Source: a phage. From it: a stretch of DNA of 64,000 nt. This document shows positions 1 to 64,000 of the stretch, one piece after another. A model generated the notes under the pieces. It saw only the letters and a list, made by a program, of their open reading frames with translations. It had not been told where the DNA came from and searched no databases. Positions within the stretch are counted from its first letter, which is position 1. Each line of letters starts with the position of its first letter. Location of the stretch: the sequence record PZ452610.1, one strand, 5' to 3'. The position numbers were made by a program, and so were the translations under genes.

Positions 1-1739
1 TTAACTACGTCGTACACAGGGTTCTGAATCATTTCACGATATTCTGACTTTTCAAGGGAGCCTAATCCCTTGATGTATCGAATACTATGCTTAGGCAGTG
101 TATCTTTAACTTCTTCATACTCAGCTACAGTATAAAACCATTTTTGAGCTTTGCCAATTTGTGCAATAATTACAGGCGTTTTAACAAAGCGAATACGTCC
201 TTGTTCAAACAATTCAGGCCAATTACTAAAGAAAGCAAGCAAAGCCGGATAGATACTTCCAAGACCGTCGTGATCTGCATCAGTCATAATTGCAATATTA
301 CGATAGTTCGTATTCTCTGCCTTTTCACCAAGAATAAGACCTGTGATAGCACAGATATCAAAGAGCTCTTTGTTCTTCATCATATCAGCATATGACATAC
401 CCCAGCTATTCATCACCTTACCACGTAATGGGAATCCGCCGTGTAGTTCACGGTCACGAACATCAATGAGATAACCAATTGCAGAATCACCTTCTGTTAA
501 GAACAATGTCGTATCTGCATCTTTACCACATTGGTTAGCTTTAATATGCTTATGAACCTTAGCTTTAGTTGCCTTTTTAGCTGCTTTAGTTTCTGCAGCC
601 TTTTCTGCTGCCAATTTACGAGCTAATGCTGCTTCAACAATAGGCATAATCAAGGCTTCGTTTTTAAGAAGTGCCTGAGCAATTTTCTTAGCATCTAATT
701 GGATATGATTACGAATATCACCATACGTTGACGTTAAACGTTCTTTAGTCTGAGAATCAAAACGCATGTTGCTCATGTCTCTAATAAACATCAACATTGT
801 GAGGCATTCTTTAACACGAGCTTTAGTGACTTCAATACCCTTATATTTCTTTTTAATACCCGGCAAAAGATGTTCGCAGATATCGTCCATTACACATTCA
901 ACATGATGACCACCATTTTTAGTATGGATGTTATTCACATAAGTTAAATGACGGAAGCCATCTGGTGATGTTGTGAATGCTATAGAGACTTTATCATTTT
1001 CTTGAATGATGTTATCTTCACCAAATTGTTTAGCAAATCGTTTAAAATTACCATCAACCTTTTTACCATTAAATGTGAACTTGATATCAGGATAAACGAC
1101 TGCCAATGTTTGAAGTCGGTCTAAAGTAATATCTAAATAAATTTGAGATAAATTATGCTCTTCAAATGAAGAGAAATCAGGAGTGAAGATTACTTTAGTG
1201 CCTTTACCTTTAGATTTCTTAGAAGACCATGATTTGTTTTCCATTCCGTTTGAACAGTTAACAGTGATTTCATTTTCGCCATCTGACGTGATGCCTGTAA
1301 ACAACGTAGAGAAGATATTAGTTAAACTACTCCCGACGCCGTTCATACCACCAGTCTTGCGTTCAGAATCATCGCCAAAGTTACCACCAGCTTTTGGAAT
1401 AGTCCAGGCTGCTACAGGCCCAGGAATTTGTTCACCTGTTTGGTCGGTAACTAAACCTTGAGGAATACCACGTCCGTTATCTTCCACCGAAACTTGATTA
1501 TTTTTAATTTGCACATCAATTTTATTTGCAAACTTAAATGATGTACGAATAGCTTCATCAACCGAGTTGTCAATAATCTCATCGATTAATTTAACCAGAC
1601 CAGGAACATATTCAACTTGTTGATATTTACCAAACAAAAAACGCTCGTGGGCTTCTTTGGCCGAAGAACCAATATACATGCCACTACGTTTCTTAATATG
1701 TTCTACATCTGACAGTACCTTAATTTCATTTTTAATCAT
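1..1739 (-). CDS. 39: DNA topoisomerase II large (ATPase) subunit gp39, partial; C-terminal part runs off the window
   Basis: ATG at 1739 with SD GAGGAG; translation MIKNEIKVLSDVEHIKKRSGMYIGS... is a GyrB/ParE-type ATPase N-terminus; no in-frame stop to window edge. Confidence 0.85.
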   Translation of the reverse strand, partial: MIKNEIKVLSDVEHIKKRSGMYIGSSAKEAHERFLFGKYQQVEYVPGLVKLIDEIIDNSVDEAIRTSFKFANKIDVQIKNNQVSVEDNGRGIPQGLVTDQTGEQIPGPVAAWTIPKAGGNFGDDSERKTGGMNGVGSSLTNIFSTLFTGITSDGENEITVNCSNGMENKSWSSKKSKGKGTKVIFTPDFSSFEEHNLSQIYLDITLDRLQTLAVVYPDIKFTFNGKKVDGNFKRFAKQFGEDNIIQENDKVSIAFTTSPDGFRHLTYVNNIHTKNGGHHVECVMDDICEHLLPGIKKKYKGIEVTKARVKECLTMLMFIRDMSNMRFDSQTKERLTSTYGDIRNHIQLDAKKIAQALLKNEALIMPIVEAALARKLAAEKAAETKAAKKATKAKVHKHIKANQCGKDADTTLFLTEGDSAIGYLIDVRDRELHGGFPLRGKVMNSWGMSYADMMKNKELFDICAITGLILGEKAENTNYRNIAIMTDADHDGLGSIYPALLAFFSNWPELFEQGRIRFVKTPVIIAQIGKAQKWFYTVAEYEEVKDTLPKHSIRYIKGLGSLEKSEYREMIQNPVYDVV

Positions 1740-1777
1740 GTTGTCTCCTCGTTATGAAGGTATTCTATCATCCGAAA

Positions 1778-1800
1778 TCTAAAGCAAAAAGGGCCGAAGC
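1778..1800 (-). terminator. Hairpin AAGGGC-TTCG-GCCCTT followed by T-rich tract
   Basis: Perfect 6-bp stem with UUCG-type loop, TTTGCTTT tail on minus strand, right after the 1803..2225 gene. Confidence 0.5.
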
Positions 1801-1802
1801 CC

Positions 1803-2225
1803 TTATTTAAATTTAATTTTCTGAAGTGCATCAATTGCAGCCAAACGCCCTTGTTCACTTTTAACTGTAATGACCACATCACCTGATACGATCACCGAAC
1901 CATCAACAAATTCTATAGAGCCTTTTTTGAAATCGACAGCTGTATCTGGTTCCGGAACTTCTTCAAAGAATTTAAATTCTGCACCATAAATCAGAATATC
2001 ACCTTGCATACTAATGATTGTACGTCCAGGTCCATCGGTTTCAGCGGCAATCATTGAAACACCGTAGCCAATCATCTCTTCTACAATAAAATCTCTTGAT
2101 AATAAAACCGTATGCAGAGTAGTGTTAAGACGTTTACCAGTCGTATTAAGAATTCTCAAGAAATTATCTTCCTGTCCTTTGATAATACGATATTTCTTAC
2201 CAACTTCAAAACCTTTAAAAGCCAT
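1803..2225 (-). CDS. Hypothetical protein, 140 aa (39.x/goF region of T4 map)
   Basis: ORF with ATG start, tightly packed after the upstream gene; position only. Confidence 0.55.
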   Translation of the reverse strand: MAFKGFEVGKKYRIIKGQEDNFLRILNTTGKRLNTTLHTVLLSRDFIVEEMIGYGVSMIAAETDGPGRTIISMQGDILIYGAEFKFFEEVPEPDTAVDFKKGSIEFVDGSVIVSGDVVITVKSEQGRLAAIDALQKIKFK

Positions 2226-2227
2226 AA

Positions 2228-2407
2228 TTAACCCTTCTTAAGTAAGTCGTAAAAACCACCGTTCACATGTTTAGGAGCAGAAACCCGACGAGTAGACAGA
2301 CGATGACATTCAGGGCAAACATCGTTTTCTCGTTCAGAAATCCTTTTAATTTTTTCATATTCATGACCACAATCTTCAGATTGACATTTATAATCGTATA
2401 ACGGCAT
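2228..2407 (-). CDS. FmdB-family zinc-ribbon protein, 59 aa (below ORF-track cutoff)
   Basis: Hand translation MPLYDYKCQSEDCGHEYEKIKRISERENDVCPECHRLSTRRVSAPKHVNGGFYDLLKKG; CxxC...CPxC ribbon; SD AAGGAA before ATG 2407. Confidence 0.6.
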   Translation of the reverse strand: MPLYDYKCQSEDCGHEYEKIKRISERENDVCPECHRLSTRRVSAPKHVNGGFYDLLKKG

Positions 2408-2409
2408 TA

Positions 2410-2820
2410 TTATTCCTTAAAATGTGCTTTCAACATTTGATACAAAGACCATGCCTGGTCATTATTTTTGATAGTAATCGTCATCACAGGAAATTCAGAC
2501 AATTCATCAAGTTCACCAGAATCTTGCTCTTCGGACGCTTGATATGGATTTCCAACTTCGTCAAAGAACTCTGCTTCATTAGTGGAGAGCCAAATAAAGT
2601 TTTCATCAAGAATATCACCGCCTGTTGCGTATCCAACTGTGCCAGTAGATGTCACAATTTTAGTAGGACGACCAAGATGGTCAACATCTAATACTTTAAA
2701 TGGTTCCATGCCAAGACGTCGTGCATAAATCCCATTATCAGTGTGGTCTTTAATAAACTCTTCTTGGGCACGTTTATCTTTAAATTGGTACCATGAGTTA
2801 ACGCGGAATTTATTAGCCAT
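2410..2820 (-). CDS. Hypothetical acidic protein, about 136 aa
   Basis: Track ORF starts at TTG 2838; ATG at 2820 (MANKF...) has SD GAAGGAAA, preferred start. Confidence 0.55.
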
Positions 2821-3047
2821 TAGTAAGTTTCCTTCCAATAAGTTGTACCGTTTTCAGTGATTTCACGGAAGATACCATAGATGGGCATTTCATCGCCAAG
2901 TTTTTCGTAAACGTAAACCACTTCGGTGTAGCATAAAAATTCGGTCCAGTTTTTCTGTACAACAACTAAATCAGGATTAAACAGAACATCTTCAAACTCA
3001 TCGATGTTTGAATCGGTAGTTACGTTTTTAATGATTTGACGTTTCAT
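2820..3047 (-). CDS. Hypothetical protein, about 75 aa
   Basis: ATG at 3047 (MKRQIIKN...) preceded by SD AGAGGAGA; stop overlaps next start. Confidence 0.5.
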
Positions 3048-3104
3048 AATATTCTCCTCTTGTTTTGATAGGTCTATAGTATCATAGACCATAGTTGTTG
3101 TACA

Positions 3105-3629
3105 TCATTTTAGCAAAATAAAATCAACTTGTTCTGCCAATGAACGTCTAAACATTAATTGACAACTTCCGAGTATGAAATCAGGTGCTTCATAGACCGC
3201 GATGTAGTATCCTTTAGCTTTCAAGAGTTCAACATCCACTTGGTCATCAAACCATGCATAAACCGCGTCAACACTTTCAAATCCAAAATAGAACCCTTGA
3301 GCCCAATCTTCACTCAATTCAAATGTGTACTCAATTCTATGGTATCTTAAGATATTTTGTTCAAGGAGTTTGTCTTCATTTACTGTAGGACGATTAGGGA
3401 CATTATAGTTGTCGCCGTGATGGTAGAAGTTACCTGAGAGTATTCCATGCTTATCAAGGAATTCCCATGTTTCTTCAGAGTTGTCGGTGCCTGACCAACC
3501 GTACGGCGAGCGAGGTTCTTTATTCCAAGAGGTTTCCCAAATTCTGACGGCTTTACCGTCTTCGATAGCAATTCCTGGTAATGATTCACGTTGAGTACAA
3601 AAACTACGTTCTACGCGGTAAACTAACAT
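3105..3629 (-). CDS. Hypothetical protein, 174 aa
   Basis: ATG 3629 with SD GAGGAG; early promoter immediately upstream. Confidence 0.6.
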   Translation of the reverse strand: MLVYRVERSFCTQRESLPGIAIEDGKAVRIWETSWNKEPRSPYGWSGTDNSEETWEFLDKHGILSGNFYHHGDNYNVPNRPTVNEDKLLEQNILRYHRIEYTFELSEDWAQGFYFGFESVDAVYAWFDDQVDVELLKAKGYYIAVYEAPDFILGSCQLMFRRSLAEQVDFILLK

Positions 3630-3655
3630 ATTATTCTCCTCTGGTTGATATGGTT

Positions 3656-3684
3656 ATAATATCAAATCCAGAGGAGAAGTAAAC
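3656..3684 (-). promoter_or_regulatory. T4-type early promoter (GTTTAC - 17 nt - TATTAT)
   Basis: Minus strand GTTTACTTCTCCTCTGGATTTGATATTAT; spacer TCCTCTGG is complementary to the downstream SD region CCAGAGGAG. Confidence 0.55.
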
Positions 3685-3688
3685 AACT

Positions 3689-4108
3689 TTATGCGAAAGC
3701 AGCTGGGCTATATTTTTTAATTTGGAATTCAGGAACTACCATGAACTGTCCAGCGAAAACAATGTTATAAAGCTTAACACCATCTTCTACCCAACGGTCG
3801 CTAATAAATCCGGCGATTTGCTTAGTTTTCCACGGTGTTCCATCAGTTGCCGCAGCAATAGTGAATTCATGGTCTTTTTCAACAGAAACTGATCTGCATA
3901 ATCCCCATTTGAACGCTTTTTCTTCCGGTTCAATGAATTGGCTTTTAACGTAACCAATGTTACCATCAGCGTCACGAACTTTAACTTCGTTACGTCCAAA
4001 AACAGGATCACTCACAGAAAGAACTTCAACCAACTTCCCGGCAACTTTAGAGCGAGAAGCAACAGATACATATACGTAATCACCTGTAGAGAGATTTACA
4101 ATATTCAT
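3689..4108 (-). CDS. Hypothetical protein, 139 aa; member A of a 3-gene tandem paralog family
   Basis: Shares C-terminal motif GFISDRWVEDGVKLYNIVFAGQF with the next two ORFs; SD AAGGAA. Confidence 0.6.
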   Translation of the reverse strand: MNIVNLSTGDYVYVSVASRSKVAGKLVEVLSVSDPVFGRNEVKVRDADGNIGYVKSQFIEPEEKAFKWGLCRSVSVEKDHEFTIAAATDGTPWKTKQIAGFISDRWVEDGVKLYNIVFAGQFMVVPEFQIKKYSPAAFA

Positions 4109-4117
4109 AATAATTCC

Positions 4118-4573
4118 TTAAGCTTTACGAGGAGACACATAGCGAGTGATTTCAGATTCTTTAACAACTCGGAAGTCACCTAAGAATACGATATTGTATA
4201 ACTTTTCACCATCTTCAACCCATTGGTCACTAATGAAGCCACACATGGTATCAGTTGTGCTTGGATAGCCGTATTCATCGATGAAGTCAAATTCTTTATC
4301 AGTCTGGAATTCAACACCTTTACACAAGGCCCATTTGAACTGTGCATTAGGTTCAGTAGAAGCAAAATGAGCGCTCACATGAGTTTCCAAGAATTTAGGA
4401 CTTACGTAAGCATATTGAGTATCCTGACGTCCAAAACTAGGAATGATTCGAACTTTAACTTCTTTAATACGTCCCATGCCATTTGTGCGAAGTCCGACAA
4501 CTTCAACCAGACGACCTGCGGCTTTAGAACGGGATGCAGTTGATACACGCTTAATTTCACCAATAGTAATCAT
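4118..4573 (-). CDS. Hypothetical protein, 151 aa; paralog B
   Basis: C-terminal motif GFISDQWVEDGEKLYNIVFLGDF; ATG 4573 with SD AAGAGAGA; own promoter. Confidence 0.6.
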   Translation of the reverse strand: MITIGEIKRVSTASRSKAAGRLVEVVGLRTNGMGRIKEVKVRIIPSFGRQDTQYAYVSPKFLETHVSAHFASTEPNAQFKWALCKGVEFQTDKEFDFIDEYGYPSTTDTMCGFISDQWVEDGEKLYNIVFLGDFRVVKESEITRYVSPRKA

Positions 4574-4601
4574 AATTTCTCTCTTTGTTTAAATTGAATT
4601 C

Positions 4602-4630
4602 ACTATACTCCATCCATCCTTGGATGTACA
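4602..4630 (-). promoter_or_regulatory. Early promoter variant (TGTACA - spacer - TATAGT) for paralog B
   Basis: Minus strand GTACATCCAAGGATGGATGGAGTATAGT; same CCAAGGATGG spacer family as the 5159, 47180 and 48200 promoters. Confidence 0.45.
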
Positions 4631-4633
4631 ACA

Positions 4634-5128
4634 TTAATTTAGAATATTAACCACAGCACTACGTGGAACTACACTAAAATCACCTGCATGAACAACGTTC
4701 AGAAGTTCAACACCGTCTTCAATCCACTGGTCAGTTACCCAGCCACTTACCGGTCCAGCGAATGGTCGACGAATTGAAACTGCTTTACACAACAAGTCTG
4801 TAGGCTCGATAGGTTTAACTAAAGTACCGTACATAGAAGCGATGTCCATATCAAAGTGGAGACCATCTTTAACAGGTGCTTCTCCAATCAACAGTTCAAA
4901 GTCGGTGCTTGGAAGGGCGGTAGTAGAAATTGTACCATATGAATTTTTAATTTCTAAGAATAACCAAGGGCCTTCAGCTTGTTTGATGAAGTTAACAATA
5001 GTGAAACTATTACCTTGAGTGGCACCTAAAATTTCACAAAACTTTTCATAAGCTCGCACTGAAGCACCGTACCAGTTGATTTGTTTTTCGTCTTTCAGGA
5101 TGTAAGTGGCCGTAGTATTGATATTCAT
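4634..5128 (-). CDS. Hypothetical protein, about 164 aa; paralog C
   Basis: C-terminal motif GWVTDQWIEDGVELLNVVHAGDF; track start is TTG 5170, ATG 5128 (MNINTT...) preferred. Confidence 0.55.
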   Translation of the reverse strand: MNINTTATYILKDEKQINWYGASVRAYEKFCEILGATQGNSFTIVNFIKQAEGPWLFLEIKNSYGTISTTALPSTDFELLIGEAPVKDGLHFDMDIASMYGTLVKPIEPTDLLCKAVSIRRPFAGPVSGWVTDQWIEDGVELLNVVHAGDFSVVPRSAVVNILN

Positions 5129-5158
5129 AATGGTTTCCAGTTTGGTTAAGATAGAAAG

Positions 5159-5188
5159 ATTATACTCCAACCATCCTTGGTTGTAAAC
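5159..5188 (-). promoter_or_regulatory. T4-type early promoter (GTTTAC - 18 nt - TATAAT)
   Basis: Minus strand GTTTACAACCAAGGATGGTTGGAGTATAAT; near-identical copies at about 47180 and 48200. Confidence 0.55.
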
Positions 5189-5193
5189 TGTTT

Positions 5194-5871
5194 TTATCGC
5201 TGTTTTACACTTAACGGGTCAGGATTCTCAGGGACATCTTCAAGGCCAAGCGCATAACGCTGAGCATATTTTAACATCAAAATATCTTTAGCACAATCAT
5301 GAATACTATCATGGGCAACGAATCCTTTTAGCGTACCCATCGGTAATGGACACATACTTAATCCTCGTGTCAACGAGTAAGCTTCGATTGCTGTACGAAT
5401 ATCACGTTGAGCCCAGAATTTAACCGGTTCTAATTTATCAGTATCAATATCTGGTTCAAGAACACCTTCATCACGATAGAGGTCACGAATCAAATCGACC
5501 AAGATCGGGAAGTCAAAGCTCATACCACGGCACCACATCTGTGATTTCCATTGGTCAACTTTATTAGCTCGACAATAATCTAAAAAGATTTTAATGCCTT
5601 CAAGCGTAGTGACATCGTCTTCAGACGGAGCCAAGTTTTTACGTGCTTCAGCCGATTGTTCTTTCCACCATTTCATAGTGGATTTAGCGAAAACTCGCTT
5701 CCCTTTCTGAGAAGCTAAATTAAATTTAATTCGCTTACCTCGTTGAACAAGTTCTTCAAATGATTCAACAACTTCAGGGTCGGAATTATATGCAATAACC
5801 GCAAGGTCAATAACAGCCGCTTTTGATGTATTGCCGAATGTTTCAAAGTCTATAATAACATCAGTGCTCAT
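5194..5871 (-). CDS. dexA: Exonuclease A (DexA), 3'-5' exonuclease
   Basis: 225 aa, N-terminus MSTDVIIDFETFGN (DEDD exonuclease motif I); immediately downstream of dda as in T4. Confidence 0.85.
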   Translation of the reverse strand: MSTDVIIDFETFGNTSKAAVIDLAVIAYNSDPEVVESFEELVQRGKRIKFNLASQKGKRVFAKSTMKWWKEQSAEARKNLAPSEDDVTTLEGIKIFLDYCRANKVDQWKSQMWCRGMSFDFPILVDLIRDLYRDEGVLEPDIDTDKLEPVKFWAQRDIRTAIEAYSLTRGLSMCPLPMGTLKGFVAHDSIHDCAKDILMLKYAQRYALGLEDVPENPDPLSVKQR

Positions 5872-5880
5872 AATTTTCTC

Positions 5881-7194
5881 TCAAATAAAATGGACGTCAA
5901 AACGACCACGAGTCGTGCCGACATACAATAACTGTTTAGCTAATTCTGAATCGGCATAATGGATACACGGTGTATAAACAAAGGCCGTGTCAACAGACAT
6001 ACCCTGGGCCTTATGGAAGGTTGATACAGGTAGTGCCTTCACCTTAGTGAACATACGTTTAGCATCCCAGAATTCGCTCCATGGAGCTTTACCGCCTTTA
6101 TTCCAGAATTTATATGTTTCTGCGGTCTTAGCCAAAAACAAATTGAATTTATAAAGCTCTTCTTCAGAAGAAATAACCTTTATATCTTCACGGATGTATT
6201 CTTCATCATCACTATATGTTTCTACTGTAAGATTCCAGTATCGTATCATATATTCGCCTGAAACACCGCGTGCTTTAACGAATGTAGACGTTTCTACAGC
6301 ATCTCGAATACGAACGAATTGCCCGTTATTGAAAAGCATTTCGGTCATATTTTTGCCATCTAGCTTATATGTCTTAGTAAATGGCTCTTGTAGAACAATG
6401 ACTTCGTCTTTAATAAATGGCTTTTCTGTTTCGAGAAGTTTTCGGCGAATAATTGAATTTAACTTGTCCACCGACTTATTTGTGAATGCCATCATTCGAT
6501 TTTCGAAAAGGTCTTCAGGAGTTTTAACGACGTTAAAATAGTTCATCATATACGATTTAAGGTCTGTATATCCATGAACACCGTGCCCATCAACTACTTT
6601 ATCGTAAATCCATTTGCCATTACGAATATCAGTCGCAACATCAATAATTGGCGCATTGCTACGTTTAACTTCTGTAAGGTTGCATTGCACGAAGTCTTTG
6701 TGAGTGAAGAAAGGACTTAGATACGCAGTTGATTCGCCTGGGTCTACCGGACGAATCTGGCATCGGTCGCCGATTCCAATTACTGTGCACCATTTAGGGA
6801 TACTAGCTAACATTATTTTAAACAGAGGACGGTCGCACATTGACGCTTCATCAAATAACAGTACACGACACAAGGCTAAGTCGGGAACCTTTTTCTGTTC
6901 AAACAATACGTTTTCTTCGTATGTAGTTGGGTTGATTTTAAGAATGCTATGAATAGTCGATGCTTCTTGACCCGCAAGTTTGCTTAGAACCTTTTTAGCA
7001 GCATGTGTAGGGGCTGCTAAAATAATACCTGATTCTCCGGCAGAAATAAGAGCTTCAACGATGAATCTAGTAAGGGTTGTTTTACCTGTACCAGCAGGCC
7101 CATTAATAGTTACGTGATGTTTCTTTTCTTTAATAGCGTTCATAACAACGTTGAAGGCGTTTTTCTGGCCTTCAGTCAAATCATCAAATGTCAT
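5881..7194 (-). CDS. dda: Dda DNA helicase (SF1B)
   Basis: 437 aa; N-terminus MTFDDLTEGQKNAFNVVMNAIKEKKHHVTINGPAGTGKTT closely matches T4 Dda as I recall it; Walker A present. Confidence 0.95.
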   Translation of the reverse strand: MTFDDLTEGQKNAFNVVMNAIKEKKHHVTINGPAGTGKTTLTRFIVEALISAGESGIILAAPTHAAKKVLSKLAGQEASTIHSILKINPTTYEENVLFEQKKVPDLALCRVLLFDEASMCDRPLFKIMLASIPKWCTVIGIGDRCQIRPVDPGESTAYLSPFFTHKDFVQCNLTEVKRSNAPIIDVATDIRNGKWIYDKVVDGHGVHGYTDLKSYMMNYFNVVKTPEDLFENRMMAFTNKSVDKLNSIIRRKLLETEKPFIKDEVIVLQEPFTKTYKLDGKNMTEMLFNNGQFVRIRDAVETSTFVKARGVSGEYMIRYWNLTVETYSDDEEYIREDIKVISSEEELYKFNLFLAKTAETYKFWNKGGKAPWSEFWDAKRMFTKVKALPVSTFHKAQGMSVDTAFVYTPCIHYADSELAKQLLYVGTTRGRFDVHFI

Positions 7195-7502
7195 CGTAAA
7201 GTCCCTGCAATTGGAATACTAACAATACGGCCTGTGTCCAGGATTCGTTGATACAATCTTTGCGTCTCCGCATCTAGTTTAACGTGTTTCATTTCAAGCT
7301 TATTAAACCAGAACTTACGCGGAGTTTCGACCATTCTTAGAACTCCCATTTTTAAATCTGTTTTATACTGTGTTTTCAAAGTATCGAAAACTTTATCTGC
7401 AATATCCTTTCTAAAAAATACTGCAGGACGATGCTCATCAAGTGGAACCGGGACAGTAAATCCTTCCATATCTCGATAAACTATTGCATATACATAAACC
7501 AT
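7191..7502 (-). CDS. Hypothetical protein, 103 aa (dda.1 position)
   Basis: ORF between dda and the srd-like gene; start overlaps dda... stop. Confidence 0.5.
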   Translation of the reverse strand: MVYVYAIVYRDMEGFTVPVPLDEHRPAVFFRKDIADKVFDTLKTQYKTDLKMGVLRMVETPRKFWFNKLEMKHVKLDAETQRLYQRILDTGRIVSIPIAGTLR

Positions 7503-7504
7503 AA

Positions 7505-8251
7505 TTAACCTTTAATCAGTTGGAATAATGATGCGCTAAGTGGTAAGCCACGTTTCAATTTTAATTTACCAATGAAACCAATCTTTTCAAAACGTTGCAG
7601 ACCTTGGATAACTTTATCATATGTATCGAAAAGCGATTCAGCGTCAGTTAATTTAGTTTTAGTTTTCCAGTCAGAGCCTTTAAGAAGAACGTTGAGTTTA
7701 GTAAGTTCATGGCCTTCTGCTTGATGTGAGCCATTAATGCGTGCTTTCAAAGCAACAATTCTAAGTTTAGATTCGTTAGATAAAGGTTGATTTTTCATCA
7801 TGTTCGCCATATGCTTAACACGATTTTCACGTTTTGCTCGGATTTTTAAAATAGTACCATAAACCTTTTTGATTTGGGCCCATTTCTTCTCGTCGAGATT
7901 AAGTTTCTCTACTTTACGGGCCGAAGGATTGGCGATACGTCTTGCAATGGCATCGCGTTTCCCAATAAGCTCTTCTAATGTTAAATCAGAACGAGCGGTG
8001 TTATATTTTTTCTTAACCGGGATAACATTACCTTTAATGTAGCCTATATCATTATTAAAACGTTCTAAGGATAATTTCTCACCTTCAACAGAGTTATTAA
8101 AAGATTCACCTGAGTAAGCGCAGACCTTTTGATCAAGAATGTTTTTAAGGTAATTAAAGTCTAAGTTAAAATCCTTAGAGCGTCTCTTCGCAGAAGCTCT
8201 GGTGTGGTCAAGACGACGATTGATTTTGTTAATTTTATTATTTGATAACAT
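7505..8251 (-). CDS. Basic 248-aa protein at the T4 srd position; possible Srd-like factor
   Basis: Lys/Arg-rich; size and position match T4 srd (about 250 aa); contains a CxYSG...N..K segment resembling a degenerate HNH motif. Confidence 0.4.
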   Translation of the reverse strand: MLSNNKINKINRRLDHTRASAKRRSKDFNLDFNYLKNILDQKVCAYSGESFNNSVEGEKLSLERFNNDIGYIKGNVIPVKKKYNTARSDLTLEELIGKRDAIARRIANPSARKVEKLNLDEKKWAQIKKVYGTILKIRAKRENRVKHMANMMKNQPLSNESKLRIVALKARINGSHQAEGHELTKLNVLLKGSDWKTKTKLTDAESLFDTYDKVIQGLQRFEKIGFIGKLKLKRGLPLSASLFQLIKG

Positions 8252-8304
8252 AATATTTTCCTCTGTCTTACGGACGTTAAGGTCATTTAGCTGATAAGCT
8301 TATA

Positions 8305-8335
8305 ATATCATGCCCTCAGGTAGTGTACACTCTTT
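8305..8335 (-). promoter_or_regulatory. Early promoter variant (GTGTAC - 17 nt - TATTAT) upstream of the srd-like gene
   Basis: Minus strand GTGTACACTACCTGAGGGCATGATATTATAAG. Confidence 0.4.
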
Positions 8336-8404
8336 TTTCGTAAAATGCTTTAATTTTTTATGTGTTATAATGGTTCTGAGTTCCATCCGGTTATTCCAAT
8401 TCAG

Positions 8405-9013
8405 TCAGTAACTGACAATAGACAGATTCCAGATTGTATAACGTCCATCTTGAATAATAGAATCTACACGCAGTGTAGTCCCTATAGGGAGCATAAATTC
8501 ACATTCGTCAGATATAAGTCTAGCATTAGACCGTCTTGTCGCTTCAGGGAAAGCTCCATTGAACTCACAAGATGGCGCAGCCAGAATCATGTTAAGCATA
8601 TGTTCACGGAAGTTGAAAGCAAATGGTGCATCTTTGATGCAGAACATATTAAATGTTCCGTAAAAATTATACGAAGCAAAGTTACGTGCTACACCGAACA
8701 CTGGACTGAAGCTCATTACTCTGTCAAATTTAATAATACTACCAATGCCTTTATCATCAAGTGTAGCCATAGTTTTCTTAGAGATTCCACGATACATTGT
8801 CTCAGGAACAGAAGACGACCAATTTCTACGAACAATTGCACTTAAATCTTTTTGGATGCTATCAGGCTTGTTTTCCATACACTGCCATAGTACACTTTGT
8901 TCAATGTCACTGAATTGCTCATCGATTTTGTACTGAAGCATATCTTGATAATCCGGGCATTGAGCACGACGAACCATTTCTTCAATTTCACACTCGTTAT
9001 ACGGCATAAACAT
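8405..9013 (-). CDS. modA: ADP-ribosyltransferase ModA-like
   Basis: 202 aa; R (YRGIS) ... S (SFSP) ... E-x-E (DECEF) arrangement of R-S-E ARTs; paralog of next gene; T4 map position. Confidence 0.6.
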   Translation of the reverse strand: MFMPYNECEIEEMVRRAQCPDYQDMLQYKIDEQFSDIEQSVLWQCMENKPDSIQKDLSAIVRRNWSSSVPETMYRGISKKTMATLDDKGIGSIIKFDRVMSFSPVFGVARNFASYNFYGTFNMFCIKDAPFAFNFREHMLNMILAAPSCEFNGAFPEATRRSNARLISDECEFMLPIGTTLRVDSIIQDGRYTIWNLSIVSY

Positions 9014-9070
9014 TTAGGTTTCTCCTGTGGTTGATAAAGGTATAGTATCATCATCGGAAGAGTTTGTACA

Positions 9071-9652
9071 CTAAAAATTCAACATTTTCAAATGAATGAT
9101 TTTGTATAATCGAGATAAAGGGTCATATTCTAAGTCTTCAATTTCCACAATCTCAAATCTAGAGATACCTGAGACCATGTACTCTTGTTCAGATTCAATC
9201 ATATCTAGGACGTCAACACGCGTTTCTTCCATAACATGCTTAGGGTTCTTTCCGGCGAGTACAATGTTAATCATGTTTTGGTAGTAATCAAAAATGAATG
9301 GAGCATTCCTGAGACTAAGAATAGTGTACGTCTGATACTCCCAACTCCCAGAGAATTGACGAGCTGTACTGAAATCAGTTGTGAACGATGTTACTCGTCC
9401 AGGAGACCAATGGCATCCAACAGAAAGAAGGGAAAGACGTTCTACTTCTTCTGGAGTTACACCACGGTAGAGTTCTACTGGTACTGTAGAAGACATATGC
9501 TTACGAACAAGATGGTCTAATTCATAGTGGAAATCCGGGTCTTCCTTAGAATCGGTGCAAGCCCAGAGAATGTTTTGTTCTTGGCGGGTGAATTTGCTAT
9601 CAATCAGATTTGTTAGGTATTCGCGTTCTTGAAGTTCAGATTGACATGTCAT
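9071..9652 (-). CDS. modB: ADP-ribosyltransferase ModB-like
   Basis: 193 aa; YRGV ... SFTTDFS ... SEQEY motifs; paralogous to modA-like ORF. Confidence 0.6.
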   Translation of the reverse strand: MTCQSELQEREYLTNLIDSKFTRQEQNILWACTDSKEDPDFHYELDHLVRKHMSSTVPVELYRGVTPEEVERLSLLSVGCHWSPGRVTSFTTDFSTARQFSGSWEYQTYTILSLRNAPFIFDYYQNMINIVLAGKNPKHVMEETRVDVLDMIESEQEYMVSGISRFEIVEIEDLEYDPLSRLYKIIHLKMLNF

Positions 9653-9679
9653 GATAGACCTCCATTTAAAGATAAGCCT

Positions 9680-9708
9680 ATCATAACACGAGAGGAGGGA
9701 ATGTAAAC
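9680..9708 (-). promoter_or_regulatory. T4-type early promoter (GTTTAC - 17 nt - TATGAT) for modB
   Basis: Minus strand GTTTACATTCCCTCCTCTCGTGTTATGAT. Confidence 0.45.
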
Positions 9709-9872
9709 TACTTTTTAAGCTTTCCTACTAAAGGTCCATCAGGACCAGGTTGTTCTAACATGAATAACGATGCTTTAAAAAGCAATGCCAACCCTTTCAC
9801 CATTCGATACCATGTCTCAAAGTCTTTTTCCTTGATTTCTAGTAAGAATTTCTCTTTCAATTTCTCTTTCAT
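9708..9872 (-). CDS. Possible small ORF, 54 aa (not in ORF track)
   Basis: ATG overlaps stop of upstream ORF (ATGA coupling); translation MKEKLKEKFLLEIKEKDFETWYRM... Confidence 0.3.
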   Translation of the reverse strand: MKEKLKEKFLLEIKEKDFETWYRMVKGLALLFKASLFMLEQPGPDGPLVGKLKK

Positions 9873-10057
9873 TTCCAAGGACTCCATGGCGGAGGGTCGT
9901 CATAATAAGAGGCAAGGTCTTTCAGGGCTTCAACAGGTAAACTAAAGCCGTGTCGTTGTATAATACTATCTAGTTCATCGACAAGTTCACTACGATGAAC
10001 TTTAGGAGCCTCAACTTCAGGCTCATCAAACATACTCATCAAGTCCATATTATTCAC
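9869..10057 (-). CDS. Hypothetical acidic protein, 62 aa
   Basis: ORF in operon context. Confidence 0.45.
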   Translation of the reverse strand: MNNMDLMSMFDEPEVEAPKVHRSELVDELDSIIQRHGFSLPVEALKDLASYYDDPPPWSPWK

Positions 10058-10514
10058 CGAGATAAAAACTAGCCGGTTCAGAAAATGTTTCTAGTGCTAC
10101 ACCTTTTGTCTTAAAAAATTTCCAAATAGCTCGTTGCAAATGGATTAAATCTGCTAATGACGTAATAAAGTATTTTTTGGCAAAATACTTATGGTCTCGC
10201 TTTTCAAACAAGTCTAAACGCTTTTCAGGATTCACATAAACGGCATTTTCCGTAGATTCATAACCTAAGTCCTTTATGCCTTCTTCAAGACTAAACGGAG
10301 AATTTTTAGAATGAGTAATAGCTCCAACTCGCTCTACACGAATTTTGTAACCTTTAGGAATCTGCAATTTGCAGAATTCTTCTACGATATATTGCGGATT
10401 ATTTAGACTTTTGTTAATGAGAATAGCTATTTCTAGTGGAGTCTTATCTTCCACTGGTATATGTTTAAATGACTTGGCTTCAAGCAAATACATTTTAAAT
10501 AGCATAGCATCCAT
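10050..10514 (-). CDS. Hypothetical protein, 154 aa (mrh region of T4 map)
   Basis: ORF in operon context; start overlaps upstream stop. Confidence 0.5.
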   Translation of the reverse strand: MDAMLFKMYLLEAKSFKHIPVEDKTPLEIAILINKSLNNPQYIVEEFCKLQIPKGYKIRVERVGAITHSKNSPFSLEEGIKDLGYESTENAVYVNPEKRLDLFEKRDHKYFAKKYFITSLADLIHLQRAIWKFFKTKGVALETFSEPASFYLGE

Positions 10515-10720
10515 TATAATTTCCTCGATGGTTCACCCATATAAAGTTTTACAATACGTTCGCCTTCATCTTCGACGAGCTTTTCTTCATGTTTCTGGAA
10601 TTCTTTAGCCATATTCTCTTCAAGAACATCCAGCCAATCTTCTGGACCGACACCATCGTCCCAGCTTTTAAACCATTTAACTATCTTGTTCATTCGCAGC
10701 TCCCTGAGCTTGAACCACAA
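10514..10720 (-). CDS. Hypothetical protein, 68 aa
   Basis: ORF in operon context. Confidence 0.45.
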   Translation of the reverse strand: MWFKLRELRMNKIVKWFKSWDDGVGPEDWLDVLEENMAKEFQKHEEKLVEDEGERIVKLYMGEPSRKL

Positions 10721-10938
10721 TCAGAATAACTTGACCCGGAATCACCAGGCCAAGACGATACGTATGAATGATTATAACTTGAAGAGCTTGAAGCATTAAC
10801 CTGTTTTGTTTTTTGACGAACAACTTCTTCCATCATGCCGTCACCGATATATTCCCAACTTTTTTCGTGTGTATCAGGAATAGGCATCATACCTTCGCCT
10901 GGTTTAACAGCAAACAACTTCTTCAGTATCGTAAGCAT
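10690..10938 (-). CDS. Hypothetical protein with Ser-rich C-terminal tail, about 82 aa
   Basis: ATG 10938 after SD GAGGAA; C-terminus SSSSSYNHSYVSSWPGDSGSSYSDCGSSSGSCE; overlaps upstream gene by 35 nt. Confidence 0.4.
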   Translation of the reverse strand: MLTILKKLFAVKPGEGMMPIPDTHEKSWEYIGDGMMEEVVRQKTKQVNASSSSSYNHSYVSSWPGDSGSSYSDCGSSSGSCE

Positions 10939-11131
10939 TAATTGTTCCTCGAACAAAACGAACACCACCGTCATCCCAGCGGATTTCAGCATTAAATTTG
11001 ACGTCTTCACCATCCATCATGAATGAGTGTACGACTACATCATCGTAATATCCAAGACCGTATTTCAACGAAACTTCTTGAGCAATCAAAGCACCTAATG
11101 TGTTATTAGGTTTAATCCAACGATTTAACAT
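10904..11131 (-). CDS. Hypothetical protein, about 75 aa
   Basis: ATG 11131 (MLNRWIKPNN...) with SD AGAGGAG; track ORF extends upstream to a non-ATG start. Confidence 0.5.
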   Translation of the reverse strand: MLNRWIKPNNTLGALIAQEVSLKYGLGYYDDVVVHSFMMDGEDVKFNAEIRWDDGGVRFVRGTINAYDTEEVVCC

Positions 11132-11189
11132 ATTGTTCTCCTCTTGAGTAAGTAAGAATATCTTAACACAGTTTTTAGTGGTTGTAAAC

Positions 11190-11216
11190 TGTAGAAACAA
11201 AAAAAAAGGAATCCCG
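11190..11216 (-). terminator. Rho-independent terminator after soc
   Basis: Minus strand GGAATCC-TTCG-GGATTCC followed by TTTTTTTTT. Confidence 0.7.
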
Positions 11217-11234
11217 AAGGATTCCTTAAATTAT

Positions 11235-11471
11235 TTAACCACTTACTGGTGTAGGGGTAAACATTGCAGCGTTCTTAGTTTTCCAAGTTGCTGCATCAGA
11301 AACGACATCAGAATAAGCTGCCTTTTCTGACGGAAAGATTTGGTAATGAGAATCAGCAATCCGATGTTCGTTTGAATAAATCTCAAACGGAACAGAAACT
11401 TCCATACCTTTAACTTCTTTGCCTTCACCAGCAGGATGCGTAAAGGTTTTTATGTTTACATAACCACCCAT
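11235..11471 (-). CDS. soc: Small outer capsid protein Soc
   Basis: 78 aa; GYVNIKTF...HYQIFPSEKAAYS matches T4 Soc as I recall it; late promoter upstream. Confidence 0.85.
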   Translation of the reverse strand: MGGYVNIKTFTHPAGEGKEVKGMEVSVPFEIYSNEHRIADSHYQIFPSEKAAYSDVVSDAATWKTKNAAMFTPTPVSG

Positions 11472-11473
11472 AA

Positions 11474-11812
11474 TTAACTCCTTTGTTGTTTAATTACAGG
11501 TGTATTTATAATGAATTCCTGTGGAACAGTAAAATATCCGAATTTAGCTAATACAACAACATCACCATTAATGATTACTGGAGAATAATCATCTGAGTTA
11601 TTAAATTTCCAATGAAGCCTGTCATCATATCCATCAGAACCAAATGCTCGAGTAGCCGGTCTCCCGGCTTTTTGCCATGCATAAAAATCAAGTTTCATTT
11701 GCAACCCAATCAACCATATGTAGATGGTCTGATAATTGACTAACATGCTGAAGCTGATTAGACAGGAGCTTACAAATAAGCTCACTGTTATCATTTTTAA
11801 ATAGTTGGTCAA
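11474..11812 (-). CDS. Possible hypothetical ORF (soc.1/soc.2 region); start unclear
   Basis: Open frame only; internal ATGs lack clear SD; overlaps soc late promoter. Confidence 0.3.
   Translation of the reverse strand: MTNYLKMITVSLFVSSCLISFSMLVNYQTIYIWLIGLQMKLDFYAWQKAGRPATRAFGSDGYDDRLHWKFNNSDDYSPVIINGDVVVLAKFGYFTVPQEFIINTPVIKQQRS
11503..11510 (-). promoter_or_regulatory. T4 late promoter TATAAATA for soc
   Basis: Exact TATAAATA on minus strand about 32 nt upstream of soc ATG, followed by SD AAGGAG. Confidence 0.65.
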
Positions 11813-11860
11813 TACGTTTCTTATGAGCTTTCTTAAGCTGACGTTTATTTAAACGAGCCA

Positions 11861-12382
11861 TTAATAACCTCGGTCTTGACGAGCAAAGTTTTCAGCATTC
11901 TTCAGATAATACAGTTTAAAGATTTCTTCAGCAGAAAGACCCAGACCTTGGAACATGTTCAGAACGAAGTGCAGAATATCAATCATTTCGAATTTAATTT
12001 CGAGCTGGTCTTCGGGAGACAGTTCATCAATACGACGATTACGATATTCAGCATGTTGTGCTTTCCATGGCTTCCACACAGAGCTGGCAGCTTTTTCACC
12101 GTTGGACATACCACCAAGTGAAGTCAGCAGTTCACGGAATTCATCATCAATATAATCTTTCTGATTACGCAGCCAATCAACAACATCGCCAGCAGTAGCC
12201 AATTCATCAGGATGTTTGTTATGTTCAGGCTTGTCATTTGCCAGACGAACCTGTAAAGATTTCTGCATATCAAGCATTACCTGCAGTGGGTCTTTATCTT
12301 CGTGAATCAGAGCATTAAAATAAGCTTCTTCTGCTTTATCAACACCAGAAATAAGTTGTGAACATTCGTTAAAGTGTGCCAT
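11861..12382 (-). CDS. 56: dCTP pyrophosphatase gp56 (MazG-like dCTPase/dUTPase)
   Basis: MAHFNECSQL... with C-terminus EIFKLYYLKNAENFARQD matches T4 gp56; ATG 12382 with SD AAAGGAAAAA. Confidence 0.9.
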   Translation of the reverse strand: MAHFNECSQLISGVDKAEEAYFNALIHEDKDPLQVMLDMQKSLQVRLANDKPEHNKHPDELATAGDVVDWLRNQKDYIDDEFRELLTSLGGMSNGEKAASSVWKPWKAQHAEYRNRRIDELSPEDQLEIKFEMIDILHFVLNMFQGLGLSAEEIFKLYYLKNAENFARQDRGY

Positions 12383-12470
12383 TATTTTTCCTTTCAATTC
12401 AGTATAAGAGAATTAATTCTAACATTAATTTTATAAAGCGTAATAAATAATAGGTAACTAAGGAGATATT

Positions 12471-12668
12471 ATGTTTAAACTTCCATCGTTAATCAACGCT
12501 ATTAAAGGCAATAAAAAGAAAACTGCTATCGCTGCAATAGTTGTAGGTGGCATTATTTCATGGAACTTCGGGATTGCACCATTGTTAGTTGCCCATGGTA
12601 TTATAGTTCCTTCTGTTCCATTGGATACTGTAGTTGATTTGGCCTTTGCTATTATAGGGCTTGTTTAA
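12471..12668 (+). CDS. Small hydrophobic protein, 65 aa; only plus-strand gene candidate
   Basis: ATG preceded by strong SD AAGGAG at 5-nt spacing; predicted TM segment; stop overlaps the stop of convergent gene 61. Confidence 0.45.
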   Translation: MFKLPSLINAIKGNKKKTAIAAIVVGGIISWNFGIAPLLVAHGIIVPSVPLDTVVDLAFAIIGLV

Positions 12669-13687
12669 ATCTTCGAATAACGAGATAATCTCATTTTAGC
12701 ATGCAACCCACTTGAAATATTCTGTTTCATATATTCTAAAATTTCTTGTGGTGTTGCATTTTCTTTCATTACCATATCATTCACATCCTTTGATCTCCAT
12801 GGAGCTCGATCCCAGAACATGACACGTTCGCCTGCATCAACTAATCGCTTCATGCGAGCTATAGTATCTGGATGCCTAGGTTCATTATCCATTACCCATA
12901 CCCGACGTTCTTTAAATGGTACCACATCTAAATCTATTGAGCCGCCTGTAATAGCGATTGCATTGGGTATGAATAAACTATCAATAGGGCCTTCCATTAC
13001 CCAGACGTCTCCTTCCTTAACACGTTCAACACCATAAATTTTTGTTGCAGACTCAAACGCTTTAATAGTGATATATTTCTGAGGAGCATCTTTGCGAAGT
13101 GCACGTCCTTGAAATGACTCAGCCTTCCCGTCTTTATTAAAAATAGGAATCACTAAACGTGGTTCGGGAATCTCTTTCTTATACGTACCAGGTTGAATCT
13201 TGTTGACCAATTTAGGCCATTCTAATGTGAACCATAATCTGTTCCACGATTCTTTAGGAATACACCGAGACTTAACATATTTCACAATAGGATGCTCTTC
13301 AGGCAGCTTGTCCAGACGAGAACAAGACGGCAAAGAATTTATAGTCTTTTTCTCCGGTTCTGGTTTATGTTCAGGAACCTTTTCAATCTTTGGTTCCATT
13401 CTAGCTTTTTCTTTACGAACTTCCATTAGATATTCGCGATAAAGCTCTTCATCATACTCTTTTAAGTATCCAGAAATTGTATTGTGGTATTGACAGTTAT
13501 AGCAATGCACATTACCTGGAGTACCACCGTAATACCATCCGCGAGCTTTCATTGCATCTGTCTGGGAGTCGCCACAAACTGGACAACGAAACGTTAATTT
13601 AAATGTGCTTGAATTATTGATTTGTCTAAAACGAGGGAGGTGAGAAAACGCACGATAAGCAAATTCATTATCTATCCATTCAGCCAT
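12665..13687 (-). CDS. 61: DNA primase gp61
   Basis: 340 aa; N-terminal zinc ribbon (CPVCGDS...CYNCQYH), primase core; SD GGAGAAT before ATG 13687. Confidence 0.95.
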   Translation of the reverse strand: MAEWIDNEFAYRAFSHLPRFRQINNSSTFKLTFRCPVCGDSQTDAMKARGWYYGGTPGNVHCYNCQYHNTISGYLKEYDEELYREYLMEVRKEKARMEPKIEKVPEHKPEPEKKTINSLPSCSRLDKLPEEHPIVKYVKSRCIPKESWNRLWFTLEWPKLVNKIQPGTYKKEIPEPRLVIPIFNKDGKAESFQGRALRKDAPQKYITIKAFESATKIYGVERVKEGDVWVMEGPIDSLFIPNAIAITGGSIDLDVVPFKERRVWVMDNEPRHPDTIARMKRLVDAGERVMFWDRAPWRSKDVNDMVMKENATPQEILEYMKQNISSGLHAKMRLSRYSKI

Positions 13688-13726
13688 AGTATTCTCCAGA
13701 GGCCTTAAATTAATAAGGCCATCATA

Positions 13727-14221
13727 TCACAACTTATTAATATTTACTTTAATTCGCTTTCTTTTCTTGGAAGGAATTTGTTCTGGACCTTTATTTACGA
13801 CTGCACCTGTAGTTGTTCCTGATGCAATAGCTTGAGGGCTGCCACCTGAATCACCAGCCACCATATCCTCAAATAAAGGGAGTTCTTTAAATATTTCTTT
13901 CTGTTGTTCTTCTGTAATGTTATAGCGGGATGCTACGGCACTCCAGGCAGACATCATTGAGGCCATTCCATTAAGACCTGGAACAGTGCTCATCATTCGC
14001 TTCATTGAACGAACTGAAGCATGAAAAGGTGTATAAGCCGCTTTCTCTTCAGGAGTGGAAGGACGTTTAAGAACACTTCCACGTTCATCGATGATTTTGG
14101 CTTCGTATGCTTTCCATTCGGTAAAAGGTTTTTGCATTAGTCGAATAAACTTATATGCATAAACAGAATCTATTGCAGTGTTAATAATACCCATAGGTAC
14201 CTCCTGAGTATATTTAATCAA
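13727..14221 (-). CDS. Hypothetical protein, 164 aa (61.1 position)
   Basis: ORF; basic C-terminal tail KKRKRIKVNINKL. Confidence 0.5.
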   Translation of the reverse strand: MIKYTQEVPMGIINTAIDSVYAYKFIRLMQKPFTEWKAYEAKIIDERGSVLKRPSTPEEKAAYTPFHASVRSMKRMMSTVPGLNGMASMMSAWSAVASRYNITEEQQKEIFKELPLFEDMVAGDSGGSPQAIASGTTTGAVVNKGPEQIPSKKRKRIKVNINKL

Positions 14222-14411
14222 TTACAAAGATTGCTTTGTCACCATTTATATCTGTGACTTCATATGTAGTGCCTTCATACTGTGGAATATTCCAAATTAC
14301 ACCGTCATTAGCTTTTACGCTAATATGGCATTGGTGTTTTGAAACAACTTCATAATCTTCAAAACTTGTAAAAACACTAATTTTAGAACCAGTGCAAATT
14401 GCAGTAGTCAT
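14214..14411 (-). CDS. Hypothetical protein, 65 aa
   Basis: ORF in operon context. Confidence 0.4.
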   Translation of the reverse strand: MTTAICTGSKISVFTSFEDYEVVSKHQCHISVKANDGVIWNIPQYEGTTYEVTDINGDKAIFVID

Positions 14412-14412
14412 T

Positions 14413-15072
14413 TTAACCTCGATTCATAAATGCATTAAATATTTGGTCATCAACAGAAATTTCTAATTCGACTTCAATTGCTTCGGCCTTTTCTTCAGGT
14501 GGTAATTCGTATCCACACACTACAATTTTTTCATCGATATCAAAATATACAGAAGCAATACGATTAATGTTATTTTCAGTTAAGTCCAAATCAACATCAA
14601 CATCTTTTTGGCCTACACTTAGAGGATAACTAATACGGGTTATTTTATTATCTTTAACAAAGAGTCCACCAACATACTCTGTACTACGTTTGAAGTTTAC
14701 ACGTTTCCGAATTGAAAGATATGATACATCTTTACCGTGAGCTCGGCTCATAGGACATAATGAATAGCTAGAATAAGAGATGTCAAATCCTACACCTTCA
14801 ATATGAGCCAACGCGTCATGATTAAACCAATTATAATCATATGCCAAATCCATTATATTGTAATATGTGAAAGGCACAGGATTAACATCATATGTTGTAC
14901 CTTTAAAATCTGCCCAGGCAACGATTTCGTTATCTTTAACAATTACAAAAATTACACCAATATGGTATCCTTTATTATTTTCATTCGGCGTTATATTATA
15001 ACATTGTGCATTAGGAAATTTACCATATTTAAATGGTGCGTTTTTGTGCATATAATAAATCATATTATTCAC
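14413..15072 (-). CDS. Hypothetical protein, 219 aa (61.2 position; candidate AdfA-like anti-DarT factor by synteny only)
   Basis: Position between 61 and sp as for T4 61.2; no motif recognised. Confidence 0.5.
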   Translation of the reverse strand: MNNMIYYMHKNAPFKYGKFPNAQCYNITPNENNKGYHIGVIFVIVKDNEIVAWADFKGTTYDVNPVPFTYYNIMDLAYDYNWFNHDALAHIEGVGFDISYSSYSLCPMSRAHGKDVSYLSIRKRVNFKRSTEYVGGLFVKDNKITRISYPLSVGQKDVDVDLDLTENNINRIASVYFDIDEKIVVCGYELPPEEKAEAIEVELEISVDDQIFNAFMNRG

Positions 15073-15358
15073 CTGTGATTTCGGTTACGATATCTTTGTT
15101 ATCGAAATTAGGGTCACAATACAAAACATAGTTGTACTGCATGATACCGCCAGACTTAAGTTGTTCAACAACTTTATTAACCATATTAGGACGGTCTCGT
15201 TTAGTGATGTTCATGATATCAGAGAAGATTTGTTGTTCAACATCTTCTTGATTTGCAGTCATTGACCACTCACAGAGGTCTTTATCATAACCTGCCGTAA
15301 CTGGAGCCGGTGCACATGATACTGCAAGTAAGATTGCTGCCAATGATAACTTTTTCAT
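15065..15358 (-). CDS. sp: Spackle-like periplasmic protein
   Basis: 97 aa with N-terminal signal peptide MKKLSLAAILLAVSCAPAP; length and position match T4 sp (61.3). Confidence 0.55.
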   Translation of the reverse strand: MKKLSLAAILLAVSCAPAPVTAGYDKDLCEWSMTANQEDVEQQIFSDIMNITKRDRPNMVNKVVEQLKSGGIMQYNYVLYCDPNFDNKDIVTEITGE

Positions 15359-15387
15359 TTTAACTCCTTAGTTGATTTGATAGGACT

Positions 15388-15417
15388 ACTATACTATAGT
15401 CCATCTATAATGTAAAC
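15388..15417 (-). promoter_or_regulatory. Early promoter (GTTTAC - 18 nt - TATAGT)
   Basis: Minus strand GTTTACATTATAGATGGACTATAGTATAGT then SD AAGGAG. Confidence 0.45.
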
Positions 15418-15421
15418 AAGT

Positions 15422-15670
15422 TTATTCTTTTTCGCGAATAATAATTACTTGTTGAGGCTGCTGAGCCGATTTCTTTTCGGCAACGATAGACCAAATTAAA
15501 GTTCCAATCCAACCAATCATCGTCCAGTTAAAGAGTAAAGATACAAAGAAGATTGCTGTTGTGCTTTTTGTGCCACGAATAAGTGCGATTACCCAAGGCA
15601 ACATGTAAATGATGATTGAACCAATACCTGCGATTAAAACTGCTACTGAACTAGCTACGAATAATTCCAT
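15422..15670 (-). CDS. Imm_superinfect-family small membrane protein (superinfection immunity-like)
   Basis: 82 aa, two TM segments; motif AIFFVSLLFNWTMIGWIGTLIW resembles the GWxGIGWI signature of the superinfection-immunity family. Confidence 0.55.
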   Translation of the reverse strand: MELFVASSVAVLIAGIGSIIIYMLPWVIALIRGTKSTTAIFFVSLLFNWTMIGWIGTLIWSIVAEKKSAQQPQQVIIIREKE

Positions 15671-15697
15671 GTTAATTTCCTCTTGATTTGTTATGTT

Positions 15698-15727
15698 TAT
15701 AATATCTTGTTTTAACTTTGGCGTAAA
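15698..15727 (-). promoter_or_regulatory. Early promoter (GTTTAC - 18 nt - TATTAT)
   Basis: Minus strand GTTTACGCCAAAGTTAAAACAAGATATTAT. Confidence 0.5.
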
Positions 15728-15731
15728 CCAA

Positions 15732-16100
15732 TTAATTAAATTTGTTTAAACGTTCAATACACTGGACGTAGTTATTCGCGATTTGTTTCTGGGTAGGCTC
15801 TTTACCAGTTGTTTCAACATAACGAATGAATGCGATTTCAGTAGCCTGTAGACAATGTTCTTTAACGCGTTGTTCTTTTGACAATGCTACAGTATCAGAG
15901 TCACGATAACGTTGAGCATGGGCATCAGCTTGAATCATTCGATTACCTACAGTAACCGGGTCTTCCACTTCAACTTTAGGTTGGTCGTACTGTTTAACAT
16001 TCGGATTGTAAATCAATTGGCCAACGTTATTAGGGATAAAGCCATGGGCACCACATCCGGTTAATCCAAATACCATTGCTAAAGCGATTAATTTTTTCAT
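15732..16100 (-). CDS. Putative lipoprotein, 122 aa
   Basis: Signal peptide with lipobox LTGC (MKKLIALAMVFGLTGCGA). Confidence 0.55.
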   Translation of the reverse strand: MKKLIALAMVFGLTGCGAHGFIPNNVGQLIYNPNVKQYDQPKVEVEDPVTVGNRMIQADAHAQRYRDSDTVALSKEQRVKEHCLQATEIAFIRYVETTGKEPTQKQIANNYVQCIERLNKFN

Positions 16101-16128
16101 TTCAATTTCCTCTGTAGTTGATAGAAAG

Positions 16129-16158
16129 ATAGTAACACAGTATGTGGGGCTTGTAAAC
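16129..16158 (-). promoter_or_regulatory. Early promoter (GTTTAC - 18 nt - TACTAT)
   Basis: Minus strand GTTTACAAGCCCCACATACTGTGTTACTAT. Confidence 0.45.
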
Positions 16159-16171
16159 AGTTATTTTAAAA

Positions 16172-16381
16172 TTATCGAAAATCTGCTTCGAAAACTTTCT
16201 CGTCATTAACAAATGCTTTAACTAATGCTTTGTTCACTTCAGCAAGTTGTACCGTAACCCACTCGATTTCTTCGCGATCACCTGATAACATGATATCTTT
16301 AGTGAACATCTCACCGCTTTTAAACCAACCGATAAAAGTAACTTTAGTTAATTTGCTCATATTTCCTCGCAAAATGCCCAT
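16172..16381 (-). CDS. Hypothetical protein, 69 aa
   Basis: ORF; likely true start at internal Met MSKLTKV. Confidence 0.4.
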   Translation of the reverse strand: MGILRGNMSKLTKVTFIGWFKSGEMFTKDIMLSGDREEIEWVTVQLAEVNKALVKAFVNDEKVFEADFR

Positions 16382-16674
16382 TCAGCGTGATAAACTGTAG
16401 CGCCTTTAGTATCATTCATTTGAACTACATCTACCGGAGAAATTACTCGATAGAGACGTGGTTCACCTCCATAAGAGCGTGCTGCTCGTCCTGCATAAAT
16501 CTTTGCTAAACCGATATCTTCAGTAAAGAATACACGATCCAAGTTTTTCTTACGTCCAGTTTCAGACAGAACTCCTGTTTCTTCAGGAGGACAAAGCATG
16601 TTTTCGATGTTAGCTGAACTACTTGAACCGTGATAAAAAATCTTAAATTCTGCTTTACAATCAATGGTTTTCAT
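16357..16674 (-). CDS. Hypothetical protein, 105 aa, with H-G-S ... IYAG motif (possible minimal ART-like fold)
   Basis: ATG 16674 with SD GGAG; FYHGSSS followed about 40 aa later by GLAKIYAGRAA. Confidence 0.5.
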   Translation of the reverse strand: MKTIDCKAEFKIFYHGSSSSANIENMLCPPEETGVLSETGRKKNLDRVFFTEDIGLAKIYAGRAARSYGGEPRLYRVISPVDVVQMNDTKGATVYHAEWAFCEEI

Positions 16675-16700
16675 TTTGTTCTCCGGTAGTTGATAGGTCT

Positions 16701-16729
16701 ATAATAACACAACTACCGGAGAAGTAAAC
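16701..16729 (-). promoter_or_regulatory. Early promoter (GTTTAC - 17 nt - TATTAT) with spacer/SD inverted repeat
   Basis: Spacer CTCCGGTAGTTG is the exact complement of leader CAACTACCGGAG, which contains the SD. Confidence 0.6.
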
Positions 16730-17104
16730 TTAAAAACGTAATTTAGATATATCTGCGTTGATTTCGTTTTGGTTTGCGTCGTATGCAATTAAACGAACCG
16801 CTTTAGATGGGTCATTCAATGCATAGAAATGATGGAACATTGCTCGAACGATATCACCATTTACGAGTTCTACCTGGATAGGAGAACCTTTTTCGAGTTG
16901 GAAATGTTCATAAGCTTTGATGGTTCGCAGATAATCAAGTTTTTGATTTCCAGCTCCAACAATTTGTACGATACGTTTGCCCATGTTTTCCATACGAGAT
17001 ACAATAGTTTTAGGAGCAAGAATAACGTAGGTTGCCAGTGGAGAAACTACTTCAACAGTTGTGTTTTCGGTGATTGCAGTAAAAATTGCTTGAGACATAT
17101 TCAT
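16730..17104 (-). CDS. Hypothetical protein, 124 aa
   Basis: ATG with SD AAGAGGAAAAC; own early promoter. Confidence 0.55.
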   Translation of the reverse strand: MNMSQAIFTAITENTTVEVVSPLATYVILAPKTIVSRMENMGKRIVQIVGAGNQKLDYLRTIKAYEHFQLEKGSPIQVELVNGDIVRAMFHHFYALNDPSKAVRLIAYDANQNEINADISKLRF

Positions 17105-17164
17105 AATGTTTTCCTCTTGGTTGGTGTAAGTACATCATATCATGCCTAGAGGAAGATGTAAACC

Positions 17165-17195
17165 CAGAAAGGAGACCGAAGTCTCCTTTTTATTA
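17165..17195 (-). terminator. Hairpin GGAGAC-TTCG-GTCTCC after gene 41
   Basis: Perfect 6-7 bp stem with UUCG loop; T-rich flank on both strands. Confidence 0.55.
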
Positions 17196-18635
17196 AAATT
17201 TTAACTCATTGGCTAAGCTATCTAGGTCAGCACGTGTTGCTTTGGCTTTACCTACGCGTTCCGTACGATTCACCTCTGCCTGACGCATCTGAGCACCTGC
17301 GTTTTCATTTACTGTGTTAGGTGTGTTCATGCCTTCTTGCTCAATCTCAATCCATTTCTGGTTGCCTTTACGTACACCCATCAGGAATTTATTCCACTTA
17401 TTCTTATCGCCGTATCGTGATTTGATTTGTTTGATAAGTTGTTGTTCAGCTTGTGCAAGTTCTTCGGTTTCAATTACAGCCAACATGAAATCCGCCGTTG
17501 CTGGTAAACCTGCTGATTCTGCAATATCACTCATGTTCATGTCTGAAGCATCCCATGCTGCACGTCCTACTTGAGCTGCAGTCCATAGAACTGTTTCAGA
17601 TTCTACTGCTAATGCACGAAGTTCTTCTGCGATAGCTTTAACTAATGTGTAGCTATTTTCAGTGTAAACTCTGATACGACAAGACCCACAAATACCTAAG
17701 TAATCAACCATGATTACAGATGGTACAAAGTTCTTCTTAAGTTTTAACTCATTAAGCAATGCACGAAATGTATTAGCATTAGCTCCACCAGTAGGATACT
17801 GTTTAACTACTAAACGTCCTAATGTTGTTTTTGAACGCCATTTTTCCATCTTGGCTTTATATTCAGCATAAGATACGTTACCATCATCAATATCATCAAG
17901 TGATACGTCAAGCATGTTTGCATCTATACGCTTAGCACAAACTTCTTCAGCCATTTCCATAGAAATATAAAGAACGTTATGACCTGTTTGAAGATAATCT
18001 GCAGCAAGTGAACAAAGGCCTAAAGATTTACCAACGTTAACACCGGCCATTAAAACGTTCAGTGTACCTGTTTCTGCACCACCTTTGGTGATTTTATTCA
18101 GAATGTTTAATTTGAACGGGACCTTACGTGCTTTATTTAGATAAGAAAGCCAGCGTGCTTCATAATCTTCCATCCAGTCATGGCCAACATAACTATCAAA
18201 CGAAATTGAAAGTGCTTGACGCATAATATCAGGAATAGCTCCTACGTCAGGCATTTTCTTGTTACGTTGTTCTGGAGGTAGTTCAGCATTAGACTGAATC
18301 TCAATGATTTTGGATGTAGCATTATACATCGCTTTTTGCTGGACATATTTCTCAGTTTCTTTAACCAACCATTCATGGTCTTCAGGAGTATCAGCCAATT
18401 TTTCAATTAGGTCTGAAGTTCCTTTATATTCGGCTTCAGTTAAAGAACTGTTATCTAAAGCCACCTTTAACGCATTGATAGATGGCATTGCATTATATTC
18501 GTTAACGTGGCTCTTTATAATTTTAAAGACATTTTTTGCCGGTCCACGCTCAAAATACTCAGAATCCATATAAGGCCAGACCTTAGAAAAATAAGCCTGG
18601 TCATATACGAGATGAGACAAAATAATTTCTACCAC
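17193..18635 (-). CDS. 41: Replicative DNA helicase gp41 (DnaB family)
   Basis: 480 aa; MVEIILSHLVYDQAYFSKVWPYMD... and Walker A GVNVGKS match T4 gp41; start codon appears to be GTG. Confidence 0.95.
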   Translation of the reverse strand: MVEIILSHLVYDQAYFSKVWPYMDSEYFERGPAKNVFKIIKSHVNEYNAMPSINALKVALDNSSLTEAEYKGTSDLIEKLADTPEDHEWLVKETEKYVQQKAMYNATSKIIEIQSNAELPPEQRNKKMPDVGAIPDIMRQALSISFDSYVGHDWMEDYEARWLSYLNKARKVPFKLNILNKITKGGAETGTLNVLMAGVNVGKSLGLCSLAADYLQTGHNVLYISMEMAEEVCAKRIDANMLDVSLDDIDDGNVSYAEYKAKMEKWRSKTTLGRLVVKQYPTGGANANTFRALLNELKLKKNFVPSVIMVDYLGICGSCRIRVYTENSYTLVKAIAEELRALAVESETVLWTAAQVGRAAWDASDMNMSDIAESAGLPATADFMLAVIETEELAQAEQQLIKQIKSRYGDKNKWNKFLMGVRKGNQKWIEIEQEGMNTPNTVNENAGAQMRQAEVNRTERVGKAKATRADLDSLANELKF

Positions 18636-18644
18636 GATAACTCC

Positions 18645-19007
18645 TTAAAAGAATTTAAATTTTTTCTTGGTTCGTTCATTAAAAGCTTGTTGTACTTGCA
18701 TTGTAACACATTTTTCAACATGTGGTGCAAGTTCTGCTTTTCTGTCCTGGTCAAGAACTGCAAAGTCCATTACGATTTTACCATCAACCCAGTCTAGTTT
18801 TGTAATATAGACTATATGATGAGAACCATCTTCAAGTGTAATCAGAATCTCTTGAATGACATTTTCCATTGCTGAACGGATAATTTTAAGAGATTCATTA
18901 AACACTCGTTCTTTGCGAATGTCTTCCCCTTCCGAAGAAGGGGATTCATCAACGATTTCTAGATTTAAATCATCGAGATTATTCATCGAAATCTTCCATT
19001 TCGTCAA
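18645..19007 (-). CDS. 40: gp40-like head vertex assembly protein
   Basis: 120 aa ORF between uvsX and 41 as in T4; start may be internal Met overlapping uvsX stop. Confidence 0.5.
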   Translation of the reverse strand: MTKWKISMNNLDDLNLEIVDESPSSEGEDIRKERVFNESLKIIRSAMENVIQEILITLEDGSHHIVYITKLDWVDGKIVMDFAVLDQDRKAELAPHVEKCVTMQVQQAFNERTKKKFKFF

Positions 19008-20151
19008 GGTCGTTTTCTATATCTGCTGCAGACGGAGCATCAGAAGTTTTAACCGGAACTTTAGTTGTTGCTTTGCAATTAATAAGGTCGTTAACAGCGT
19101 CATCAACTTCTTTAATAGAAGAGATAGCACCTAGTTTATATTTAGTTTCAATTGCATCTCGGAAAGGTTTGTGTTTAAACAAAGGTCCCCAGAATTCTAC
19201 ACAATCGGTAGCTTTAGCACGCCATGATTTCTCTTCACGAATCATTTCGCCTGTTTCTTCGTCAAGGAATTCGCGAGCATACCACCCGGCTTTAGGCTTA
19301 ACAACAAATCCAATTTCAGTTGCCATTTCTAACAAGCCACTGAATGGGTCAATACCGCCATCAAAATTAACCGTGATCGGGAAAGTAGATTTCTCTTTAA
19401 CTGTACGAGATTTTTCCGCTTTCAACGTAAAGTCATAACCGGTCAATTCTGTACCTTCTTTAACCTGACGTTTAGAGATAAAAAATACCGTGTTGGCAGA
19501 ATAAAGAATACCTGTACCACCGCCCATAATCTCTTTAGGATACAATCCGCCGATTTCCATTGCTGTATGGTTGATTGCAACACATGGAATATCTTTAATA
19601 GTCAGATAAGGAGTCACAATGCGGAACAGAGATTTAAGTGCCTTAGCACGAGACATATCACCTACAACTTTCTCGTTCAATGCATCTTCGGTTTCTTTCT
19701 TAGATGCAGTATTACCAATCGAGTCAATAAAGATAATAACTTTATCACCGCGTTCAATAGCGTCAAGCTGATTAGTCATATCAACTTTAAGTTGTTCGAC
19801 AGATTGAATCGGAGTATGAACTACACGGTCTAAATCAACACCCATTGAACGAAAATAAGATTCCGAAGCACCGAATTCTGAGTCATAAAACAAACAGATT
19901 GCATCTTTATATTTCTTCATATACGCTGCAACCATAGTTAGTCCAAACAACGTTTTAAAGTGTTTAGAAGGAGCAGCAAAAATAGTTAAGCCTGATTGCA
20001 ACCCGGCATTCAGTGCACCACCTAATGCAATATTCAACATCGGAATACGAGTAGGGACTTCATCGCGATTATTAAACAGCTTAGACTTAGTCAAGTCTGC
20101 AGTCATTTTAGAAGTAGAAGCTTTAATCAGACGAGATTTTAAATCAGACAT
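18979..20151 (-). CDS. uvsX: UvsX recombinase (RecA-like)
   Basis: 390 aa; RecA-fold ATPase (Walker A in FAAPSKHFKT region); acidic C-terminal tail; T4 position. Confidence 0.95.
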   Translation of the reverse strand: MSDLKSRLIKASTSKMTADLTKSKLFNNRDEVPTRIPMLNIALGGALNAGLQSGLTIFAAPSKHFKTLFGLTMVAAYMKKYKDAICLFYDSEFGASESYFRSMGVDLDRVVHTPIQSVEQLKVDMTNQLDAIERGDKVIIFIDSIGNTASKKETEDALNEKVVGDMSRAKALKSLFRIVTPYLTIKDIPCVAINHTAMEIGGLYPKEIMGGGTGILYSANTVFFISKRQVKEGTELTGYDFTLKAEKSRTVKEKSTFPITVNFDGGIDPFSGLLEMATEIGFVVKPKAGWYAREFLDEETGEMIREEKSWRAKATDCVEFWGPLFKHKPFRDAIETKYKLGAISSIKEVDDAVNDLINCKATTKVPVKTSDAPSAADIENDLDEMEDFDE

Positions 20152-20249
20152 TGTATTTTTCCATAGGCATCATTATATTTTACTCATGTTTAAAAGATAA
20201 GATGATTATATACTAAGGGTTATACAGCATTTAAAACTTTAAATGACTC

Positions 20250-20798
20250 TTAACGAGCCCATTTGATGATTTCTGTAATCAAATCATTACGTTCGCTTGC
20301 ATTAAATCCTATAACTTTGTTAGCACCATCATGATTAAGTAATTGATACGTTTGGATTTTGTTATGAATTGCAAACTCTTCAAAATGTGAAATGACTGTA
20401 TTAAAACCGAATGAAGACAAAGTGATAAGGTCGTCTTCAAAACTTTCAGTCATTTCGTTACGTGTTAAAATAATTGTGAACACATCATGGTTTTGGCAAA
20501 GACGAACATAATCCTGTTCATAAACGTCAAGAACCGAGTCCGCATCTTGTCGAATACGTCCATAAACCCAGTTACTAATATATCCACGGTCTAACAGATA
20601 AATCTTAGTAGGGTCTAAATAATTCAACATCGTTTCGAAACAGCCAACTTCATTTCGAGACTTAACATCGAAACGTCCATCAACTGTTCGTTTAGGGAAA
20701 TCAATCTTTACATATCTTTCACTAATTTCCATTATGTCATTAATGAAAGTTGTTTTACCAGCATTATCCGGGCCATCTACTAAAATAATTTTAGCCAT
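20250..20798 (-). CDS. P-loop nucleotide kinase, thymidylate-kinase-like
   Basis: 182 aa; Walker A GPDNAGKTT and downstream LDRGYISNWVYG resembling the TMK DRY...S motif. Confidence 0.55.
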   Translation of the reverse strand: MAKIILVDGPDNAGKTTFINDIMEISERYVKIDFPKRTVDGRFDVKSRNEVGCFETMLNYLDPTKIYLLDRGYISNWVYGRIRQDADSVLDVYEQDYVRLCQNHDVFTIILTRNEMTESFEDDLITLSSFGFNTVISHFEEFAIHNKIQTYQLLNHDGANKVIGFNASERNDLITEIIKWAR

Positions 20799-20799
20799 T

Positions 20800-21699
20800 T
20801 TATTCCTCGATTACGACATCTTCATATTTAGGTATATTATACGGTGAAGAAATTAAAGCATTAAAGTAGATGAACTCACCAAGACCTGGATGAAATACTT
20901 CTTCAGGATTTTCGAAATATTGAATCTTCGGACGTCCTTTAAGAATTTGATAGTACTCAGTTTTAGTTGGTTTAAAAATTCGAATCAACGCTTCTTCAGG
21001 ATACTTATTTCTGTCGAAGCTATTATTTGGATCGGTTATATAAAGCGGTTGACCTAATTGAATTGCGCATTCAACAACTTGTTCAAAACGATAGCATGGG
21101 TCACTAATTCGAAATGGATGAAAAATACCATCTAGATGAATAGGAGCCAAATCACCTACAAGACGCTGCATGATGGAAGGACGTATAACTTTCTGCGTTA
21201 CGATAATCTTATTACCATCTGCACCTGCGTTAACCAGCACTTCTTTTTGACGTTCATTCAACACAGTAGTTTGAAGTGAACGATTAACCGACAACATATC
21301 AGTTTTTAAGAATTCGTCAATATAAAAACGTGGTTTATTAGGGTCTGCAGTGATATTGAAATTGAATTCCACATCAAAAGCGCCGTCATATCCAGTGATA
21401 TCTGTGATTAAAAAATCACAATCATAATAAGCAATTAATGAATCAACAACAAATTCATTTTCAGACCAGAAATATTTACGAGTGTTATACGCGTTATCTT
21501 TATACCATAATGGAACAAACTTAAATTCTGGAAAAAGACGTTCGCATTCTTTAATATCAGATGCATTACGTGGATATGTAATCACATCACCCGGATTAGC
21601 ACGGTGCAAATGAAGTTGGAAGTTGCCATCCTTAAGGATAGCATACTGTCCAGTTTCATAAGACCGCATACTCAAGATTGGTACGCGGAAAATAGCCAT
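20800..21699 (-). CDS. Hypothetical protein, 299 aa, at the T4 beta-gt position
   Basis: ORF between uvsX and 42 where T4 encodes beta-glucosyltransferase; no similarity to beta-gt recognised. Confidence 0.55.
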   Translation of the reverse strand: MAIFRVPILSMRSYETGQYAILKDGNFQLHLHRANPGDVITYPRNASDIKECERLFPEFKFVPLWYKDNAYNTRKYFWSENEFVVDSLIAYYDCDFLITDITGYDGAFDVEFNFNITADPNKPRFYIDEFLKTDMLSVNRSLQTTVLNERQKEVLVNAGADGNKIIVTQKVIRPSIMQRLVGDLAPIHLDGIFHPFRISDPCYRFEQVVECAIQLGQPLYITDPNNSFDRNKYPEEALIRIFKPTKTEYYQILKGRPKIQYFENPEEVFHPGLGEFIYFNALISSPYNIPKYEDVVIEE

Positions 21700-22415
21700 T
21701 AGTCAAGGAATCCTTTAACATAATCAAAATCACGTTCAAACACATGGGCACTTACCATGGTATGAGTATAATCACCAACTTCTACCCCACATTCGTTAGC
21801 GATATAATGAAGTAATTTTCCTTGGAGATAAAAATCCAACTGCATAACAACAGCACAGTTCTGAGAACGCATATGACAGTGGGTATAAAGCTTACCATCA
21901 CGAATATAATAAGTCACTGAGTCAGTACATGGATATTCAAGCGTTTCGTCCGAATCAAGCAAAGCCTGATCAGAACTTTCTAGAATTTGGAACACAACTC
22001 TTCGAGAGTTAGGCTTCTCTTTAAGTTCTTTTAGAAGAGCTGGTAATTGGGCCGCAATGCGAGGACCATAGAAAGTGTTGAAGTTCGCCGGCAAAACATC
22101 TGATTTTGGTTTAGAAATAAATTTAGCGACATTAGGATATGCCTTAAACGCTTCTTCTGCGTTGGTACCACCAGAAATCATAAACTTCCAGAAGTCTTCG
22201 GCATATTCATAAGAGATGCGGTTAATACGTGGGTCGGTCATTTTGAATGATGATGGAGTGTCAACAACTACTGTCATAGACCCAATTTCATTACAACGTC
22301 CAATACGAGAATCAGTTACGAATTCCGGGTTTTCTAAAATTTCACGATTGACTGCTTTAAATGCGGTTTGAAAATCTGCGGCTTTGATATATTTCATTGT
22401 GTTATGTTTTCCCAT
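21699..22415 (-). CDS. 42: dCMP hydroxymethylase gp42 (thymidylate synthase family)
   Basis: 238 aa; TS-family motifs SRRVVF, active-site PC (EYPCTDS), MRSQN; T4 position. Confidence 0.8.
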   Translation of the reverse strand: MGKHNTMKYIKAADFQTAFKAVNREILENPEFVTDSRIGRCNEIGSMTVVVDTPSSFKMTDPRINRISYEYAEDFWKFMISGGTNAEEAFKAYPNVAKFISKPKSDVLPANFNTFYGPRIAAQLPALLKELKEKPNSRRVVFQILESSDQALLDSDETLEYPCTDSVTYYIRDGKLYTHCHMRSQNCAVVMQLDFYLQGKLLHYIANECGVEVGDYTHTMVSAHVFERDFDYVKGFLD

Positions 22416-22457
22416 GTTTACCTCAATACAATTTATTATATACTCAATTCGTAAAGC

Positions 22458-22697
22458 TTATTTGAATTTCTTGACAATGTTGATATAACGTAAAGCTTCA
22501 GCATCGATACTTCCAAGAACACTATGAAGAAATGCATCAGCGTAGTATTCCAATTGAACAGGTTCTTTAATCACTTTAGCCGCTTTAGTTTCAAACAGGC
22601 CCATCAGGGCCTTTTTAAGAATTTGTTCGTTGCTGTTAATTTTCATAGTCAAAATCTCTTCATTAAGTTGGTGGTTAAAAGTTTTTCTAGAAATCAT
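22458..22697 (-). CDS. Hypothetical protein, 79 aa
   Basis: ORF in operon context. Confidence 0.45.
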   Translation of the reverse strand: MISRKTFNHQLNEEILTMKINSNEQILKKALMGLFETKAAKVIKEPVQLEYYADAFLHSVLGSIDAEALRYINIVKKFK

Positions 22698-23869
22698 TCC
22701 GGGTACCTCAAAGCGTCATCAGAGTTAGTTATATCAATAATAGATATAGAGTTTTCTGCTAACCCGTTTTTAGATAATTGACGTTTATAATATCTTTCAC
22801 AATATGTACACGTCGTCCCGCAGATTTCATTAGCACAATCGAAATCTGGATGTCTGAACCACCTTTTTTCTAAAAAGCCATCTAACAAAGAGGTTTCAAT
22901 ATTTACTGTATGTGAAAACTCAGTTTCGTTTTCAAGAGTGAAAATAGTCTCTAAAGGCTTCCACAGTTCTAACAAATTACCTTCAAACTTTTCAGAAGCG
23001 TATGCTTCAAGAACTTTCAAAATGTAGTCTGTGCTACCTGTACGTCCTGAAACTTTGAATTGAGTGATACCAATATCATTATAAAGTTTCAAATCTTGAG
23101 GACGAACAAAACGAGTTCTCAACCAGTTAAATGGGTCTGTATCACGAGCTTTAATACAGTGCTGCATAGGATATCCGTTTAAGGATTTAGCATCATCAGC
23201 TGTAACATCAGTACTATGGAAAATATAGCAAGAGTCACGATAGCTACAATGTGTTGTATACCCTTTACCAGCATTAGAACAGAACTCATTTACAAGAACT
23301 TCAAATATTATATTGTTCTTATTGCAAAACTCTGCTGCACGCTTCAGGAAAGAAACTGAACGGTTCTTATGAATTCCACAGCAGACCTTTTTGATATTAT
23401 ACTGGTCATGCAAGTATTTGATTTGAGTTACAGCATCGACATGTAGAATTGTTGAAACTTCAATCTCAATGTCTTTATTGACTTCACGAACAATTTCCAT
23501 AACAACAGGGTTAGCGATAGTAATACGCCATACGCCTATTGACCAAAGATACTGAACATAATCCTGAATAGCTTTCTTCTTCCACCCAACTAGTTCTCTT
23601 TTTGAACCAGGATTTATCGTGTTGAGTGTATAGTTAAAGCAAATACCTAATTCGTTACAACGTTTAACGTAATCTTCTAACATCTTTTTGTCAACGTCAG
23701 GAAGCCTAAAATCAGGTCTGGCTGCTACAAAAGCCATTTCTCTTGTAGAGCCGTATACTTCGTTTATCAAGCTATTAGGATAAGTTTTATTGAGCTCTAC
23801 GATTTTATCAAGAAGAGCTAAATCAAAATTCGTTCCAATTTTAAAAGTATTCATTTTTTTGCATCTCAC
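22694..23869 (-). CDS. Hypothetical protein, 391 aa, with C-terminal Cys cluster
   Basis: C-terminal CANEICGTTCTYC (C-x4-C-x3-C-x2-C); family not recognised; sits inside the sugar-nucleotide cassette. Confidence 0.6.
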   Translation of the reverse strand: MRCKKMNTFKIGTNFDLALLDKIVELNKTYPNSLINEVYGSTREMAFVAARPDFRLPDVDKKMLEDYVKRCNELGICFNYTLNTINPGSKRELVGWKKKAIQDYVQYLWSIGVWRITIANPVVMEIVREVNKDIEIEVSTILHVDAVTQIKYLHDQYNIKKVCCGIHKNRSVSFLKRAAEFCNKNNIIFEVLVNEFCSNAGKGYTTHCSYRDSCYIFHSTDVTADDAKSLNGYPMQHCIKARDTDPFNWLRTRFVRPQDLKLYNDIGITQFKVSGRTGSTDYILKVLEAYASEKFEGNLLELWKPLETIFTLENETEFSHTVNIETSLLDGFLEKRWFRHPDFDCANEICGTTCTYCERYYKRQLSKNGLAENSISIIDITNSDDALRYPE

Positions 23870-23910
23870 GTTAATTGATGCGATGGTTTTTGCAGGTCTT
23901 ACTTAAATTA

Positions 23911-24312
23911 TTATAGATTCGGTTTATATGATTTAAATGTTTCGAATTCGCCTTTATTCATAAGAGCTTTGAATTCGTCAGGACGCATAGCTTTGTCGTC
24001 GATAATCCAATCATATACTGGTTTATGTGTTAGCAAATTATGGTACTTCAAACCAATGTTTTCCAAGTTCTGAATCAGACTTGGGAGAATGTCAATTGCT
24101 ATACGACCAGGACCTACTGACTTCATACCGCGAGCAGTGTAAAGCGTTATGGTATGCCCTGCATCATACAGGGCATTAATAGCAGTCACCATTTCGACGT
24201 CTGGTTTGAAGTTCACGTAATCACGATTGTTATTCCACTCTGTTATACAATCATCGACATCAAAACAAAGATTAAGCATGTTTTCTACACGGTGCATTAG
24301 ATTCGTTCCCAT
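23911..24312 (-). CDS. HAD-superfamily phosphatase-like protein, 133 aa
   Basis: N-terminal FDVDDCIT (HAD motif I-like), TLYTARG (motif II), KPVYDWIIDD (motifs III/IV). Confidence 0.6.
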   Translation of the reverse strand: MGTNLMHRVENMLNLCFDVDDCITEWNNNRDYVNFKPDVEMVTAINALYDAGHTITLYTARGMKSVGPGRIAIDILPSLIQNLENIGLKYHNLLTHKPVYDWIIDDKAMRPDEFKALMNKGEFETFKSYKPNL

Positions 24313-25982
24313 TGATGAGTGATATCGCCACCGATTGGACGATAAGAAACACCAGTTTCTTTATCAGTTAGTACCCATTTACCAGGATTTTTTGTAATCA
24401 GAGTAGCCGTTACAGGTTCTGCTACGTCATAACTAATAGAGCCGTCCTGAAGTACACGGCCCATGTTACGTAATTGCTTAGTCAGAAGTTCCATACCTTT
24501 ATAATATGCGGCTACCGCTTTAAGTGGATTATTCTTGAAATAACCACCTAATGCAATCCAGATAATTGCTACAGCCAAATGATGATACTCGTTAAACGAA
24601 CTCATCTTTCCATATTTGTAAACTAATGGATTGATGTTAATAGTCACATTACAAGTTGTTTCGTCAATAGTAAACTGTCCCCAGGTCGGATTAGCGTTGA
24701 ATTCATCATAACCTGAAACAGCATAAAGCACTTTAGCTTCATCATACAATTTTGGCCCGTAAATCTTGGTTTCGCCAAAATATCCACGAGGGTCGATAAA
24801 CTTGACTTCGCCGTTATCAGTAATCATAGTATTACTGAAGTTCGGGTCACCGTGAATAACAGAGTACTGTCCCTGAGAACGGGTATGATAACGAATAAGA
24901 TGTTCTAAAGCTTGCTTCAGCATTGGCTTCAGACGTCCAATCTTAGTGTAGTTCACGTGTGTGATTTTACCAAATGAATCAATCAATGGCTGAATGCTTT
25001 CACAACGATCAATAACTTTCGTATAGAACTCTTTAGTGAAATCACGGCGAACAGTTTCAGGACTTACAAAATAAGTGTCTGTGCTGAATTTCAGTGCATC
25101 TAAAATTGCATCAACAATTTGTGGACGAGCAAGACTTGATTTGGATTTAATATATTCAAATGCTGGCTTACCTTTAATACGTTCCATTTCAAAATTATTT
25201 TCATTTACCGAAACTAACTGAGGAACTGAATCTGATTTCACTTTCAAATACCATGAAATCTCATCTTTTTGAAGAGCTCGACCTTGTTCGGTTAACGCGA
25301 ATTTAGTTACAGTTTCTTCGCCAATTTCAACTGCATTAAAACTACGATTAAGTTCACGAACTTCATGAGCTTTTTCAAGTTTAGGCATATCACCTAAATC
25401 AATTAGATTCATAAGCTCTGATTTATTGAATGCACTGCCGTAAAGGAATTCTACGAAATCACGTCCTTTGCAGTATTCATGAATTTCCTCATCAGTAGAA
25501 CCCATGTAGAATTCCCAGTCTTTGAACTGATAAATTCCTACAACATTACCGCCTGTTGAACCTACGTTAGTGATATTTTCACCATCGAAATTATATCGAC
25601 ATTCATCACCCTTAACATAGATTGCGTTAACATTCCAAGACCATGAACCAAAATCAGGAATAATATCACACCAGTTAACAATTACGTTATGGCCATCTAA
25701 ATCTTTGTATAATTTAGCAAGAGCATAAGCAGAACCATACGCTTCATCAACTGTACGAATAGTCACATTGAACCCTTCTTGCTCGCAATAAGCTCGAACA
25801 GTTTCAGCAAATTTTGAATGAACTACTACAATAATTTCATCTGCGCCAAGGTCAGAATAAATTGTATACAAATTGCTCAGAATAGTGTCTTGTTTATAGT
25901 TAACAAGAACTTTTGGAATATGATGCGTTATTGGATACAAACGAGTTGCCAGTCCAGCACCAAGAATAACAGCTTTTTTCAT
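24297..25982 (-). CDS. Bifunctional sugar-1-phosphate nucleotidyltransferase / APH-type sugar kinase
   Basis: 561 aa; N-terminus KAVILGAGLATRLYPITHHIPKVLV (NTP-transferase G-x-G-x-R-L); C-terminus HGDPNFSNTMITDNGEVKFIDPRGYFG (APH/ChoK catalytic loop). Confidence 0.75.
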   Translation of the reverse strand: MKKAVILGAGLATRLYPITHHIPKVLVNYKQDTILSNLYTIYSDLGADEIIVVVHSKFAETVRAYCEQEGFNVTIRTVDEAYGSAYALAKLYKDLDGHNVIVNWCDIIPDFGSWSWNVNAIYVKGDECRYNFDGENITNVGSTGGNVVGIYQFKDWEFYMGSTDEEIHEYCKGRDFVEFLYGSAFNKSELMNLIDLGDMPKLEKAHEVRELNRSFNAVEIGEETVTKFALTEQGRALQKDEISWYLKVKSDSVPQLVSVNENNFEMERIKGKPAFEYIKSKSSLARPQIVDAILDALKFSTDTYFVSPETVRRDFTKEFYTKVIDRCESIQPLIDSFGKITHVNYTKIGRLKPMLKQALEHLIRYHTRSQGQYSVIHGDPNFSNTMITDNGEVKFIDPRGYFGETKIYGPKLYDEAKVLYAVSGYDEFNANPTWGQFTIDETTCNVTININPLVYKYGKMSSFNEYHHLAVAIIWIALGGYFKNNPLKAVAAYYKGMELLTKQLRNMGRVLQDGSISYDVAEPVTATLITKNPGKWVLTDKETGVSYRPIGGDITHQWERI

Positions 25983-26023
25983 GTTGTGGTCCTCATTGGT
26001 AAGTAGGTGTATTGTACACTATT

Positions 26024-26167
26024 CTAGTTAAAGCATTCATACTTTGCTTGTAGTCCAATCATAATCCATCCAATTACAAGTGTTGGAATCATTACTGGAG
26101 CCGTTAAGCTCCAGTAGATAGTCATGACAAGCATCAATAGTAAAAGTCCTATTGTTATTGCTTTCAT
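26024..26167 (-). CDS. Possible small membrane peptide, 47 aa (not in ORF track)
   Basis: ATG overlaps the TGA of the SIS gene (ATGA coupling); MKAITIGLLLLMLVMTIYW... hydrophobic. Confidence 0.3.
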   Translation of the reverse strand: MKAITIGLLLLMLVMTIYWSLTAPVMIPTLVIGWIMIGLQAKYECFN

Positions 26168-26799
26168 TGTTCGCCTCGTAACATGGCACCTAGTGCACCG
26201 CCTGGATGGAACTTAAGAAAGTCATTAGAGGTAAATCCACGTTCAGACGAAAGGTTGATAGCAAACGTATCGATAAGCGCTAACAACAATGTAGTGGACA
26301 TAGTCGGAGCCAGAGAATTCTCATCAACCTCTACCGCGATGCCTGTACAGAAAGAGTAATCAAAAAGGGCTTCATTTTCTTGCGGAATGTCTGGGTTACA
26401 ATGCAACAGAATCTGTTTGACATTTGGACGAATCATTTTAAGATGCTTAGCCACGCCTATCATTTCTTCAGTCTTACCAGAACGACTAATATGAATCAAC
26501 ACATCATTAGGCGCAATGAATCCTGCATCACCGTGAGAATAATGCCCAGTGTTCAAGTACATACTCGGGATACCGAGTGAAGCAAATGTCTCAGAAGCTT
26601 TAGTTGCAATATTAGCATTCTTACCAACACCTGTAATAATTACTCGGCTTTCATAATTACTAAGTCCAGGGCGTCGAAGAGTTTCTAGAATAGCATTATA
26701 ACGAGCAGGGTTTTGACTAATTACTTTGGCCATAGCGGCCAAAGAAGAAGCTTGTTTTATGATTGCGTCAATAGCGATAGTAATAGGAGTAGTTTTCAT
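26164..26799 (-). CDS. Arabinose-5-phosphate isomerase-like SIS-domain protein (KdsD/GutQ type, no CBS domains)
   Basis: 211 aa; VIITGVGKNANIATKASETFASLGIPS...HGD...HISRSGKT and C-terminal HPGGALG parallel the E. coli KdsD SIS domain. Confidence 0.8.
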   Translation of the reverse strand: MKTTPITIAIDAIIKQASSLAAMAKVISQNPARYNAILETLRRPGLSNYESRVIITGVGKNANIATKASETFASLGIPSMYLNTGHYSHGDAGFIAPNDVLIHISRSGKTEEMIGVAKHLKMIRPNVKQILLHCNPDIPQENEALFDYSFCTGIAVEVDENSLAPTMSTTLLLALIDTFAINLSSERGFTSNDFLKFHPGGALGAMLRGEQ

Positions 26800-26839
26800 A
26801 TTTCTCTCATTTAATTAGTTTACCGTCCATGACATTATA

Positions 26840-29551
26840 TCAAAAATCGAACATATCGAACAGAGATGCTTTCTTCTCGTAATCGAGTTTCGCTGCTGAT
26901 GTGAATCCTTCAAGTGGTTTAATAAATGTCTTCTCAAGGAGAACAGTGTAGTCCATCCAATGAAGTACGTCATCTTTAATTAAATCTGTGATTTCAGTAC
27001 CAGAAGGCCATGCGATACATTTATCACCGAACGGGTTTCCTTCACGTAAAGGCAGAACATATACTTTTTCACCTTCTACAACTTGTGGAGCATCAATATT
27101 ACCTTTGATAGCTCTGTTATATGTCAGAATTCCACGAATATGGAACGGACATTTAGGACCAGGGAATCCACCTACATCATATTTAGCAATGTTATTCGCA
27201 GAAGATACCGACGCGATGCTAATATAATTCAATTGACGGAATTCTTTTTCAAACTCTTTAAAATATTCTTGTAATGATTCTTCACCTTCTTGAAGCATAC
27301 GACGAATACATTCTTTAAGAGCTTTCTGTACTGCTTTAGGGGTCGAAGATTTCTGAGTCTCTAGACCCATGATTTTGAGTTTAGGCTCAGCGTAACGAGT
27401 ACCTTCCATATCCCACACGTTTAATGCGTAACGTTTCTTACCAGTCCAGAATCCACCAATACCTTTAGAACCGAGCGGAGGACCAGCGATAGCTTCTCGG
27501 TCCATGAACATTAAGTGTTGTTTATTGTTCATGTATTCACACATTTCACGGAAACCTCTATCAATAGCAGGTTCCATACGTTCACGAGCGAACTTATCTA
27601 AGAAGTCTACCCAATGGTTGGTATCACGGAATTTAGATTCACCAACCTTATCGATAATTTTATCAGCAGATACGTAAATAGAGTCTGTATCACCATAAAG
27701 AACGAAAGCTTCACCTTCTGTACCACAAACTTCGTTCAGATATTCATTAACTTTACGTTCAATCCACTGTAAAGCCATTTGACCAAATGTTGTGATTGCA
27801 GTAGCATTACGCAAATCGTAATAACGGAACCAAACGTTGCCAAGTGCACCATAAAGTGAGTTGATAAGCAATTTACGGTTAATTTGTGCAGTCATACCTG
27901 CAACTTCAGTACGTTGAGCTCTAAACAACATTTCATTAAGAGATTTAGCAGACAACTTTTTAATCTTTTCTTTAATCTCGTCAGTGAAGTCGAAACGATA
28001 ATCAACATCTAATGGTTCGTCAACAGAAAGATTAGGATTATGCAACGCCTCTTTAATTATTTCACCATTACGTTGAGCCGCAAGCATATAACCTTTATGT
28101 TCTTTACGTTGATTAAAGACCTTAGTGATTTCAGTTGGAACTACACCATCACGGTCTTTATAATACATCATGCCATTAGGAGAACAACTGTACACATCTG
28201 AAGGACGTTCAGCGATTGCGTTAATATAATCATGCAGTGGAGCTACTTTAAACGTTCCTGCTATTGTTTCCGGGCTAATATTCACTTGGCGAATAATACT
28301 TGGATACAGAGATGTAAGGTCGAAACTCATTACATATTTGTATCGATTTGGAATAGGTTCCTTAACAAAAGCGCCAGGATAAGGTTGAACCGGGTGAGAA
28401 CGACCTTGTGGAATCACCTTGTTCTGCTCTTTAAGGCTATTAAAAATAATAGCATCCCATGTTTTAATTGGGCTAAACACAGATTGAATCTGTATCTTAG
28501 CATAATAACCCATGTCCAAACTCAAGTTGATGAACTGACGCTTAGCATCAATTTGCAATACACGATACACGTCGATAATGTTATAAGAAATATATCGTTG
28601 GTGATTGCTTTCACGAAGCTTAGAAATAGGGCCGTCATATTTCAGTTTACCAACGTTCAATTCAAATTCTGAAATGTAATCTAGAGAATACGACGGTTGA
28701 TTGGTAAAAGAGAATTTTTTGTAAAGGTCGATATAATCAAGAACAGAGATACCGAACAATGTAATGATTTCACGAGAACCATACATGTTTTCGATAACTT
28801 TAACACGAGTTTTACGATGCGGTGATAAACGTTTCGCAGTAGATTCGCCAAAAATATTCTTGATTCGGTTATACACATATGGAATATCAAATGACTCAAC
28901 GTTCCATCCAGTCAAAATGACAGGAGTTTTCTGTTGCCAGAAGTTGAGATATTCCATCAACAATTCTTTTTCGTTATCGAACGGCATATAAATGATTTTA
29001 TCGATAATTTCAGATGGAACTTCATCACCGCCTTGTTCTTGAAGCTTAGCAGCGATTTCAATAGACCATTCTTCTACATTACCATATGGAGAATTCAATA
29101 GATCAAATACGTAGAACCTGTCGTCAATTGAGTCATAATGGGTGATAGCATCAATCGGATGTTTTGCTTGTGATGGCTCAGGGAACCCATCCGGAGATGT
29201 TACTTCGATGTCGAAGTTAGCCACACGAATTTTTGTATGGTCGTATTTGATTTCATAGTTATAAGTGTCAGACAAATACGCCAATTTGAAATCGTCCATG
29301 CCAAGTGCTTCAAGTCCGATATCTTCCATGCGTTTAATCCATTGGGAGGCATCACGCATATTAGCGAACAACTTACGAGTACACGGCTTACCGTAGATAT
29401 CGAAATATTTCGTAGCCTGACTTTCCGGACAATGAGCAAACAGTGATGGTTTATATTCTACTTCACGAGTACGTTCACGGCCATTAGAATCGATGTAACG
29501 TTCAAAAATTGAATCACCAATCTGTTCAACCGTTAAGTAAAATTCTTTCAT
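26840..29551 (-). CDS. 43: DNA polymerase gp43 (family B); matches RB69 gp43 from memory
   Basis: 903 aa; N-terminus MKEFYLTVEQIGDSIFERYIDSNGRERTREVEYKPSLFAHCP..., exo motif FDIEV, pol motifs DTDS and KKRY. Confidence 0.98.
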   Translation of the reverse strand: MKEFYLTVEQIGDSIFERYIDSNGRERTREVEYKPSLFAHCPESQATKYFDIYGKPCTRKLFANMRDASQWIKRMEDIGLEALGMDDFKLAYLSDTYNYEIKYDHTKIRVANFDIEVTSPDGFPEPSQAKHPIDAITHYDSIDDRFYVFDLLNSPYGNVEEWSIEIAAKLQEQGGDEVPSEIIDKIIYMPFDNEKELLMEYLNFWQQKTPVILTGWNVESFDIPYVYNRIKNIFGESTAKRLSPHRKTRVKVIENMYGSREIITLFGISVLDYIDLYKKFSFTNQPSYSLDYISEFELNVGKLKYDGPISKLRESNHQRYISYNIIDVYRVLQIDAKRQFINLSLDMGYYAKIQIQSVFSPIKTWDAIIFNSLKEQNKVIPQGRSHPVQPYPGAFVKEPIPNRYKYVMSFDLTSLYPSIIRQVNISPETIAGTFKVAPLHDYINAIAERPSDVYSCSPNGMMYYKDRDGVVPTEITKVFNQRKEHKGYMLAAQRNGEIIKEALHNPNLSVDEPLDVDYRFDFTDEIKEKIKKLSAKSLNEMLFRAQRTEVAGMTAQINRKLLINSLYGALGNVWFRYYDLRNATAITTFGQMALQWIERKVNEYLNEVCGTEGEAFVLYGDTDSIYVSADKIIDKVGESKFRDTNHWVDFLDKFARERMEPAIDRGFREMCEYMNNKQHLMFMDREAIAGPPLGSKGIGGFWTGKKRYALNVWDMEGTRYAEPKLKIMGLETQKSSTPKAVQKALKECIRRMLQEGEESLQEYFKEFEKEFRQLNYISIASVSSANNIAKYDVGGFPGPKCPFHIRGILTYNRAIKGNIDAPQVVEGEKVYVLPLREGNPFGDKCIAWPSGTEITDLIKDDVLHWMDYTVLLEKTFIKPLEGFTSAAKLDYEKKASLFDMFDF

Positions 29552-29562
29552 TTAATTTCCTT

Positions 29563-29578
29563 TAGACGAGTTATTGTC
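29563..29578 (-). promoter_or_regulatory. Candidate gene 43 translational operator hairpin
   Basis: Minus strand AGAC-AATAACTC-GTCT (4-bp stem, 8-nt loop) directly abutting SD AAAGGAAA and the gp43 ATG. Confidence 0.5.
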
Positions 29579-29600
29579 TTTTGTTTGTTGATGAACTTAT

Positions 29601-29626
29601 TATACTCCAAATGGGACCGAAGTCCC
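29601..29626 (-). terminator. Hairpin ATGGGAC-TTCG-GTCCCAT after regA
   Basis: 7-bp stem with UUCG loop; weak T tail. Confidence 0.4.
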
Positions 29627-29632
29627 ATTGCT

Positions 29633-30001
29633 TTAATTACCAATTGTATATTTTGCTTTCAAAGTCCAGTCATCTTTCTGTTTAAAAGAGATAACACGGA
29701 AGTTATTAGTCAGGCCAAACAGATCTTCACGAGCAGAGTCTTCAATAACAATCAATCCCCAGTCTTCAAGCAACTGAGCAATCGAATCACGTCGCTGATA
29801 GTCTTCACCATCAATATCAACCTGACGTCCGTCCATACGCAGCATTTCTTTAAAGTGGACGATGTAATATTTACCTTGCTTTTGGAGGATATGACAAGAC
29901 TGGTAAAGGACTTTATCCTTGTTATTAGCGATGCCCATACGGGTTAGAGTCTCTTTGACTTTCAGAAAATCTTCAGGGTTCTTCAATTTAATTTCAATCA
30001 T
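29633..30001 (-). CDS. regA: Translational repressor RegA
   Basis: MIEIKLKNPEDFLKVKETLTRMGIANNKDKVLYQSCHILQK... closely matches T4 RegA; start at internal Met of track ORF. Confidence 0.9.
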   Translation of the reverse strand: MIEIKLKNPEDFLKVKETLTRMGIANNKDKVLYQSCHILQKQGKYYIVHFKEMLRMDGRQVDIDGEDYQRRDSIAQLLEDWGLIVIEDSAREDLFGLTNNFRVISFKQKDDWTLKAKYTIGN

Positions 30002-30003
30002 TT

Positions 30004-30567
30004 TTACCATTCCAATGCTAATTTTTTAAATTGTTTTTGTTCTTTTACGTTTTTAGTAACTTCTTTGAGAAATTCATCAGTGACCATGGCCTTCAGTTCT
30101 TTAAGGACTATTGGCAGCTTGTTATTTTTTTCAAGGAGCCGCTTATACTCGGTAGCATCATTCATGTTGATTGTGTAATGTTTCATCAACAGTTTGATAA
30201 CTAGTAACTCTGAAGTGTCTTCGACTAGTTTAGCCCATTTAGAGAATCGACGACCACGCGGAATTGCCGCCATCATATAGTTGAAGTGCGCTTCATCACT
30301 TAATTCAGAACCGACTAAGTTCATCATGTAAACGGCTGGCATACATTCTGGAAACTGGGATAACGAGTTCTCAACCATAAATTTTGAGTAGTCGACCTGA
30401 GCAATTGACATAGATTTCTTTTCATTAATAGCATTAATGATTTTAAAGAATTCATTCTCAGGTTTTTCTTTAAACATATCAGCACATTTTTGAATCGCAT
30501 CAGCGTCATTAGACTTCCATGCAATTTGGTGCTCGTTAAGCTGGACGTCATCATCGAATAAGTTCAT
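30004..30567 (-). CDS. 62: Clamp loader small subunit gp62
   Basis: 187 aa, same length and position as T4 gp62, adjacent to gp44. Confidence 0.85.
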
Positions 30568-30568
30568 A

Positions 30569-31531
30569 TTATTTCCAAGTCAGTTCACAGGTCAGTTGAA
30601 GAAGCATATACATAACATGTAATTCAATATTACTTGCTAGTCCATGAAACTTATTATTTTCGCCTGCAATTTCGTAAAGCGAAATAATACTTTTACCAGG
30701 TGCAACTTGGTCATAACATTCTGAAACTAATTTATCTATGAACCATGAATAATCTGCAGCATATTTTGGAGCTAATGCACGAAGTTGTTTGATATCTTTG
30801 TTCTTCATTGCTTCGATAACATCAGAGACTGTGCCACGGTCATTAGTTACGATAGACAGAATACCTGCATCAAGAACACCTTTAGACGAGTACTGGTCTA
30901 ATTGGCCAATTGTACGACGAAAGTCTGGGAAGTTCTTTTTAACCAGAGCTGCAACAACTTTCATATCAGCGATTTCGATATTTTCGTTCTTACAGATTTC
31001 AACCATACGATGAATCATTTTCTTCATCATCGAGATTTTATCTTCTTCAGTCGGACGACCGAATTCTATAACTCGACAACGGCTACGTAATGGTTCAATA
31101 ATTCCATCAATGTTGTTGGCAGTAATAATAATAGAACAGTTACTAGAGAATTCTTCCATAAACGTACGAAGGTGACGTTGTGATTCGGCGAGGCCACTAC
31201 GGTCAAATTCATCAATAACAATAACTTTAGGCTTGCCTTCCATTGAGACTGAACGAGCGAATGCAGTTAACGGACCACGCACAAAATCAATCTTACAATC
31301 AGAACCGTTGACGAACATCATTTCGGCATTGATATCATTACATAATGCTTTTGCTACGGTTGTTTTACCTGTACCAGGAGAAGGAGAGTGCAAAATAATA
31401 TGAGGAAGTTTTCCTTTAGATACTAAAGACTTGAATGTTTCATGGTCATACGCAGGCAGAATACATTCGTCAATGGAAGAAGGACGATATTTCTGTTCTA
31501 GAATGTGTTCTTTGGAATTGATAGTAATCAT
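30569..31531 (-). CDS. 44: Clamp loader large subunit gp44 (AAA+)
   Basis: 320 aa; Walker [11 protein letters not shown], Walker B VIVIDEFD. Confidence 0.95.
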
Positions 31532-31606
31532 GTAATTTTCCTCATTATCATTAAACTGGAGGATTTCTCCTCCATAATCGTATCACATTAAACGTAAATC
31601 TTTGTC

Positions 31607-32293
31607 TTAGAAGTCGTGAGTAGAATCGGCTTCCATTGCAATAACATAACTTACTTGAGAGCTTTCAAACTTGGCTGCAACTTTATCACCAGCTCCCCAC
31701 AACATTACTTTATAGTTACCTGGCTGGATTTTCATATTAGCCATATTGATTACAAAGTTAAAGTTATTAGAACCATCATAATCGGTAAGAGTCAAAGAAT
31801 ACTTAGGACGAGTTAGTCCGGAATCTTCAACTTTATTGTAACCGTTGATAACAATTTTACCATCTTTATTTGTAATAGCAATTGTATCAATCTGGAGACC
31901 ACGTGAAACTCGAAGCAATTGTTGAAGGTCTTCAGCTTTAATTTCAGTAATCACAGAAGCCACCGGGAATTGAATTGGCTTATTAGGAAAAACAATGGTG
32001 CTCTTGTCGGCAGCAGGCCAATAAACTGTGGAACGTGTATCTGCAATTTTAATATTGCCATCGGTGTGCATTGAAATTTCAGCATCATCAGACACTAGAC
32101 TCAAAATGCTTAAGAAGCTATTCAAATCATAAAGTGCTACGTCAAAATCAATTTCATCGGAGATATTTGCTTCTGCATAAGTGGTGCCATTAACTGCACG
32201 GGTCATAATAAATTTACCTTGACTCAGCAGAATGCCGGAGTTAATAGAGGCAAAGTTTTTCAGAATAGCGATAGTATCTTTAGACAGTTTCAT
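31607..32293 (-). CDS. 45: Sliding clamp gp45
   Basis: MKLSKDTIAILKNFASINSGILL matches T4 gp45 N-terminus; ATG 32293 with SD AAAGGAAA. Confidence 0.9.
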   Translation of the reverse strand: MKLSKDTIAILKNFASINSGILLSQGKFIMTRAVNGTTYAEANISDEIDFDVALYDLNSFLSILSLVSDDAEISMHTDGNIKIADTRSTVYWPAADKSTIVFPNKPIQFPVASVITEIKAEDLQQLLRVSRGLQIDTIAITNKDGKIVINGYNKVEDSGLTRPKYSLTLTDYDGSNNFNFVINMANMKIQPGNYKVMLWGAGDKVAAKFESSQVSYVIAMEADSTHDF

Positions 32294-32335
32294 TTTATTT
32301 CCTTTCAAGACAATTCAAAGTTTATAACAAATTTA

Positions 32336-32752
32336 TTATGCAGCAACCATCTGCTTTTTAATAGCTTCAGGCAGTGATTCAATATATTCTGGAATTTTAG
32401 AAGCAACAATTTCGCCAGCTGCAATTAATTGTTCATCGGCATCAACACAGTAGAAATCTTCCAGACGCTCAGAACCATCTTTATCAAGAACGATTTTTCC
32501 ACCTGCTTCAATAGAATCTTTATAGTGCTTACGCATCAGATGAATCCACATATCAGATACATCGTTATCAATAAAACCATAAATCATAAAACGAGTTTCT
32601 TGTGGCAAAGATTGAAGCTTTTTAGCACTTGCGTCATCACAATGCAGGACCCATGCTTTACGAACACGATTATGGTTATGCGGGTTAGCGTCAGTACGGA
32701 TAGAAGTAACTTTCAGATCAGCAGCAGTGAAACCTTTAGCAGTAGTAAACAT
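32336..32752 (-). CDS. rpbA: RpbA-like RNA polymerase-binding protein
   Basis: 138 aa ORF at the T4 rpbA position between 45 and 45.2. Confidence 0.5.
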   Translation of the reverse strand: MFTTAKGFTAADLKVTSIRTDANPHNHNRVRKAWVLHCDDASAKKLQSLPQETRFMIYGFIDNDVSDMWIHLMRKHYKDSIEAGGKIVLDKDGSERLEDFYCVDADEQLIAAGEIVASKIPEYIESLPEAIKKQMVAA

Positions 32753-32764
32753 ATTATTTCTCTC

Positions 32765-32965
32765 TTATTCGTAGAAGTCAGTAACTGTCCATGCGGAATT
32801 GCGATTAGACATTATTTTATTATACTCATCTTTAAAAGCAGATTTGAGCATTTGTTCAGTAACAATATGTTCTTCACCTGAAAACGTATTGGTCAAAACA
32901 TATTTTTTAATTTCAGGGACAACAAGAAGATGTTGTCCGGTTGAATACTCCATGTTGTTCTCCAT
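32765..32965 (-). CDS. Hypothetical protein, 66 aa (45.2 position)
   Basis: ORF in operon context. Confidence 0.5.
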   Translation of the reverse strand: MENNMEYSTGQHLLVVPEIKKYVLTNTFSGEEHIVTEQMLKSAFKDEYNKIMSNRNSAWTVTDFYE

Positions 32966-33007
32966 TTAATTTGATGTGGTCATTATAACCACATCGTGTT
33001 AAAGCGT

Positions 33008-34696
33008 TTATGAAACAGTCATTACAGTAAATCGTCCAACTTTGCTCATTTGAAGATGTTGTCCATAACGTTGAGGGTCATGGTCTCTATGAGAAATAAT
33101 GAACACGTTAGTATTTTGTAAACTTCCAAGAATGGTATCTATAGCCTTAACAGCCTCAGAATCTACAGCGCCGTCAAAAACTTCGTCAAGAATAAGAGTG
33201 TTGATTTTAACACCAGAGACCTTTTCAGCAATATCTCGCCATGTAAACAACAATGCGATATCGATACGTGCCTTTTCACCTTGACTAAATGAAGCATAAC
33301 TAAAATCTTCACGACCACGTGATTTTATAGATTCATTGAATTCTTCATCAATAGAAAACACGTAATCGGCTTCCATGATTTTAAGATAATGGTTAATCTG
33401 CTTGTTGAACAGAGGCACATATTTTTTAATGATAGCACCTTTAATACCAGAATCTTTTAACATATCTGTGATAATACCACGATGGTATTTTTCAAGAACG
33501 ATATCCGATTTTGTTTTAATGATTTTATCAAGTTCTTTTTGAAGCAAAGCTATCTCATCGGCATGGTCGATAAATTCCGCCGAGGCTTGTTCTATTGCAG
33601 CTTTAACTTTCTTAGCTTTATCAATAGTGGCAATCATTGCTTGTTTCTTGGTACGAATATCAGATGCAAGGTCCTGCTTAGTCTTAACATTAGCTCTATA
33701 TTCGTCCACTAGGACACTCAGATTATCTCTGTGGCAGGTAAGTTGCTCGAATGAGTGATTACATTCATGAAGCTTATCGGTAATCTTAGAGACAATAGGG
33801 TCACCCTGGTGCAACTGTGATGCGCAAGTAGGACATGTACCGCCATCATGATACATCTTAATAACTTTGTTATATGAGTCAATTTTAGATTTAATCAAGA
33901 ATGCTTCTTGTCCTATCTTGTTGAATGCCTCAGTAGGGTCTTCGTCAAGAACGATATTAAGTAGACGCTCGTTAGCTTCTTCGATTTCTGCTTTTAATGA
34001 CCGAGCTTCTTTGGCTAGGTCGTCGTACATATTCTGTAGACGCGCTACATTATCACCAGATAATTTCTTTTGACGTTCGATGTTCTCATTATAAATCTTA
34101 ATTTGTTGGATAATACCATCTTTCTTGGCATCGAGAACTTGTCCCTGGGAATTAAGTTCTCGAACTTGAGACTTATTGATTTTATCCATTTCAGCGAGTG
34201 TGCCAACTTCTAATAAGTCTTCAACAAGCTTTCTGCGAGCAGGGGTGCTAAGAGCCATGAAAGGGGTATACCCTGCCGTCCCAAGCACAACGATTTGTTT
34301 AAAAGACGCGTATGACATTCCGATGCTACGTTCAAATTCTTCTTGGAAGTCACGACTGCTGGCAGATTCATCAAGACGAACACCGTCAACGGAGATTTCG
34401 AAAATATTGGGCTTTTGGCCACGTTTAATGAAGTATTTTTTACCATCGAATTCCATCCAAAGCTCAACTAAGAGCTCTTTCTTGTTCGTGCTATTAATGA
34501 TTTGTCCTTTCTTAACATCACGAAATGGTTTACCGAAAAGTCCGAAAGTGATGGCTTCTAACATCGTAGATTTACCACCGCCGTTTTTACCAGTGATTAA
34601 TGTCTTTTGGACTTTATCTAATTGGATATCAATAGGATTCCCACCTACCGACATGATGTTTTGATAACGAACACGATTTAATTTAAATGATTTCAT
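33008..34696 (-). CDS. 46: Recombination endonuclease subunit gp46 (Rad50/SbcC-like ATPase)
   Basis: 562 aa; Walker A GKNGGGKST, central coiled-coil with CPTC zinc hook, Walker B LILDEV. Confidence 0.95.
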   Translation of the reverse strand: MKSFKLNRVRYQNIMSVGGNPIDIQLDKVQKTLITGKNGGGKSTMLEAITFGLFGKPFRDVKKGQIINSTNKKELLVELWMEFDGKKYFIKRGQKPNIFEISVDGVRLDESASSRDFQEEFERSIGMSYASFKQIVVLGTAGYTPFMALSTPARRKLVEDLLEVGTLAEMDKINKSQVRELNSQGQVLDAKKDGIIQQIKIYNENIERQKKLSGDNVARLQNMYDDLAKEARSLKAEIEEANERLLNIVLDEDPTEAFNKIGQEAFLIKSKIDSYNKVIKMYHDGGTCPTCASQLHQGDPIVSKITDKLHECNHSFEQLTCHRDNLSVLVDEYRANVKTKQDLASDIRTKKQAMIATIDKAKKVKAAIEQASAEFIDHADEIALLQKELDKIIKTKSDIVLEKYHRGIITDMLKDSGIKGAIIKKYVPLFNKQINHYLKIMEADYVFSIDEEFNESIKSRGREDFSYASFSQGEKARIDIALLFTWRDIAEKVSGVKINTLILDEVFDGAVDSEAVKAIDTILGSLQNTNVFIISHRDHDPQRYGQHLQMSKVGRFTVMTVS

Positions 34697-34941
34697 ATGT
34701 ATTCTCTTCGAATGAAGTCCTCTACATATTTTAACATGTCATCTCTATCAGCAAAATACTCATCTAGTTCTGCATACATAACAACACCCGGTGCGTACTC
34801 ACAGGTAACATACATTGTTCCAAAGAAACGAGGAGTTGTCTCCTCATAATTCTCAGTCCATTCAACGATACCAATATAACCGTCACCAATACTAAATTCG
34901 TGACGATGGATTTCATAGTCAGTCTTCGTCATTATACGCAT
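34693..34941 (-). CDS. Hypothetical protein, 82 aa
   Basis: ORF between 46 and 47. Confidence 0.5.
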   Translation of the reverse strand: MRIMTKTDYEIHRHEFSIGDGYIGIVEWTENYEETTPRFFGTMYVTCEYAPGVVMYAELDEYFADRDDMLKYVEDFIRREYI

Positions 34942-35176
34942 CCTCGATACATGCTTCAGCCATTTTAAGAATAGAGCCAGGAGTATCGTTGTCCATTATA
35001 TTAAAGCTAAATTCAATAGCCCAGTCGGTACAGACATGAACGGCTTTAACTTCATTGCCTTCAACGCGTAATGGCTCAATCCAATACTTGATAGTGTTCT
35101 CGAATCCATCATCATCTTTAACGTCTATTTCAACTTCAAGCCCAAGCCCGGCATTGTTAAATTCATCTAAAGTCAT
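34919..35176 (-). CDS. Hypothetical acidic protein, 85 aa
   Basis: ORF between 46 and 47. Confidence 0.5.
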   Translation of the reverse strand: MTLDEFNNAGLGLEVEIDVKDDDGFENTIKYWIEPLRVEGNEVKAVHVCTDWAIEFSFNIMDNDTPGSILKMAEACIEDAYNDED

Positions 35177-36192
35177 TGTGTTGCCTCAATATAAAGTTCG
35201 TTAGAATATTTGACCAGCGCTTCTCTGTCTTCGTCTGAGATATCTGGAATCGCGTCAATATATTCTTTAATGATATCTTGAAGTGATTTAATCTCGATTT
35301 CCTGGTCGTCATCAGATTCAACACTGTTATCAACTTTAGAAACCATACGAAGAGAGTGAACTACTTTTTCAAGTTCAGATTCAAACTTAGTCAACTCTGA
35401 ATCAATTTCTGATACTATAACACGTACGGCTAGATTAGTATAATCAGAATAATTGATTTTGCCTTTAAACGGATAAGTGATTCTTCGATGCCATGTTGTT
35501 TCATTAGGAATAAATTCCATACGTTCAACATCAGTGTCAAATACCCAGAATCCACGCGGGTCGTTCTCATCACCTGCAGTAAGGGTCCACGGTGTTCCAA
35601 TATATTTGACGTTAGCAGCTTCAGAGATTGTGTGGAAGTGGCCTGACCAGACTTGTTTATAAGTCTTTAAGAAATCAGGTTCAAGCCCATGAGACTTCAT
35701 CCCTTTATAGAAATAAAAGCCGTTCAGTTCCCAGTGCCCAACACAATACGCAGCAGAAGAAGTCTTGATGTGCTCTAAGATTTCACCTGTATTTTCTTCA
35801 CACATCCATGGAACGATATCAATCAGACATCCGTCAAAATCTACAGTAGTCGGATGCTCATAAATAGTAAAGTTTTCAAATTGAGTTAACAATTCAGAAA
35901 CAGTGTTAGGTGTTATTGTATTCTTAAACGCCATGTCATGGTTTCCTATCGTGACATGAACGTGAATGCCTGCTTTAGAAATCATATCAACGATTTCACG
36001 ATTGAATTCCATTGTACGATGTGTTATTGCTTTACGGACGTCAAACCAATCACCGTACTGAATCCAAGTTTTAATCCCGTGTTTCTTAGAGTATTCAATT
36101 GCTTGTCGAATACCATCACGTTGAATATCTTGAACCCATGGGTCGTCTTGTTTGACTCCGATATGGAAGTCGCCTAAGTGCAAAATTTTCAT
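35173..36192 (-). CDS. 47: Recombination nuclease subunit gp47 (Mre11/SbcD-like)
   Basis: 339 aa; phosphoesterase motifs LHLGDFH, GNHD, GHWE. Confidence 0.95.
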   Translation of the reverse strand: MKILHLGDFHIGVKQDDPWVQDIQRDGIRQAIEYSKKHGIKTWIQYGDWFDVRKAITHRTMEFNREIVDMISKAGIHVHVTIGNHDMAFKNTITPNTVSELLTQFENFTIYEHPTTVDFDGCLIDIVPWMCEENTGEILEHIKTSSAAYCVGHWELNGFYFYKGMKSHGLEPDFLKTYKQVWSGHFHTISEAANVKYIGTPWTLTAGDENDPRGFWVFDTDVERMEFIPNETTWHRRITYPFKGKINYSDYTNLAVRVIVSEIDSELTKFESELEKVVHSLRMVSKVDNSVESDDDQEIEIKSLQDIIKEYIDAIPDISDEDREALVKYSNELYIEATQ

Positions 36193-36230
36193 ATTATTTC
36201 CTCATTAGTTAATTCATTTTATCATCCGTT

Positions 36231-36262
36231 TATAAAGCAAAAAAGGAACTCCGAAGAGTTCC
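36231..36262 (-). terminator. Rho-independent terminator
   Basis: Minus strand GGAACTC-TTCG-GAGTTCC followed by TTTTTTGCTTTAT. Confidence 0.65.
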
Positions 36263-36435
36263 TATCCACATAGTACACCGTACAGAGGCTCATTTGAACT
36301 TTTAAATCGAATTGGCTTGTACGTAATAGTTCCTTCGGCTTTAGCTTTATCATAAGACTCTTTAAAACGTCTCATTCTTTCTGCTTTGCCTTTACGGATT
36401 TTATCGAAATTTTCAGAAGTCGGGATGTTCGTCAT
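36262..36435 (-). CDS. Small basic protein, 57 aa (below ORF-track cutoff)
   Basis: Hand translation MTNIPTSENFDKIRKGKAERMRRFKESYDKAKAEG...; SD GAGAGG; stop abuts terminator. Confidence 0.45.
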   Translation of the reverse strand: MTNIPTSENFDKIRKGKAERMRRFKESYDKAKAEGTITYKPIRFKSSNEPLYGVLCG

Positions 36436-36474
36436 GCATAAGCACCTCTCAGAAAATGCCTAAATCAATTTCTC

Positions 36475-36696
36475 TCATCGTTTCCACCATTTCTTAACTT
36501 GAAATGAATCGGCCCACACGAGTTGTTTTGGGTCTGCCTTTACAATAGGCGGACAAATTTCTGTAATAGAACCGTCGTGATATTCCTTTTCAGAAATTTT
36601 AACACAAAGAGGACCTCCCAATTTAAGGGTGAACCCTGCGTTCAGCTTCAGACGTTTAAACTTTGTTTGAACTAGCGCCATTAATGATGTCCTCAA
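36475..36696 (-). CDS. Hypothetical protein, 73 aa
   Basis: ORF in the 47-55 interval where T4 carries alpha-gt. Confidence 0.45.
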   Translation of the reverse strand: MRTSLMALVQTKFKRLKLNAGFTLKLGGPLCVKISEKEYHDGSITEICPPIVKADPKQLVWADSFQVKKWWKR

Positions 36697-36979
36697 TAGC
36701 CTGACGAGTAGTAACCCACTGGATTTTAATTAACTTGTCATTGTATGGTTGTCGTAGAATATCCCGAGATTTCTTAATAGCATATTCGTAAGCTTCGAAG
36801 TTGTTTTGAATTGCTGCTTCTTGAGCATGAGCATAAAGACGGTTTAGTTCAAAACGATTCTTTTTAAGAATCTTTTCGGATTTTTTACGTGCTTCAGCTT
36901 CATTTTTCTTTTGGATTTCTTGTAGCATTTTAGCTACTGCATCTTCTGCTTCTTTATTTTCAATAATCTCGGTAGTCAT
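36656..36979 (-). CDS. Hypothetical protein, 107 aa
   Basis: ORF; charged, helical composition. Confidence 0.5.
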   Translation of the reverse strand: MTTEIIENKEAEDAVAKMLQEIQKKNEAEARKKSEKILKKNRFELNRLYAHAQEAAIQNNFEAYEYAIKKSRDILRQPYNDKLIKIQWVTTRQAIEDIINGASSNKV

Positions 36980-36980
36980 A

Positions 36981-37196
36981 TTATCTCATTAAATTAAAAT
37001 AAAAACGTCCATCCTCTTCAATACAGAACTCATACTCAACTGGAGTCCCATTTATCGAAAATGACACGTCATGTGGGTTCAAAGGGTCGATGTCAAAATT
37101 AATTTTAAATTCACGACCCAACAGTTTTACCAAATAAGGGATTGCTTCGTCAAAAGGTTCTTCTAAGTAGTTAGAGATGTCAATTGTCATCCTCAT
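36981..37196 (-). CDS. Hypothetical protein, about 71 aa
   Basis: Track ORF overlaps the gp55 C-terminus; internal Met start about 37196 minimises the overlap. Confidence 0.45.
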
Positions 37197-37755
37197 ATAA
37201 AAAATCCAAACTAGGCGAATCGCTAACAACTTCCTTCTTTTCAGCCCCAGGAGCTTTATAAGCGGATTCTTCATAATGCGTCATTTTATCGTAGATGTCT
37301 TGAATAAACGTTTCATCTACTAACGCTACCATATCATCGTCATGACTGTCGTAGACATTATGAACGAAGTAACTATATTTCTTTGCAACTTCCTTACGTT
37401 CTTTTTTGATACGTTGGACAAAAGCATTAAAACAAGCTCGAGTTATGTATGCATGTGGGTTATTGTACTTAGTTTCGTCGAAATTATGAAGTCCCTTAAT
37501 AGAGGCTTCAATCCCATCTGCAATCATCTCCTGCTTCCAAGACTGGGTATATCCTGAAAAGTTGAAACGTTTGGACAGGCCTTCGGCGATAAGCATAATT
37601 GCTAAACCGATGGTATCATTCTGACGAATAATTTTGTTTGGGTCTTTATTATTTAAGAGCTCCTTTTTCCACTCGATTATAGCGGCGAGAAGCTCTTTAT
37701 TATTCACATAGTTATTTTTAGGTTTTTGTTCAGTCATAAGTACCTCTTGGCTCAA
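37180..37755 (-). CDS. 55: Late-transcription sigma factor gp55
   Basis: 191 aa; [69 protein letters not shown] matches T4 gp55. Confidence 0.95.
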
Positions 37756-37809
37756 TTCATAGGTCTATTATATCATAATATTTAGAGACCTATCTTAAAG
37801 CACGAGATA

Positions 37810-38079
37810 CTATCGGAGCAAACAATAAGCCTGAAACACTTTTTCCATTAAACGTTTGAACTCATGGATATCGATATAAAGCTCAGTAAGACCTGCATTA
37901 TAAAGAAAATCTAAAAAGTTCTCATGTGTTTCGTTATAGTCGCCTTCGTTTAATTGAGATACATGAGTTTCCCAAAAACCAACACCTTTAACGAATGGAA
38001 AATACGTGACTTTCATGTATTCGTCAACATAAAATTCGCCCAGCTTTTCTTCAGTTATACTGATTCGAGTTAATTTCAT
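37810..38079 (-). CDS. Hypothetical protein, 89 aa
   Basis: ORF in 55-nrdH small-gene array. Confidence 0.45.
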   Translation of the reverse strand: MKLTRISITEEKLGEFYVDEYMKVTYFPFVKGVGFWETHVSQLNEGDYNETHENFLDFLYNAGLTELYIDIHEFKRLMEKVFQAYCLLR

Positions 38080-38303
38080 TCTAGTTCCTTTGCTGCTTCA
38101 AGAGCAGCATCCAGCGAATCAAATTGGTCAACGAAATCAATATTCAACGCATCGTCAACCGTAGCATATAACCACCATTGTTTGAATTCGTATTCAAGAA
38201 TAAATCCAGGACCTTCAATCTGAGGAAGACCTAGGCTATTTGTACCAACTTCGTAACCAGCTAGACGCAGGTCATTAATCAAAGTTTCTGTTAATACGCT
38301 CAT
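38076..38303 (-). CDS. Hypothetical acidic protein, 75 aa
   Basis: ORF, start overlaps upstream stop. Confidence 0.45.
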   Translation of the reverse strand: MSVLTETLINDLRLAGYEVGTNSLGLPQIEGPGFILEYEFKQWWLYATVDDALNIDFVDQFDSLDAALEAAKELE

Positions 38304-38671
38304 TTTGCCGCCTTAACAATTTTCAGGTCAACGAATTTTTTCTTACGTTGATTTTTCATACGACGGATAGTCTTTTCAGAGATTTCATGTTTCTGATAAG
38401 CTTTAGATTCAACACCAAATGCAGCAACGTCAAATTCAGAAAGAATATATTGTACTAGAATTTCACGAATAGAATTACGTCCAATTTTCTGGTCGTGTTT
38501 TTGCATGATTTCATAAAGACGGAATTCCCACGCATCAAGAACTTGAGGAGTAACAATATTGCCAGATTCCAGAAGAGCAACAACTTTATCGAAAGCGAAA
38601 GAATTAACTACGTTTTTGATTTTAGTAGACATATTATTTTCCTCGGTTATTTTATTATCCAACGAGGGCAT
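38300..38671 (-). CDS. Hypothetical protein, 123 aa
   Basis: ORF; likely start at internal Met MSTKIKNV. Confidence 0.45.
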   Translation of the reverse strand: MPSLDNKITEENNMSTKIKNVVNSFAFDKVVALLESGNIVTPQVLDAWEFRLYEIMQKHDQKIGRNSIREILVQYILSEFDVAAFGVESKAYQKHEISEKTIRRMKNQRKKKFVDLKIVKAAK

Positions 38672-38698
38672 TATACTCTGCTCTCAAGAGTCTGTACA

Positions 38699-38938
38699 CT
38701 ATTTTTTAAGCATGAAAAGCAAGTAATTTGTATCGCGTGGGCTGATATCGACACCCATATCAAAGATACCTTTATATATTGGGTATTTGTTTTCGGTTGT
38801 ATCGAAGCTGAAACTATTTCCATCACAACTAACAGTAATAGCATCTGTTAAAATGTCATACTCAATCCTAACAATTGAATCCCCAATTTTAACGTCGAGG
38901 TGTTTTTTGAATTTGATAAAATCTAATTCTTGGGCCAT
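38699..38938 (-). CDS. Hypothetical protein, 79 aa
   Basis: ORF. Confidence 0.45.
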   Translation of the reverse strand: MAQELDFIKFKKHLDVKIGDSIVRIEYDILTDAITVSCDGNSFSFDTTENKYPIYKGIFDMGVDISPRDTNYLLFMLKK

Positions 38939-39001
38939 GATATTTTCCTCATTTTAAGACGATAGGAAGTCATGTTATTATCTTCCTATCGTTGTATATT
39001 A

Positions 39002-39202
39002 TTAACCGAACTTTTTAGCGCCTTTCCAGCCTTCGTACATAACTGCGCAAGTCAATAGCACGGCATGTTGGCATTCTTTGTATTTGTAAATCCAGAACCA
39101 GCGTAAAAAGTCTTCATCCTCAACACCGTTGAGTTTCATATTGGCAAAGAATTCGGCACGTTCTTCACGAAGTTGCCATGACACAATATTTTCAGGATTC
39201 AT
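39002..39202 (-). CDS. Hypothetical protein, about 66 aa
   Basis: ATG 39202 overlaps upstream TGA (ATGA coupling). Confidence 0.45.
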   Translation of the reverse strand: MNPENIVSWQLREERAEFFANMKLNGVEDEDFLRWFWIYKYKECQHAVLLTCAVMYEGWKGAKKFG

Positions 39203-39333
39203 TTTGTGTTCCACGCCCCATTTTCATCGATGAACTTAATCCAGTCATTTACAGACCATTTAGTTGTATCACCCTTTGGATTAACATTTAAAGTATATAA
39301 TCCCTGCTTAAAAAGCATTCGTTTGATATTCAT
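39199..39333 (-). CDS. Hypothetical protein, about 44 aa
   Basis: ATG 39333 with SD GAGGAA; track ORF extends upstream in overlap with neighbour. Confidence 0.4.
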   Translation of the reverse strand: MNIKRMLFKQGLYTLNVNPKGDTTKWSVNDWIKFIDENGAWNTK

Positions 39334-39340
39334 AATTTCC

Positions 39341-39661
39341 TCAACTGTAACGATAACATTCGTTAGCTTTACGTTTGGCTTCAGTATGAGAAGTATTATA
39401 ATCATACTCTTCTTTACTGTAAACATCTTTTTTCAACTTACGAACTTCTTTGCGGAGTTGTCGATTCATTTCGTTCTTGACTTCAGAATCAACGCCTTTC
39501 ATACGCTTCCATTTATCAGAGCGGAATATGTTTTCAACCATGTCTTTGTGGCTAACACCGTCAGGAGCTTTACGTTTACCAAAATAGTCATAATCGCGAA
39601 CTTTCAAATCTTTACGACGATACGTTTTACCCATAAGTACCTCAGAGGTTGATTGATACAA
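39341..39661 (-). CDS. Hypothetical basic protein, 106 aa
   Basis: ORF; Lys/Arg-rich. Confidence 0.5.
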   Translation of the reverse strand: MYQSTSEVLMGKTYRRKDLKVRDYDYFGKRKAPDGVSHKDMVENIFRSDKWKRMKGVDSEVKNEMNRQLRKEVRKLKKDVYSKEEYDYNTSHTEAKRKANECYRYS

Positions 39662-39890
39662 CGCGTTTGATAAAATTCACTTCACTTACTGAAAGGTCTT
39701 TAAGACCGATTGATTCTAAACGCTGAGTAAGCGTCAACATCGGGATATAATCCCAATGAGTTTTATTTGCTTGATAAGTACGAACGCCATTAGCAATTTC
39801 AACATGCAAATCGGAAATGGTAACGAATACCGGACGTTCGTCATTAACTTTAAGGGTTAGAACAACTTTCTTTGAATCTAAACTAATCAT
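39642..39890 (-). CDS. Hypothetical protein, 82 aa
   Basis: ORF. Confidence 0.45.
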   Translation of the reverse strand: MISLDSKKVVLTLKVNDERPVFVTISDLHVEIANGVRTYQANKTHWDYIPMLTLTQRLESIGLKDLSVSEVNFIKRVVSINL

Positions 39891-40108
39891 GACTTAATTT
39901 CCTTCGCAATTGAACAGAAGATACCACGGTCACAAAGCATTTCACCAATTTCTGGATATTTGATTGAACGGTACCAAACATCCAGGCTTGAAACTCTGGT
40001 TATCTGTACTGCATTACCGTTGACAGAATAGTACTGGTCAACCTTAATTTCTTTATCTTCAATTGTCATTTTATTTTCCTCTGTGGTAGATGGTGTTAAT
40101 CTTAACAT
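39887..40108 (-). CDS. Hypothetical protein, 73 aa
   Basis: ORF. Confidence 0.45.
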   Translation of the reverse strand: MLRLTPSTTEENKMTIEDKEIKVDQYYSVNGNAVQITRVSSLDVWYRSIKYPEIGEMLCDRGIFCSIAKEIKS

Positions 40109-40236
40109 ATCTATCGAGGATGTAAACTGGTTTTATGAAAATATTTTTGATTTGAGAGGGGCACAAGGAGATAGTGAAGTGAAGATTCCAATGGATTATA
40201 TTAGAAATGAGATAAAGAAGACCAGGCGGCACCTGG

Positions 40237-40560
40237 TCAATCTTCTATGATATCAGAGTCGTATCCTAATGAAATCAAGGACTTTTTAAACTCTGCAATA
40301 TTCTTTTGTTTCTTATCATTTAAAAATATGACAGGATAACGAATATTAAGTGAAGTGAATCCTGCACGTTTAGCAAGAGATACGATTAAAGGTCGGTCAT
40401 ATTCAATCTTACCATTATTAGTGAGGACTTTATAAAATGTATAAGGAGCATTGAGCTCCTTTAAAAGTTTTGTAACAGTATAACATCCTGGACAACGTCC
40501 TACTTCTTCAGGGATGCCATAAATTTCAATCTTGTTCTTTAAGTTCGAGTTTTGTTCCAC
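40237..40560 (-). CDS. Glutaredoxin/NrdH-like redoxin; start uncertain
   Basis: Thioredoxin-fold segment KIEIYGIPEEVGRCPGCYTV (CPGC active site); likely GTG start near 40560 after AAGGA; track ORF extends to 40689. Confidence 0.55.
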   Translation of the reverse strand: MEQNSNLKNKIEIYGIPEEVGRCPGCYTVTKLLKELNAPYTFYKVLTNNGKIEYDRPLIVSLAKRAGFTSLNIRYPVIFLNDKKQKNIAEFKKSLISLGYDSDIIED

Positions 40561-40843
40561 GAGAAATAATTCCTTGGTAAGCCCAATAAGGAGGATTAAC
40601 AGAATCCTCGCCAGAGTTTTCTTCAGGAAAATAAACCTGGATAACAAATCCAGATGCATCAAAGGTAAAATAAACCGTAGGCAGTTCACCTAACAATTCG
40701 GCACGAGCATTAATTTCTTCGAGATCTCGTTCACGTCCAGCCCAAAAACTAGGATTTAGATTACATTCGTAAAAATAATAGTCATTACCGAACATATCAA
40801 ACCCCTTCCAACTCTCTACCACATACCGCTCAAAACTAATCAT
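40526..40843 (-). CDS. Hypothetical protein, 105 aa
   Basis: ORF. Confidence 0.5.
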   Translation of the reverse strand: MISFERYVVESWKGFDMFGNDYYFYECNLNPSFWAGRERDLEEINARAELLGELPTVYFTFDASGFVIQVYFPEENSGEDSVNPPYWAYQGIISRGTKLELKEQD

Positions 40844-40845
40844 AA

Positions 40846-41061
40846 TTAAGCCTTTTTATCAAGAACAGAATTCAGTTTATTAGTAATTTTGTCCAAACGT
40901 TCATTGAATTCGCTGGAGGATAAACCCTTTTCCGGAGAAATTAAACTAATCACGAAAAATACACCAGTAAAAGGAATAAGAAAAATAGCTCCAACTGCCA
41001 TAAACAAAAAGAACGTTACAGTTGTAAGAAAATCAGCTAAACCTTTACGAAATTTATACAT
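40846..41061 (-). CDS. Small membrane protein, 71 aa
   Basis: Hydrophobic TM segments FLFMAVGAIFLIPFTGVFFVISLI. Confidence 0.45.
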   Translation of the reverse strand: MYKFRKGLADFLTTVTFFLFMAVGAIFLIPFTGVFFVISLISPEKGLSSSEFNERLDKITNKLNSVLDKKA

Positions 41062-41172
41062 ATTTACCCTTAATTAATTAACCAAGCATTGATAAGCAAA
41101 CCATATTGCGAATAAAATTCTGGACCAAAATGAAAAATCATATCATTTATAGTATCCATAATGTAGTTCAAT

Positions 41173-41643
41173 TTAATCATGTTTCCACACCCCATTGGTA
41201 TTCGACCAAAGTCGCTGATTATCTGATCCTCGCCACAGTTTTTTGGTCGGAAGATTTTTCTCATACTTCCCATCAATAATAACATCAACATATTTAAGCA
41301 TTTCTAGTTGTTTAATATCTTCAAACTTATATCCTGTCCACAACCAAATGCTTTTATTGGGATAAATATTTTTTACTGTTTGAACAATGCAATGAACAAC
41401 ATCTCTATTATCAGGATAGAGAGGGTCGCCTCCGGTTATAGTCAATCCTTCTATATAATCATTATTCAAACATTCAATTAATTGTTCTAGTGTCTCTCCA
41501 GTGAATGGAGCACCATTTCTAGCGTTCCATGTTGATTTATTATAACACCCTTCACATTTATGCAAACAACCTGTAACGAAAAGAACGACCCTGCAACCAG
41601 GGCCATTCACAAAATCGCAAGGATAAAATCTATCATAATTCAT
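41173..41643 (-). CDS. nrdG: Anaerobic ribonucleotide reductase activating protein NrdG (radical SAM)
   Basis: 156 aa; Cys cluster CLHKCEGCYN; immediately downstream of nrdD. Confidence 0.9.
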   Translation of the reverse strand: MNYDRFYPCDFVNGPGCRVVLFVTGCLHKCEGCYNKSTWNARNGAPFTGETLEQLIECLNNDYIEGLTITGGDPLYPDNRDVVHCIVQTVKNIYPNKSIWLWTGYKFEDIKQLEMLKYVDVIIDGKYEKNLPTKKLWRGSDNQRLWSNTNGVWKHD

Positions 41644-43457
41644 TGGTGTTTAACCCTATGCATGATTTCTTTATTTTTACCGAGATTAAATCCGCGTTCG
41701 TTCGGATTTCCCAAATAACCGCATGTTCTTCTTATGGTGTTCATCTTTTTAGGATCAGTTTCTCCGCAAACTGAACAAACAAATCCGTTTTCAGTAGGAG
41801 TCATTTCATGGGTACTTCCACATGTAAAACATTTATCTACTGGCATATTAACACCAAAATAATCTAAATGTTGTGCAGCATAATCCCAGACAGCCTCAAG
41901 TCCCTTTAAATTGTTTTTCATATCTGGAAGTTCAACATAAGAAATGTGACCACCTGTCGCAATGAAATGATATGGCGCTTCACGAGAAATCTTTTCAAAC
42001 GGAGTAATATTTTCTTCTACTGAAACATGGAAACTATTAGTGTACCAGCCTTTATCTGTAACATCTTTTACACTTCCATATTTTTCTGTGTCTAGTTTAC
42101 AGAAACGATAACAAAGGTTTTCAGCAGGTGTAGAATACAAGCTAAAAGCAAACCCAGTTCTTTCAGTCCATTGTTTAAGAAGAGCATTCATTTTAGTTAA
42201 AATTTCTTGTCCAATATCACGTCCGACAAGAATATTCAATTCGTGGATACCAATGTATCCTAAAGACACTGAACTTCTACCGTTTTTAAATAACTCAATT
42301 ATGTCGTCATCAGGTTTAAGACGAACCCCGAATGCACCTTCTTGGTAAAGAATAGGAGCAACAGTCGCTTTAACTCCTTTTAAGGAACTAATTCTACACA
42401 TCAAGGCTTCAAAACACAGATCCATACGTTCATTGAATAATTCAACAAATTTCTGTTCATTGAACTGTGTTCCAATATAAGAATCTAATGCGATACGAGG
42501 AAGATTCAGTGTTACAACACCGAGATTATTACGTCCATCAAGAATTTCATTACCAGTCGAATCTTTCCATACGCTCAAGAAACTACGGCAACCCATTGGA
42601 GAAACTGGAACTGAAGAACCAGTAATAGCTTTATTATTCTTAGCTGAAATAATATCAGGATACATTCTTTTGCTTGCGCACTCTAGAGCAAGCTGCTTAA
42701 TATCATAGTTCGGATCGTCTTTATAAAGATTAACACCTTCTTCAACGAACATAACAAGCTTAGGGAAAATAGGAGTTATTCCATCACGACCAAGACCTTT
42801 AATGCGGTTTTTAAGAATTGCCTTCTGAATCATTCGTTCAGTCCAATCGGCCCCCGTACCAAATGTAATTGTTACAAAAGGTGTTTGTCCGTTTGAACTA
42901 AAGAGAGTATTTACTTCATATTCATAAGCTTGGAACGCGTCATAGACATCTTTTTCTGTTTTGGATTGAGCATAATTCAACGCATCAGCGATTTGCCATT
43001 TTTCCGCATCTTCAACATGTTTAGCGTATGTGCGTTTAACATAAGGAGAAAGAACTTTATCGACATTTGCAAATGTAGTTCCGCCATACTGATGTGAAGC
43101 AACTTGTGCAGTAATTTGTGCCATAATTGCAGTAGCAACACCAATCGATTTAGGCGTTTCAATTTGAGCATTGCCTAATTTAAATCCGTTCTCAAGCATC
43201 CCCTTTAAATCGACTAAACAACAATTAGTAAACGGAAGAGCAGGAGAATAATCAATATCATGCATGTGGATAATTCCACTTTCATGCGCATTCATAATAA
43301 AAGACGGGACCATATTTTTGGCAATGTGCTTAGACACAATACCAGCCATAAGGTCCCGTTGAGTTGGAAAAACACGAGAATCTTTATTAGCATTCTCGTT
43401 TAAAAGGTCTTTATTAGTTTTATGAATTAATCCTTCAATTTCTTTTTCAATTTTCAT
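41640..43457 (-). CDS. nrdD: Anaerobic ribonucleoside-triphosphate reductase NrdD (glycyl radical enzyme), uninterrupted
   Basis: 605 aa; C-terminal zinc ribbon CFTCGS...CSVCG and glycyl radical motif RRTCGYLGNP; no intron-like interruption. Confidence 0.95.
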   Translation of the reverse strand: MKIEKEIEGLIHKTNKDLLNENANKDSRVFPTQRDLMAGIVSKHIAKNMVPSFIMNAHESGIIHMHDIDYSPALPFTNCCLVDLKGMLENGFKLGNAQIETPKSIGVATAIMAQITAQVASHQYGGTTFANVDKVLSPYVKRTYAKHVEDAEKWQIADALNYAQSKTEKDVYDAFQAYEYEVNTLFSSNGQTPFVTITFGTGADWTERMIQKAILKNRIKGLGRDGITPIFPKLVMFVEEGVNLYKDDPNYDIKQLALECASKRMYPDIISAKNNKAITGSSVPVSPMGCRSFLSVWKDSTGNEILDGRNNLGVVTLNLPRIALDSYIGTQFNEQKFVELFNERMDLCFEALMCRISSLKGVKATVAPILYQEGAFGVRLKPDDDIIELFKNGRSSVSLGYIGIHELNILVGRDIGQEILTKMNALLKQWTERTGFAFSLYSTPAENLCYRFCKLDTEKYGSVKDVTDKGWYTNSFHVSVEENITPFEKISREAPYHFIATGGHISYVELPDMKNNLKGLEAVWDYAAQHLDYFGVNMPVDKCFTCGSTHEMTPTENGFVCSVCGETDPKKMNTIRRTCGYLGNPNERGFNLGKNKEIMHRVKHQ

Positions 43458-43927
43458 TTTAAACTCTTTCTAAGCTGCTTTTTGAATGAAGCTATTAATT
43501 GTGTTTTAGTATCAGATTCATTATATTCAAATCCTCTTTGAAGCATCTCAGTCATCATTTCCTCTTTACCTAGTCTTGAGAACTCTTTAGTTTTGTCTGG
43601 AACAAAATTAGGATGGATATTATTATCAGAATAATCTTGTTTCAAATAAGCAAGAAGAGCTTCAAGCCATTCGAGGTAATCAACGTTTTGACCTTTAAGA
43701 CCAGAACGGTTGAACTTATGCTTCATTTGACCTTCTGCTGCATTGCACAGGTTACATAGTAAACCACGAACCTTACCAGCTTTTGGCCCGTTTAATTCAT
43801 GGTCGTGGTCAAGATGGTTACCTTGAACATCAGGGTCTAATTCACGGTGGCAAATAGGACACTTACCATTCTGTGCATCATAAAATTTTTGTTTTTCTTC
43901 TTTATATTTTGCGCCTGATAATAACAT
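43454..43927 (-). CDS. 49: Endonuclease VII gp49 (Holliday junction resolvase)
   Basis: 157 aa; Cys/His cluster CPICHRELD...HLDHDH...CNLCN. Confidence 0.9.
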   Translation of the reverse strand: MLLSGAKYKEEKQKFYDAQNGKCPICHRELDPDVQGNHLDHDHELNGPKAGKVRGLLCNLCNAAEGQMKHKFNRSGLKGQNVDYLEWLEALLAYLKQDYSDNNIHPNFVPDKTKEFSRLGKEEMMTEMLQRGFEYNESDTKTQLIASFKKQLRKSLK

Positions 43928-43964
43928 GATAAACCCTTACCTTAAATAGATAAGGGTATTTATA
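43928..43964 (-). promoter_or_regulatory. Late promoter TATAAATA plus hairpin upstream of gene 49
   Basis: Exact TATAAATA (minus) 30 nt upstream of ATG; inverted repeat CCCTTA/TAAGGG spans the leader. Confidence 0.6.
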
Positions 43965-44154
43965 ATTTAGTAAACGTTATAAAAGTCTCGATGGAAACGC
44001 TTATACTGACGAATCATTCTTTTAGTAGGACGAGTTTCTGAAATAATTGAAGTCCTCATATTTGGATTGTTTGGGGCCCAATCATAATAAATTTCCAGGA
44101 TTTTTGCCCATTTTTTCTTTCGCCATAAAATAGTTCAGTTTTCATAATAAGCCC

Positions 44155-44568
44155 TTAACTTAAACGTCTTTCTAAATATTCAATGTATTCCGCGGCGGCT
44201 TGCATCAGATTACCTTCATAACCGTCATTATTTTCTTGACCGGCTAATTTAGCTAAAGCATAAGAAATACGTTCACCTTCGAATTCGCCAAGACCACCAT
44301 CACAAACTACTTGGTCAATTTCTTCGAGTTCATCTATTGAATGGGATTCCCAGAAGCACCAAAGAGAAGTATCACGGTCATAGATGCAAAGTTTCTCACC
44401 TGTGTTCAACATCACTTCGATAATGCCATGGTCGCCATAACCATCTTCGGTAGTAGTACCAATTACCTTGATGATTGTTCCTTTCTTTAATTCAGGAAAC
44501 TTGACTTGTAGTTCTTCATCTTCTTTAACAATCTTGAACCATTTACCGCGAGTTTCAGAAATATTCAT
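44155..44568 (-). CDS. Hypothetical acidic protein, about 137 aa
   Basis: ATG 44568 (MNISETRGKWF...) one nt after upstream stop; track ORF extends upstream in overlap. Confidence 0.5.
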   Translation of the reverse strand: MNISETRGKWFKIVKEDEELQVKFPELKKGTIIKVIGTTTEDGYGDHGIIEVMLNTGEKLCIYDRDTSLWCFWESHSIDELEEIDQVVCDGGLGEFEGERISYALAKLAGQENNDGYEGNLMQAAAEYIEYLERRLS

Positions 44569-44569
44569 A

Positions 44570-44740
44570 TCAATATTCTCTATAAAAGTTACGATGAGAA
44601 CGTTTAGCTTTGCGAAGCTGACGTTTAGTAGGACGAACTGTAAATGGTTGTCCAGAGAAAAAATTCGGATCGGTTTTAATAAGCAAATACCAATCATGTT
44701 TGCCATTTTTTAATAAACGGTACAATAATTTAACTTGCAT
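44570..44740 (-). CDS. Small basic protein, about 56 aa
   Basis: Track start is TTG 44767; ATG 44740 with GGGAAGAG upstream; basic tail RQLRKAKRSHRNFYREY. Confidence 0.4.
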   Translation of the reverse strand: MQVKLLYRLLKNGKHDWYLLIKTDPNFFSGQPFTVRPTKRQLRKAKRSHRNFYREY

Positions 44741-44868
44741 AATAATCTCTTCCCATTTCCATATCAATTAATTCATTTATTGAAGGTTCATCATAACACG
44801 TTTCTTCGTCGTTGTAAACTGTTTCGACGTCTGGCTCGACCGTCTCCCATCGAGCCGAATACCACGGT

Positions 44869-45225
44869 TTAACCGCGGAGTTTATTGATCTCTTCATAAT
44901 CAACCCAGGATTCTAGCCCAGATGGCAAATCAGATTCAATTTCCCAAAGAAGCTCTTCAATGGCTTGCAGGCGATTATATTCTTCAACGGTAATGGTAAC
45001 CATTGGTGCAACCGGTTCTGCCTTTTTAACAATCATATCGTTCATCAGGATGTAAAGGTCATCACGAACGACAGTGTCGTTCCAACCCCATGATTTGGCT
45101 TCATAAGCTAATGATGAAGGGAGCACATTTAAAACTTCAATAATAGTTGGAGCATCAGGACCAAGTTCATTGGCACAAACTTCGTATACATCTTGGAAAT
45201 CTTTAAGATTTAATGAATATGTCAT
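44869..45225 (-). CDS. Hypothetical acidic protein, 118 aa
   Basis: ORF. Confidence 0.5.
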   Translation of the reverse strand: MTYSLNLKDFQDVYEVCANELGPDAPTIIEVLNVLPSSLAYEAKSWGWNDTVVRDDLYILMNDMIVKKAEPVAPMVTITVEEYNRLQAIEELLWEIESDLPSGLESWVDYEEINKLRG

Positions 45226-45485
45226 TTAAAATATTCTCGTAGTTGGTCAAAGCCACCGATCGAAGTTCCATCAGGAGCAAACACTTGAGGCATAGTCAAT
45301 CCAACTTGTGATTCACGTCCAAGCTTAACCAGAAGCTCAGCAATTTTCTCATCATCAAAAACACCTTTTTCTGGCATAACGTTAATGAATTCGAATGGTT
45401 GTTTCTTAACAGTCAGCAATCGTTTCGCATTATCACAATAAATGCATTTATGAATAGTAGAGTCATACCCGTACACTTTAAACAT
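45222..45485 (-). CDS. nrdC: Glutaredoxin/thioredoxin NrdC
   Basis: MFKVYGYDSTIHKCIYCDNAKRLLTVKKQPFEFINVMPEKG... closely matches T4 NrdC; CIYC active site. Confidence 0.9.
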   Translation of the reverse strand: MFKVYGYDSTIHKCIYCDNAKRLLTVKKQPFEFINVMPEKGVFDDEKIAELLVKLGRESQVGLTMPQVFAPDGTSIGGFDQLREYFK

Positions 45486-45891
45486 TATTTTTCCTTTCAT
45501 CGATTAAATATGCAACGCCAAATACAATACATGTAATAAAACCTGTGATACAGATAGAAACCAACAACACTGTACCAAAGAACCAAATCAGGTTATCTTT
45601 AGTAGTTTGTTTTATATCCATCTCACGAATTTCTATAGCTATAGTATCACCTTTATTCAGAAGCGTATAAAACGACGGTGATACATGCCTGTCAAAAACT
45701 CGTCCTTGCTCATCTTTATAGACTGCAATAAATTCTAATTTAGAATATTTTCCTGTAGATTGACCTGAGATTAATTCCACTACCTCCACAGGAATTACTT
45801 TAGTTTCCATGTAAGTATTCTGACTGTTCCAAATGAATGGAATAATAGCAAAAACTAAAGCTGCGATAAAACAACGAAGGCTATATCTCAT
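45478..45891 (-). CDS. Membrane protein, 137 aa
   Basis: N- and C-terminal TM segments. Confidence 0.5.
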   Translation of the reverse strand: MRYSLRCFIAALVFAIIPFIWNSQNTYMETKVIPVEVVELISGQSTGKYSKLEFIAVYKDEQGRVFDRHVSPSFYTLLNKGDTIAIEIREMDIKQTTKDNLIWFFGTVLLVSICITGFITCIVFGVAYLIDERKNNV

Positions 45892-46196
45892 TATAATGTT
45901 CTCTCAAATTTGTGGAAGCATTTACGGCATTTCAATTTCAAGTTATCACTGGTCCAGTTAACCAGTTGGACTTGGATAGTTCCACATTCCGGACATGGAT
46001 GTTTTGCTGCCGATTTGGCAGCATTTTCACGTCGTTCAACCATTTTCATGATTTCGTTCCATGCTGGAGGAACGAACTCTTCTTCACCGTGGATTTTATC
46101 TCGCTGAACAAATTCAATCTTTGAACTATCGTCAATAAACTTAACCAAGCGGTGATTAGTGTTCATATCAATATCCTCTAAAAGACGTAGTTTCAT
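45891..46196 (-). CDS. Zinc-ribbon protein, 101 aa
   Basis: C-terminal CPECG...CRKC. Confidence 0.5.
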   Translation of the reverse strand: MKLRLLEDIDMNTNHRLVKFIDDSSKIEFVQRDKIHGEEEFVPPAWNEIMKMVERRENAAKSAAKHPCPECGTIQVQLVNWTSDNLKLKCRKCFHKFERTL

Positions 46197-47140
46197 TATA
46201 ACACCTCAATGGCATTTCGTAAACCATCCGCTTTCGCATTCAGAGCTTTTAACGATTTAGTCTGTTCTTTAATCTGGGCTTCGACTTCTTTCAGACGAGA
46301 TTTGAGATATTCGCGTTCTTCGGCCATGATATCGACCTTTTCTGCTTTAGGTTCTTTAATAGGCTTAAACACATTAGGGTTCTTCAGTTTAATTTTAATT
46401 CGAGAACTGAATAACATTGAACCGTTATCTTCGGTTTCGTCGAACATTTCAACAACATCCATAGTCTGTAACATCATGCGAAGTTTATAAGACAGAGAAC
46501 GAATGGTTTTGTTGCGCTTATTAATTTCTTCGGCTTTCATGGTACCGAGATTACGTGAGTAATAATAAGGAACCTGGATATCAATTGATAACGATGCGTT
46601 ACCATTACCAGTTGGTTTGAATACTGCAGTAACCCAATCTTTAACATGAACTTTATTTGTACGACCATCGCCGCCTGTGAATAATTTACGTGAATGTTTA
46701 AAAAGCATATTCACTTGGTTATTGAATTCACAAGCAAATTTATCAGCAAATTTAGTTTCAGGAATGGTGGAGAACCAATCAGCTAAATGAGTCTTTTTAA
46801 CATCATTAACAATAGTGAATTCAACCAAATCGGTTTTAGATGTCACAGATTTAATAAAGCTCGGTTTCATAAAGTTTTTAATGTTATCACGAGCCACAGT
46901 AGAAGATAATAAACGAGAACGTTTGAACCATTGAAGCAACGTCCCTAATGAATGAGAATATGCATTTTGAGTATCTTTACAGATATGATTTTCTTGGCCT
47001 GTGTATGTACCAAAATCGCGAAGAATACCACTTACTACATCTCGGTGTGGAACATCAAATCCTAATGAACCAGAAGCACGTTGGGCATGAACGTTAGCGA
47101 TAAGACCTGCAAAGTATTCAATGTAATGTGAACGTGTCAT
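46196..47140 (-). CDS. Hypothetical protein, 314 aa, C-terminal coiled coil
   Basis: First of three consecutive 314-331 aa ORFs, each behind a near-identical early promoter. Confidence 0.6.
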   Translation of the reverse strand: MTRSHYIEYFAGLIANVHAQRASGSLGFDVPHRDVVSGILRDFGTYTGQENHICKDTQNAYSHSLGTLLQWFKRSRLLSSTVARDNIKNFMKPSFIKSVTSKTDLVEFTIVNDVKKTHLADWFSTIPETKFADKFACEFNNQVNMLFKHSRKLFTGGDGRTNKVHVKDWVTAVFKPTGNGNASLSIDIQVPYYYSRNLGTMKAEEINKRNKTIRSLSYKLRMMLQTMDVVEMFDETEDNGSMLFSSRIKIKLKNPNVFKPIKEPKAEKVDIMAEEREYLKSRLKEVEAQIKEQTKSLKALNAKADGLRNAIEVL

Positions 47141-47179
47141 AATATTTTCCTCTCGTTAAGATAGATTCATTATACTCCA

Positions 47180-47210
47180 ACCATCCTTGGTTGTAAACTA
47201 TTTTATGATT
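47180..47210 (-). promoter_or_regulatory. Early promoter (GTTTAC - CCAAGGATGG spacer - TATAAT)
   Basis: Plus strand attatactccaaccatccttggttgtaaac; same as the 5159 promoter. Confidence 0.55.
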
Positions 47211-48162
47211 TTAACGCATTCATTGCGTTAAAAAGTTTAGAATACTGCAACTGGAGATTCGTTACAACACTTTGAGCATCACGAAGCTTAGCTTGTGCTT
47301 TGTCAAGTTCAACAGACAGTTGGTCCATAGTGGCCTTGATTTGATTGTAATGGTAATCTTCGGCCGGAAGAAGGTCATTAGAAACATTTAGTTTTACTGC
47401 AGACAGTTTGCACACATTTGGCAAACCTTTAAACATTGATTTACCCGAAGTAGAATAAGCACTTAGGACTTCGGCCTGTTCAATTGGGGTCCCAGTAAGC
47501 GATGCTTCAAACAATGCATTTTCCTTTTTAAGATTTTGATAATATTCGGAGTCTTTGTGCCACCATGGCGCAGGAACCTTTTTACCAATAGATACACGAG
47601 CCTGGATAGCGATATGGCCCTTATTCTTGATAAGGTCGATAATATTAAGCTCACGAGAATAAATCGCTTTAATCTGGTGGATATTATCACCTAAAACTTC
47701 CAACGCTTGGTGGAATACACGAGCGACATTATCATTCTTAGGTTTATACGTAAGAGTGAACTCATTCTCACTGATAACCATGATTTCCAACTTATCGTAA
47801 GTATATTTCAAATGTTTCATGTTAATTGCTTGAGGACGAATACGAGAAGCAATGGCCATCAGATTGTTAAGGTTATTCCGGAACTGCTTAGCGAAATATT
47901 GTCCTTCACCGCCAATACAAAAATTACGAAGTTTCTGTTTGGCCAATAAACGGCTGAACTCACCATTTTTAATGAACTCTTTAACGGGTGTGTTAGTAAC
48001 GCATTCAAATTGAGTAAACTTACGAGAAGTAATCCCATAATATGAACAGATTTCCTCAATCTCTTCAGGAGTCTTTACAGGCATACGGATAGGATTAGGT
48101 CCTGGAGTATATGCGTTCGAGGTAAATTCTTTGATAAGTTCTCTACGTGTAATAAAAGCCAT
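47203..48162 (-). CDS. Hypothetical protein, 319 aa, C-terminal coiled coil
   Basis: ORF with own promoter. Confidence 0.6.
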   Translation of the reverse strand: MAFITRRELIKEFTSNAYTPGPNPIRMPVKTPEEIEEICSYYGITSRKFTQFECVTNTPVKEFIKNGEFSRLLAKQKLRNFCIGGEGQYFAKQFRNNLNNLMAIASRIRPQAINMKHLKYTYDKLEIMVISENEFTLTYKPKNDNVARVFHQALEVLGDNIHQIKAIYSRELNIIDLIKNKGHIAIQARVSIGKKVPAPWWHKDSEYYQNLKKENALFEASLTGTPIEQAEVLSAYSTSGKSMFKGLPNVCKLSAVKLNVSNDLLPAEDYHYNQIKATMDQLSVELDKAQAKLRDAQSVVTNLQLQYSKLFNAMNALKS

Positions 48163-48199
48163 TTTATATTCCTCATGTTGAAAAATTTATTATACTCCA

Positions 48200-48230
48200 A
48201 CCATCCTTGGTTGTACATCATTCCTTAAGA
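48200..48230 (-). promoter_or_regulatory. Early promoter of the same family (TGTACA variant)
   Basis: Plus strand ttatactccaaccatccttggttgtacat. Confidence 0.5.
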
Positions 48231-49213
48231 AGTTTTACTACCTGAATAAGATTAGCTCGTTCTGTTTTATTTTTACCGTTTAAGCCTGCTAATCGTGAGA
48301 TTTCATCGTCAGTCTGTTGAATAGTTACATTAAGTTCGTTAATCAAAGCTTCAAAGTATTTGATTTGCTCAGCATGTTTTGATTCAAATTTCTGAACCGG
48401 AATAACGTCTTGGTTCAGTTCATCAATAAGGTCTTTAAGAGCATCTTCTTGGTTGATATCATATTCAACTTCTTTTATTTCTTCAACGAGCTCGTCTTTA
48501 TATCTAACGTCTTTTAGTCCTGGAGCTGGTCCTGAAATCTCTTCTTTAAGAGTACAAACATACCCAATACGGTATCCAACGCCGTCTCGCTTGATATCAA
48601 CTTCGTCGATAAATCCACAATGTTTAAGTCCAGAGCCGATTATGTCAAAATATCCTTGACGTCGTCCTTCAAACGTTACACGAACTACTAAGACGGTTTT
48701 GCCACCGACCTTTTGAAGCTCACATTTATAAAAGTTTGTTGAACCTGAATAACATGGATGAGTTTTAAAGTTCATCTGACGATCTAGGCCCATTTGTAAA
48801 CGTGCTGTTACGGCCATAAAACGTGTTTGGTTCTCGTTAAGATGAGCAACAATCCATTTCAAAGGCATTTTACCCTGTTCACGGCCGAACAAATCAGTAC
48901 GTCCTAGATTACGCAGGATGTTGTTAGAGTTAATCATCGACAGAACGTTAAGTTTATTCAGCGCGCTGAAGATTCCATCAGCCATTGATTTTCCATAACC
49001 TTTACACGCTTTAATAAGTGCTCGCGGCAGATTAGTATAGATTTCAGACGGCATATGAAAATCAAATTTACTAGTCAGTAATTGATGAACTTGGATAGCA
49101 ATTTGCTCATAATTAAGTGCTCTGCGATCGTTATGGTCTTTAAACCATACTTTAATCTGTGAAGCACATAAACCGTTAATTTCATGTTTTACCGCATCAG
49201 ATGTAATGCTCAT
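48218..49213 (-). CDS. Hypothetical protein, 331 aa, C-terminal coiled coil
   Basis: ORF with own promoter. Confidence 0.6.
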   Translation of the reverse strand: MSITSDAVKHEINGLCASQIKVWFKDHNDRRALNYEQIAIQVHQLLTSKFDFHMPSEIYTNLPRALIKACKGYGKSMADGIFSALNKLNVLSMINSNNILRNLGRTDLFGREQGKMPLKWIVAHLNENQTRFMAVTARLQMGLDRQMNFKTHPCYSGSTNFYKCELQKVGGKTVLVVRVTFEGRRQGYFDIIGSGLKHCGFIDEVDIKRDGVGYRIGYVCTLKEEISGPAPGLKDVRYKDELVEEIKEVEYDINQEDALKDLIDELNQDVIPVQKFESKHAEQIKYFEALINELNVTIQQTDDEISRLAGLNGKNKTERANLIQVVKLLKE

Positions 49214-49275
49214 AACTATTTCCTCGGATTGAATTGGAACTCAAAACCATTATAACCCGTCCTTGGGTAAAGCGT

Positions 49276-49803
49276 TTATGCGTGAACCGACTTTAAACGT
49301 TCTTCAAATTTCCGAAGAGTACTAATACGTTCTGCTTTCTGTTTTGTATAGTTTGCAATACGTTCTGAAGTGAGAGCGTATCGTTCGTTTACTGTTTCTT
49401 TCATGAAGTCAGGGATTTCACGAGAAGCTTTAATTTCATCAAACTTATCGAGTACTGCCTGGTCTTCAGCAATTAAATTTTCGTACATCTCGATATCTTT
49501 CTTGATGAAGTCGATATCTTCCTGGGTTACTTTGGATAAACGAGATGCTTTATCCTTTTTGTACTGCTCGTTAGTTTCACGAGACCAGAATAATGTACGT
49601 TTTTTGTTAGTGTTTTTGTAGACTTCCACAATTCCAACTGAATCGATGATAACAATCCAATTCCAGCGAGATTTGAAAATCTGACCTCCGTCCACGGTAA
49701 TCTCGTTACCATAAGCAATGTCATTAAAGAACTTACTTTGTGCTTCGGATTTAAATTTACCGTCGTTATAATTTACCAGGTTGAAAATATCTTTAGCGTT
49801 CAT
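49276..49803 (-). CDS. Hypothetical protein, 175 aa
   Basis: ORF; promoter GTTTAC - 17 nt - TATTAT at 49824-49858 upstream. Confidence 0.55.
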   Translation of the reverse strand: MNAKDIFNLVNYNDGKFKSEAQSKFFNDIAYGNEITVDGGQIFKSRWNWIVIIDSVGIVEVYKNTNKKRTLFWSRETNEQYKKDKASRLSKVTQEDIDFIKKDIEMYENLIAEDQAVLDKFDEIKASREIPDFMKETVNERYALTSERIANYTKQKAERISTLRKFEERLKSVHA

Positions 49804-49823
49804 GTTTTACCTCCAGTAGTTGA

Positions 49824-49858
49824 TAGGTCTATAATAACATAACCATAGACCTTGTAAA
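49824..49858 (-). promoter_or_regulatory. Early promoter (GTTTAC - 17 nt - TATTAT) with inverted repeat AGGTCTAT/ATAGACCT
   Basis: Minus strand GTTTACAAGGTCTATGGTTATGTTATTATAGACCTATC. Confidence 0.55.
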
Positions 49859-49861
49859 CAA

Positions 49862-50149
49862 CTAAAAGAAACTTTTTTCGGTATTTTTTCCACTGAACCA
49901 AACAGACTTCGGGATTTTTTGTAATTTTTCAGATTTAAGTTTCTCTTCCTGTTCTTTCTTATATACACCCTTGTCGTACTGGAGCATCTCTATGACATTC
50001 TTTTGCAAACGATCTAAGGTAATTAAGGCTTTAGTTTTTCCTTTCAAGGAAGAGTCCTGGCGAACCTCCTCGCTATATTGCATTGTAGAACTAACCATAC
50101 GATGAGCATAGAGTTCGACTGCGGCTTTAATTTTTTGCATAAAATCCAT
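49862..50149 (-). CDS. Hypothetical protein, 95 aa
   Basis: ATG 50149 with SD AGAGGA. Confidence 0.5.
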   Translation of the reverse strand: MDFMQKIKAAVELYAHRMVSSTMQYSEEVRQDSSLKGKTKALITLDRLQKNVIEMLQYDKGVYKKEQEEKLKSEKLQKIPKSVWFSGKNTEKSFF

Positions 50150-50287
50150 AACATATCCTCTTTGATTTGTACATCATTATTTTTAAATATTTCTATGCCC
50201 TCAGTAGGTTCCTGGTGTCCTTCTTTGAGGTAAGCCATATGATTATTCATCTTTATGGCTTTTGTTACCTCAGAACTTCCTATAAGC

Positions 50288-51289
50288 TTATTTCAGTAAA
50301 GTAACTTCCGAGATTTCTTCCCAACCATCTTTATCAGTTGAAATAAAATCTGCTACATAAAGAGCCGTACGTAATGATACATTGCGAAGACGAGATACGT
50401 TAGCCTTCATCCAGGACAATGCTTTATACGTTTCTGCATCCGTCAGACCACGTTTCTGCATCATGTCAGTAGATAATATTACATCTTCAACTCGAACCAT
50501 AATCTCTTCATTAGAGTGTACTCCAAGGTCGAGATACACTGAACGAGATACTAAAGCTTGAAGGTGTGGAGCAAGTTTCGAACCCCGTTCTAACTCTTTA
50601 TCGATATCAACGTTTGTAATGAAAACGATAGTACCTTCAAACTCAAATTCTTTATCAATACCCTTATCCTCGAGATAAGATGACGCAGTGCTCCAACAAA
50701 CTTTGCGTTTATCTCCGGTATCTAATGCTGCTTTAAGAAGGTTCAGGATGTCCATATCTGAGAATACGTCAACGTCATCGATTAAGAGAACGCTGTCTTC
50801 ATCACGGTTGAGCCAAAGTTGTTCGTAAAGGCCAATACCAGAGATTTTACCATTAATGCTTTTGTATTTGATGAAACCATTATCATTAGCATTATTAAGT
50901 GCTTTATCCAGAGAATACGTCTTACCAATACCAGCTGCACCTGAAATAATGAGTGAACGAATTTTGCCATCGATAATGCCATTCGTCATCATGTTCATTA
51001 CTTTAAAGCGTTTGTTGATACGGGTTTTCATATCTTCAGTGCTTTCAACAACTGCAACTGGTGATGTCTCAACTCCTTCCATTACGATGTCTGATTTGAA
51101 GACCCATACTCCACGTTCAGAACCATCAATCATAACGAAAATTTTACCATCACCTAAGTGGGAACATTCAGGATTAAGCTTTGCCGGGAACCAGGTCTTT
51201 GTGGCAACATAAGAACCAGAGATTTCGTTATTACGATAGATACCTTTTTTGATTTGAACGTTGAACATTTTATTCTCCAATTTACTCAT
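50288..51289 (-). CDS. P-loop ATPase, 333 aa
   Basis: Walker A GAAGIGKT, Walker B VLLIDDVD. Confidence 0.65.
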   Translation of the reverse strand: MSKLENKMFNVQIKKGIYRNNEISGSYVATKTWFPAKLNPECSHLGDGKIFVMIDGSERGVWVFKSDIVMEGVETSPVAVVESTEDMKTRINKRFKVMNMMTNGIIDGKIRSLIISGAAGIGKTYSLDKALNNANDNGFIKYKSINGKISGIGLYEQLWLNRDEDSVLLIDDVDVFSDMDILNLLKAALDTGDKRKVCWSTASSYLEDKGIDKEFEFEGTIVFITNVDIDKELERGSKLAPHLQALVSRSVYLDLGVHSNEEIMVRVEDVILSTDMMQKRGLTDAETYKALSWMKANVSRLRNVSLRTALYVADFISTDKDGWEEISEVTLLK

Positions 51290-51357
51290 TTCGTTTCGAT
51301 AGGTCTATAGTATCATATCCTAAAAGCATGTACACTACTTTTTAAAAATATTTTAAC

Positions 51358-51385
51358 CCCCTAAAGGGACCCGAAGGTCCCCACA
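51358..51385 (-). terminator. Hairpin GGGACC-TTCG-GGTCCC
   Basis: Perfect 6-bp GC stem with UUCG loop after the 51387..51653 gene. Confidence 0.55.
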
Positions 51386-51386
51386 T

Positions 51387-51653
51387 TTACTTATCACACT
51401 TAGCAACATAATTAGGCATATCACAGAATACAGAGCGAGTAACTACTCGACCCTTTGACCATGCTTCAGTTGCTTGTCCGGCCGTGCTATTAATATAGCT
51501 TGATTTAATGTTCTCAATACCCTGAGAATGTGATGCATTTACCGAACCGTTAGAAGGCCCAGAAGACTGGTTACCACCAGCTCCTGCGCCCGTGGTAGCA
51601 CCAACAGAGAATGCCATCATTACTGCGAATAAACCAATTACTAATTTTTTCAT
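51387..51653 (-). CDS. Secreted small protein, 88 aa
   Basis: Signal peptide MKKLVIGLFAVMMAFSVGA; Gly/Ser/Asn-rich mature region. Confidence 0.5.
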   Translation of the reverse strand: MKKLVIGLFAVMMAFSVGATTGAGAGGNQSSGPSNGSVNASHSQGIENIKSSYINSTAGQATEAWSKGRVVTRSVFCDMPNYVAKCDK

Positions 51654-51684
51654 ATTTACCTCAAGTTAATGGTTATTTATCTAT

Positions 51685-52674
51685 TTATTTATAGTAAGAA
51701 TTATGATTTTCGAGATAGACTTGCTCAAGGAAGTCATCCCAGAAACTCATATCTACTTTTTGTTGCATACCGTTCTTAGCGGCTTGTTCTGACGCATGTT
51801 CAACTTGGTCAACGATATCTTCTAGGAATTCTTGCACAGTTTTAAACGTATGTTTACCAAGCTTAACATCGAGAATAAATGGAGCATCCTGAAGTGGGTA
51901 AACCAGGTCGCCGGTTTTGTAAATTTCCAATAATTGAAGTCCACCACGACATGCATGACTCAATGCTTTCCAGTCAATACCTTCGTTAGCTTCTGCCTTA
52001 CGAGCACGTTCGCCATAGTTCTCTTCCAGTTTAACCAGGATGGCATTGAACTCTTTATTGGTTAACGTATCTTGGAATTTACGGTCTAACAGATTATAGA
52101 ATGTTTGCTTACCTGTTTTCTCGTTTTCGGTTTCAACCCATGAAGCAAATTCACCTACAGGCAGAACATTCTTCATATGTGATAAACGAATTACTGCACC
52201 ATTATCAAAGTATTGTCCCCATTCATTAGAACGTTTAAGGGCTTGACGAAGAACAGCCAGTCGAGAACCCTTGACACCGTATTTAGAAGCTTGCTTACGG
52301 ACATACCCTAAATAAGATTTCATGTTAGTGGTATAGAAACGAGACCTGTTATCTTGAATATACTTCCATACATCAGGCAAATCAGATTTAACTACTAGAC
52401 TTTGTGGAGTGTGAAGCATATCTAATGCGACGGTTTCACCATCTGCAGCTAGTTTAAAGAAATATTTGAGACTATATAACTCATGGTCCACGTCGTCTTT
52501 TGTGTTCTTAGAAGATGTGTTATTCGTGTTCTTGCTCATGTGTTCTTTAACGTTACCGGTCAAGATATCACGAGCATGAGGGACATAAATTTCTTTAAAA
52601 TCGACGTCAGATTCAGGAGTAGACGTTCCATAAAGGTGGCTACCAAAGTAGCCTTTCATAATTGTTTTCATCAT
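51685..52674 (-). CDS. Pol-beta-superfamily nucleotidyltransferase-like protein, 329 aa
   Basis: N-terminal GSHLYGTSTPESDVDF fits the G-S-x9-13-D-x-D nucleotidyltransferase signature. Confidence 0.6.
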   Translation of the reverse strand: MMKTIMKGYFGSHLYGTSTPESDVDFKEIYVPHARDILTGNVKEHMSKNTNNTSSKNTKDDVDHELYSLKYFFKLAADGETVALDMLHTPQSLVVKSDLPDVWKYIQDNRSRFYTTNMKSYLGYVRKQASKYGVKGSRLAVLRQALKRSNEWGQYFDNGAVIRLSHMKNVLPVGEFASWVETENEKTGKQTFYNLLDRKFQDTLTNKEFNAILVKLEENYGERARKAEANEGIDWKALSHACRGGLQLLEIYKTGDLVYPLQDAPFILDVKLGKHTFKTVQEFLEDIVDQVEHASEQAAKNGMQQKVDMSFWDDFLEQVYLENHNSYYK

Positions 52675-53144
52675 TTAGCCTTATATTCAAGAGTAGGACA
52701 GACTTTTTCTTTACGAGCTTTAAGGTATTCGCCTATTAATGATTTCTTACGTTCAATAGGCTCAAGTCCATTTTTAATTCGTTCTTGGTTTTGCGCAATG
52801 AGCTCAATTTCTTTATAATATTTTCTGTCGTTATATTTGTCTAACAACCAAGACGGACCAATTACCAACCCGGTAGCAATAAAAGCCATGACTGCTACAA
52901 TTAAAATGCCTACACCAATTGAGGCTGGAACTAATGTCCATAGACTGCTAAAAACAAAGAATTTAGTTAAAATTTCCTGGCCAATGATTGTGACTGCTGC
53001 TAAAATCGCAAATCCAATAATTGAAACAGCCAATACCGGGATTAACGTTTTCCAAAAATAAGCACACAACGTTTTCGGACGATTCCATGTACTATTGAAC
53101 GCGGCATAAATTTTAAAGTGCCAAGAGTTTTCATTGATAATCAT
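52671..53144 (-). CDS. Membrane protein, 157 aa
   Basis: Two or more TM segments. Confidence 0.5.
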   Translation of the reverse strand: MIINENSWHFKIYAAFNSTWNRPKTLCAYFWKTLIPVLAVSIIGFAILAAVTIIGQEILTKFFVFSSLWTLVPASIGVGILIVAVMAFIATGLVIGPSWLLDKYNDRKYYKEIELIAQNQERIKNGLEPIERKKSLIGEYLKARKEKVCPTLEYKAK

Positions 53145-53153
53145 AATAATTCC

Positions 53154-53696
53154 TTATTTCAAAGTTGGGATAATAGAATCGAGATAAGCTTTAAGAGCAA
53201 CTGCTTCATCTTTGTCTAATGTAACGATATGTTGACGAAGGTCATCAATTTGACGAATAACTACAACATCGCCATCTTCATAAGAAGGATTAACGCCTAG
53301 GACCGTTGTATAGTCAGGGCGGTCCTGATTTGTAATAAAAGCATTACGGCATTTAGCCCATTGAAGTTTGGCCTTTTTGGCTATTTCAGATTCCATTAAT
53401 TCTTTCACCTTAGTGACGAATGTTTTCCAATTATTGATAGAAAGGCATTCATCTTCTGTTTCGATATTAACCCCACTATAAAGACCGTGATAAAAACGAA
53501 CTTGAAGGTCTTCATCGATGTTAATTACAGATGCATGGCCTGGCGGATTGAGTTTCAAAATCTTGTCCAGTTCCATAGGAAGAATAGTAACAGAATCATC
53601 TTCTTGTGTCAGAACGTAAGCATAACCACGTTTTTCGATACATAAATCACCAAACAACTCGGTTGTTTCAATTACAATTTTCATATTATTCACCAA
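53154..53696 (-). CDS. Hypothetical protein, 180 aa
   Basis: ORF. Confidence 0.5.
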   Translation of the reverse strand: MVNNMKIVIETTELFGDLCIEKRGYAYVLTQEDDSVTILPMELDKILKLNPPGHASVINIDEDLQVRFYHGLYSGVNIETEDECLSINNWKTFVTKVKELMESEIAKKAKLQWAKCRNAFITNQDRPDYTTVLGVNPSYEDGDVVVIRQIDDLRQHIVTLDKDEAVALKAYLDSIIPTLK

Positions 53697-53869
53697 TTAA
53701 AGTTTCAACAAAATTCACCAAAGCATTCTGGCACGCATCAACCTGATTTTCATAAAAGTCTCCGTTATCATTTACCGCGTGATAAGCTACATCATTCAAA
53801 TCTGAATCGGCTTCACGTAGGTCACGGATAAGGTCCATCAATTTATTAGCTTGTTCACGGGTCATTTTA
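53690..53869 (-). CDS. Small acidic protein, 59 aa (below ORF-track cutoff)
   Basis: Hand translation MTREQANKLMDLIRDLREADSDL...; ATG overlaps stop of an upstream 36-aa ORF. Confidence 0.35.
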
Positions 53870-53980
53870 CCATACTCGTTTCAATAAGATTCACTATGCC
53901 GTTTACCATGTTATAAGTAAACATCGGATAATTGTATTGTACTACAACATAAGCGATAAGCAAAAGTTTCATTTTGTTCT
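53870..53980 (-). CDS. Possible 36-aa hydrophobic peptide with own early promoter
   Basis: Promoter GTTTAC - 18 nt - TATAGT at about 53985-54015, SD ACGGAGAA, MKLLLIAYVVVQYNYPMF... Confidence 0.3.
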
Positions 53981-54029
53981 CCGTTTGTTTTGGTAGGACT
54001 ACTATAACATAGTCCTACCAAGATGTAAA

Positions 54030-54236
54030 CTACCGATTGTGTTTTAAATGTTGATAAAGTTCTTCAACTTGTTTTGGGTCTAAAACAATTAGGTCATTTT
54101 CTTGGCGAAGATAAATCCATCCCTTATCCCCAGGACCATTTTTACAAAACATTGCCACCATATCATCATCTTCAGCGCTTTCAGGTAAAAGTTCAAGCAC
54201 ACCGTCTTCAGATTTTCTAGTATAATCGTAAAGCAT
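54030..54236 (-). CDS. Hypothetical acidic protein, about 68 aa
   Basis: ATG 54236 (MLYDYTRK...); track ORF starts at non-ATG upstream. Confidence 0.45.
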   Translation of the reverse strand: MLYDYTRKSEDGVLELLPESAEDDDMVAMFCKNGPGDKGWIYLRQENDLIVLDPKQVEELYQHLKHNR

Positions 54237-54246
54237 AATATCCTCA

Positions 54247-54423
54247 CATAATCTCGTTAACATACATTTGCAATTCAGTGTGGGCGTCGGCCATCTTTTT
54301 CATAGCTCTGTTAATGTCGATGTCTCCATCTTCGCACCCATGAGCATTTTCCCAATCAGATACCGCATTAGCATACTCTTCAATCAAAAACATCAACTTA
54401 GAAATCTTTTCTTTACGTGTCAT
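54247..54423 (-). CDS. Small protein, 58 aa (below ORF-track cutoff)
   Basis: SD AGGAGA before ATG 54423; MTRKEKISKLMFLIEEYANAVSDWENAHG...; own promoter and upstream terminator. Confidence 0.45.
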
Positions 54424-54489
54424 AGCGTTCTCCTATAGTAAGTAAGGACTACTATAACACAACCTGAGGAGAAGTAAACTGATAGATGC

Positions 54490-54520
54490 CAAAAAGCCCC
54501 AACCATAAGGAAGGGGCTAG
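54490..54520 (-). terminator. Terminator after rI
   Basis: Minus strand AGCCCC-loop-GGGGCT followed by TTTTTGG; early promoter GTTTAC - TATAGT just downstream. Confidence 0.55.
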
Positions 54521-54524
54521 TAAA

Positions 54525-54827
54525 TTAGATAGATGTAGGCTCTAATTTTATTTTCATGAACTCGGCAAATTGTCTGGCAGTTTTTATGCCTTGTTCATGA
54601 CATTCAAATGCATCATCACAGGGACTATTTTTGTAATGCTTTGCCATATACTTATAGAATTTTTCAGAATTCTCGACATTTTGAATTTCAAACAAAGTAT
54701 ATACGTTTTTAATCCCTGATTCCATAAAGTTATCAAAATATGGGTCGATATATGCAGTACCAACGATAGGAGTTGTTGCTGCAAAAAACCCCAGCATCGC
54801 CATGACAGCTATCGCTCTTAAGGCCAT
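54525..54827 (-). CDS. rI: Antiholin RI (lysis inhibition)
   Basis: 100 aa; MALRAIAVMAMLGFF... signal-anchor and DPYFDNFMESGI closely match T4 RI. Confidence 0.85.
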   Translation of the reverse strand: MALRAIAVMAMLGFFAATTPIVGTAYIDPYFDNFMESGIKNVYTLFEIQNVENSEKFYKYMAKHYKNSPCDDAFECHEQGIKTARQFAEFMKIKLEPTSI

Positions 54828-54839
54828 ATAGGCCTCCTG

Positions 54840-55052
54840 TTAATTTTGGCCAGTATTTATTTTTCGCCTTTGGACGGCCTTAACATCTGTGAGGTATTTT
54901 TCCAGCTTGCGCTTGCGTGTATAATCAGCTTTAGAACCAGTTTGACGGATATCCTCGTTTAAATGAGAAATAGAATGTCCTAATTCTCTTCGGATTTCAT
55001 CCAATTGGGTTACAGTAAGATTACGAAGTTGTCTTTCGTTTAATTGCTGCAT
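54840..55052 (-). CDS. Hypothetical protein, 70 aa
   Basis: ORF between rI and tk. Confidence 0.45.
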
Positions 55053-55079
55053 ATATACCTCTTGGTTAGATATTAGTAT

Positions 55080-55661
55080 TTATAACAACCCTGTCAAATC
55101 ATTCCAATGCTTCCGGCATAATGACACGTATCTATCGGTATCACCAATTTCAATTTGACTGCCATCTGTAATTGGAAGTCCGTCTTCCGTGACTCTAGCT
55201 ACCATTGTGGCCTTTTTACCGCAATGACAGACACCTTTAAGTTCAACAAGCTTATCGGCAATAGCCATTAATGCTTGAGAACCTTCAAATAGATTACCTT
55301 TAAAATCTGTTCGTAGTCCATATGCCATTACTGGCACATTGTATACGTCAACAATACGACTAAGTTGATACACCTTTTCAGTAGTTAAGAACTGAGCTTC
55401 GTCAACAAATACACAGTGAATATCCTTTTGTGCTGCAGCCCATTTATAGAATTCAAAGATATCCATGTCTTTTGTAATTATATTGGCATCCTGACGAATA
55501 CCAATACGAGAGACTATTTCACCTTTTGAATCACGAGTATCAATAGCCGGTTTAAGAACTAATACACCCATGCCACGTTCTTTATAGTTATGTGCGGCAG
55601 TAAGTAATGAAGAAGACTTACCAGCGTTCATAGCGGCATATGTAAAAATTAAACTAGCCAT
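55080..55661 (-). CDS. tk: Thymidine kinase
   Basis: 193 aa; Walker A AAMNAGKSS, zinc ribbon CHCGKK...CRKHW. Confidence 0.95.
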   Translation of the reverse strand: MASLIFTYAAMNAGKSSSLLTAAHNYKERGMGVLVLKPAIDTRDSKGEIVSRIGIRQDANIITKDMDIFEFYKWAAAQKDIHCVFVDEAQFLTTEKVYQLSRIVDVYNVPVMAYGLRTDFKGNLFEGSQALMAIADKLVELKGVCHCGKKATMVARVTEDGLPITDGSQIEIGDTDRYVSLCRKHWNDLTGLL

Positions 55662-55670
55662 AAGAGTCCC

Positions 55671-55853
55671 TTATAGTGAATTCACGTAGTCAATGAGTTC
55701 TTGTTCTTTCCTGTCAAATGATTCCAACAATGCTTGATATTCTTCATCTGTTAAAGGAGCATATTCATCGTACGCATTGGTGGCTGCTTGCTCATCCAAT
55801 AGGTCATGGATAAGTTCGAATAGTTTAGCTTTCTCTTCTTTAGTTAATTTCAT
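55671..55853 (-). CDS. Hypothetical acidic protein, 60 aa (tk.1 position)
   Basis: ORF. Confidence 0.45.
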   Translation of the reverse strand: MKLTKEEKAKLFELIHDLLDEQAATNAYDEYAPLTDEEYQALLESFDRKEQELIDYVNSL

Positions 55854-56056
55854 TTAGGTTCACCTTCTTTAACGAAATCTGGGTAAGGGTAAAATCCTGA
55901 GTAAAACCCTTCACCTTTATGATTGCTACAACCTTTGTTCGAACAGTAACACCAATAATCAAAATCACAAGCCATTTCGTCATTGCATAAAGCAAAAACT
56001 ACAGGCCATTCGCATTTTTCGCATTTAGCACCTGTAAGAATTTTTGTTTGACTCAT
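55850..56056 (-). CDS. Cys-rich small protein, about 68 aa (tk.2 position)
   Basis: CEKCEWP...CNDEMACDFDYWCYCSNKGCSNH; ATG 56056 overlaps upstream stop. Confidence 0.45.
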   Translation of the reverse strand: MSQTKILTGAKCEKCEWPVVFALCNDEMACDFDYWCYCSNKGCSNHKGEGFYSGFYPYPDFVKEGEPK

Positions 56057-56265
56057 AACCATGTCACCTTTAAGCAATATTCTTCTACATGTTGTTTACG
56101 GCCTTTCTTATCAATAAAGGTATATTCAACGAATGTTCCGATGTAGTCTTTATCTACATCATGTGGACTATTAATTGGACATTTGGTACGACAAATGCGT
56201 TCCCATTGACGAATAATTACTGCCTTATTCTTTGGGTCATATGGATGTGGATAATGTATATTCAT
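56053..56265 (-). CDS. Hypothetical protein, about 70 aa (tk.3 position)
   Basis: ATG 56265 overlaps stop of the macro-domain gene. Confidence 0.45.
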   Translation of the reverse strand: MNIHYPHPYDPKNKAVIIRQWERICRTKCPINSPHDVDKDYIGTFVEYTFIDKKGRKQHVEEYCLKVTWL

Positions 56266-56759
56266 AATAACGGTTCCCAATCAACAATCACAATTTCTAG
56301 TTTAGTGGAATACGTATCTAAAATCTCTTCGATGACATCCCAGTTTCCGCCACCGATACCTGCACCAATTCTTGGCATATAAATTACAGGCTTTGTTATC
56401 TTATTCTTTCCGAATTCATTTAATTCTATTATACAATTCATTAAAGCAGAGTACTCAAAATTAGGTCCCGGCTCAAACTGCGTATAAAGATTAAAGCAAT
56501 AAGCTTTATGGGTCTTAAAATATTTTTCATAAACCGAATAAGTCCCGAGTTTAGACTCGTCTCCGAATTCGGTTTGAAGTTTATCGGCTTCCAGAATTTT
56601 TGGATAAGCCTTTGCTAATTGTCCTGCCACACCGGCGCCCATTGTATGAAAACAATTACACCCATGAGCAATATTATTACCTTTAGAAAACAGGGCGACA
56701 ATATCGCCCTTGATATAGTTTTTAATCACTTGCTGCAAGTCCTCTAGTATAAGAGTCAA
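56262..56759 (-). CDS. Macro-domain protein, putative ADP-ribose binding/hydrolase (tk.4 position); non-ATG start
   Basis: 165 aa; Gly-rich motifs NIAHGCNCFHTMGAGVAGQL and PRIGAGIGGGNW typical of macro domains. Confidence 0.65.
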   Translation of the reverse strand: MTLILEDLQQVIKNYIKGDIVALFSKGNNIAHGCNCFHTMGAGVAGQLAKAYPKILEADKLQTEFGDESKLGTYSVYEKYFKTHKAYCFNLYTQFEPGPNFEYSALMNCIIELNEFGKNKITKPVIYMPRIGAGIGGGNWDVIEEILDTYSTKLEIVIVDWEPLL

Positions 56760-57069
56760 CTAGACGGTCCACCATAGAATTGCATGCTGCCTTATCTTTA
56801 GGTTCCGCCACCGAGCATTCTAATATTTGCCATTTTTTATAGTATCTTTTAATTAAGGTAGACGCCTTGAACCTACTAGACGCCCCATCTTTTTCTCCGT
56901 CTTTATACGCGTATAACAATTTTTGTGAAAAATCTACTTTACACTCTTGACTTTTACCACAATAATCAGACGCCGTTCTGTTTGTATACTCCGTTACATC
57001 AGTATATGTAGTATTAGCAAGAGCGTTAAATGAAACCAAGCTAACTATTAAAGCCAACATTTTGGTCAT
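56722..57069 (-). CDS. vs: Secreted protein, 115 aa, at the T4 vs position
   Basis: Same length as T4 Vs; N-terminal signal peptide MTKMLALIVSLVSFNALA. Confidence 0.45.
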   Translation of the reverse strand: MTKMLALIVSLVSFNALANTTYTDVTEYTNRTASDYCGKSQECKVDFSQKLLYAYKDGEKDGASSRFKASTLIKRYYKKWQILECSVAEPKDKAACNSMVDRLVDSYTRGLAASD

Positions 57070-57608
57070 TCTTTTATTTCCAGTAGTTTATTTGATTTAA
57101 GGTAATTAGCCTTTTCTAGGACTTCAGAAGCATATTTACTTCCAGCACTTGTCTTCCATCCCGCATTATATGAGGATATGGCTTTTCTTATATCCCCGTT
57201 ATGTATATTTAACCAATAAGAAAATTCGATATAAGCCCATCTGGCTGAATTAGACCGCTTAGATAGCATTTTCTTAATTTGGGCATCAGTCATATTATAA
57301 CCAAGCTGGTTAATTCTTGCCCTCATTGTTGGTAGATAGTTTTGGAACATTCCATACGCATGGTGACCTTTCTTATCTTTAAGATTAATACCGGCAGATG
57401 ATTCTTGCCATAGTATTGCGGCCATTATGTATCCAAGTCCTTTCTTATGCATATTTTCATGCGTTTTAAATTTTCCATCCTTAGAAAACTGTTCCCCAAA
57501 CTGATAAGCATAATTCAAGTTATCGAGTTGGACATTACTAAAAGTATGCTCGGAGCTATGTGCTGATAACGAAAGAGCAAATAGACCAGCGAGTAGTGCT
57601 TTTCTCAT
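57066..57608 (-). CDS. vs.1: Secreted lytic-transglycosylase-like protein (vs.1 position)
   Basis: Signal peptide MRKALLAGLFALSLSA; SLT-like catalytic segment AAILWQESSAG. Confidence 0.6.
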   Translation of the reverse strand: MRKALLAGLFALSLSAHSSEHTFSNVQLDNLNYAYQFGEQFSKDGKFKTHENMHKKGLGYIMAAILWQESSAGINLKDKKGHHAYGMFQNYLPTMRARINQLGYNMTDAQIKKMLSKRSNSARWAYIEFSYWLNIHNGDIRKAISSYNAGWKTSAGSKYASEVLEKANYLKSNKLLEIKE

Positions 57609-57616
57609 GTTTACCT

Positions 57617-58075
57617 CTAGATTTTAATCACTGCTTTAGAAGCTTTTCCTGGTAGTCGTTTACTGTTAATAATAGCCATTCTGCATTGAAGAGTCTTCAT
57701 TTTGAATGCTGGATTTTCGCGACAAACTGTAAGTCCTAACCAAAGATTTCCATCAGTTATTTCTAAACGGCCTGGGCGATATTCGACACCTTCGACAAAA
57801 TCTTCATCAACATCTGGACGGGCTGGCATTGATAAAAATTCTGCAACTTCTTTAACATGATTTTTTACTTTATGAAATAATTCAAAAACGTAATTCTCAT
57901 CTATTTCTCTCTGGATGGCACGATCTAAGAGATGTTGAGAATACTTGATATGAAAGCCTGGTAGTCCAAGAGACTTTGCAGCATCTTTTATACTGGCATT
58001 TATTTTGCGGAACTCCGTTTCAAAGATTCGACGGAGTTTATTGCGGCGGATAAAAACGTCTGAATTGATAGTCAT
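57617..58075 (-). CDS. regB: RegB site-specific endoribonuclease
   Basis: 152 aa; MTINSDVFIRRNKLRRIFETEFRKIN... and C-terminal RLPGKASKAVIKI match T4 RegB. Confidence 0.9.
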   Translation of the reverse strand: MTINSDVFIRRNKLRRIFETEFRKINASIKDAAKSLGLPGFHIKYSQHLLDRAIQREIDENYVFELFHKVKNHVKEVAEFLSMPARPDVDEDFVEGVEYRPGRLEITDGNLWLGLTVCRENPAFKMKTLQCRMAIINSKRLPGKASKAVIKI

Positions 58076-58103
58076 TTTGATTTCTCCTCTAGTTGACAGG
58101 TCT

Positions 58104-58132
58104 ATAGTAACACAACTAGAGGAGAAGTAAAC
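58104..58132 (-). promoter_or_regulatory. Early promoter (GTTTAC - 17 nt - TACTAT) for regB with spacer/SD inverted repeat
   Basis: Spacer TCTCCTCTAGTTG is the exact complement of leader CAACTAGAGGAGA; covaries with the 16701-16729 promoter. Confidence 0.6.
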
Positions 58133-58431
58133 TACTCTTTGAAAGGAATTAACTTTTTAACTGCTTTAGATACTTCGTCACGAACCTGGTGGAAGTTCTT
58201 GAGCTGTTCAAGGCGTTGTTCGTAATACGCAATCTCATCTTCTTCAAGACAATCGTCAGCGTCTTCTTTCAGATATGCCTTGTACTCATTAAAGAGGGCC
58301 CATAGGCGGTTCTCAAAGTCATCAAGGCTTTGAATTTTCTTGTGCTTCGGAACAAGGCCAAAAGGATTGCTTTCAGTTATGCGTCGAGATGCTTCATAAT
58401 GAGTTCCAAAGCCTGATAGGATTTGAGCCAT
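58132..58431 (-). CDS. Hypothetical protein, about 99 aa
   Basis: ATG (MAQILSGF...) overlapping upstream stop; track ORF begins further upstream. Confidence 0.45.
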
Positions 58432-58676
58432 TAGTATTTTTCCTCTGGTTGAAATACCGCACGACAAGCCCACATACTAGCTTCCTTTAGGCGTTCTTTA
58501 GCACAGTTCAATTGGGACAAAGCTGTCAAAGCTTCAGGAGTATTCGCAGACGACGCTTCTTCCGCCAAGGCATCGAAAATAAGCCCTAATCGAACTTCTG
58601 CATCTTTAATAGCGTTCACTTTACCGATTTTATCATCGGTATGCGGCTTGTAGCCTTTGATGTCTTCAATCGACAT
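58431..58676 (-). CDS. Hypothetical protein, about 81 aa
   Basis: ATG 58676 with SD GAGGAA; track ORF extends upstream in overlap. Confidence 0.45.
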
Positions 58677-58890
58677 AAGGAATTTCCTCATCGGTGGCAA
58701 GGTCATATTCGACCAATTGGATAGGCTCATTAATACCATATCCACGTACAGTGATATCGGTTGTCGGATATTTTCCAGTAATATCACCCATTCTAAATGC
58801 TTCAGTGAATGATTGCTCGCCTGAGCAACTAAACCAGGCGGCAAAACATTTTAAAACATCTTCAGACCCTTCTATAATCAATTTAGCCAT
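58666..58890 (-). CDS. Hypothetical protein, 74 aa
   Basis: ORF immediately after the GrcA-like gene. Confidence 0.45.
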   Translation of the reverse strand: MAKLIIEGSEDVLKCFAAWFSCSGEQSFTEAFRMGDITGKYPTTDITVRGYGINEPIQLVEYDLATDEEIPYVD

Positions 58891-59252
58891 TATAGACTCT
58901 CAGTAAAGGTACGAGCGATAACGTCGCGCTGCTGTTCCGGGGTCAGAGAGTTAAAGCGAACTGCATAACCGGATACACGGATGGTCAGCTGTGGATATTT
59001 TTCCGGATGCTTAACTGCATCTTCCAGAGTTTCGCGACGCAGAACGTTAACGTTCAGATGTTGACCACCTTCAATTTTAACTTTAGGTTGATGTTCAATT
59101 TCAATTTCACGGGCATTCAAACCGTAGAAAATTTCCGGGTCTACAATAGCGTCTTCTTTAAAAGTCTTAGAGACGATAATCCGGGCTTGAGTACCGTCTT
59201 CAAAATAAATAGTGCCTTTATGTGCACCTTCAAGAATTTGATATGCTTTCAT
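58890..59252 (-). CDS. GrcA/YfiD-like autonomous glycyl radical cofactor
   Basis: 120 aa; C-terminal [25 protein letters not shown] is the glycyl-radical signature; SD GAGGT. Confidence 0.75.
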
Positions 59253-59258
59253 ATAACC

Positions 59259-59567
59259 TCAATTAGAAAATAAATTTATCCAAGTTTTTTCTTTAATCAA
59301 AAATGGGTCAGAACTAAACGCCATTAAACTTTGAGTGATTAATCCCTTAAATGGCCCATCAATAAATTCCATTTTGAAATGCGGAATACTAGTCATCAAC
59401 CGTGCGTTAGGAGCAGTACAAAGAACCTGCTGCCCTGCGAACGGACCTTTAGTCAAACGGTATCGTTTAGGTTTAAAATGGTAAATCTCGTAATTTTCTA
59501 CAAGAGCCCTTTTATTGCATACTGGGCTGTTATAACAATATTCAAAAACTTCAATAGTGGTCATCAT
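59259..59567 (-). CDS. Hypothetical protein, 102 aa
   Basis: ORF. Confidence 0.45.
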   Translation of the reverse strand: MMTTIEVFEYCYNSPVCNKRALVENYEIYHFKPKRYRLTKGPFAGQQVLCTAPNARLMTSIPHFKMEFIDGPFKGLITQSLMAFSSDPFLIKEKTWINLFSN

Positions 59568-60103
59568 TGCATTCCAATCACAAAAAATTGAGGACGAGCA
59601 TTACCGCCGATGCAATATTTGCTTTTGCAGCAGTACTGTACTGTTTTAATATGGACATTGTAAATCTTATCCATATCAGGAGCTTTAATAGGCTCGTCAA
59701 TTATATACAGAATACGAGAAAGCGTTAATCCACGGAATTTAGAACCTTCATTGCCAATAAAACTACGAACAGAATCAGTAAATAAACGGAATCGAATATC
59801 ATCGCTAGAATAACGAGAAAATTCTTTTTCAATGTTACCAGCAGAAATTTTAGCATAAGCTGAAGTATTAGAAAGAACAATAACTGTTCCGCCATCATAC
59901 AGCCAATTAGCAGCAAAGTTAGTCACAGCAATTGATTTACCGGATTGTCTGCCACCGTCTAAACGAAGTGTACAGTACTGCTTGAGTACGTCTTCAAACG
60001 GTGGGATATAACCGTTCTTACAAATTTCTTCTACTCTAGCATCAGAATGGTGTGTAAAAGCATTCATCAGGGATAGATAAGGTCCAGTTAAAAATGTTCT
60101 CAT
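59564..60103 (-). CDS. Hypothetical protein, 179 aa, possible P-loop
   Basis: GGRQSGKS Walker-A-like and ILYIIDEP Walker-B-like segments. Confidence 0.5.
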   Translation of the reverse strand: MRTFLTGPYLSLMNAFTHHSDARVEEICKNGYIPPFEDVLKQYCTLRLDGGRQSGKSIAVTNFAANWLYDGGTVIVLSNTSAYAKISAGNIEKEFSRYSSDDIRFRLFTDSVRSFIGNEGSKFRGLTLSRILYIIDEPIKAPDMDKIYNVHIKTVQYCCKSKYCIGGNARPQFFVIGMQ

Positions 60104-60276
60104 TTAGTTTCTCTTTTATGTTGGGCCATTCCGTGGCACATGTTAGGTCCTTCGACTCGCTATGTAAACCCATTACCGCACTTGGGCTCGACATTATTAC
60201 AGGTTGGAAAAGGTACATCACTCAGAGGACTCGACGTTCATGAGGAGAGGTTGCGTTTCCCTTTATTAGGCAAGAA

Positions 60277-60606
60277 TTATACTCTAGGCTTTTGAGCTTG
60301 TTTGGTATTGGATTCCCATGCGGCTTTGGTAATTTTGTTAGTGGCATAACCAAAGGCATTAGATAGAACACCTTTAGAGTTGAATACATCCAATCCAATA
60401 AGTACACCGGCTGTGTTAAATTTAGGAGCAAAGTACGCATTAGTTTTAGAAAGAGCTTTTTTCAATTCAGGGTCTTGAACCAAACCATCAAAAACGCCTT
60501 TACTATTTACTTTATATGTTACTTTGGGATTTTTACCTTCTTCGATAGCAGCTTTCTGTTCCGCAGATAATGTAACTTCAGTGATAAACTCCTGATATGT
60601 TTTCAT
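60277..60606 (-). CDS. Internal-protein-like head protein with capsid targeting sequence
   Basis: 109 aa; N-terminus MKTYQEFITE matches the T4 IPII/IPIII capsid-targeting leader; adjacent to denV. Confidence 0.65.
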   Translation of the reverse strand: MKTYQEFITEVTLSAEQKAAIEEGKNPKVTYKVNSKGVFDGLVQDPELKKALSKTNAYFAPKFNTAGVLIGLDVFNSKGVLSNAFGYATNKITKAAWESNTKQAQKPRV

Positions 60607-60614
60607 TTTGTTCC

Positions 60615-61028
60615 TTAGTAAATTGATTTACCATAGTATTTGTACCAAGTCGGACGTTGAGCAATTTTTTCATCTAAGCGTGCTTGACTTATCGCAATGG
60701 ACGCTTCGGACGGGACGTAATTATTACGAAATTCTACAGGAATGTCGGAAATATCCTGGACTGTCGTGTCCTTGATTTTGAAACCACGTTTCAAGCATTC
60801 GGCGATTAGCTCGATTTGACGTAAACGTAAAAATTCGAGTTTGTCGTAAAAGAATGTTACGTGACCTGTGCCTAAGATAAATGTTGGAGAGATTTTAAAA
60901 TCCTTTACACGTTTACCGTTTTGAACATGTTTACGGACTGCACCAAATACGCGTGGTAATTCACGATACTCAGCCATAAGATGTTGGTCGGACAGTTCAG
61001 AAACAAGTGTTAAATTGATACGAGTCAT
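60615..61028 (-). CDS. denV: Endonuclease V (DenV), pyrimidine-dimer DNA glycosylase
   Basis: [35 protein letters not shown]... matches T4 DenV; ATG 61028 with SD GGAGGAAA. Confidence 0.95.
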
Positions 61029-61086
61029 AATTTCCTCCAAGTAGTTGATGAATGTATAGTATCAAAACTCTTGGAGGAAGTAAACA

Positions 61087-61368
61087 CTATTTTTCTGAAG
61101 CGCCTGAAATATATTTTTCAAGACGTTGTTTCATCAGCGAGCCGTTCTTAGCGATTTCTTCCGGTTTATCGCACATACGCAACAAGGCTTCAAGCTTAAC
61201 GATATCACTGGTGCGCTCAAATTTGCGAGTATCTATCTTACTGGCAAGTTCAGAAATACGTGCTAATAGACTTTCAGCTTCAACCAAAGCTGCACCTAGC
61301 TTAGTTGCAAATGTGTCAGTAGCTTCGTTAAGAATAGATTCTGATAAAAATTCACTATATGTTTTCAT
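61087..61368 (-). CDS. Internal-protein-like protein, about 93 aa, with capsid targeting sequence
   Basis: ATG 61368 gives [10 protein letters not shown]...; overlaps lysozyme stop (ATGA). Confidence 0.55.
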
Positions 61369-61853
61369 ATATACGCTTTCCAAGTTCCTGTTTTAAATGT
61401 TGAGATTACGCGTTTCGCTCGATTAGGTGTCTGACGGTACCATTTAGATTGGGCTAGATTTACTGCCGCTTCATCCCAACGTTTCTGTTGAAGCATACGA
61501 AGAGAATTAGTAAAACCAGCGACGCCTGCTACACCCATTTGGAAGACCATATTGACCAATGCACATCGACGAACCGCATCTAAAGAATCATATACCGGTT
61601 TAAGTTTAGCATTACCCAAGATTCCGCGAACGGCTTTATCAACGTCTTCATTAAATAGCTTTTCAGCCTCATCAAGGGTAATTGTACCGTTGCATTTACG
61701 TCCGATCATTCTGTCAAGTTCAGCTTTAGCTACGGCTAAAGACGGGTTCTTTGTTACTAAATGGCCTATGCCAATCGTCCAAAAGCCTTCAGTGTCTTTG
61801 TATAAAGTCAGTCTAAGACCTTCGTCATTACGAAGCATTTCAAATATATTCAT
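61365..61853 (-). CDS. e: Lysozyme e (endolysin)
   Basis: [32 protein letters not shown]... matches T4 lysozyme; catalytic E11/D20/T26 context present. Confidence 0.97.
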
Positions 61854-61882
61854 AATACCTCCCACGTTTATAGGAGGTATTT
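61854..61882 (-). promoter_or_regulatory. SD-sequestering hairpin upstream of gene e
   Basis: Minus strand ACCTCC-TATAAACGTG-GGAGGT places SD GGGAGGT in a stem; same arrangement described for T4 gene e. Confidence 0.5.
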
Positions 61883-61887
61883 ATTAC

Positions 61888-62346
61888 TTATAGGATGGTA
61901 GTGAGCACCTTATATAATGATTTACCCATTACATATTCCCATTGAGAAGGTTTAATTAAAGCGAATGCATCAAATTCAGGAATCTGTCGTCCGTCTGGGA
62001 ATGTATGATAGGAATTACAAACACTGTTTCTGAATTGCTCGTGCTCTACAGGGATGGTATATAGGAACAGATGAATATTCTTATTGTCTGAGTAATGATG
62101 TTCACCTAGGTCTTTCAGGAAGGCAGGGTCATATTGTGTAAACCCAGTTTCTTCTTCGCATTCACGAATAGCGGCTTCAATAGGAGATTCGCCAGGTTCG
62201 ACACGGCCTTTAGGAATATCCCACCGATGAGTTAATGCACCTTTAGGACGAGAACCAGTTACACGCCCCATGAATAACTCTTTATCTTCGGTAAGGAAAA
62301 TAATACCGGCTGATAGCTCTTTCACTTTATTTTTCTTACTCATCAT
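61888..62346 (-). CDS. nudE: Nudix hydrolase NudE (e.1)
   Basis: 152 aa; Nudix box GRVEPGESPIEAAIRECEEETG. Confidence 0.9.
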   Translation of the reverse strand: MMSKKNKVKELSAGIIFLTEDKELFMGRVTGSRPKGALTHRWDIPKGRVEPGESPIEAAIRECEEETGFTQYDPAFLKDLGEHHYSDNKNIHLFLYTIPVEHEQFRNSVCNSYHTFPDGRQIPEFDAFALIKPSQWEYVMGKSLYKVLTTIL

Positions 62347-62587
62347 CTCGGTCCCATGATTTGGCCATTAATTCGGACATAAATTCTTCAATGCGCGTTT
62401 CTTTAGATGGACTTTCACTATTAGAGACCGCAAGTTTGTAATCTGCAATAGGACAGAACATATCAAGGTCCGTATTAAGGTCGTCTTTGATTTTTTCTTC
62501 TGACACATCTTTATCGTATGTGTACAGATAACTATCACATGATTCTGATTTAATGTAAATTGCTATACTCATCTCAAATTCCTGCAT
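62336..62587 (-). CDS. Hypothetical acidic protein, 83 aa
   Basis: ORF. Confidence 0.45.
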   Translation of the reverse strand: MQEFEMSIAIYIKSESCDSYLYTYDKDVSEEKIKDDLNTDLDMFCPIADYKLAVSNSESPSKETRIEEFMSELMAKSWDRDDE

Positions 62588-63060
62588 TCGGTAATAAAAC
62601 GTTCAACTTCATTATTCTTGGCCTTTATCTTGTCTTTATGTTCTTGTAAACTACTTTTAATAAGATTAATAATGATGGCGGCGGTACCGCCGCCAATGAT
62701 GCCACCAACAACACTTATGATACTAGATGCTAATAAGATAGCAATAATATCAACAAAACTGAAAGAACTCACCTTAGTACTAAAAAACCATACCGACGGT
62801 GCAAATATAATCCATCCTGTTATCCATTGGCACTTATTGAAAAACTTTTCAAGATCAGCTTGAGTTGTTCGTATTACTTCATCGATAGGTTGATATCCAT
62901 TAATGTATCTGTTCACAATAATACCTGCTGGCTGGTCGATTTTAAATTCTTGGCAAATACGTTTCACTAAGTAGGATGGACATCCTGTCCAATCTACTGA
63001 ATAGTATGAAATACCTTCATTGCCATCGTCTATATTAGACCAATATGTTTTGTTAATCAT
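62569..63060 (-). CDS. Membrane protein, 163 aa
   Basis: Central TM segments IIFAPSVWFF and IIAILLASSIISVVGGIIGGG. Confidence 0.5.
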   Translation of the reverse strand: MINKTYWSNIDDGNEGISYYSVDWTGCPSYLVKRICQEFKIDQPAGIIVNRYINGYQPIDEVIRTTQADLEKFFNKCQWITGWIIFAPSVWFFSTKVSSFSFVDIIAILLASSIISVVGGIIGGGTAAIIINLIKSSLQEHKDKIKAKNNEVERFITECRNLR

Positions 63061-63746
63061 TACCAGCCTTCCATAGGGAATTCCAGATAAACTTGGGTAT
63101 TGACACGAATTTCATTGGTAATCTTTTTAACTCGGTCTGTATTACGAGATACACGTCCGAACCAACGCCATCCATTACTAATTGCACGAGAACCAGTGTG
63201 CCATGTTTGCCAATCAAACTGAAGAAGAGTACGATCTGGAGCTTCCCATTTCTCTAGTTCGCCTTTTTCGATTTTTTCGAGGACTTCTTTGTGCCACTGG
63301 CGATAGATAAGTTCGCCATCAGGAATCTGACTGAACTCTGCAGTTCCTGTTGCAAAATGAGTAGGACACACATCAGCGTTAACAAGACCAAGAATATGTT
63401 CAGACAAATAGCGAGGATTGTCATAGTCAGGTTGTCCTGCAGTAATAAAATGTTGACCAACCGGAATATCCGGGCGTGGTACGTCATCATGGTGATAACC
63501 AGGAATAGCAGGATACCAACCAGGCATCAGCATATGGACTCGTGAATCAAATACTACATCCGAGTCTTTCCAATCGTCAGGGAGATTTTGGATAAAGCTA
63601 CGAGTAATTGGACCGCCGTTATCAAAAGCAAAATTCAAATCGCAATTAAAGAACATAGGCTCGTTTTTAATCTGGTCATTTTTAATCGCATGAGCAAAAC
63701 CACCTACTGCACGAGCTTGACTATTAAACACTTTAGAACTATTCAT
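63060..63746 (-). CDS. Hypothetical protein, 228 aa
   Basis: ORF; Trp/His-rich, no family recognised. Confidence 0.55.
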   Translation of the reverse strand: MNSSKVFNSQARAVGGFAHAIKNDQIKNEPMFFNCDLNFAFDNGGPITRSFIQNLPDDWKDSDVVFDSRVHMLMPGWYPAIPGYHHDDVPRPDIPVGQHFITAGQPDYDNPRYLSEHILGLVNADVCPTHFATGTAEFSQIPDGELIYRQWHKEVLEKIEKGELEKWEAPDRTLLQFDWQTWHTGSRAISNGWRWFGRVSRNTDRVKKITNEIRVNTQVYLEFPMEGW

Positions 63747-63747
63747 A

Positions 63748-63954
63748 TTATTTTCCTCGACATTCTTTAATGAAATTTTCTAGATTGGTAGATTCAATAG
63801 CTTTTTTACGAGCTTCTGCGTGTTCTTCTTCAGACAATTTACATTTATAATTGACCCAGACGTTATGGTCGAAACTAGTCGTGGCATATAATAACAATGC
63901 TCCAACGAATAGCAAAAACGGCGATAAGAATACAAAACCAGGAACACCATCCAT
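63748..63954 (-). CDS. Small membrane protein, 68 aa
   Basis: ATG 63954; N-terminal TM FVFLSPFLLFVGALLLYA. Confidence 0.45.
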   Translation of the reverse strand: MDGVPGFVFLSPFLLFVGALLLYATTSFDHNVWVNYKCKLSEEEHAEARKKAIESTNLENFIKECRGK

Positions 63955-64000
63955 ACTGTAAGCCTTTTGTAATACTGCAACAGAAAGAGCTGCGTAAAAA

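Follow-up and report, generated by a model that had tools for sequence, protein, structure and literature searches.

The minus-strand gene of 329 codons that was analysed here in a stretch of 64,000 nucleotides of phage DNA (sequence record PZ452610.1; the window) is, judged by its sequence, the Mosigvirus ortholog of phage T4 nrdC.11 and encodes a nucleotidyltransferase (NTase) of the RlaP family ('RNA ligase-associating Pol-beta', PF10127). According to our analysis, the most likely function of this protein, and probably the actual one, is the Mn2+-dependent restoration of one or two nucleotides at RNA 3' ends, which would be followed by ligation by the phage enzymes Rnl1 or Rnl2. The gene and its annotation are already known, and no new kind of system is added. 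The original prediction had described a Pol-beta-type NTase with a GS...DxD signature and had offered nucleotide signalling, protein nucleotidylation and RNA tailing as functions. The description of the protein was borne out, and RNA tailing was retained in the form of an RlaP-type addition of 1-2 nucleotides to 3' ends for repair; the other two functions were judged very unlikely. The coordinates of the relevant features are compiled in Table 1.

Positions 1-62200 of the window are 99.99-100% identical to the genome sequence of E. coli O157 typing phage 3 (NC_041863.1; Mosigvirus, Tevenvirinae), and the NTase is 100% identical to the RefSeq protein FDG79_gp224, which is annotated as 'nucleotidyltransferase'. 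The product of the T-even gene named nrdC.11 in the records of RB14 and other phages is 78% identical to the NTase over the full length. The deduced protein of 329 amino acids starts with MMKTIMKGYFGSHLYGTSTPESDVDF; the RefSeq entry places the start one codon downstream, and within the motif ATGATGA at this position the start is overlapped by the stop codon of the preceding membrane-protein gene. A reading frame conserved in tblastn was found on the minus strand only. Plus-strand reading frames across the same interval are short and mechanical, lack conservation in tblastn and were rejected. The NTase occurs in 1574 phage records, and its homologs comprise 3242 representatives of 50%-identity clusters at E <= 1e-3. 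The domains of the two principal genes of the locus were published in 2006, when nrdC.11 was assigned to the COG3541 nucleotidyltransferases and nrdC.10 to the AAA ATPases (PMC1524935); the original prediction had been made without recognition of the genes under these T4 names.

Table 1. Features of the nrdC.11 locus and their coordinates in the window
Feature	Position	Strand	Remarks
AAA+ ATPase, T4 nrdC.10 ortholog	50288..51289	minus	333-aa ORF; N-terminal beta-rich domain
88-aa protein, signal-peptide-like N-terminus	51387..51653	minus	PHROG 2243; between NTase and ATPase genes
NTase, T4 nrdC.11 ortholog	51685..52674	minus	329 aa (or 328); RlaP-family Pol-beta nucleotidyltransferase, 'long' subfamily
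D63 codon, probable third catalytic carboxylate	52486..52488	minus	V-D-H, start of strand 62-68
GS loop and first two putative catalytic carboxylates D23, D25	52597..52644	minus	codons for aa 11-26, GSHLYGTSTPESDVDF
157-aa membrane protein	52671..53144	minus	PHROG 944 'membrane protein'; stop overlaps NTase start codon
tk	55080-55661

The genes of the region are arranged in the order tk, rI, further genes, NTase, ATPase, further genes and nrdC (the thioredoxin gene), which agrees with the predicted location in an nrdC-tk accessory region and corresponds to the tk-to-nrdC early region of phage T4, where nrdC.11 likewise lies upstream of nrdC.10. The Mosigvirus allele differs from the T4 locus by the small secreted-protein gene that separates nrdC.11 from nrdC.10 and by the lack of a mobD homing-endonuclease gene nearby. 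The secreted and membrane proteins that had been named as flanking the NTase were both recovered. A homolog of the 88-aa protein is present in two of the 79 related viral loci, and its gene is a sporadic insert; in 43 of these loci, one of them distant, a homolog of the 157-aa membrane protein precedes the NTase. The RNA repair proteins Rnl1 (gp015), Pnkp (gp022) and Rnl2 (gp063) are encoded elsewhere in the public genome whose sequence is identical to the window, and the corresponding genes rnlA, pseT and rnlB lie approximately 54-84 kb away from the NTase gene. A scan for sigma-70 promoters and terminators performed no better than on shuffled sequence.

The assignment to the RlaP family is based on a match of the NTase to the Pfam profile PF10127 with 49.5 bits (gathering threshold 23, E = 5.9e-13), which spans only amino acids 7-152 of the protein and positions 23-148 of the 249 profile positions. 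The same domain is carried by all 240 homologs listed, and the NTase additionally matches PHROG 388 'nucleotidyltransferase' with E = 4e-126. T4 NrdC.11 itself was placed in cluster 5 of a PF10127 similarity network in a preprint from December 2025 (PMC12776372). The motif of the NTase has the form GS-x10-DxD and consists of G11 and S12, ten further residues and D23-V-D25. Conservation was assessed in two alignments of relatives with 34-56% identity, comprising 51 and 61 sequences and called independent; a usable alignment was obtained with a profile query, whereas a search with the single protein returned near-identical sequences only. G11, S12, D23 and D25 do not vary in either alignment, D61, D63 and D85 are invariant in one (A2) and nearly so in the other (A1), and Y132, R223, K236 and R243 show complete or almost complete conservation. 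By inference from these data, D23, D25 and D63 would form the catalytic triad. The third carboxylate was assigned to D63 because this residue is located on a strand and was placed by hhalign opposite the invariant aspartate of the canonical short RlaP proteins; D85, which had been considered for this position, was dropped in favour of D63.

A confident AlphaFold2 model of the NTase (pLDDT 87.7) was obtained from 61 diverse sequences. Its core is composed of a strand at residues 3-10, the GS helix at 12-15, the DxD strand at 24-31, a strand at 45-49 and the D63 strand at 62-68, and it is followed by helices up to approximately residue 155, by three strands that form a sheet (177-201) and by a helical C-terminal region at 206-328. 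Accordingly, the model contains the alpha/beta palm-like core fold of the Pol-beta superfamily, and the protein carries the respective signature, namely an hG[GS] loop, an [DE]h[DE] motif 9-13 residues further on and a third carboxylate on a later strand. Comparison with solved structures, which had been proposed with regard to Pol-beta, MNT and CD-NTase folds, identified HalB, KNTase/ANT and MNT/HEPN-type proteins as the nearest folds. Searches of PDB sequences with the single NTase protein and with two family profiles yielded spurious matches only, and the crystal structure of PfRlaP was not found among the PDB copies searched.

The phage protein shares with the Pseudomonas RlaP enzymes, which belong to cluster 1a of PF10127, the Pfam family, the core with GS, DxD and third aspartate and, in the model, the succession of an N-terminal NTase domain and a helical C-terminal region. 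In the PfRlaP crystal structure, the helical C-terminal domain and the NTase domain enclose a cleft, and the last helix folds back onto the NTase domain. The two types differ in that approximately 80 core residues align at the profile level, the hhalign alignment of the long subfamily with the canonical short RlaP covering amino acids 6-92 only (probability 73%, E = 3e-5) and leaving the C-terminal halves of both unaligned. Moreover, the phage type is longer by approximately 70 residues, including the beta-sheet insert at amino acids 177-201, which have no counterpart in the short RlaP, and the substrate or product could therefore differ.

The functional proposal draws on the gene context of full-length NTase relatives, for which 79 loci from viruses and 80 from bacteria or archaea were fetched; bacterial and archaeal counts refer to 77 loci, since three others resembling phage contigs were left out. 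Relatives located in repair cassettes are 33-46% identical to the NTase, have the same length and show the same partial Pfam match, the distant viral loci being in the range of 40-46%. A tightly packed operon of Nitrosospira (L107) comprises, on one strand, RtcB, RtcA, a long RlaP, a short RlaP, Hen1 and an AAA_5 protein. Another locus of the bacterial and archaeal set (L089) has the order NTase-x-Pnkp(kinase+HAD)-x-Rnl1, and two distant viral loci show a fusion of HD and polynucleotide kinase, followed by an Rnl1-type ligase, two further genes and the NTase (L083), or the order NTase-x-HD-RNA ligase (L074). An HD phosphohydrolase is encoded 0-790 bp downstream of the NTase in five of the 22 distant viral loci. 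A bacterial Pnkp is encoded 2 kb from the NTase in locus L146, and locus L144 was also counted among the long-subfamily loci with an RNA ligase or end-healing neighbourhood. Relatives of the phage-type subfamily thus share operons with RtcB, RtcA, Pnkp, Hen1 and Rnl1; the phage gene itself is located outside any ligase operon.

RtcB-like genes were detected within 6 kb of the NTase in five of the 77 bacterial loci, and RtcA, bacterial Pnkp and the Ro60 vWA domain each in two. A single-copy gene such as rtcB is expected in well under 1% of random 12-kb windows; therefore, the enrichment near the NTase is real. Roughly 57 of the 77 loci have no recognisable RNA-repair neighbour. The most prominent neighbour is a canonical short RlaP of approximately 255 amino acids, whose gene follows immediately downstream on the same strand (-28 to +280 bp) in 12 of the 77 loci, and clustering of the bacterial neighbours by BLAST revealed no dominant partner besides it. 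This tandem arrangement suggests that long and short RlaP paralogs are not redundant and have non-identical roles.

Biochemical data on the family come from a single un-reviewed preprint and are limited to two enzymes, the RlaP proteins of P. fluorescens and P. aeruginosa, which extend the 3'-OH ends of RNA by one or two NMPs or dNMPs and prefer Mn2+ (PMC12776372). These enzymes favour mimics of nicked tRNA, with the 5' half preferred over the 3' acceptor end, and modify neither DNA nor protein. They also partly rescued the aminoacylation of a tRNA lacking one nucleotide of the anticodon loop, with a low repair fidelity that is conceded by the authors of the preprint (PMC12776372). The resulting 3'-OH end is awkward for RtcB and ideal for T4-type ligases that join 5'-phosphates, such as Rnl1, and RlaP was proposed as an antidote to nucleotide-excising nucleases such as RloC (PMC12776372). 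The idea of nucleotide restoration by RlaP is already contained in this preprint and, as cited in later papers, in Burroughs and Aravind (2016). Additionally, a survey of jumbo phages reported that the distribution of RlaP parallels that of RNA ligases (PMC7824862).

Applied to the phage NTase, these data lead to the following model. D23, D25 and D63 would coordinate a pair of divalent metal ions, probably Mn2+, and the enzyme would extend the 3'-OH of a cleaved RNA by one or two NMPs in a template-independent manner. In the infected cell, the nucleotides restored would be those trimmed from cleaved tRNA by a host anticodon nuclease, for instance by an excision of the wobble nucleotide of the RloC type, so that the enzyme may have tRNA as its substrate and a role in counter-defence. 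It would act once the ends have been healed by the phage Pnkp and prior to their sealing by the phage Rnl1 or Rnl2, and the AAA+ ATPase encoded by nrdC.10 would not be required. Phage T4 survives a deletion of the nrdC.11-mobD.3 region (PMC9825161), which is compatible with a conditional accessory role.

An alternative that we consider unlikely is an addition of nucleotides to RNA 3' ends for another purpose, for example the mending of trimmed tRNA 3'-CCA ends or a tailing of host or phage transcripts that alters their stability. It is suggested by the HD phosphohydrolase encoded directly after the NTase in five of the distant viral loci, an arrangement that recalls the combination of NTase and HD domains in class II CCA-adding enzymes. 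The NTase gene of T4-like phages is generally not adjacent to rnlA, pseT or rnlB, which would also fit a task apart from ligation, and the Pseudomonas RlaP enzymes label rRNA- and tRNA-sized species as well as single-stranded RNAs and use all four NTPs (PMC12776372). However, members of the subfamily are located within cassettes of ligase, kinase and phosphatase genes, the reported choice of the 5' half of nicked tRNA over the acceptor end points away from CCA mending, and a CCA-adding enzyme is already present in the host.

The original prediction had also set the NTase beside a Walker A/B P-loop ATPase and thereby implied a pairing of both proteins. The ATPase was verified as a member of the AAA+ class by Walker A (GAAGIGKT, amino acids 117-124) and Walker B (VLLIDDVD, amino acids 167-174) motifs, an alpha-beta-alpha core with a helical lid and an arginine-finger region, and the entries of phages JS98 and Acj9 name it nrdC.10. 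Its true start is probably M8, at position 51268, because RefSeq annotates 326 amino acids and most homologs have 325-326. A search of the PDB with the ATPase profile yielded marginal Walker-A matches to RFC and Cdc6 only. The pairing turned out to be a matter of local synteny. The ATPase is encoded within 8 kb of the NTase in 31 of the 40 close viral loci, in which the NTase is at least 57% identical, and in four Acinetobacter-phage loci; it is missing from the other nine close loci and was found near the NTase in none of the 23 viral loci with an NTase of at most 46% identity and in none of the 77 bacterial loci. Conversely, Vibrio phage ValKK3 and two jumbo phages possess ATPase homologs without a nearby NTase, and the host distributions differ, with 295 NTase versus 149 ATPase records in Klebsiella phages and 59 versus 121 in Vibrio phages. 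The spacing between both genes is variable, and unrelated genes are inserted between them. In the window, the 88-aa gene is separated from the ATPase gene by a GC-rich hairpin and a promoter-like TGCTT/TACTAT element, which is weak evidence on linkage. Furthermore, a BLAST comparison revealed no similarity between the ATPase and the MoxR-type AAA_5 protein of the Nitrosospira operon. Accordingly, the ATPase is a neighbour in some phages and not a conserved partner, and the linkage is lost in distant phages. We regard a functional coupling of the two proteins as rather improbable, and the same low estimate applies to an obligate two-gene system of nrdC.11 and nrdC.10, for example with a role of the ATPase in substrate remodelling or delivery.

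It is very unlikely that the NTase transfers nucleotides to proteins or small molecules, as ANT/KNTase, LinB, DrrA and GlnE do, with a host factor or a metabolite as the target. This view, which includes the protein nucleotidylation originally considered, derives from a resemblance of the model to the folds of DrrA, GlnE and ANT, but the similarity is low (TM 0.24-0.35, 8-13% identity) and is accounted for by the common Pol-beta core together with a helical bundle. The subfamily is found in a genomic context of RNA repair, and the Pseudomonas RlaP enzymes left the proteins of E. coli unlabelled (PMC12776372). The matches to ANT(4'), ANT(3'')(9) and MNT-HEPN proteins (TM 0.24-0.35, 8-12% identity) concern enzymes whose acceptors are antibiotics or the HEPN toxin. 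The MNT of MNT-HEPN pairs consists of the NTase core only, has approximately 100-150 amino acids and is encoded next to a HEPN toxin with an R-x4-6-H motif, a description that the phage protein does not fit; the motif is also not evident among the conserved residues of the NTase itself, in which H240 and R243 occur in the reverse order, as H-x2-R.

The least probable readings concern the synthesis of a nucleotide signal. A HalB-like, primer-independent oligonucleotide synthase, or another synthase whose product is a signal or a decoy and may act jointly with the translationally coupled membrane protein, was considered solely since HalB is the best structural match of the model and the membrane-protein gene overlaps the NTase start codon. 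It is hardly credible in view of the assignment at the family level to RlaP, an identity of 15% to HalB (PDB 9dbh) with no match at the sequence level, the lack of any match of the 157-aa protein to PDB sequences, HalA included, and the distribution of the membrane protein, which reaches a single distant viral locus and has no recurrent counterpart among the neighbours in bacterial loci. HalB itself synthesises tyrosine-primed oligodeoxyadenylate and has the HalA channel as its partner. Searches of PADLOC and NCBIfam with the NTase, the ATPase and four neighbours were negative. Equally remote is the notion that the long NrdC.11-type enzymes act as acceptor-independent decoy or signal synthases, which might, for example, resupply the oligo-dA that keeps the HalA channel of Hailong closed. 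The cGAS/DncV-like interpretation initially put forward is contradicted by the lack of any CD-NTase match in Pfam or PADLOC, by the absence of cGAS, CD-NTase and DncV from the listed structural matches and by the lack of a CBASS effector nearby, so that the generic GS...DxD signature of the Pol-beta superfamily is all that is shared with this class.

The restoration of RNA 3' ends prior to sealing thus remains the preferred function of the phage NTase. With respect to the family, the modest new value of the present comparison lies in the observations that the long subfamily is found inside heal-and-seal cassettes, that it pairs with the short RlaP in bacteria and that it is independent of the AAA+ ATPase. 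RNA repair as a means of counter-defence has its founding example in the Pnkp/Rnl1 pathway of phage T4. Nucleases such as RloC were proposed to defeat this repair through nucleotide excision, which the discoverers of RloC suggested would 'encumber' the repair of tRNA by the phage (PMC2610378). If NrdC.11 indeed restores the excised nucleotide, it would represent the next move in the arms race between anticodon nucleases and tRNA repair, and a function would be provided for a gene that is present in more than 1500 sequenced phages.

A canonical short RlaP protein (approximately 255-290 aa) is encoded directly downstream of a long NrdC.11-like RlaP protein (approximately 310-330 aa) in 12 of the 77 bacterial loci, with both genes located on the same strand and separated by -28 to +280 bp. 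This recurrent pairing suggests a division of labour between the long and short paralogs. One of the twelve pairs, identified on a contig of an uncultured Nitrosospira (CAADGK010000054.1), belongs to a compact operon in which components of both RNA-repair systems, Rtc and Pnkp/Hen1, are joined. The coordinates of these and further features are summarized in the table.

Among the distant viral relatives of the nucleotidyltransferase (NTase), five loci (L072, L074, L075, L077 and L079) contain a gene encoding an HD-domain phosphohydrolase of approximately 170 aa, located 0-790 bp 3' of the NTase gene. Another distant viral locus, L083, encodes a fusion of an HD domain with a polynucleotide kinase, adjoining an Rnl1-type ligase; this fusion would be an end-healing enzyme in which the HD domain substitutes for the HAD phosphatase of T4 Pnkp.

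The AAA+ ATPase family of nrdC.10, the gene neighbouring that of the NTase, comprises 408 clusters at 90% identity and is apparently restricted to phages. The beta-rich N-terminal domain of the family is absent from the homolog of an Asteriusvirus jumbo phage, whereas an N-terminal region is kept in that of Wroclawvirus. Genes labelled 'regulator of chromosome condensation' adjoin the Asteriusvirus homolog. In the window, a GC-rich hairpin is located 3' of the stop codon that ends the 88-aa gene between the NTase and ATPase genes, and a MotA-box-like and a -10-like motif are present past the hairpin, ahead of the ATPase gene; this arrangement may represent a separate middle-mode transcription unit.

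Other genes of the window include a Macro-domain gene separated by 3.6 kb from that of the NTase; domains of this type act on derivatives of ADP-ribose, including some that are generated by the chemistry of RNA repair or splicing. Three genes for sugar enzymes, adjoined by the DNA polymerase gene, may specify a sugar-nucleotide pathway for the arabinosylation of hydroxymethylcytosine of the RB69 type. In a row of three further proteins, one matches DUF7235, and the C-terminal parts of the 331-aa and 319-aa proteins weakly match coiled-coil-type families below the threshold.

Features of the window and of related loci
Feature	Location	Strand	Remarks
Long-short RlaP pairs	L090, L093, L098, L103, L107, L117, L119, L131, L139, L148, L155, L157		NTase at about 6001-6980
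RtcB-RtcA-long RlaP-short RlaP-Hen1-AAA_5 (MoxR-type)-601-aa ORF	L107:3712-12060	one strand	Nitrosospira
HD-kinase fusion	L083:4278-5498
nrdC.10	window 50288-51289	-
Jumbo-phage nrdC.10 homologs	L165:5977-6750; L166:5662-6816
Hairpin GGGGACC-TTCG-GGTCCC	within window 51330-51390	-
TGCTT (MotA-box-like), TACTAT (-10-like)	window 51330-51390	-
Macro-domain protein, 165 aa	window 56262-56759	-	PF01661 (Pfam), E = 2e-6; position of T4 tk.4
Arabinose-5-phosphate isomerase, GlmU-like bifunctional enzyme, phosphoheptose isomerase	window ~23911-26799 (record 120941-123829)		RefSeq annotation
Three proteins, 314-331 aa	window 46196-49213	-	PHROGs 1435, 2351, 2257
nrdC.11 remnant	OL964745.1:49712-49828		last 39 codons

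Many GenBank and UniRef entries for homologs of nrdC.10 and nrdC.11, the T4 ortholog of the NTase gene, carry the label 'thioredoxin', which is an annotation error inherited from the gene-name prefix nrdC. In the record OL964745.1, which bears the name Escherichia phage T4, nrdC.11 is reduced to its 3' end by a deletion of natural or laboratory origin, and this deletion is consistent with nrdC.11 being dispensable.

Follow-up and report, generated by a model that had tools for sequence, protein, structure and literature searches.

The closest described relative of the gene treated here is tk.4 of phage T4, which has been linked to resistance against the toxin–antitoxin defence DarTG2. The toxin DarT2 attaches ADP-ribose to thymidine within the TNTC motif of single-stranded DNA, leading to a replication block (PMC13309987, PMC11825919). 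In the HIDEN-SEQ preprint of November 2025, tk.4 was the sole significant depletion in T4 transposon sequencing on a DarTG2 host; a clean knock-out of the gene made T4 DarTG2-sensitive, and tk.4 was dispensable on plain K-12, the defect of the knock-out being specific to DarTG2 hosts (bioRxiv 10.1101/2025.11.20.689424). Tk.4 was likened there to the macrodomain of M. tuberculosis (Mtb) DarG and named AdfM (anti-DarT factor Macrodomain), and its removal of ADP-ribose from thymidine of the phage DNA was deduced from the similarity in fold (bioRxiv 10.1101/2025.11.20.689424). The T4 sequence record has long carried the remark "contains A1pp phosphatase motif" at this gene. Another T4 factor, the NADAR protein AdfN (gp30.3), counters DarTG1 and not DarTG2, and T4 without adfN stays DarTG2-resistant (PMC11825919). 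Robust defence against T-even phages has also been described for CmdTAC, in a paper that does not mention tk.4; since CmdTAC blocks these phages, the T4-type macrodomain evidently does not neutralise CmdT.

A second phage protein called AdfM, gp104 of PhiKZ (chimalliviruses, Cell Rep 2026), is likewise a stand-alone macrodomain acting against DarTG2. Removal of DarT2 marks from DNA has been demonstrated biochemically for this protein, the N23A mutation lowers its activity, and it is imported into the phage nucleus (PMC13309987). Among cellular macrodomains, SCO6735 of Streptomyces coelicolor surpasses DarG and TARG1 in the efficiency with which it strips ADP-ribose from thymidine in ssDNA; it also rescues DarT-intoxicated cells, and ADP-ribosylated protein is a further substrate (PMC9411070). 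SCO6735 has Gln85 at the site of the catalytic Lys, with the Q85A and Q85E mutants being inactive; a water-mediated, backbone-assisted mechanism has been proposed, and the high activity on DNA has been ascribed to a strongly electropositive groove (PMC9411070). In the published structure-based alignment, in which Bt_1257 is included, Gln85 of SCO6735 corresponds to Lys84 of TARG1 and Lys80 of DarG (PMC9411070). SCO6735 further contains an N-terminal triad of His24, Val25, and Asn27 (His/backbone carbonyl/Asn) and a long, Lys-rich mobile loop. The characterised substrates of human TARG1 are protein Glu/Asp-ADPr and OAADPr, and that of yeast Poa1p is Appr1p.

We analysed a 64,000-nucleotide stretch of phage DNA (PZ452610.1), hereafter called the window. 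Over positions 55000–58200, its identity with the E. coli O157 typing phages 3, 6, and 13 is 100%; typing phage 3 (KP869101) belongs to the genus Mosigvirus in the family Straboviridae. In KP869101, the CDS that lies at window coordinates 56262..56729 is named "macro domain protein" (AKE45174.1; 155 aa). The product of this macro gene has 155 residues, with a computed mass of 17.4 kDa and a computed pI of 5.6. The genes on the minus strand are arranged in the order tk, tk.1, tk.2, tk.3, macro gene, vs, vs.1, and regB, so that the macro gene is flanked by tk.3 (DUF7202) downstream and by vs upstream:

55080-55661, minus strand: tk
56262..56265, minus strand: ATGA overlap between the TGA stop of the macro gene and the ATG of tk.3 (read from the sequence; matches the tk.3 annotation in KP869101)
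56262..56729, minus strand: macro-domain gene, T4 tk.4/adfM orthologue (Pfam Macro, T4 identity, and KP869101 annotation)
56722-57069, minus strand: vs, with its TAA stop at 56722-56724
57066-57608, minus strand: vs.1
57617-58075, minus strand: regB

Alignment of the window protein with T4 Tk.4 over the full length and without gaps revealed 131 identical residues out of 155 (85%), and the gene order around the macro gene, with tk.3 and vs as the flanks, is the same in T4, T6, and JK45. As judged from the sequences, the macro gene is the Mosigvirus orthologue of T4 tk.4/adfM. The two genes share the Shine-Dalgarno sequence, the start position, and all conserved pocket residues of their products, and differ in the start codon (GTG in the window phage, ATG in T4), in the overlap with vs (8 nt, GTGATTAA, in the window phage; 4 nt, ATGA, in T4), and in 24 amino acid substitutions, including Gly126 in the second loop, which is Lys in T4 (GIGGGNW versus GIGKGNW). 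The DarTG2 phenotype is known from T4 only, in the preprint, and thus for an orthologue of the window gene at this level of identity. An earlier note on this DNA had suggested that the protein is relevant to host ADP-ribosylating defences, in agreement with the T4 tk.4 phenotype (bioRxiv 10.1101/2025.11.20.689424); the plating on DarTG hosts that it proposed has already been done for the T4 orthologue, the knock-out of which was sensitised. Both the macro-domain identity and the anti-DarTG2 role of the orthologue are correct and were already known. A scan of the region of 54.8–59.2 kb gave 13 promoter-like sites against a shuffled expectation of 14.9±4.2, which is no excess, and 6 terminator-like sites against 2.8±2.0, which is a mild excess only; the scan did not delimit a transcription unit. 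A conserved hairpin is present at 56692-56710, where it might end or pause transcripts arriving from vs.

The open reading frame that contains the macro gene extends over 56262..56759 on the minus strand and would encode 165 aa if translation began at the TTG immediately after an in-frame TAG. The region around its 5′ end comprises the following elements:

56727..56729, minus strand: start codon of the macro gene, GTG, in the overlap with the terminal part of vs (GTGATTAA) and aligned with the ATG start of relatives
56740..56744, minus strand: GAGGA, resembling a Shine-Dalgarno sequence, 10 nt before the GTG (read from the sequence)
56730..56759, minus strand: ten open codons (TTG...CAA) upstream of the GTG, inside the vs coding region, with a stop at this position in T4, T6, EP01, EI, and M21a

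In T4, T6, EP01, Klebsiella phage EI, and Raoultella phage M21a, codon 11 corresponds to an ATG, and the in-frame codon just before this ATG is a stop (TAG in T4); at the homologous start position, the window phage and JK45 have GTG. The GAGGA motif is placed 10 nt before the GTG in the window phage and JK45, and 11 nt before the ATG in T4. None of the relatives compared has an N-terminal extension homologous to the ten upstream codons. Because the relatives start at codon 11 with a stop just upstream, the macro product is read as 155 aa from the GTG at 56729, and the first 10 codons of the 165-aa frame are almost certainly not translated. The TTG at 56759 was rejected as the start by the same comparison, and the internal TTG at 56736-56738 for its distance of only 1 nt from GAGGA, which is too short a spacing. 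The earlier note was right in regarding the start as non-ATG, the codon being GTG at 56729 rather than TTG at 56759; its length of 165 aa and its end coordinate of 56759 are both too long by 30 nt, the 155-aa form being that of KP869101. This correction is relevant to anyone cloning the macro gene.

The window protein matches the Pfam Macro family (PF01661) over profile positions 2–117 of 118 with 28.1 bits, above the cut-off of 22 (E, 2.2e-6). In a phmmer search against the PDB, the matches were BT1257 of Bacteroides thetaiotaomicron (E, 6e-11), yeast Poa1p (1.4e-8), SCO6735 (6.6e-5), TARG1 (about 7e-4), and the DarG macrodomains (about 1e-3 to 6e-3); a family profile of 65 sequences lifted the matches to BT1257, Poa1p, SCO6735, TARG1, and DarG to E values of 1e-11 to 1e-17. 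The AlphaFold (AF2) model built on the 65-sequence alignment (pLDDT, 95.6; pTM, 0.91) has the three-layer α/β/α architecture of a macro fold. The top Foldseek matches of this model are TARG1, Poa1p, BT1257, DarG, and SCO6735, and they place the predicted structure of the window protein in the ALC1/TARG1-like macrodomain class, apart from the remaining macro classes. Two Gly-rich loops, which the earlier note had taken as the mark of an ADP-ribose-binding macro domain, are located at the following positions:

56619..56666, minus strand: first Gly-rich loop, residues His22–Gln37 (HGCNCFHTMGAGVAGQ), including His22 and Asn25, which are conserved in the ADP-ribose pocket
56340..56375, minus strand: second Gly-rich (diphosphate-binding) loop, residues Pro119–Trp130 (PRIGAGIGGGNW)

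Among the 65 family members, His22, Asn25, Gly31, and Gly33 of the first loop are invariant or nearly so, and Pro119, Gly122, and Gly124 of the second loop are invariant; the four glycines (Gly31, Gly33, Gly122, and Gly124) are also kept across TARG1, DarG, and PhiKZ AdfM. The macro-domain call is thereby borne out by the HMM match, the sequence, and the predicted fold.

The residue at the catalytic position of the window protein differs from that of DarG and TARG1. The segment concerned is:

56478..56492, minus strand: residues Asn80–Gln84 (NLYTQ), with Gln84 in place of the catalytic Lys (Lys84 in TARG1 and Lys80 in DarG)

Asn80, Tyr82, Thr83, and Gln84 are invariant among the 65 phage-type family members. 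In the HMMER profile alignment, the column of Gln84 holds the catalytic Lys of TARG1 ("LITK") and a Gln of BT1257, and in the MAFFT alignment it holds the Lys of the "PTK" motif of Mtb DarG, Taq DarG, and PhiKZ gp104; BT1257 was misaligned around the Gln in the latter, and the profile alignment was used for it instead. The catalytic Lys of the ALC1/TARG1-like class ('TK' motif) is hence absent from the window protein, which has Gln84 ('YTQ') in that column. The partner of the Lys in the TARG1 dyad, Asp125, is also absent, Gly126 being aligned there in the profile alignment (GCGLDRLQW of TARG1 versus GAGIGGGNW), so that the Lys84/Asp125 dyad of human TARG1/OARD1 is opposed by Gln84/Gly126 in the window protein. 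DarG likewise has no equivalent of Asp125 of TARG1. In yeast Poa1p, the position of Gln84 is occupied by Ser, and the chain has an inserted segment relative to the window protein.

The second loop follows the same division. The motif PRIG[AC]G[IL][AG]GG.W is common to the window protein (PRIGAGIGGGNW), SCO6735 (PRIGCGLAGGTW), and BT1257 (PRIGCGLAGGKW), whereas the second loop of DarG reads PPLGxGNGGLxW. In the first loop, His22-Gly23-Cys24-Asn25 is conserved with a spacing that would fit the SCO6735 triad, the residue-level alignment with SCO6735 itself covering the C-terminal loop only. The equivalence of Gln84 with Gln85 of SCO6735 is partly transitive, being drawn through the present alignments with TARG1 and BT1257 together with the published structure-based alignment. 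Read from these alignments, the active site of the window protein is Gln-type and not DarG-type, and this is the sole point of the present analysis that goes beyond published work. Its chemistry is probably like that of SCO6735 and BT1257, and not that of DarG. SCO6735 and BT1257 are Gln-type like the window protein, but they are encoded by cellular genes and share only about 22–30% identity with it. Moreover, the window protein is acidic overall (pI 5.6), in contrast to the electropositive groove of SCO6735.

Membership of the window protein in the DarG family was rejected, as it scored 31.9 bits on the NCBIfam equivalog NF048014, with a cut-off of 250, and 33.2 bits on the PADLOC DarG model. 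The DarG model is covered at positions 4–146 of 338, which correspond to the macro half only; the C-terminal DarT-binding domain of DarG is absent from the 155-aa protein, which consists of the macro domain only, and no darT gene adjoins the macro gene, the neighbours of which are vs and tk.3. The macrodomains of DarG from Thermus aquaticus (PDB IDs: 5M31 and 5M3E) and M. tuberculosis (PDB ID: 5M3I) have the catalytic Lys80 where the window protein has Gln84. PhiKZ gp104, on the other hand, is DarG-type, with the Lys-containing segment FPTKDNWR, a match to Mtb DarG at an E value of 9e-25, and scores of 133–138 bits on the DarG models of PADLOC and NCBIfam over the region that the window protein also covers. 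Asn23 of PhiKZ gp104 aligns with Asn25 of the window protein in an alignment that spans only 23 residues. By these comparisons, the T4-type and PhiKZ-type AdfM are different macrodomain lineages under one name.

The T4-type protein was found by tblastn (E≤1e-5) in 2801 of 50,697 phage records, and the PhiKZ-type in 276 phage records at the same threshold. A scan of bacteria with one genome per species yielded 373 relatives, the best 80 of which share 35–45% identity with the window protein and are taxonomically diverse, with Ruegeria, Desulfobacter, Verrucomicrobia, and Hymenobacter among them. All of these 80 closest relatives have Gln in the column of Gln84 (N-[AL]-Y-T-Q); the patterns used for the scan did not contain the Gln motif, and the result is therefore independent of how the loci were found. 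Single-query tblastn of the surroundings of all 80, up to a distance of 4 kb, detected no DarT2 homologue (best E, 0.78), although very divergent DarTs could escape such a search. An orphan-antitoxin origin is disfavoured by this single-query result. The uniform Gln and the missing DarT2 neighbours together argue for a stand-alone family and not for a detached antitoxin. On balance, we lean slightly towards the view that T4-type AdfM is a phage copy of widespread, stand-alone bacterial macrodomains of the Gln type (N-x-Y-T-Q) that protect DNA, and not a captured DarG. The enzyme would then operate by a lysine-independent, water-mediated mechanism, perhaps on a wider range of substrates than DarG (thymidine-ADPr DNA and Glu/Asp-ADPr proteins), and two lineages would have been recruited against DarT2.

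Altogether, the product of the macro gene is a stand-alone macrodomain protein of 155 aa, orthologous to Tk.4/AdfM, that likely serves in counter-defence against DarT2 by hydrolysing ADPr-DNA in the manner of SCO6735; we infer the hydrolysis and its mechanism by analogy. In this mechanism, host DarT2 would mark thymidines in the single-stranded phage DNA and thereby block replication, and the cleft formed by the two Gly-rich loops of the window enzyme would take up the ADP-ribose. Gln84 is assumed to position the distal ribose, while a water molecule held by the backbone would start the reaction without a catalytic lysine. Cleavage of the bond between ribose and thymine would return the DNA to its unmodified state, with free ADP-ribose as the product. 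The enzyme may additionally contribute by binding DarT2 directly and inhibiting it.

Such binding could also account for the whole effect, if the protein were a stoichiometric inhibitor of DarT2 for which hydrolysis is dispensable. In vitro, DarT is still inhibited by each of the catalytically dead mutants SCO6735 Q85A, DarG K80A, and TARG1 K84A, with the strongest effect for SCO6735 (PMC9411070), and the phage anti-DarT factors AdfA and AdfB bind the toxin (PMC11825919). However, the domain through which DarG binds DarT is the one that the window protein lacks, and His22, Asn25, Gln84, and both Gly-rich loops are invariant in relatives from phages and bacteria with identities as low as 35%; the invariance of the pocket residues argues for selection on catalysis, and we consider pure inhibition quite unlikely. 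It is also unlikely, if slightly less so, that the protein is a small-molecule enzyme, acting as an ADP-ribose-1''-phosphate phosphatase or O-acetyl-ADP-ribose deacetylase and clearing soluble ADPr derivatives that arise in RNA repair or in NAD-based immune signalling of the host. Macrodomains are often promiscuous, and other substrates are possible. The old 'A1pp phosphatase' annotation and the similarity to Poa1p would fit such an activity, and the sequence similarity to Poa1p, itself an ADP-ribose-1''-phosphate phosphatase, is at least that to SCO6735 or DarG, which counts against our preferred explanation. Nevertheless, these names are labels derived from homology, the one phenotype known for an orthologue is sensitivity to DarTG2, the toxin of which modifies DNA. 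Moreover, the residue that is Ser in Poa1p is an invariant Gln in the present family and is essential in the DNA-active SCO6735.

The ADP-ribosyltransferases Alt, ModA, and ModB of T4 modify arginine. The N-glycosidic bonds of Arg-ADPr are cleaved by ARH1/DraG-type hydrolases and not by macrodomains, those of the TARG1 class acting on Glu/Asp esters and thymidine; to our knowledge, reversal of arginine ADP-ribosylation is not known for macrodomains of the ALC1/TARG1-like class. These points bear on the connection drawn in the earlier note between the macro domain and the phage's own ModA/ModB transferases, in which the protein would be an eraser of the Alt/ModA/ModB marks that strips ADP-ribose, or ADP-ribose-linked RNA, from host proteins and so tunes or times the takeover of the host. 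The window does contain two Mod-like genes, 32–37% identical to T4 ModA/ModB:

8405..9013, minus strand: Mod-like transferase gene
9071..9652, minus strand: Mod-like transferase gene

The activity of SCO6735 on ADP-ribosylated protein (PMC9411070) would also be compatible with an eraser. However, Alt and the Mod enzymes mark arginine, the reversal of which belongs to enzymes of the ARH1/DraG type; the macro gene is unlinked to the mod genes, at a distance of ~47 kb; and the defect of the T4 knock-out is specific to DarTG2 hosts, the gene being non-essential on plain K-12. With the arginine chemistry mismatched, the link to ModA/ModB is unsupported in spite of the presence of Mod-like genes, and an eraser function is very improbable.

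Taken as a likely hydrolase of ADPr-DNA, the product of the macro gene is one of several tools of T-even-like phages against ADP-ribosylating toxin–antitoxin defences, with a division of labour in which AdfA and AdfN are directed against DarTG1, and AdfM against DarTG2. A census of intact copies helps to predict the host range on DarTG2-bearing strains, including E. coli pathotypes relevant to the O157 typing phages. Beyond what was known from T4, the present analysis contributes the correction of the start to GTG, the recognition of a Gln-type active site, and the distinction of two macrodomain lineages that both go by the name AdfM. Any study of the T4-type enzyme, and its inhibition where that is wanted, should take SCO6735 and not DarG as the model. 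If the proposed origin is true, the Gln type would be about ten times commoner than the Lys type in sequenced phages (2801 versus 276 records), and the shared name AdfM would mask a difference in lineage.

Stop and start signals overlap from gene to gene in a continuous chain that runs from vs.1 through tk.4, the macro-domain gene (56262-56729, minus strand), to tk.1, and stops at a 9-nt gap ahead of tk. The vs/tk.4 junction is the overlap GTGATTAA, and the remaining junctions are 4-nt overlaps, with tk.4/tk.3 reading as ATGA. Because of this unbroken chaining of stops and starts, the arrangement suggests that the genes from vs.1 to tk.1 would be translationally coupled on one transcript. The members of the chain considered here are as follows.

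56053-56280, minus strand: tk.3, as given in the mechanical ORF list
56722-57069, minus strand: vs
57066-57608, minus strand: vs.1

The listed tk.3 is over-extended to an upstream TTG (56280), the annotated ATG being at 56265; the macro gene was over-extended by the same list.

The 5' part of the macro gene carries a GC-rich hairpin, 20 nt downstream of its GTG start.

56692-56710, minus strand: GC-rich hairpin within codons 7-13 of the macro gene

Its sequence is AGGGCGAT-ATT-GTCGCCCT, followed by GTTTTCT, with a stem of 8 bp and a stability of about -13 kcal/mol; counted over all 64 kb of the window, the minus strand has only about 8 distinct hairpins as strong. The hairpin is identical in JK45, likewise has 8 bp in EP01, and gains one further base pair in T4 and T6. 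At these codons the distant homologue of Vequintavirus FV3 (40% amino acid identity) carries a different hairpin, of 10 bp. Four other relatives have no such hairpin. The hairpin may act as an attenuator, as a pause site or as an mRNA structure that influences coupled translation from vs, or it may be a by-product of the codons GGC-GAT-ATT-GTC-GCC.

The products of vs and vs.1 both have hydrophobic, signal-peptide-like N-termini (MTKMLALIVSLVSFNALA... and MRKALLAGLFALSLSAHS..., respectively), which is odd for vs, supposedly a cytoplasmic "valyl-tRNA synthetase modifier". In T4 grown in minimal medium, vs was the most depleted gene in the HIDEN-SEQ transposon-sequencing survey (bioRxiv 10.1101/2025.11.20.689424). 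The vs.1 product gave an SLT lytic-transglycosylase match below threshold (18.8 bits; cut-off, 21.3). In KP869101, the GenBank entry for the identical phage (E. coli O157 typing phage 3), vs is named "hypothetical protein", and vs.1 and several unrelated small ORFs are named "endoribonuclease RegB". The sole match to the RegB Pfam family lies at 57617-58075 of the window (2e-69), and the label on vs.1 and the small ORFs looks like annotation spill-over.

Elsewhere in the window are genes related to ADP-ribosylation and to the ADP-ribosylating toxin DarT1.

8405-9013, minus strand: Mod-like ADP-ribosyltransferase ORF, 202 aa
9071-9652, minus strand: Mod-like ADP-ribosyltransferase ORF, 193 aa
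14416-15063, minus strand: orthologue of T4 gp61.2/AdfA (anti-DarT1 factor), 66% identical

The two Mod-like ORFs adjoin each other and are only 32-37% identical to T4 ModA/ModB, far more diverged from T4 than the neighbouring srd (68%). The AdfA orthologue has Arg ("...ENNINR...") in place of the His of T4 AdfA ("...ENIINH..."). The RB69-type AdfA allele reportedly did not neutralise DarT1 until an R164H change was made (PMC11825919). Judged by its sequence, the orthologue in the window looks like a candidate RB69-type allele.

Follow-up and report, generated by a model that had tools for sequence, protein, structure and literature searches.

The locus and its gene cluster

The gene described here lies at positions 58890..59252 on the minus strand of the window, a term that denotes the whole 64-kb stretch of phage DNA that was analysed. 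The open reading frame announced for these positions by the sequence-only reading appears in the ORF listing just as it had been described: it starts with ATG, is read from the minus strand and codes for 120 amino acids followed by a stop codon. The gene is named grcA and is the orthologue of T4 vs.6, whose product is Y06I; the protein is assigned to the phage-type autonomous glycyl-radical cofactors. Two halves can be distinguished in it, both on the minus strand. The head (codons 1-60; 59073..59252) is an N-terminal half of phage type, as judged from identity comparisons, and the tail (codons 61-120; 58893..59072) is the glycyl-radical domain (beta strand, Gly loop and C-terminal helix), which is regarded as a host-derived segment. 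Within the tail, RVSGY is encoded on the minus strand at 58965-58979, and the GGT codon at 58968..58970 specifies Gly95, the radical site predicted from the sequence and from alignment. The glycyl-radical motif had been said to end the protein; the motif is present, but four further residues (TESL) come after it.

A GAGG Shine-Dalgarno sequence (59257..59260, minus strand) is located 4 nt 5' of the ATG and overlaps the TGA stop codon of the upstream vs.7 homologue, and at the opposite end the stop codon of grcA and the start of the next gene share TAATG. From these two overlaps it follows that grcA is packed head to tail in a minus-strand cluster; the ORFs that flank it are small phage genes unrelated to it. 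The order denV, an extra ORF, vs.8, vs.7, grcA, vs.5, vs.4, vs.3, regB, vs.1, vs and tk.4 matches that of T4 apart from the extra ORF. A scan of 56800-61300 for promoters and terminators gave 13 promoter-like sites versus 12.5 expected by chance and, as these sites are at chance level, the transcription unit of grcA is deduced solely from the tight packing of the genes. E. coli O157 typing phages 3, 6 and 13 (Straboviridae, Tevenvirinae, Mosigvirus) share the segment 58000-60200 with 100% identity. The identical records (RefSeq NC_041863 and also GenBank) label the gene grcA, "autonomous glycyl radical cofactor", and the orthologue was characterised biochemically in 2001, so that the feature is already known.

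The extra ORF (60277-60606, minus strand; 109 aa, without Pfam match) is situated between denV and vs.8 and constitutes an insertion relative to T4, where denV adjoins vs.8. Next to it, upstream of vs.8, a gap of 173 nt (60104-60276) could hold a promoter. Two genes downstream of grcA, the vs.4 homologue (58431-58676, minus strand; 81 aa) matches the Pfam family Acb2_Tad1_hairpin (1e-17; 64.5 bits versus a cutoff of 27), and its RefSeq label is "hypothetical protein". This family consists of phage sponges of cyclic-nucleotide immune signals (anti-CBASS Acb2). Besides, in the NC_041863 locus the vs.1, vs.7 and vs.8 homologues (3067-3609, 5260-5568 and 5565-6104, respectively) bear notes reading "Endoribonuclease RegB T4-bacteriophage encoded". 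The Pfam REGB_T4 match (2e-69) among these neighbours is limited to 57617-58075, the vs.1 homologue being SLT-like and those of vs.7 and vs.8 having no Pfam match, and the RegB notes on the three homologues look like a propagated mis-annotation.

The window also contains the genes of an anaerobic ribonucleotide reductase, NrdD and NrdG, which had been placed at 41173-43457 and which Pfam recovered at exactly those coordinates. On the minus strand, nrdG (41173..41643) codes for the radical-SAM activase of the enzyme (Fer4_12, 1.3e-48; Radical_SAM, 7e-7) and nrdD (41640..43457) codes for the class III (glycyl-radical) ribonucleotide reductase itself, with 605 aa (NRDD, 1e-170; Gly_radical, 1.3e-25). 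The nrdD gene of T4 (sunY) carries a group I intron. In the present phage, nrdD is one continuous ORF and appears to be intron-less at the site of the T4 intron.

A phage-type member of the GrcA family

The GrcA/YfiD-like identity proposed for the 120-aa protein is borne out by profile and structure databases. The match to Pfam Gly_radical has an E-value of 2e-18 (67.3 bits versus a cutoff of 22.2), the top NCBIfam match is GrcA TIGR04365 (5.8e-47), and the PDB matches are 6OWR, which is E. coli GrcA (2e-42), and PflB (3e-26); the match of this ORF to the glycyl-radical family is far above chance. Residues 61-120 are identical to residues 68-127 of E. coli GrcA at 60/60 positions, and correspond to residues 700-759 of PflB. 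In the alignment with E. coli GrcA, which had been set beforehand as a refutation test, the conserved glycine is kept (G95 is equivalent to GrcA G102 and PflB G734). The alignment with PflB covers residues 696-759 of the enzyme (3e-26), with a tail identity of 48/60 (80%). At the 12 tail positions where E. coli GrcA and PflB differ from each other the phage protein has the GrcA residue in 12/12 cases, and the donor of the tail was therefore grcA, not pflB.

The protein stands alone, with 120 aa, its own ribosome-binding site and stop codon, and no fusion to the barrel of a glycyl-radical enzyme, and its radical domain is homologous to PFL ~693-759 and contains the RVSGY loop as well as the radical glycine. 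On the other hand, it scores 159.1 bits against TIGR04365 (residues 18-120 aligned), short of the curated equivalog cutoff of 170 bits, which was tuned on bacterial GrcA and is a classification threshold, not a mechanistic feature. This shortfall is due to the diverged N-terminal half (27% aa identity to the bacterial half), and the protein is filed as a phage (Y06I) subtype of the GrcA family and not as a bacterial GrcA equivalog. Membership of the T4 Vs.6/Y06I group (PHROG 1209) is given by similarity over the full length, head included (phrog_1209, 9e-63; residues 1-120 of 121 profile positions), and by position in the tk-vs-regB-denV early block. The label of PHROG 1209 is still "unknown function", and other phage records name the gene variously as "hypothetical protein", "pyruvate formate-lyase", "2-ketobutyrate formate-lyase", "putative formate acetyltransferase" or "autonomous glycyl radical cofactor".

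The closest characterised relative is T4 Vs.6 (Y06I; NP_049730, NC_000866 63557-63919), likewise of 120 aa and with 93% aa identity to the phage protein. Its RefSeq name is also GrcA, and its gene likewise lies between vs.7 and vs.5, with vs.4, vs.3 and regB downstream. Of the eight aa substitutions between the two proteins, seven fall in the head and one in the tail (R73 here, H in T4). T4 is a Tequatrovirus, whereas the present phage is a Mosigvirus and has the additional 109-aa ORF between denV and vs.8.

E. coli GrcA (YfiD; WP_000627807, PDB 6OWR) is also a stand-alone protein of ~14 kDa whose C-terminal 60 residues are identical to those of the phage protein, including RVSGY and the G102-equivalent. 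The N-terminal halves of both proteins can be aligned and have the motifs IQI, AR.IV.K, ED and RE in common; however, the phage head is shorter by 7 residues than that of E. coli GrcA, to which its aa identity is only 27%, whereas bacterial GrcA heads are 73-93% identical from E. coli to Haemophilus. The phage gene is part of a tight phage gene cluster, while E. coli grcA is a host gene. A single-sequence AlphaFold2 run on the order of the phage-type head gave a mean pLDDT of 41, a value too low to be informative. With respect to PflB, the likeness is confined to the C-terminal glycyl-radical domain (696-759; PDB 1H16/2PFL), which shows the 48/60 tail identity and an identical Gly loop, and which is thought to be the piece that the phage protein replaces. 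Unlike PflB, the phage protein has neither the catalytic barrel nor Cys418/Cys419.

The phage collection searched contains homologues in 1,589 records. Most of their carriers are T4-like phages of Escherichia, Shigella, Klebsiella, Salmonella and Yersinia, and homologues are also present in T5-like Demerecviridae and in one Erwinia jumbo phage. It has been reported that vs.6 is kept in 6/6 T4-like genomes, with a Gly_radical match, and that it is among the conserved ORFs not identified as essential (Nolan et al. 2006, PMC1524935).

A host-like 3' half and a phage-type 5' half

The two halves of the gene differ sharply in their relation to host DNA. Against E. coli grcA the tail shows 96.7% identity, with 6/180 nt differing, all of them synonymous (dS 0.15, dN 0). 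A codon alignment guided by the protein gave 93/180 differing nt in the head (identity 48.3% in nt, 27% in aa), and the difference in nucleotide divergence between head and tail has a Fisher p of 1.7e-27. Third positions behave in the same way, 37/60 differing from E. coli in the head versus 6/60 in the tail (p=3e-9). Base composition changes along with identity: the tail has a GC of 0.494, compared with 0.356 for the head and 0.372 for the window, and GC3 is 0.42 in the tail and 0.25 in the head, the neighbouring genes having 0.25-0.39. T4 vs.6 shows the same chimeric DNA, with a tail 4/180 nt away from E. coli grcA.

The affinity of the tail is specifically with Escherichia. The grcA tails of E. 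coli and of other enteric genera differ at 14-30/180 sites, and at such sites the phage carries the E. coli base in 30/30 cases for Salmonella, 13/14 for Citrobacter and 24/25 for Klebsiella. Convergent codon optimisation or codon choice was considered as the cause of the tail identity and rejected, because at nearly every one of these sites the phage has the E. coli base; the GC3 of 0.25 in the head versus 0.42 in the tail of one and the same gene also goes against it. When the 64-kb window was compared by megablast with 5,426 complete E. coli genomes, the sole match was 58882/58885-59074, once per genome, and the host-like similarity of the tail stops at the stop codon. In the opposite search, E. 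coli grcA matched 633 phage records with 95-99% identity; every sampled record aligned to host nt 200-384, and the breakpoint was identical in the sampled rows of these 633 T-even phage records.

The head has a different distribution. It is 50-88% identical in amino acids to the heads of other Straboviridae genera and of the Erwinia jumbo phage, and the phage-type head is common to phages of Klebsiella, Kosakonia, Citrobacter and Erwinia. As the tails of these phages lie at a distance of 19-56 nt from every host tail, it follows that the head predates the E. coli-like tail. As for the direction of transfer, the tail falls inside the diversity of enterobacterial grcA and its composition is host-like, which argues for movement from host to phage. 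These data are explained most parsimoniously by homologous recombination in which host grcA took the place of the 3' half of an ancient phage-type grcA, once Escherichia had split from Citrobacter and Salmonella. A single host-to-phage replacement of the 3' half is well supported. A wider scenario can be offered only tentatively, and is somewhat doubtful as a whole: Escherichia DNA would have overwritten the 3' half of an ancient phage-type grcA, conversion that tracks the host may recur and keep the tail fitted to PflB/PflA, and the head, evolving separately, may control activation. No description of this chimerism was found in the searchable literature; key older papers lie outside that search and priority is not claimed.

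Comparison of T4 with the present phage bears on whether the tail was gained once or repeatedly. Synonymous divergence in the tail (pS 0.157) is lower than in the neighbouring genes (0.39-0.78, pooled 0.59; p=1e-8), while the head has a pS of 0.33 and the difference between tail and head is not significant (p=0.12). Independent gains of the E. coli tail by T4 and by the present Mosigvirus are not demonstrated, given that non-significant difference and the common breakpoint. Related to this, the whole of grcA (58890-59252, compared with 6558-6920 of the T4 locus) has a pS of 0.24 versus 0.39-0.78 in eight neighbouring genes, and the head alone, with its pS of 0.33, also departs from the neighbours (p=1e-3). 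The low pS of the whole gene suggests either recent exchange between phages or a constraint at the nucleotide level.

Tails of other phages were also compared with those of their hosts. No Klebsiella-identical tail DNA was found in Klebsiella phages, the best matches being 90-95% identical (15 records), and in two sampled Klebsiella phages the tails are 19-31 nt away from any host tail; as judged from these comparisons, a match of similar recency to Klebsiella grcA is lacking at the DNA level in Klebsiella phages. The tail of Klebsiella phage VAC66 is of Klebsiella/Salmonella type (..TLLDAVEH..), and that of Citrobacter phage Margaery is of E. coli/Citrobacter type (..TLEDAVKH..). These phages are related and have similar heads, each matches its own host at two diagnostic tail positions, and their tail DNA is 27-31 nt away from any host tail. 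The pattern, seen in the two phages sampled, could reflect host tracking at the amino acid level. An origin from pflB was considered for the versions found in T5-like, Erwinia jumbo and Providencia phages and was rejected: the tails are equidistant from grcA and pflB, the Providencia one being nearer to GrcA.

Proposed function and competing explanations

The repair of oxygen-damaged host pyruvate formate-lyase (PFL), which the sequence-only reading had suggested as the role of the protein, coincides with the in vitro function published for T4 Y06I, a syntenic orthologue with 93% identity. Given this orthology and the biochemistry of Y06I, the repair role attributed to the present protein would be the published function of its orthologue. 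E. coli YfiD and T4 Y06I have been described as spare parts: the PFL activase radicalises them, they form a complex with O2-cleaved PFL, and in vitro the enzyme thereby regains its activity (Wagner et al. 2001, BBRC 285:456; cited after PMC8683613). According to PMC8683613, they remain the sole validated spare parts. Residues 61-127 of YfiD share the fold of PFL 693-759. Residues 1-60 are disordered, yet they are important both for binding to cleaved PFL and for installation of the radical. In the bacterial system, the radical of GrcA G102 is handed to PflB C419, the numbering of the radical glycines being that of PMC12338860.

On these grounds, the gene most probably encodes a phage-type autonomous glycyl-radical cofactor, orthologous to T4 Vs.6/Y06I, that re-arms O2-cleaved PflB by means of host PflA; we assign this reading a probability of roughly 85%. 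In the proposed sequence of events, O2 would cleave active host PflB at the radical glycine G734, with loss of the C-terminal radical domain. The C-terminal 60 residues of the phage protein would then dock into the damaged enzyme in place of the lost piece, assisted by the N-terminal half. The host activase PflA, a radical SAM enzyme, would abstract a hydrogen from Gly95, and the radical would pass to PflB Cys419, bringing catalysis back. Cleavage, docking, activation and radical transfer have been observed with T4 Y06I and E. coli YfiD in vitro; for the present protein we infer them from 93% identity to the former and 100% (tail) identity to the latter. Binding or the control of activation could differ from that of YfiD, as the N-terminal half is 27% identical and this half matters in YfiD.

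The source of the activase was approached by a motif scan of the 64-kb window, beyond which the genome has ~105 kb more. Among frames of at least 100 aa, NrdG alone has an N-terminal CxxxCxxC; as the only protein of the window with the radical-SAM motif, it leaves the host as the source of the GrcA activase, as far as the window shows. The same scan gave a 402-aa frame (22697-23902, minus strand) with a CxxxCxxC (CGTTCTYC) near residue 361. A radical-SAM cluster is unlikely there because the motif is at the C-terminus, and a zinc-binding motif is more probable.

The presence of NrdD and NrdG within the same window, together with the fact that NrdD and the grcA protein both match Pfam Gly_radical, raises the idea that the protein acts in phage nucleotide metabolism, for instance as a spare radical domain for O2-cleaved NrdD with NrdG as activase. 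This is very improbable. BLASTP of the grcA protein against the phage NrdD gave no significant similarity (best E=10), which makes a direct role as an NrdD spare part unlikely; the radical loops differ, RRTCGYLG in NrdD versus RVSGYAV in the grcA protein; in its tail the protein matches host GrcA at 100% of the positions and PflB at 80%; and T4 Y06I works with PFL and the PFL activase (PMC8683613). An unlikely, although less remote, alternative makes the protein a metabolic manipulator, which would bind PflB (damaged, or intact but inactive) or titrate PflA and thereby redirect or throttle fermentative flux, the phage head altering control. It draws on the N-terminal half, which is phage-specific, conserved across phage genera and under purifying selection, and which in YfiD governs binding and activation, as well as on the title of Kammel & Sawers 2022, which says that GrcA also acts on inactive full-length PflB. 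However, Y06I reconstituted PFL in vitro just as YfiD did and without inhibition (PMC8683613), and a tail that exactly matches host GrcA is in keeping with a functional spare part.

That the 3' half is nearly host-identical DNA with a host-like GC could also be taken to mean that the gene has no function and is carried along as a piece of host DNA, gained by illegitimate or homologous recombination and yet to be lost. This is strongly disfavoured, and hardly credible. The ORF is intact, with a ribosome-binding site and translational coupling, and its homologues in 1,589 phage records extend across Straboviridae, Demerecviridae and jumbo phages. Selection is visible in both halves, with dN 0 versus dS 0.15 in the tail (compared with E. 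coli grcA) and dN/dS ~0.13 in the phage-type head (T4 compared with the present phage), and the T4 orthologue is biochemically active (PMC8683613). The reading of the protein as a spare part for host PFL is therefore preferred.

As regards the benefit to the phage, in E. coli cells of the microaerobic or anaerobic gut a repaired PFL would, we infer, go on giving acetyl-CoA, ATP and formate during infection. In the literature searched, no paper was found on an effect of the gene on infection or on a vs.6 mutant. Formate connects the protein with the reductase of the phage in a way that does not involve direct contact. The NrdD1 subtype of the class III enzymes reportedly uses formate, and formate made by PFL would serve as reductant for the NrdD/NrdG of the phage, as in formate-dependent class III reductases. 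The anaerobic reductase of E. coli takes its hydrogen from formate (Mulliez et al. 1995; cited in PMC13450708), and T4 NrdD is of the same NrdD1 subtype (PMC4493059). Such an indirect link from grcA through PFL to NrdD is plausible.

The gene is thus the re-discovery of a textbook-level accessory gene of T4. It means that lytic coliphages carry a repair part for a fermentative enzyme of their host, which is consistent with life in a gut where oxygen fluctuates. What goes beyond the literature found is the host-derived 3' half, together with a possible advantage in infection that includes the connection to NrdD through formate, and its interest is modest. Under microaerobic conditions, the gain for the phage may lie in a sustained supply of PFL-derived formate for its own formate-dependent anaerobic ribonucleotide reductase. 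The host-derived 3' half is a modest evolutionary curiosity and not a new kind of system, and it may exemplify how a strictly lytic phage recombines with the host chromosome and keeps a host-interacting protein matched to its target.

Follow-up and report, generated by a model that had tools for sequence, protein, structure and literature searches.

The spacer analyzed here occupies positions 60104-60276 of a 64,000-nt stretch of DNA (the window) from an RB69-type Mosigvirus, a T4-like phage, and extends from the stop codon of a 109-aa ip-like gene to the ATG of a vs.8 homologue. The genes flanking it are all on the minus strand, in the order e, denV, ip-like gene, 173-bp spacer, vs.8, vs.7 and vs.6, and the tested stretch is 100% identical to E. 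coli O157 typing phages 3, 6 and 13. Coordinates of these genes and of the features described below are collected in Table 1. The original prediction for this spacer, made from the letters of the window, described a GC-rich island without a convincing ORF. Both parts were borne out: GC content is 45.7%, compared with 37.2% for the whole window, which places the spacer at the 98.6th percentile of all 173-bp windows, and no conserved ORF runs across it.

Table 1. Genes around the spacer and parts of the RNA element, in window coordinates; RNA sequences are given for the minus strand.
Feature	Position	Strand	Evidence or remark
Lysozyme gene e	61365-61865	-	
denV	60615-61040	-	Pfam Pyr_excise
ip-like gene, 109 aa, RB69ORF123c-like, resembles internal proteins; upstream of spacer	60277-60606	-	ORF list, RB69 annotation
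Whole structured RNA element, about 150 nt	60120-60270	-	Covariance model R1: 155 bits, E = 1e-44
P1 helix, closes 5′ hairpin; 60264-60260 AAAGG pairs with 60213-60209 CCUUU	60209-60264	-	All 5 pairs covary
Pseudoknot 5′ strand CGC, in internal loop of 5′ hairpin; pairs with 60158-60160	60253-60255	-	RNAalifold
5′ hairpin interior: P1a plus extension, variable tip with one CTCGAC copy	60215-60251	-	
P2 mini-hairpin ACCU-GUAAUA-AUGU, GNRA-like hexaloop	60191-60204	-	
P4 hairpin GAGCCC-AAGUGCGGUAAU-GGGUUU	60166-60189	-	Near-invariant loop NNGNGCGGUAA
Variable hairpin region, T4-like 3′ extension	60138-60165	-	Indels of 1, 5 and 32 nt among relatives
Pseudoknot 3′ strand GCG, 5 nt after P4	60158-60160	-	
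3′ hairpin GCCA-CGGAA-UGGC	60125-60137	-	Conserved in T4-likes
vs.8 homologue, 179 aa, P-loop protein; downstream of spacer	59564-60103	-	ORF list, PHROG 1488, RB69 annotation

BLAST found DNA homologous to the spacer in 1060 phage records, and a 39-nt core was also found in rV5-like phages, which otherwise share no sequence with the T4-likes. A set of copies was compiled by scanning viral contigs and metagenomes with short patterns and passing the matches through a covariance model; after chance matches to these patterns (about two thirds of those in viral contigs and 35 of 64 in metagenomes) had been dropped by eye or by the model, it comprised 67 copies, 64 of them distinct. Matches to the covariance model had E-values from 1e-6 to 1e-50, and chance-pattern controls gave none; within the window, model R1 has a single match. 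Carriers include T4-likes of several genera, Vequintavirus-type phages, the N4-like Klebsiella phage Pylas, some 150-kb coliphages, Pseudomonas phage KIL1 and uncultured phages. An exact 17-mer from the core had 15 matches in 185,579 bacterial and archaeal genomes, none of them with the extended motif; as all of these are chance matches, the element was not seen in cellular genomes. Complete copies occur in tandem in some 175-kb T4-like phages (L049 5048-5309, L055 8962-9224, L164 304-565), where P4 has diverged in the second copy (CCAGUCC.. or UCAGCCC..), which also has a pseudoknot pair of its own, ACCA/UGGU. The search pattern (GUCGAGCC..GCGGUAA) also matched the anticodon-arm stretch of a tRNA that is recognized by Rfam (40 bits) and not called by ARAGORN (L060 2162-2244, the same in L062); since model R1 gives no match there, we take this to be a coincidence.

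The center of the element is a P2-P4 core of about 28 nucleotides that are near-invariant in the 64 distinct copies (CC-ACCU-GUAAUA-AGGU-C-GAGCC-NNGNGCGGUAA), and the helices flanking it have fully diverged across lineages. A stretch of roughly 33 nt spanning P2 and P4 is nearly identical between phages that have no other DNA similarity. The P2 stem ACCU/AGGU is kept in 63-64 of 64 distinct copies, with the compensated variants GCCA..UGGU in KIL1 and GCCU..AGGC elsewhere, and its loop follows the form G-N-R-N-N-A. The window itself has a U in place of G at 60193, alone among the 64 distinct copies, which breaks one P2 pair (ACCU/AUGU). In P4, G..G.GCGGUAA is invariant in 62-64 of the 64 distinct copies, from unrelated phage families. 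An additional helix, P3 (CYAACC/GGUUAG), had been proposed for the Pylas group and was rejected, as it showed no covariation and conflicts with the covarying P2.

Outside the core, pairing is maintained while the bases change. P1 occurs as AAAGG/CCUUU, AAAGC/GCUUU, AAAGA/UCUUU, GGGAA/UUCCC (T4) and GGGAG/CUCCC. Within the 5′ hairpin, pair 20-56 is C-G or A-U across copies, a C-G pair (29/48) is deleted on both sides in loci L011 and L020, and T4 has a shorter form (CCUCAU/AUGAGG), and rV5-like phages have CACAU/AUGUG. When the 13 long-form copies were folded jointly with RNAalifold, a long-range helix was added between columns 16-18 and 111-113 (CCG/CGG, CGC/GCG, CAC/GUG); because this helix crosses P1, the fold is a pseudoknot. 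It is 100% paired in these 13 copies, with changes on both sides in two of its three pairs. Across phages, about ten distinct complementary pairs were found: CCG/CGG, CGCCG/CGGUG, CGC/GCG and CAC/GUG, and, at the equivalent place in other lineages, CUG/CAG, CCUG/CAGG, ACCA/UGGU, CCAG/CUGG, GUGAGGG/CCCUUAC, UGAGG/CCUCA and CGG/CCG.

The T4-likes alone have a 3′ extension, which stops about 20 nt short of the vs.8 start codon. The stem of its variable hairpin is CUAGC/GCUAG, for which Karam-type phages have CCAUC/GAUGG or CCACC/GGUGG, and in L011 and L020 this hairpin carries a 32-nt insertion (GGCAAGGAGCCCAAUUCGAUUCUAGGAAGGAA) with the rest of the element conserved, behavior that would be expected for the variable arm of a structured RNA. 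Of the 13 long-form copies, two have an A·C mismatch in the 3′ hairpin, which is otherwise invariant. A weak match to a promoter (TTTACA-17-TAACAT, 9/12) at 60140-60168 on the minus strand shares bases with the variable hairpin and the 3′ strand of P4. The GGGTTTACAT stretch is kept in the long-form copies and absent in T4, and we therefore attribute its conservation to P4.

Compensatory changes were already visible in a MAFFT alignment of the T4-like copies. Among the 13 long-form relatives, 98.1% of cells were paired and P1, P1a and the pseudoknot had pairs altered on both sides, while controls in which the 3′ partners were slid by 1-3 columns in the same alignment reached at most 46%. In a plain MAFFT alignment of T4-group with long-form copies, all five P1 pairs differ between the two groups yet remain complementary (AAAGG/CCUUU versus GGGAA/UUCCC). 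In the alignment of the 64 distinct copies, 90.9% of cells were paired and 16 of 26 pairs had both-side changes; the covariation score was 0.234, compared with 0.092 for shuffles (a score reached by 0 of 500) and at most 0.074 for slid controls. As this 64-copy alignment was fitted to the model, its pair counts lean toward structure, and we give more weight to the MAFFT-based results. Two P4 pairs, at 82/105 and 84/103, are G·U, for which the plus strand would have A·C; the fold is thus on the minus strand, as are the flanking genes. Single-sequence minimum free energy, calculated with the pseudoknot ignored, was not more stable than that of shuffles for either strand (z = +2.1 and +1.6), so thermodynamics alone would miss the element. 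The spacer is thus a conserved structured RNA with a pseudoknot, a result that is strongly supported. Because its structure is conserved across phage families, the view that this region is simply the 5′ UTR of vs.8 with no conserved structure, which would have refuted the original prediction, fails.

Another feature that had drawn attention to the spacer was a set of three CTCGAC-containing motifs, regarded as direct repeats. Two copies are exact (60187-60192 and 60230-60235) and one is imperfect (GACTCGC, 60154-60160). The hexamer is not enriched, with 14 occurrences in the window versus 15.3 expected, and relatives have kept just one of the three. This copy, at 60187-60192, corresponds to GGUCGAGCC, the invariant sequence that joins hairpin P2 to P4. 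At 60230-60235 the copy forms the tip of the 5′ hairpin, a variable sequence that is GUCGCG, GUCGUG or AUUG in other phages, and the imperfect copy falls in the variable hairpin. With one copy conserved and no enrichment, the repeats are a by-product rather than the feature itself. Three readings had been offered for the spacer. The small RNA is backed by the conserved minus-strand fold, its compensatory changes and the pseudoknot, whereas the other two found no support: a protein-binding DNA site made of CTCGAC repeats is at odds with the lack of conservation of those repeats, and a mobile-element scar with the intact state of an element under selection, for which truncations in phages F27 and LYE-01 are the sole rearrangements seen. 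The original prediction therefore picked out the RNA for a partly wrong reason. A feature acting as DNA, whether a CTCGAC-binding site, a replication origin or an insertion scar, would fit the spacing of the two exact copies, 43 bp apart, and a recombination-prone junction at which the upstream gene varies between phages and truncations occur. Nevertheless, the state of the hexamer, the compensatory changes and G·U pairs that point to a single-stranded minus-strand fold, and the chance-only matches of the exact core 17-mer in cellular genomes make any such reading very improbable.

We also considered that the conserved nucleotides might be coding. In T4, the homologous DNA begins just past the denV stop codon and has been assigned to vs.8 as its first 37-40 codons, so that the T4 copy (L103 1817-1945, NC_000866 about 64,816-64,944; also L001 1487-1597) lies inside the annotated gene, and T4 records give vs.8 a length of 216-219 aa with a start within the RNA element. 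The window has a 59-aa ORF at 60042-60221 that could likewise be taken for a small peptide, but it has no Pfam match. Across the 34 distinct T4-like copies, however, the spacing between core and vs.8 ATG takes all three phases (14, 13 and 7 copies), and just four copies, two of them T4 itself, can be read in the vs.8 frame through the core without a stop. A TAG interrupts the frame of the extension in many Tequatroviruses, the window has an in-frame TAA directly before the vs.8 ATG, indels of 1, 2, 5, 17 and 32 nt are found, and in rV5-like phages these nucleotides fall between genes. The PHROG 1488 profile, with a length of 177, covers residues 3-179 of the short Vs.8. An N-terminal extension of Vs.8 or a small peptide encoded here is accordingly the least credible of the explanations, one to which we assign next to no probability. 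Given that neither frame nor phase is conserved, that a TAA precedes the ATG and that the profile fits the short form, the long T4 vs.8 appears to be an annotation artefact, and the true T4 start is probably an internal Met (MRTFLTGPY...). As to what Vs.8 does, Pfam gave no family, the PHROG label is unknown function, and PDB searches returned only weak similarity (E about 0.1) to a DNA translocase coupling protein.

Alternatively, the RNA may be a cis-acting leader of vs.8, such as a riboswitch, a protein- or tRNA-binding operator or a thermosensor, that controls the start codon about 20 nt downstream. In T4-likes the element is nearly always directly upstream of vs.8, with the core 81-122 nt from its ATG in the 34 distinct copies. 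The roughly 28 near-invariant core positions, the invariant unpaired nucleotides (seen in 64 distinct copies) and the tandem arrangement resemble riboswitch aptamers. The 3′ hairpin also stays with vs.8 after the 5′ half has been lost. This is seen in Mosigvirus F27 (L170 620-740) and Tequatrovirus LYE-01 (L169 660-745), in which only the 3′ part persists beside vs.8, with the 3′ hairpin retained and the 5′ half and core missing; in F27 an early-promoter-like sequence of T4 type (GTTTACA..TAGTATATT) takes the place of the 5′ half, and in LYE-01 the 5′ half is likewise swapped for an early-promoter-like cassette. These truncations indicate that the junction is a site of modular exchange and that the core is dispensable in F27 and LYE-01, and, with the 3′ extension surviving by itself, it may act in cis on the expression of vs.8 in T4-likes.

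Several observations speak against a leader as the main function. A riboswitch would be expected to accompany one class of downstream gene and to have an expression platform; vs.8 follows the element in T4-likes only, no downstream gene is conserved elsewhere, and in locus L014 the gene downstream is ip-like. The window has no conserved pairing that would sequester a Shine-Dalgarno sequence and no conserved terminator, and no intrinsic terminator was found on either strand of 60104-60276. In other phages a promoter (L002, L043) or a terminator (L045) stands between the element and the next ORF, or the element is embedded among tRNAs. We thus regard a vs.8 leader as rather unlikely.

Outside the T4-likes, the element is in or beside tRNA clusters, on the same strand as the tRNAs: between tRNA-Thr and tRNA-Gly in L135, starting 12 nt past a tRNA in L167, and, in the rV5-like and Pylas-like groups, ahead of tRNA-Arg by 180-650 nt. 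In navn (L002), an rV5-like phage, it is intergenic, upstream of a tRNA cluster, and a promoter is predicted between the element and the next ORF. A near-consensus sigma-70 promoter is predicted about 40 nt upstream of the element in L043, with a second promoter directly after it, and in L045 an intrinsic terminator is predicted at its 3′ end. The tRNA context, the promoters, the terminator and the tandem copies together suggest an RNA gene acting on its own rather than a leader for one protein. In the 64-kb window ARAGORN called no tRNA gene, though the element is tied to tRNA clusters in other families.

Other repeated sequences were observed in the same regions. In 117-137-kb phages (L043 about 520-545 and 655-680, L139, L125) a direct repeat of about 22 nt, CCCyTAGAGGGCTTGAwAGTGC, flanks the element; rV5-like phages have the upstream copy only. 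In Pylas (L035 10410-10740; also L032, L037, L054, L067, L119 and L165) the element is within an ORF-free array of modules, which are bracketed by inverted repeats of roughly 19 bp (CACAACAGGUAAGAGCAUU ... AGUGCUCUUUCCGUUGUGG) that covary between modules. Some inserts of this type of array have tRNA T-arm-like sequences, and a match to the module at L035 10437-10515 is also present in the 72-81-kb region of T4-like phages, several of them, from Citrobacter, Salmonella and Enterobacter. This suggests that phage tRNA regions share a pool of small RNA modules.

Could the element simply be a structured stretch of intercistronic RNA at which RNases cut, or which shields the flanking messages, with no other activity? 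Its position within a run of minus-strand genes would suit such a role, as would the long inverted repeats of the Pylas-type array, which resemble processing stems. However, generic protection does not need about 28 near-invariant and often unpaired nucleotides kept across unrelated families and hosts, nor a pseudoknot maintained by covariation, and we consider a pure processing or stability element improbable.

Comparison with known RNAs gave no family to which the element could be assigned. Searches of Rfam 15 with E-values up to 10, using the window, T4, rV5-like and L135 versions, returned only noise from unrelated families, and scans of nine loci at Rfam gathering thresholds found just tRNAs and group I introns, located elsewhere. 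At the element itself, whether in the window or at any other locus, ARAGORN and Rfam RF00005 called no tRNA or tmRNA, although neighboring true tRNAs were called. Literature searches by gene name, literal sequence and topic found no description of it. As far as these tools can tell, this structured RNA is previously undescribed. The large RNAs GOLLD and ROOL are often encoded by phages or prophages next to tRNA genes. Like them, the element is an orphan, highly structured, associated with phages and tRNA genes, and defined by covariation; they differ from it in length (about 500-800 nt versus about 100-150 nt) and are mostly from Firmicutes, environmental or gut phages, and in four lineages the element has no Rfam match to them.

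A similar address is known from T4, in which RNAC and RNAD (species 1 and 2) are small structured RNAs from the tRNA region with a function that is still unknown (PMC3014915; PMC9697503). The T4 copy of the element differs from these in being about 6 kb from the tRNA genes and within an annotated CDS. Homology to rnaC/rnaD was examined and rejected: over 11.5 kb of T4 (63.0-74.5 kb), R1 matches the denV/vs.8 junction only, with nothing at rnaC/rnaD (L103 7909-8172) even at E up to 10.

Certain parts of the core are reminiscent of tRNA-binding RNAs. The double T-loop module that binds the tRNA elbow consists of the pentamers AGNNA...UGNNA with six invariant residues (PMC3664808). The element has UGUAA- and GGUAA-type pentamers and a tRNA-related context, but agreement with this consensus is only partial: the first is UGUAA in most copies, AGUGA in KIL1, UAUAA in L045 and UGUAG in three variants, and the P4-loop pentamer GGUAA has G at position 1, unlike the T-loop consensus. 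Moreover, the P2 segment is better explained by a 4-bp hairpin with compensated variants, and the element has no RNase P core. Its topology is similar to that of the double T-loop module and of the T-box stem I tip, in which conserved purine-rich bases precede a helix of 5-6 bp that is capped by a conserved loop of 12-13 nt. A T-box specifier loop and an antiterminator or sequestrator are absent, however, with no Rfam T-box match in four lineages and no conserved terminator/antiterminator in the window. With tRNAs themselves the element shares location and orientation, a D-loop-like P4 loop (..GCGGUAA..) and a CUGUAA in the P2 loop, which is also present in the anticodon loop of a neighboring phage tRNA-Tyr, but it has no cloverleaf and its arms are not in the order of those of a tRNA. 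It presumably also resembles the 16S 530 loop, E. coli RNase P RNA (GUGCGGUAA) and the UGUAAU of SRP Alu, similarities on which we do not rely.

Our best guess is a stable RNA that acts in trans and is tied to tRNA biology. We hold it to be probable, with moderate confidence, that the element is a functional non-coding RNA module of the minus strand that works through a conserved, tRNA-linked partner. The RNA would be made as, or cut from, a polycistronic transcript, as are tRNAs and T4 RNAC/RNAD, and would present its invariant loops in trans to a highly conserved cellular partner linked to tRNA biology. That the partner is itself highly conserved is suggested by the extreme conservation of unpaired bases among phages of E. 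coli, Klebsiella and Pseudomonas. Judging from genomic context, candidates include a tRNA, a tRNA-processing or -modifying enzyme or a tRNA-targeting nuclease; the tRNA system is the most economical guess, which we infer from the tRNA address. In T4-likes, the module may have moved beside vs.8 and acquired its lineage-specific 3′ extension, which could in addition affect how vs.8 is expressed. Published RNA-seq or Northern evidence for a discrete RNA from this site was not found, the T4 review and an omics paper included.

A more specific version of the trans-acting reading can be put forward only tentatively, and we would sooner doubt it than rely on it. It proposes a new class of phage RNA, carried by virulent phages of Gammaproteobacteria (T4-like, rV5-like, N4-like and Pseudomonas KIL1-type), whose invariant loops dock to or mimic the tRNA system. 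The RNA might be a tRNA-elbow binder of the T-loop type, or a decoy whose tRNA-Tyr/His-like UGU loop and D-loop-like hairpin would engage a tRNA-modifying enzyme or a tRNA-cleaving defense nuclease. If this were true, the element would belong to the same toolkit as phage tRNA genes.

According to a review of T4 published in 2010, no riboswitch or trans-acting RNA had been functionally characterized in this phage, and RNAC and RNAD were unexplained (PMC3014915). The element described here gives the reference phage T4 a third strongly conserved structured RNA, which lies under what appears to be a mis-set vs.8 start codon. For annotation, this means that the start of vs.8 is to be corrected in T4-type genomes and that an RNA feature is to be added in more than a thousand phage records. 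As an RNA that is common to unrelated phage families and linked to tRNA clusters, the element may offer a tractable entry to roles of phage tRNA regions beyond the supply of tRNAs.
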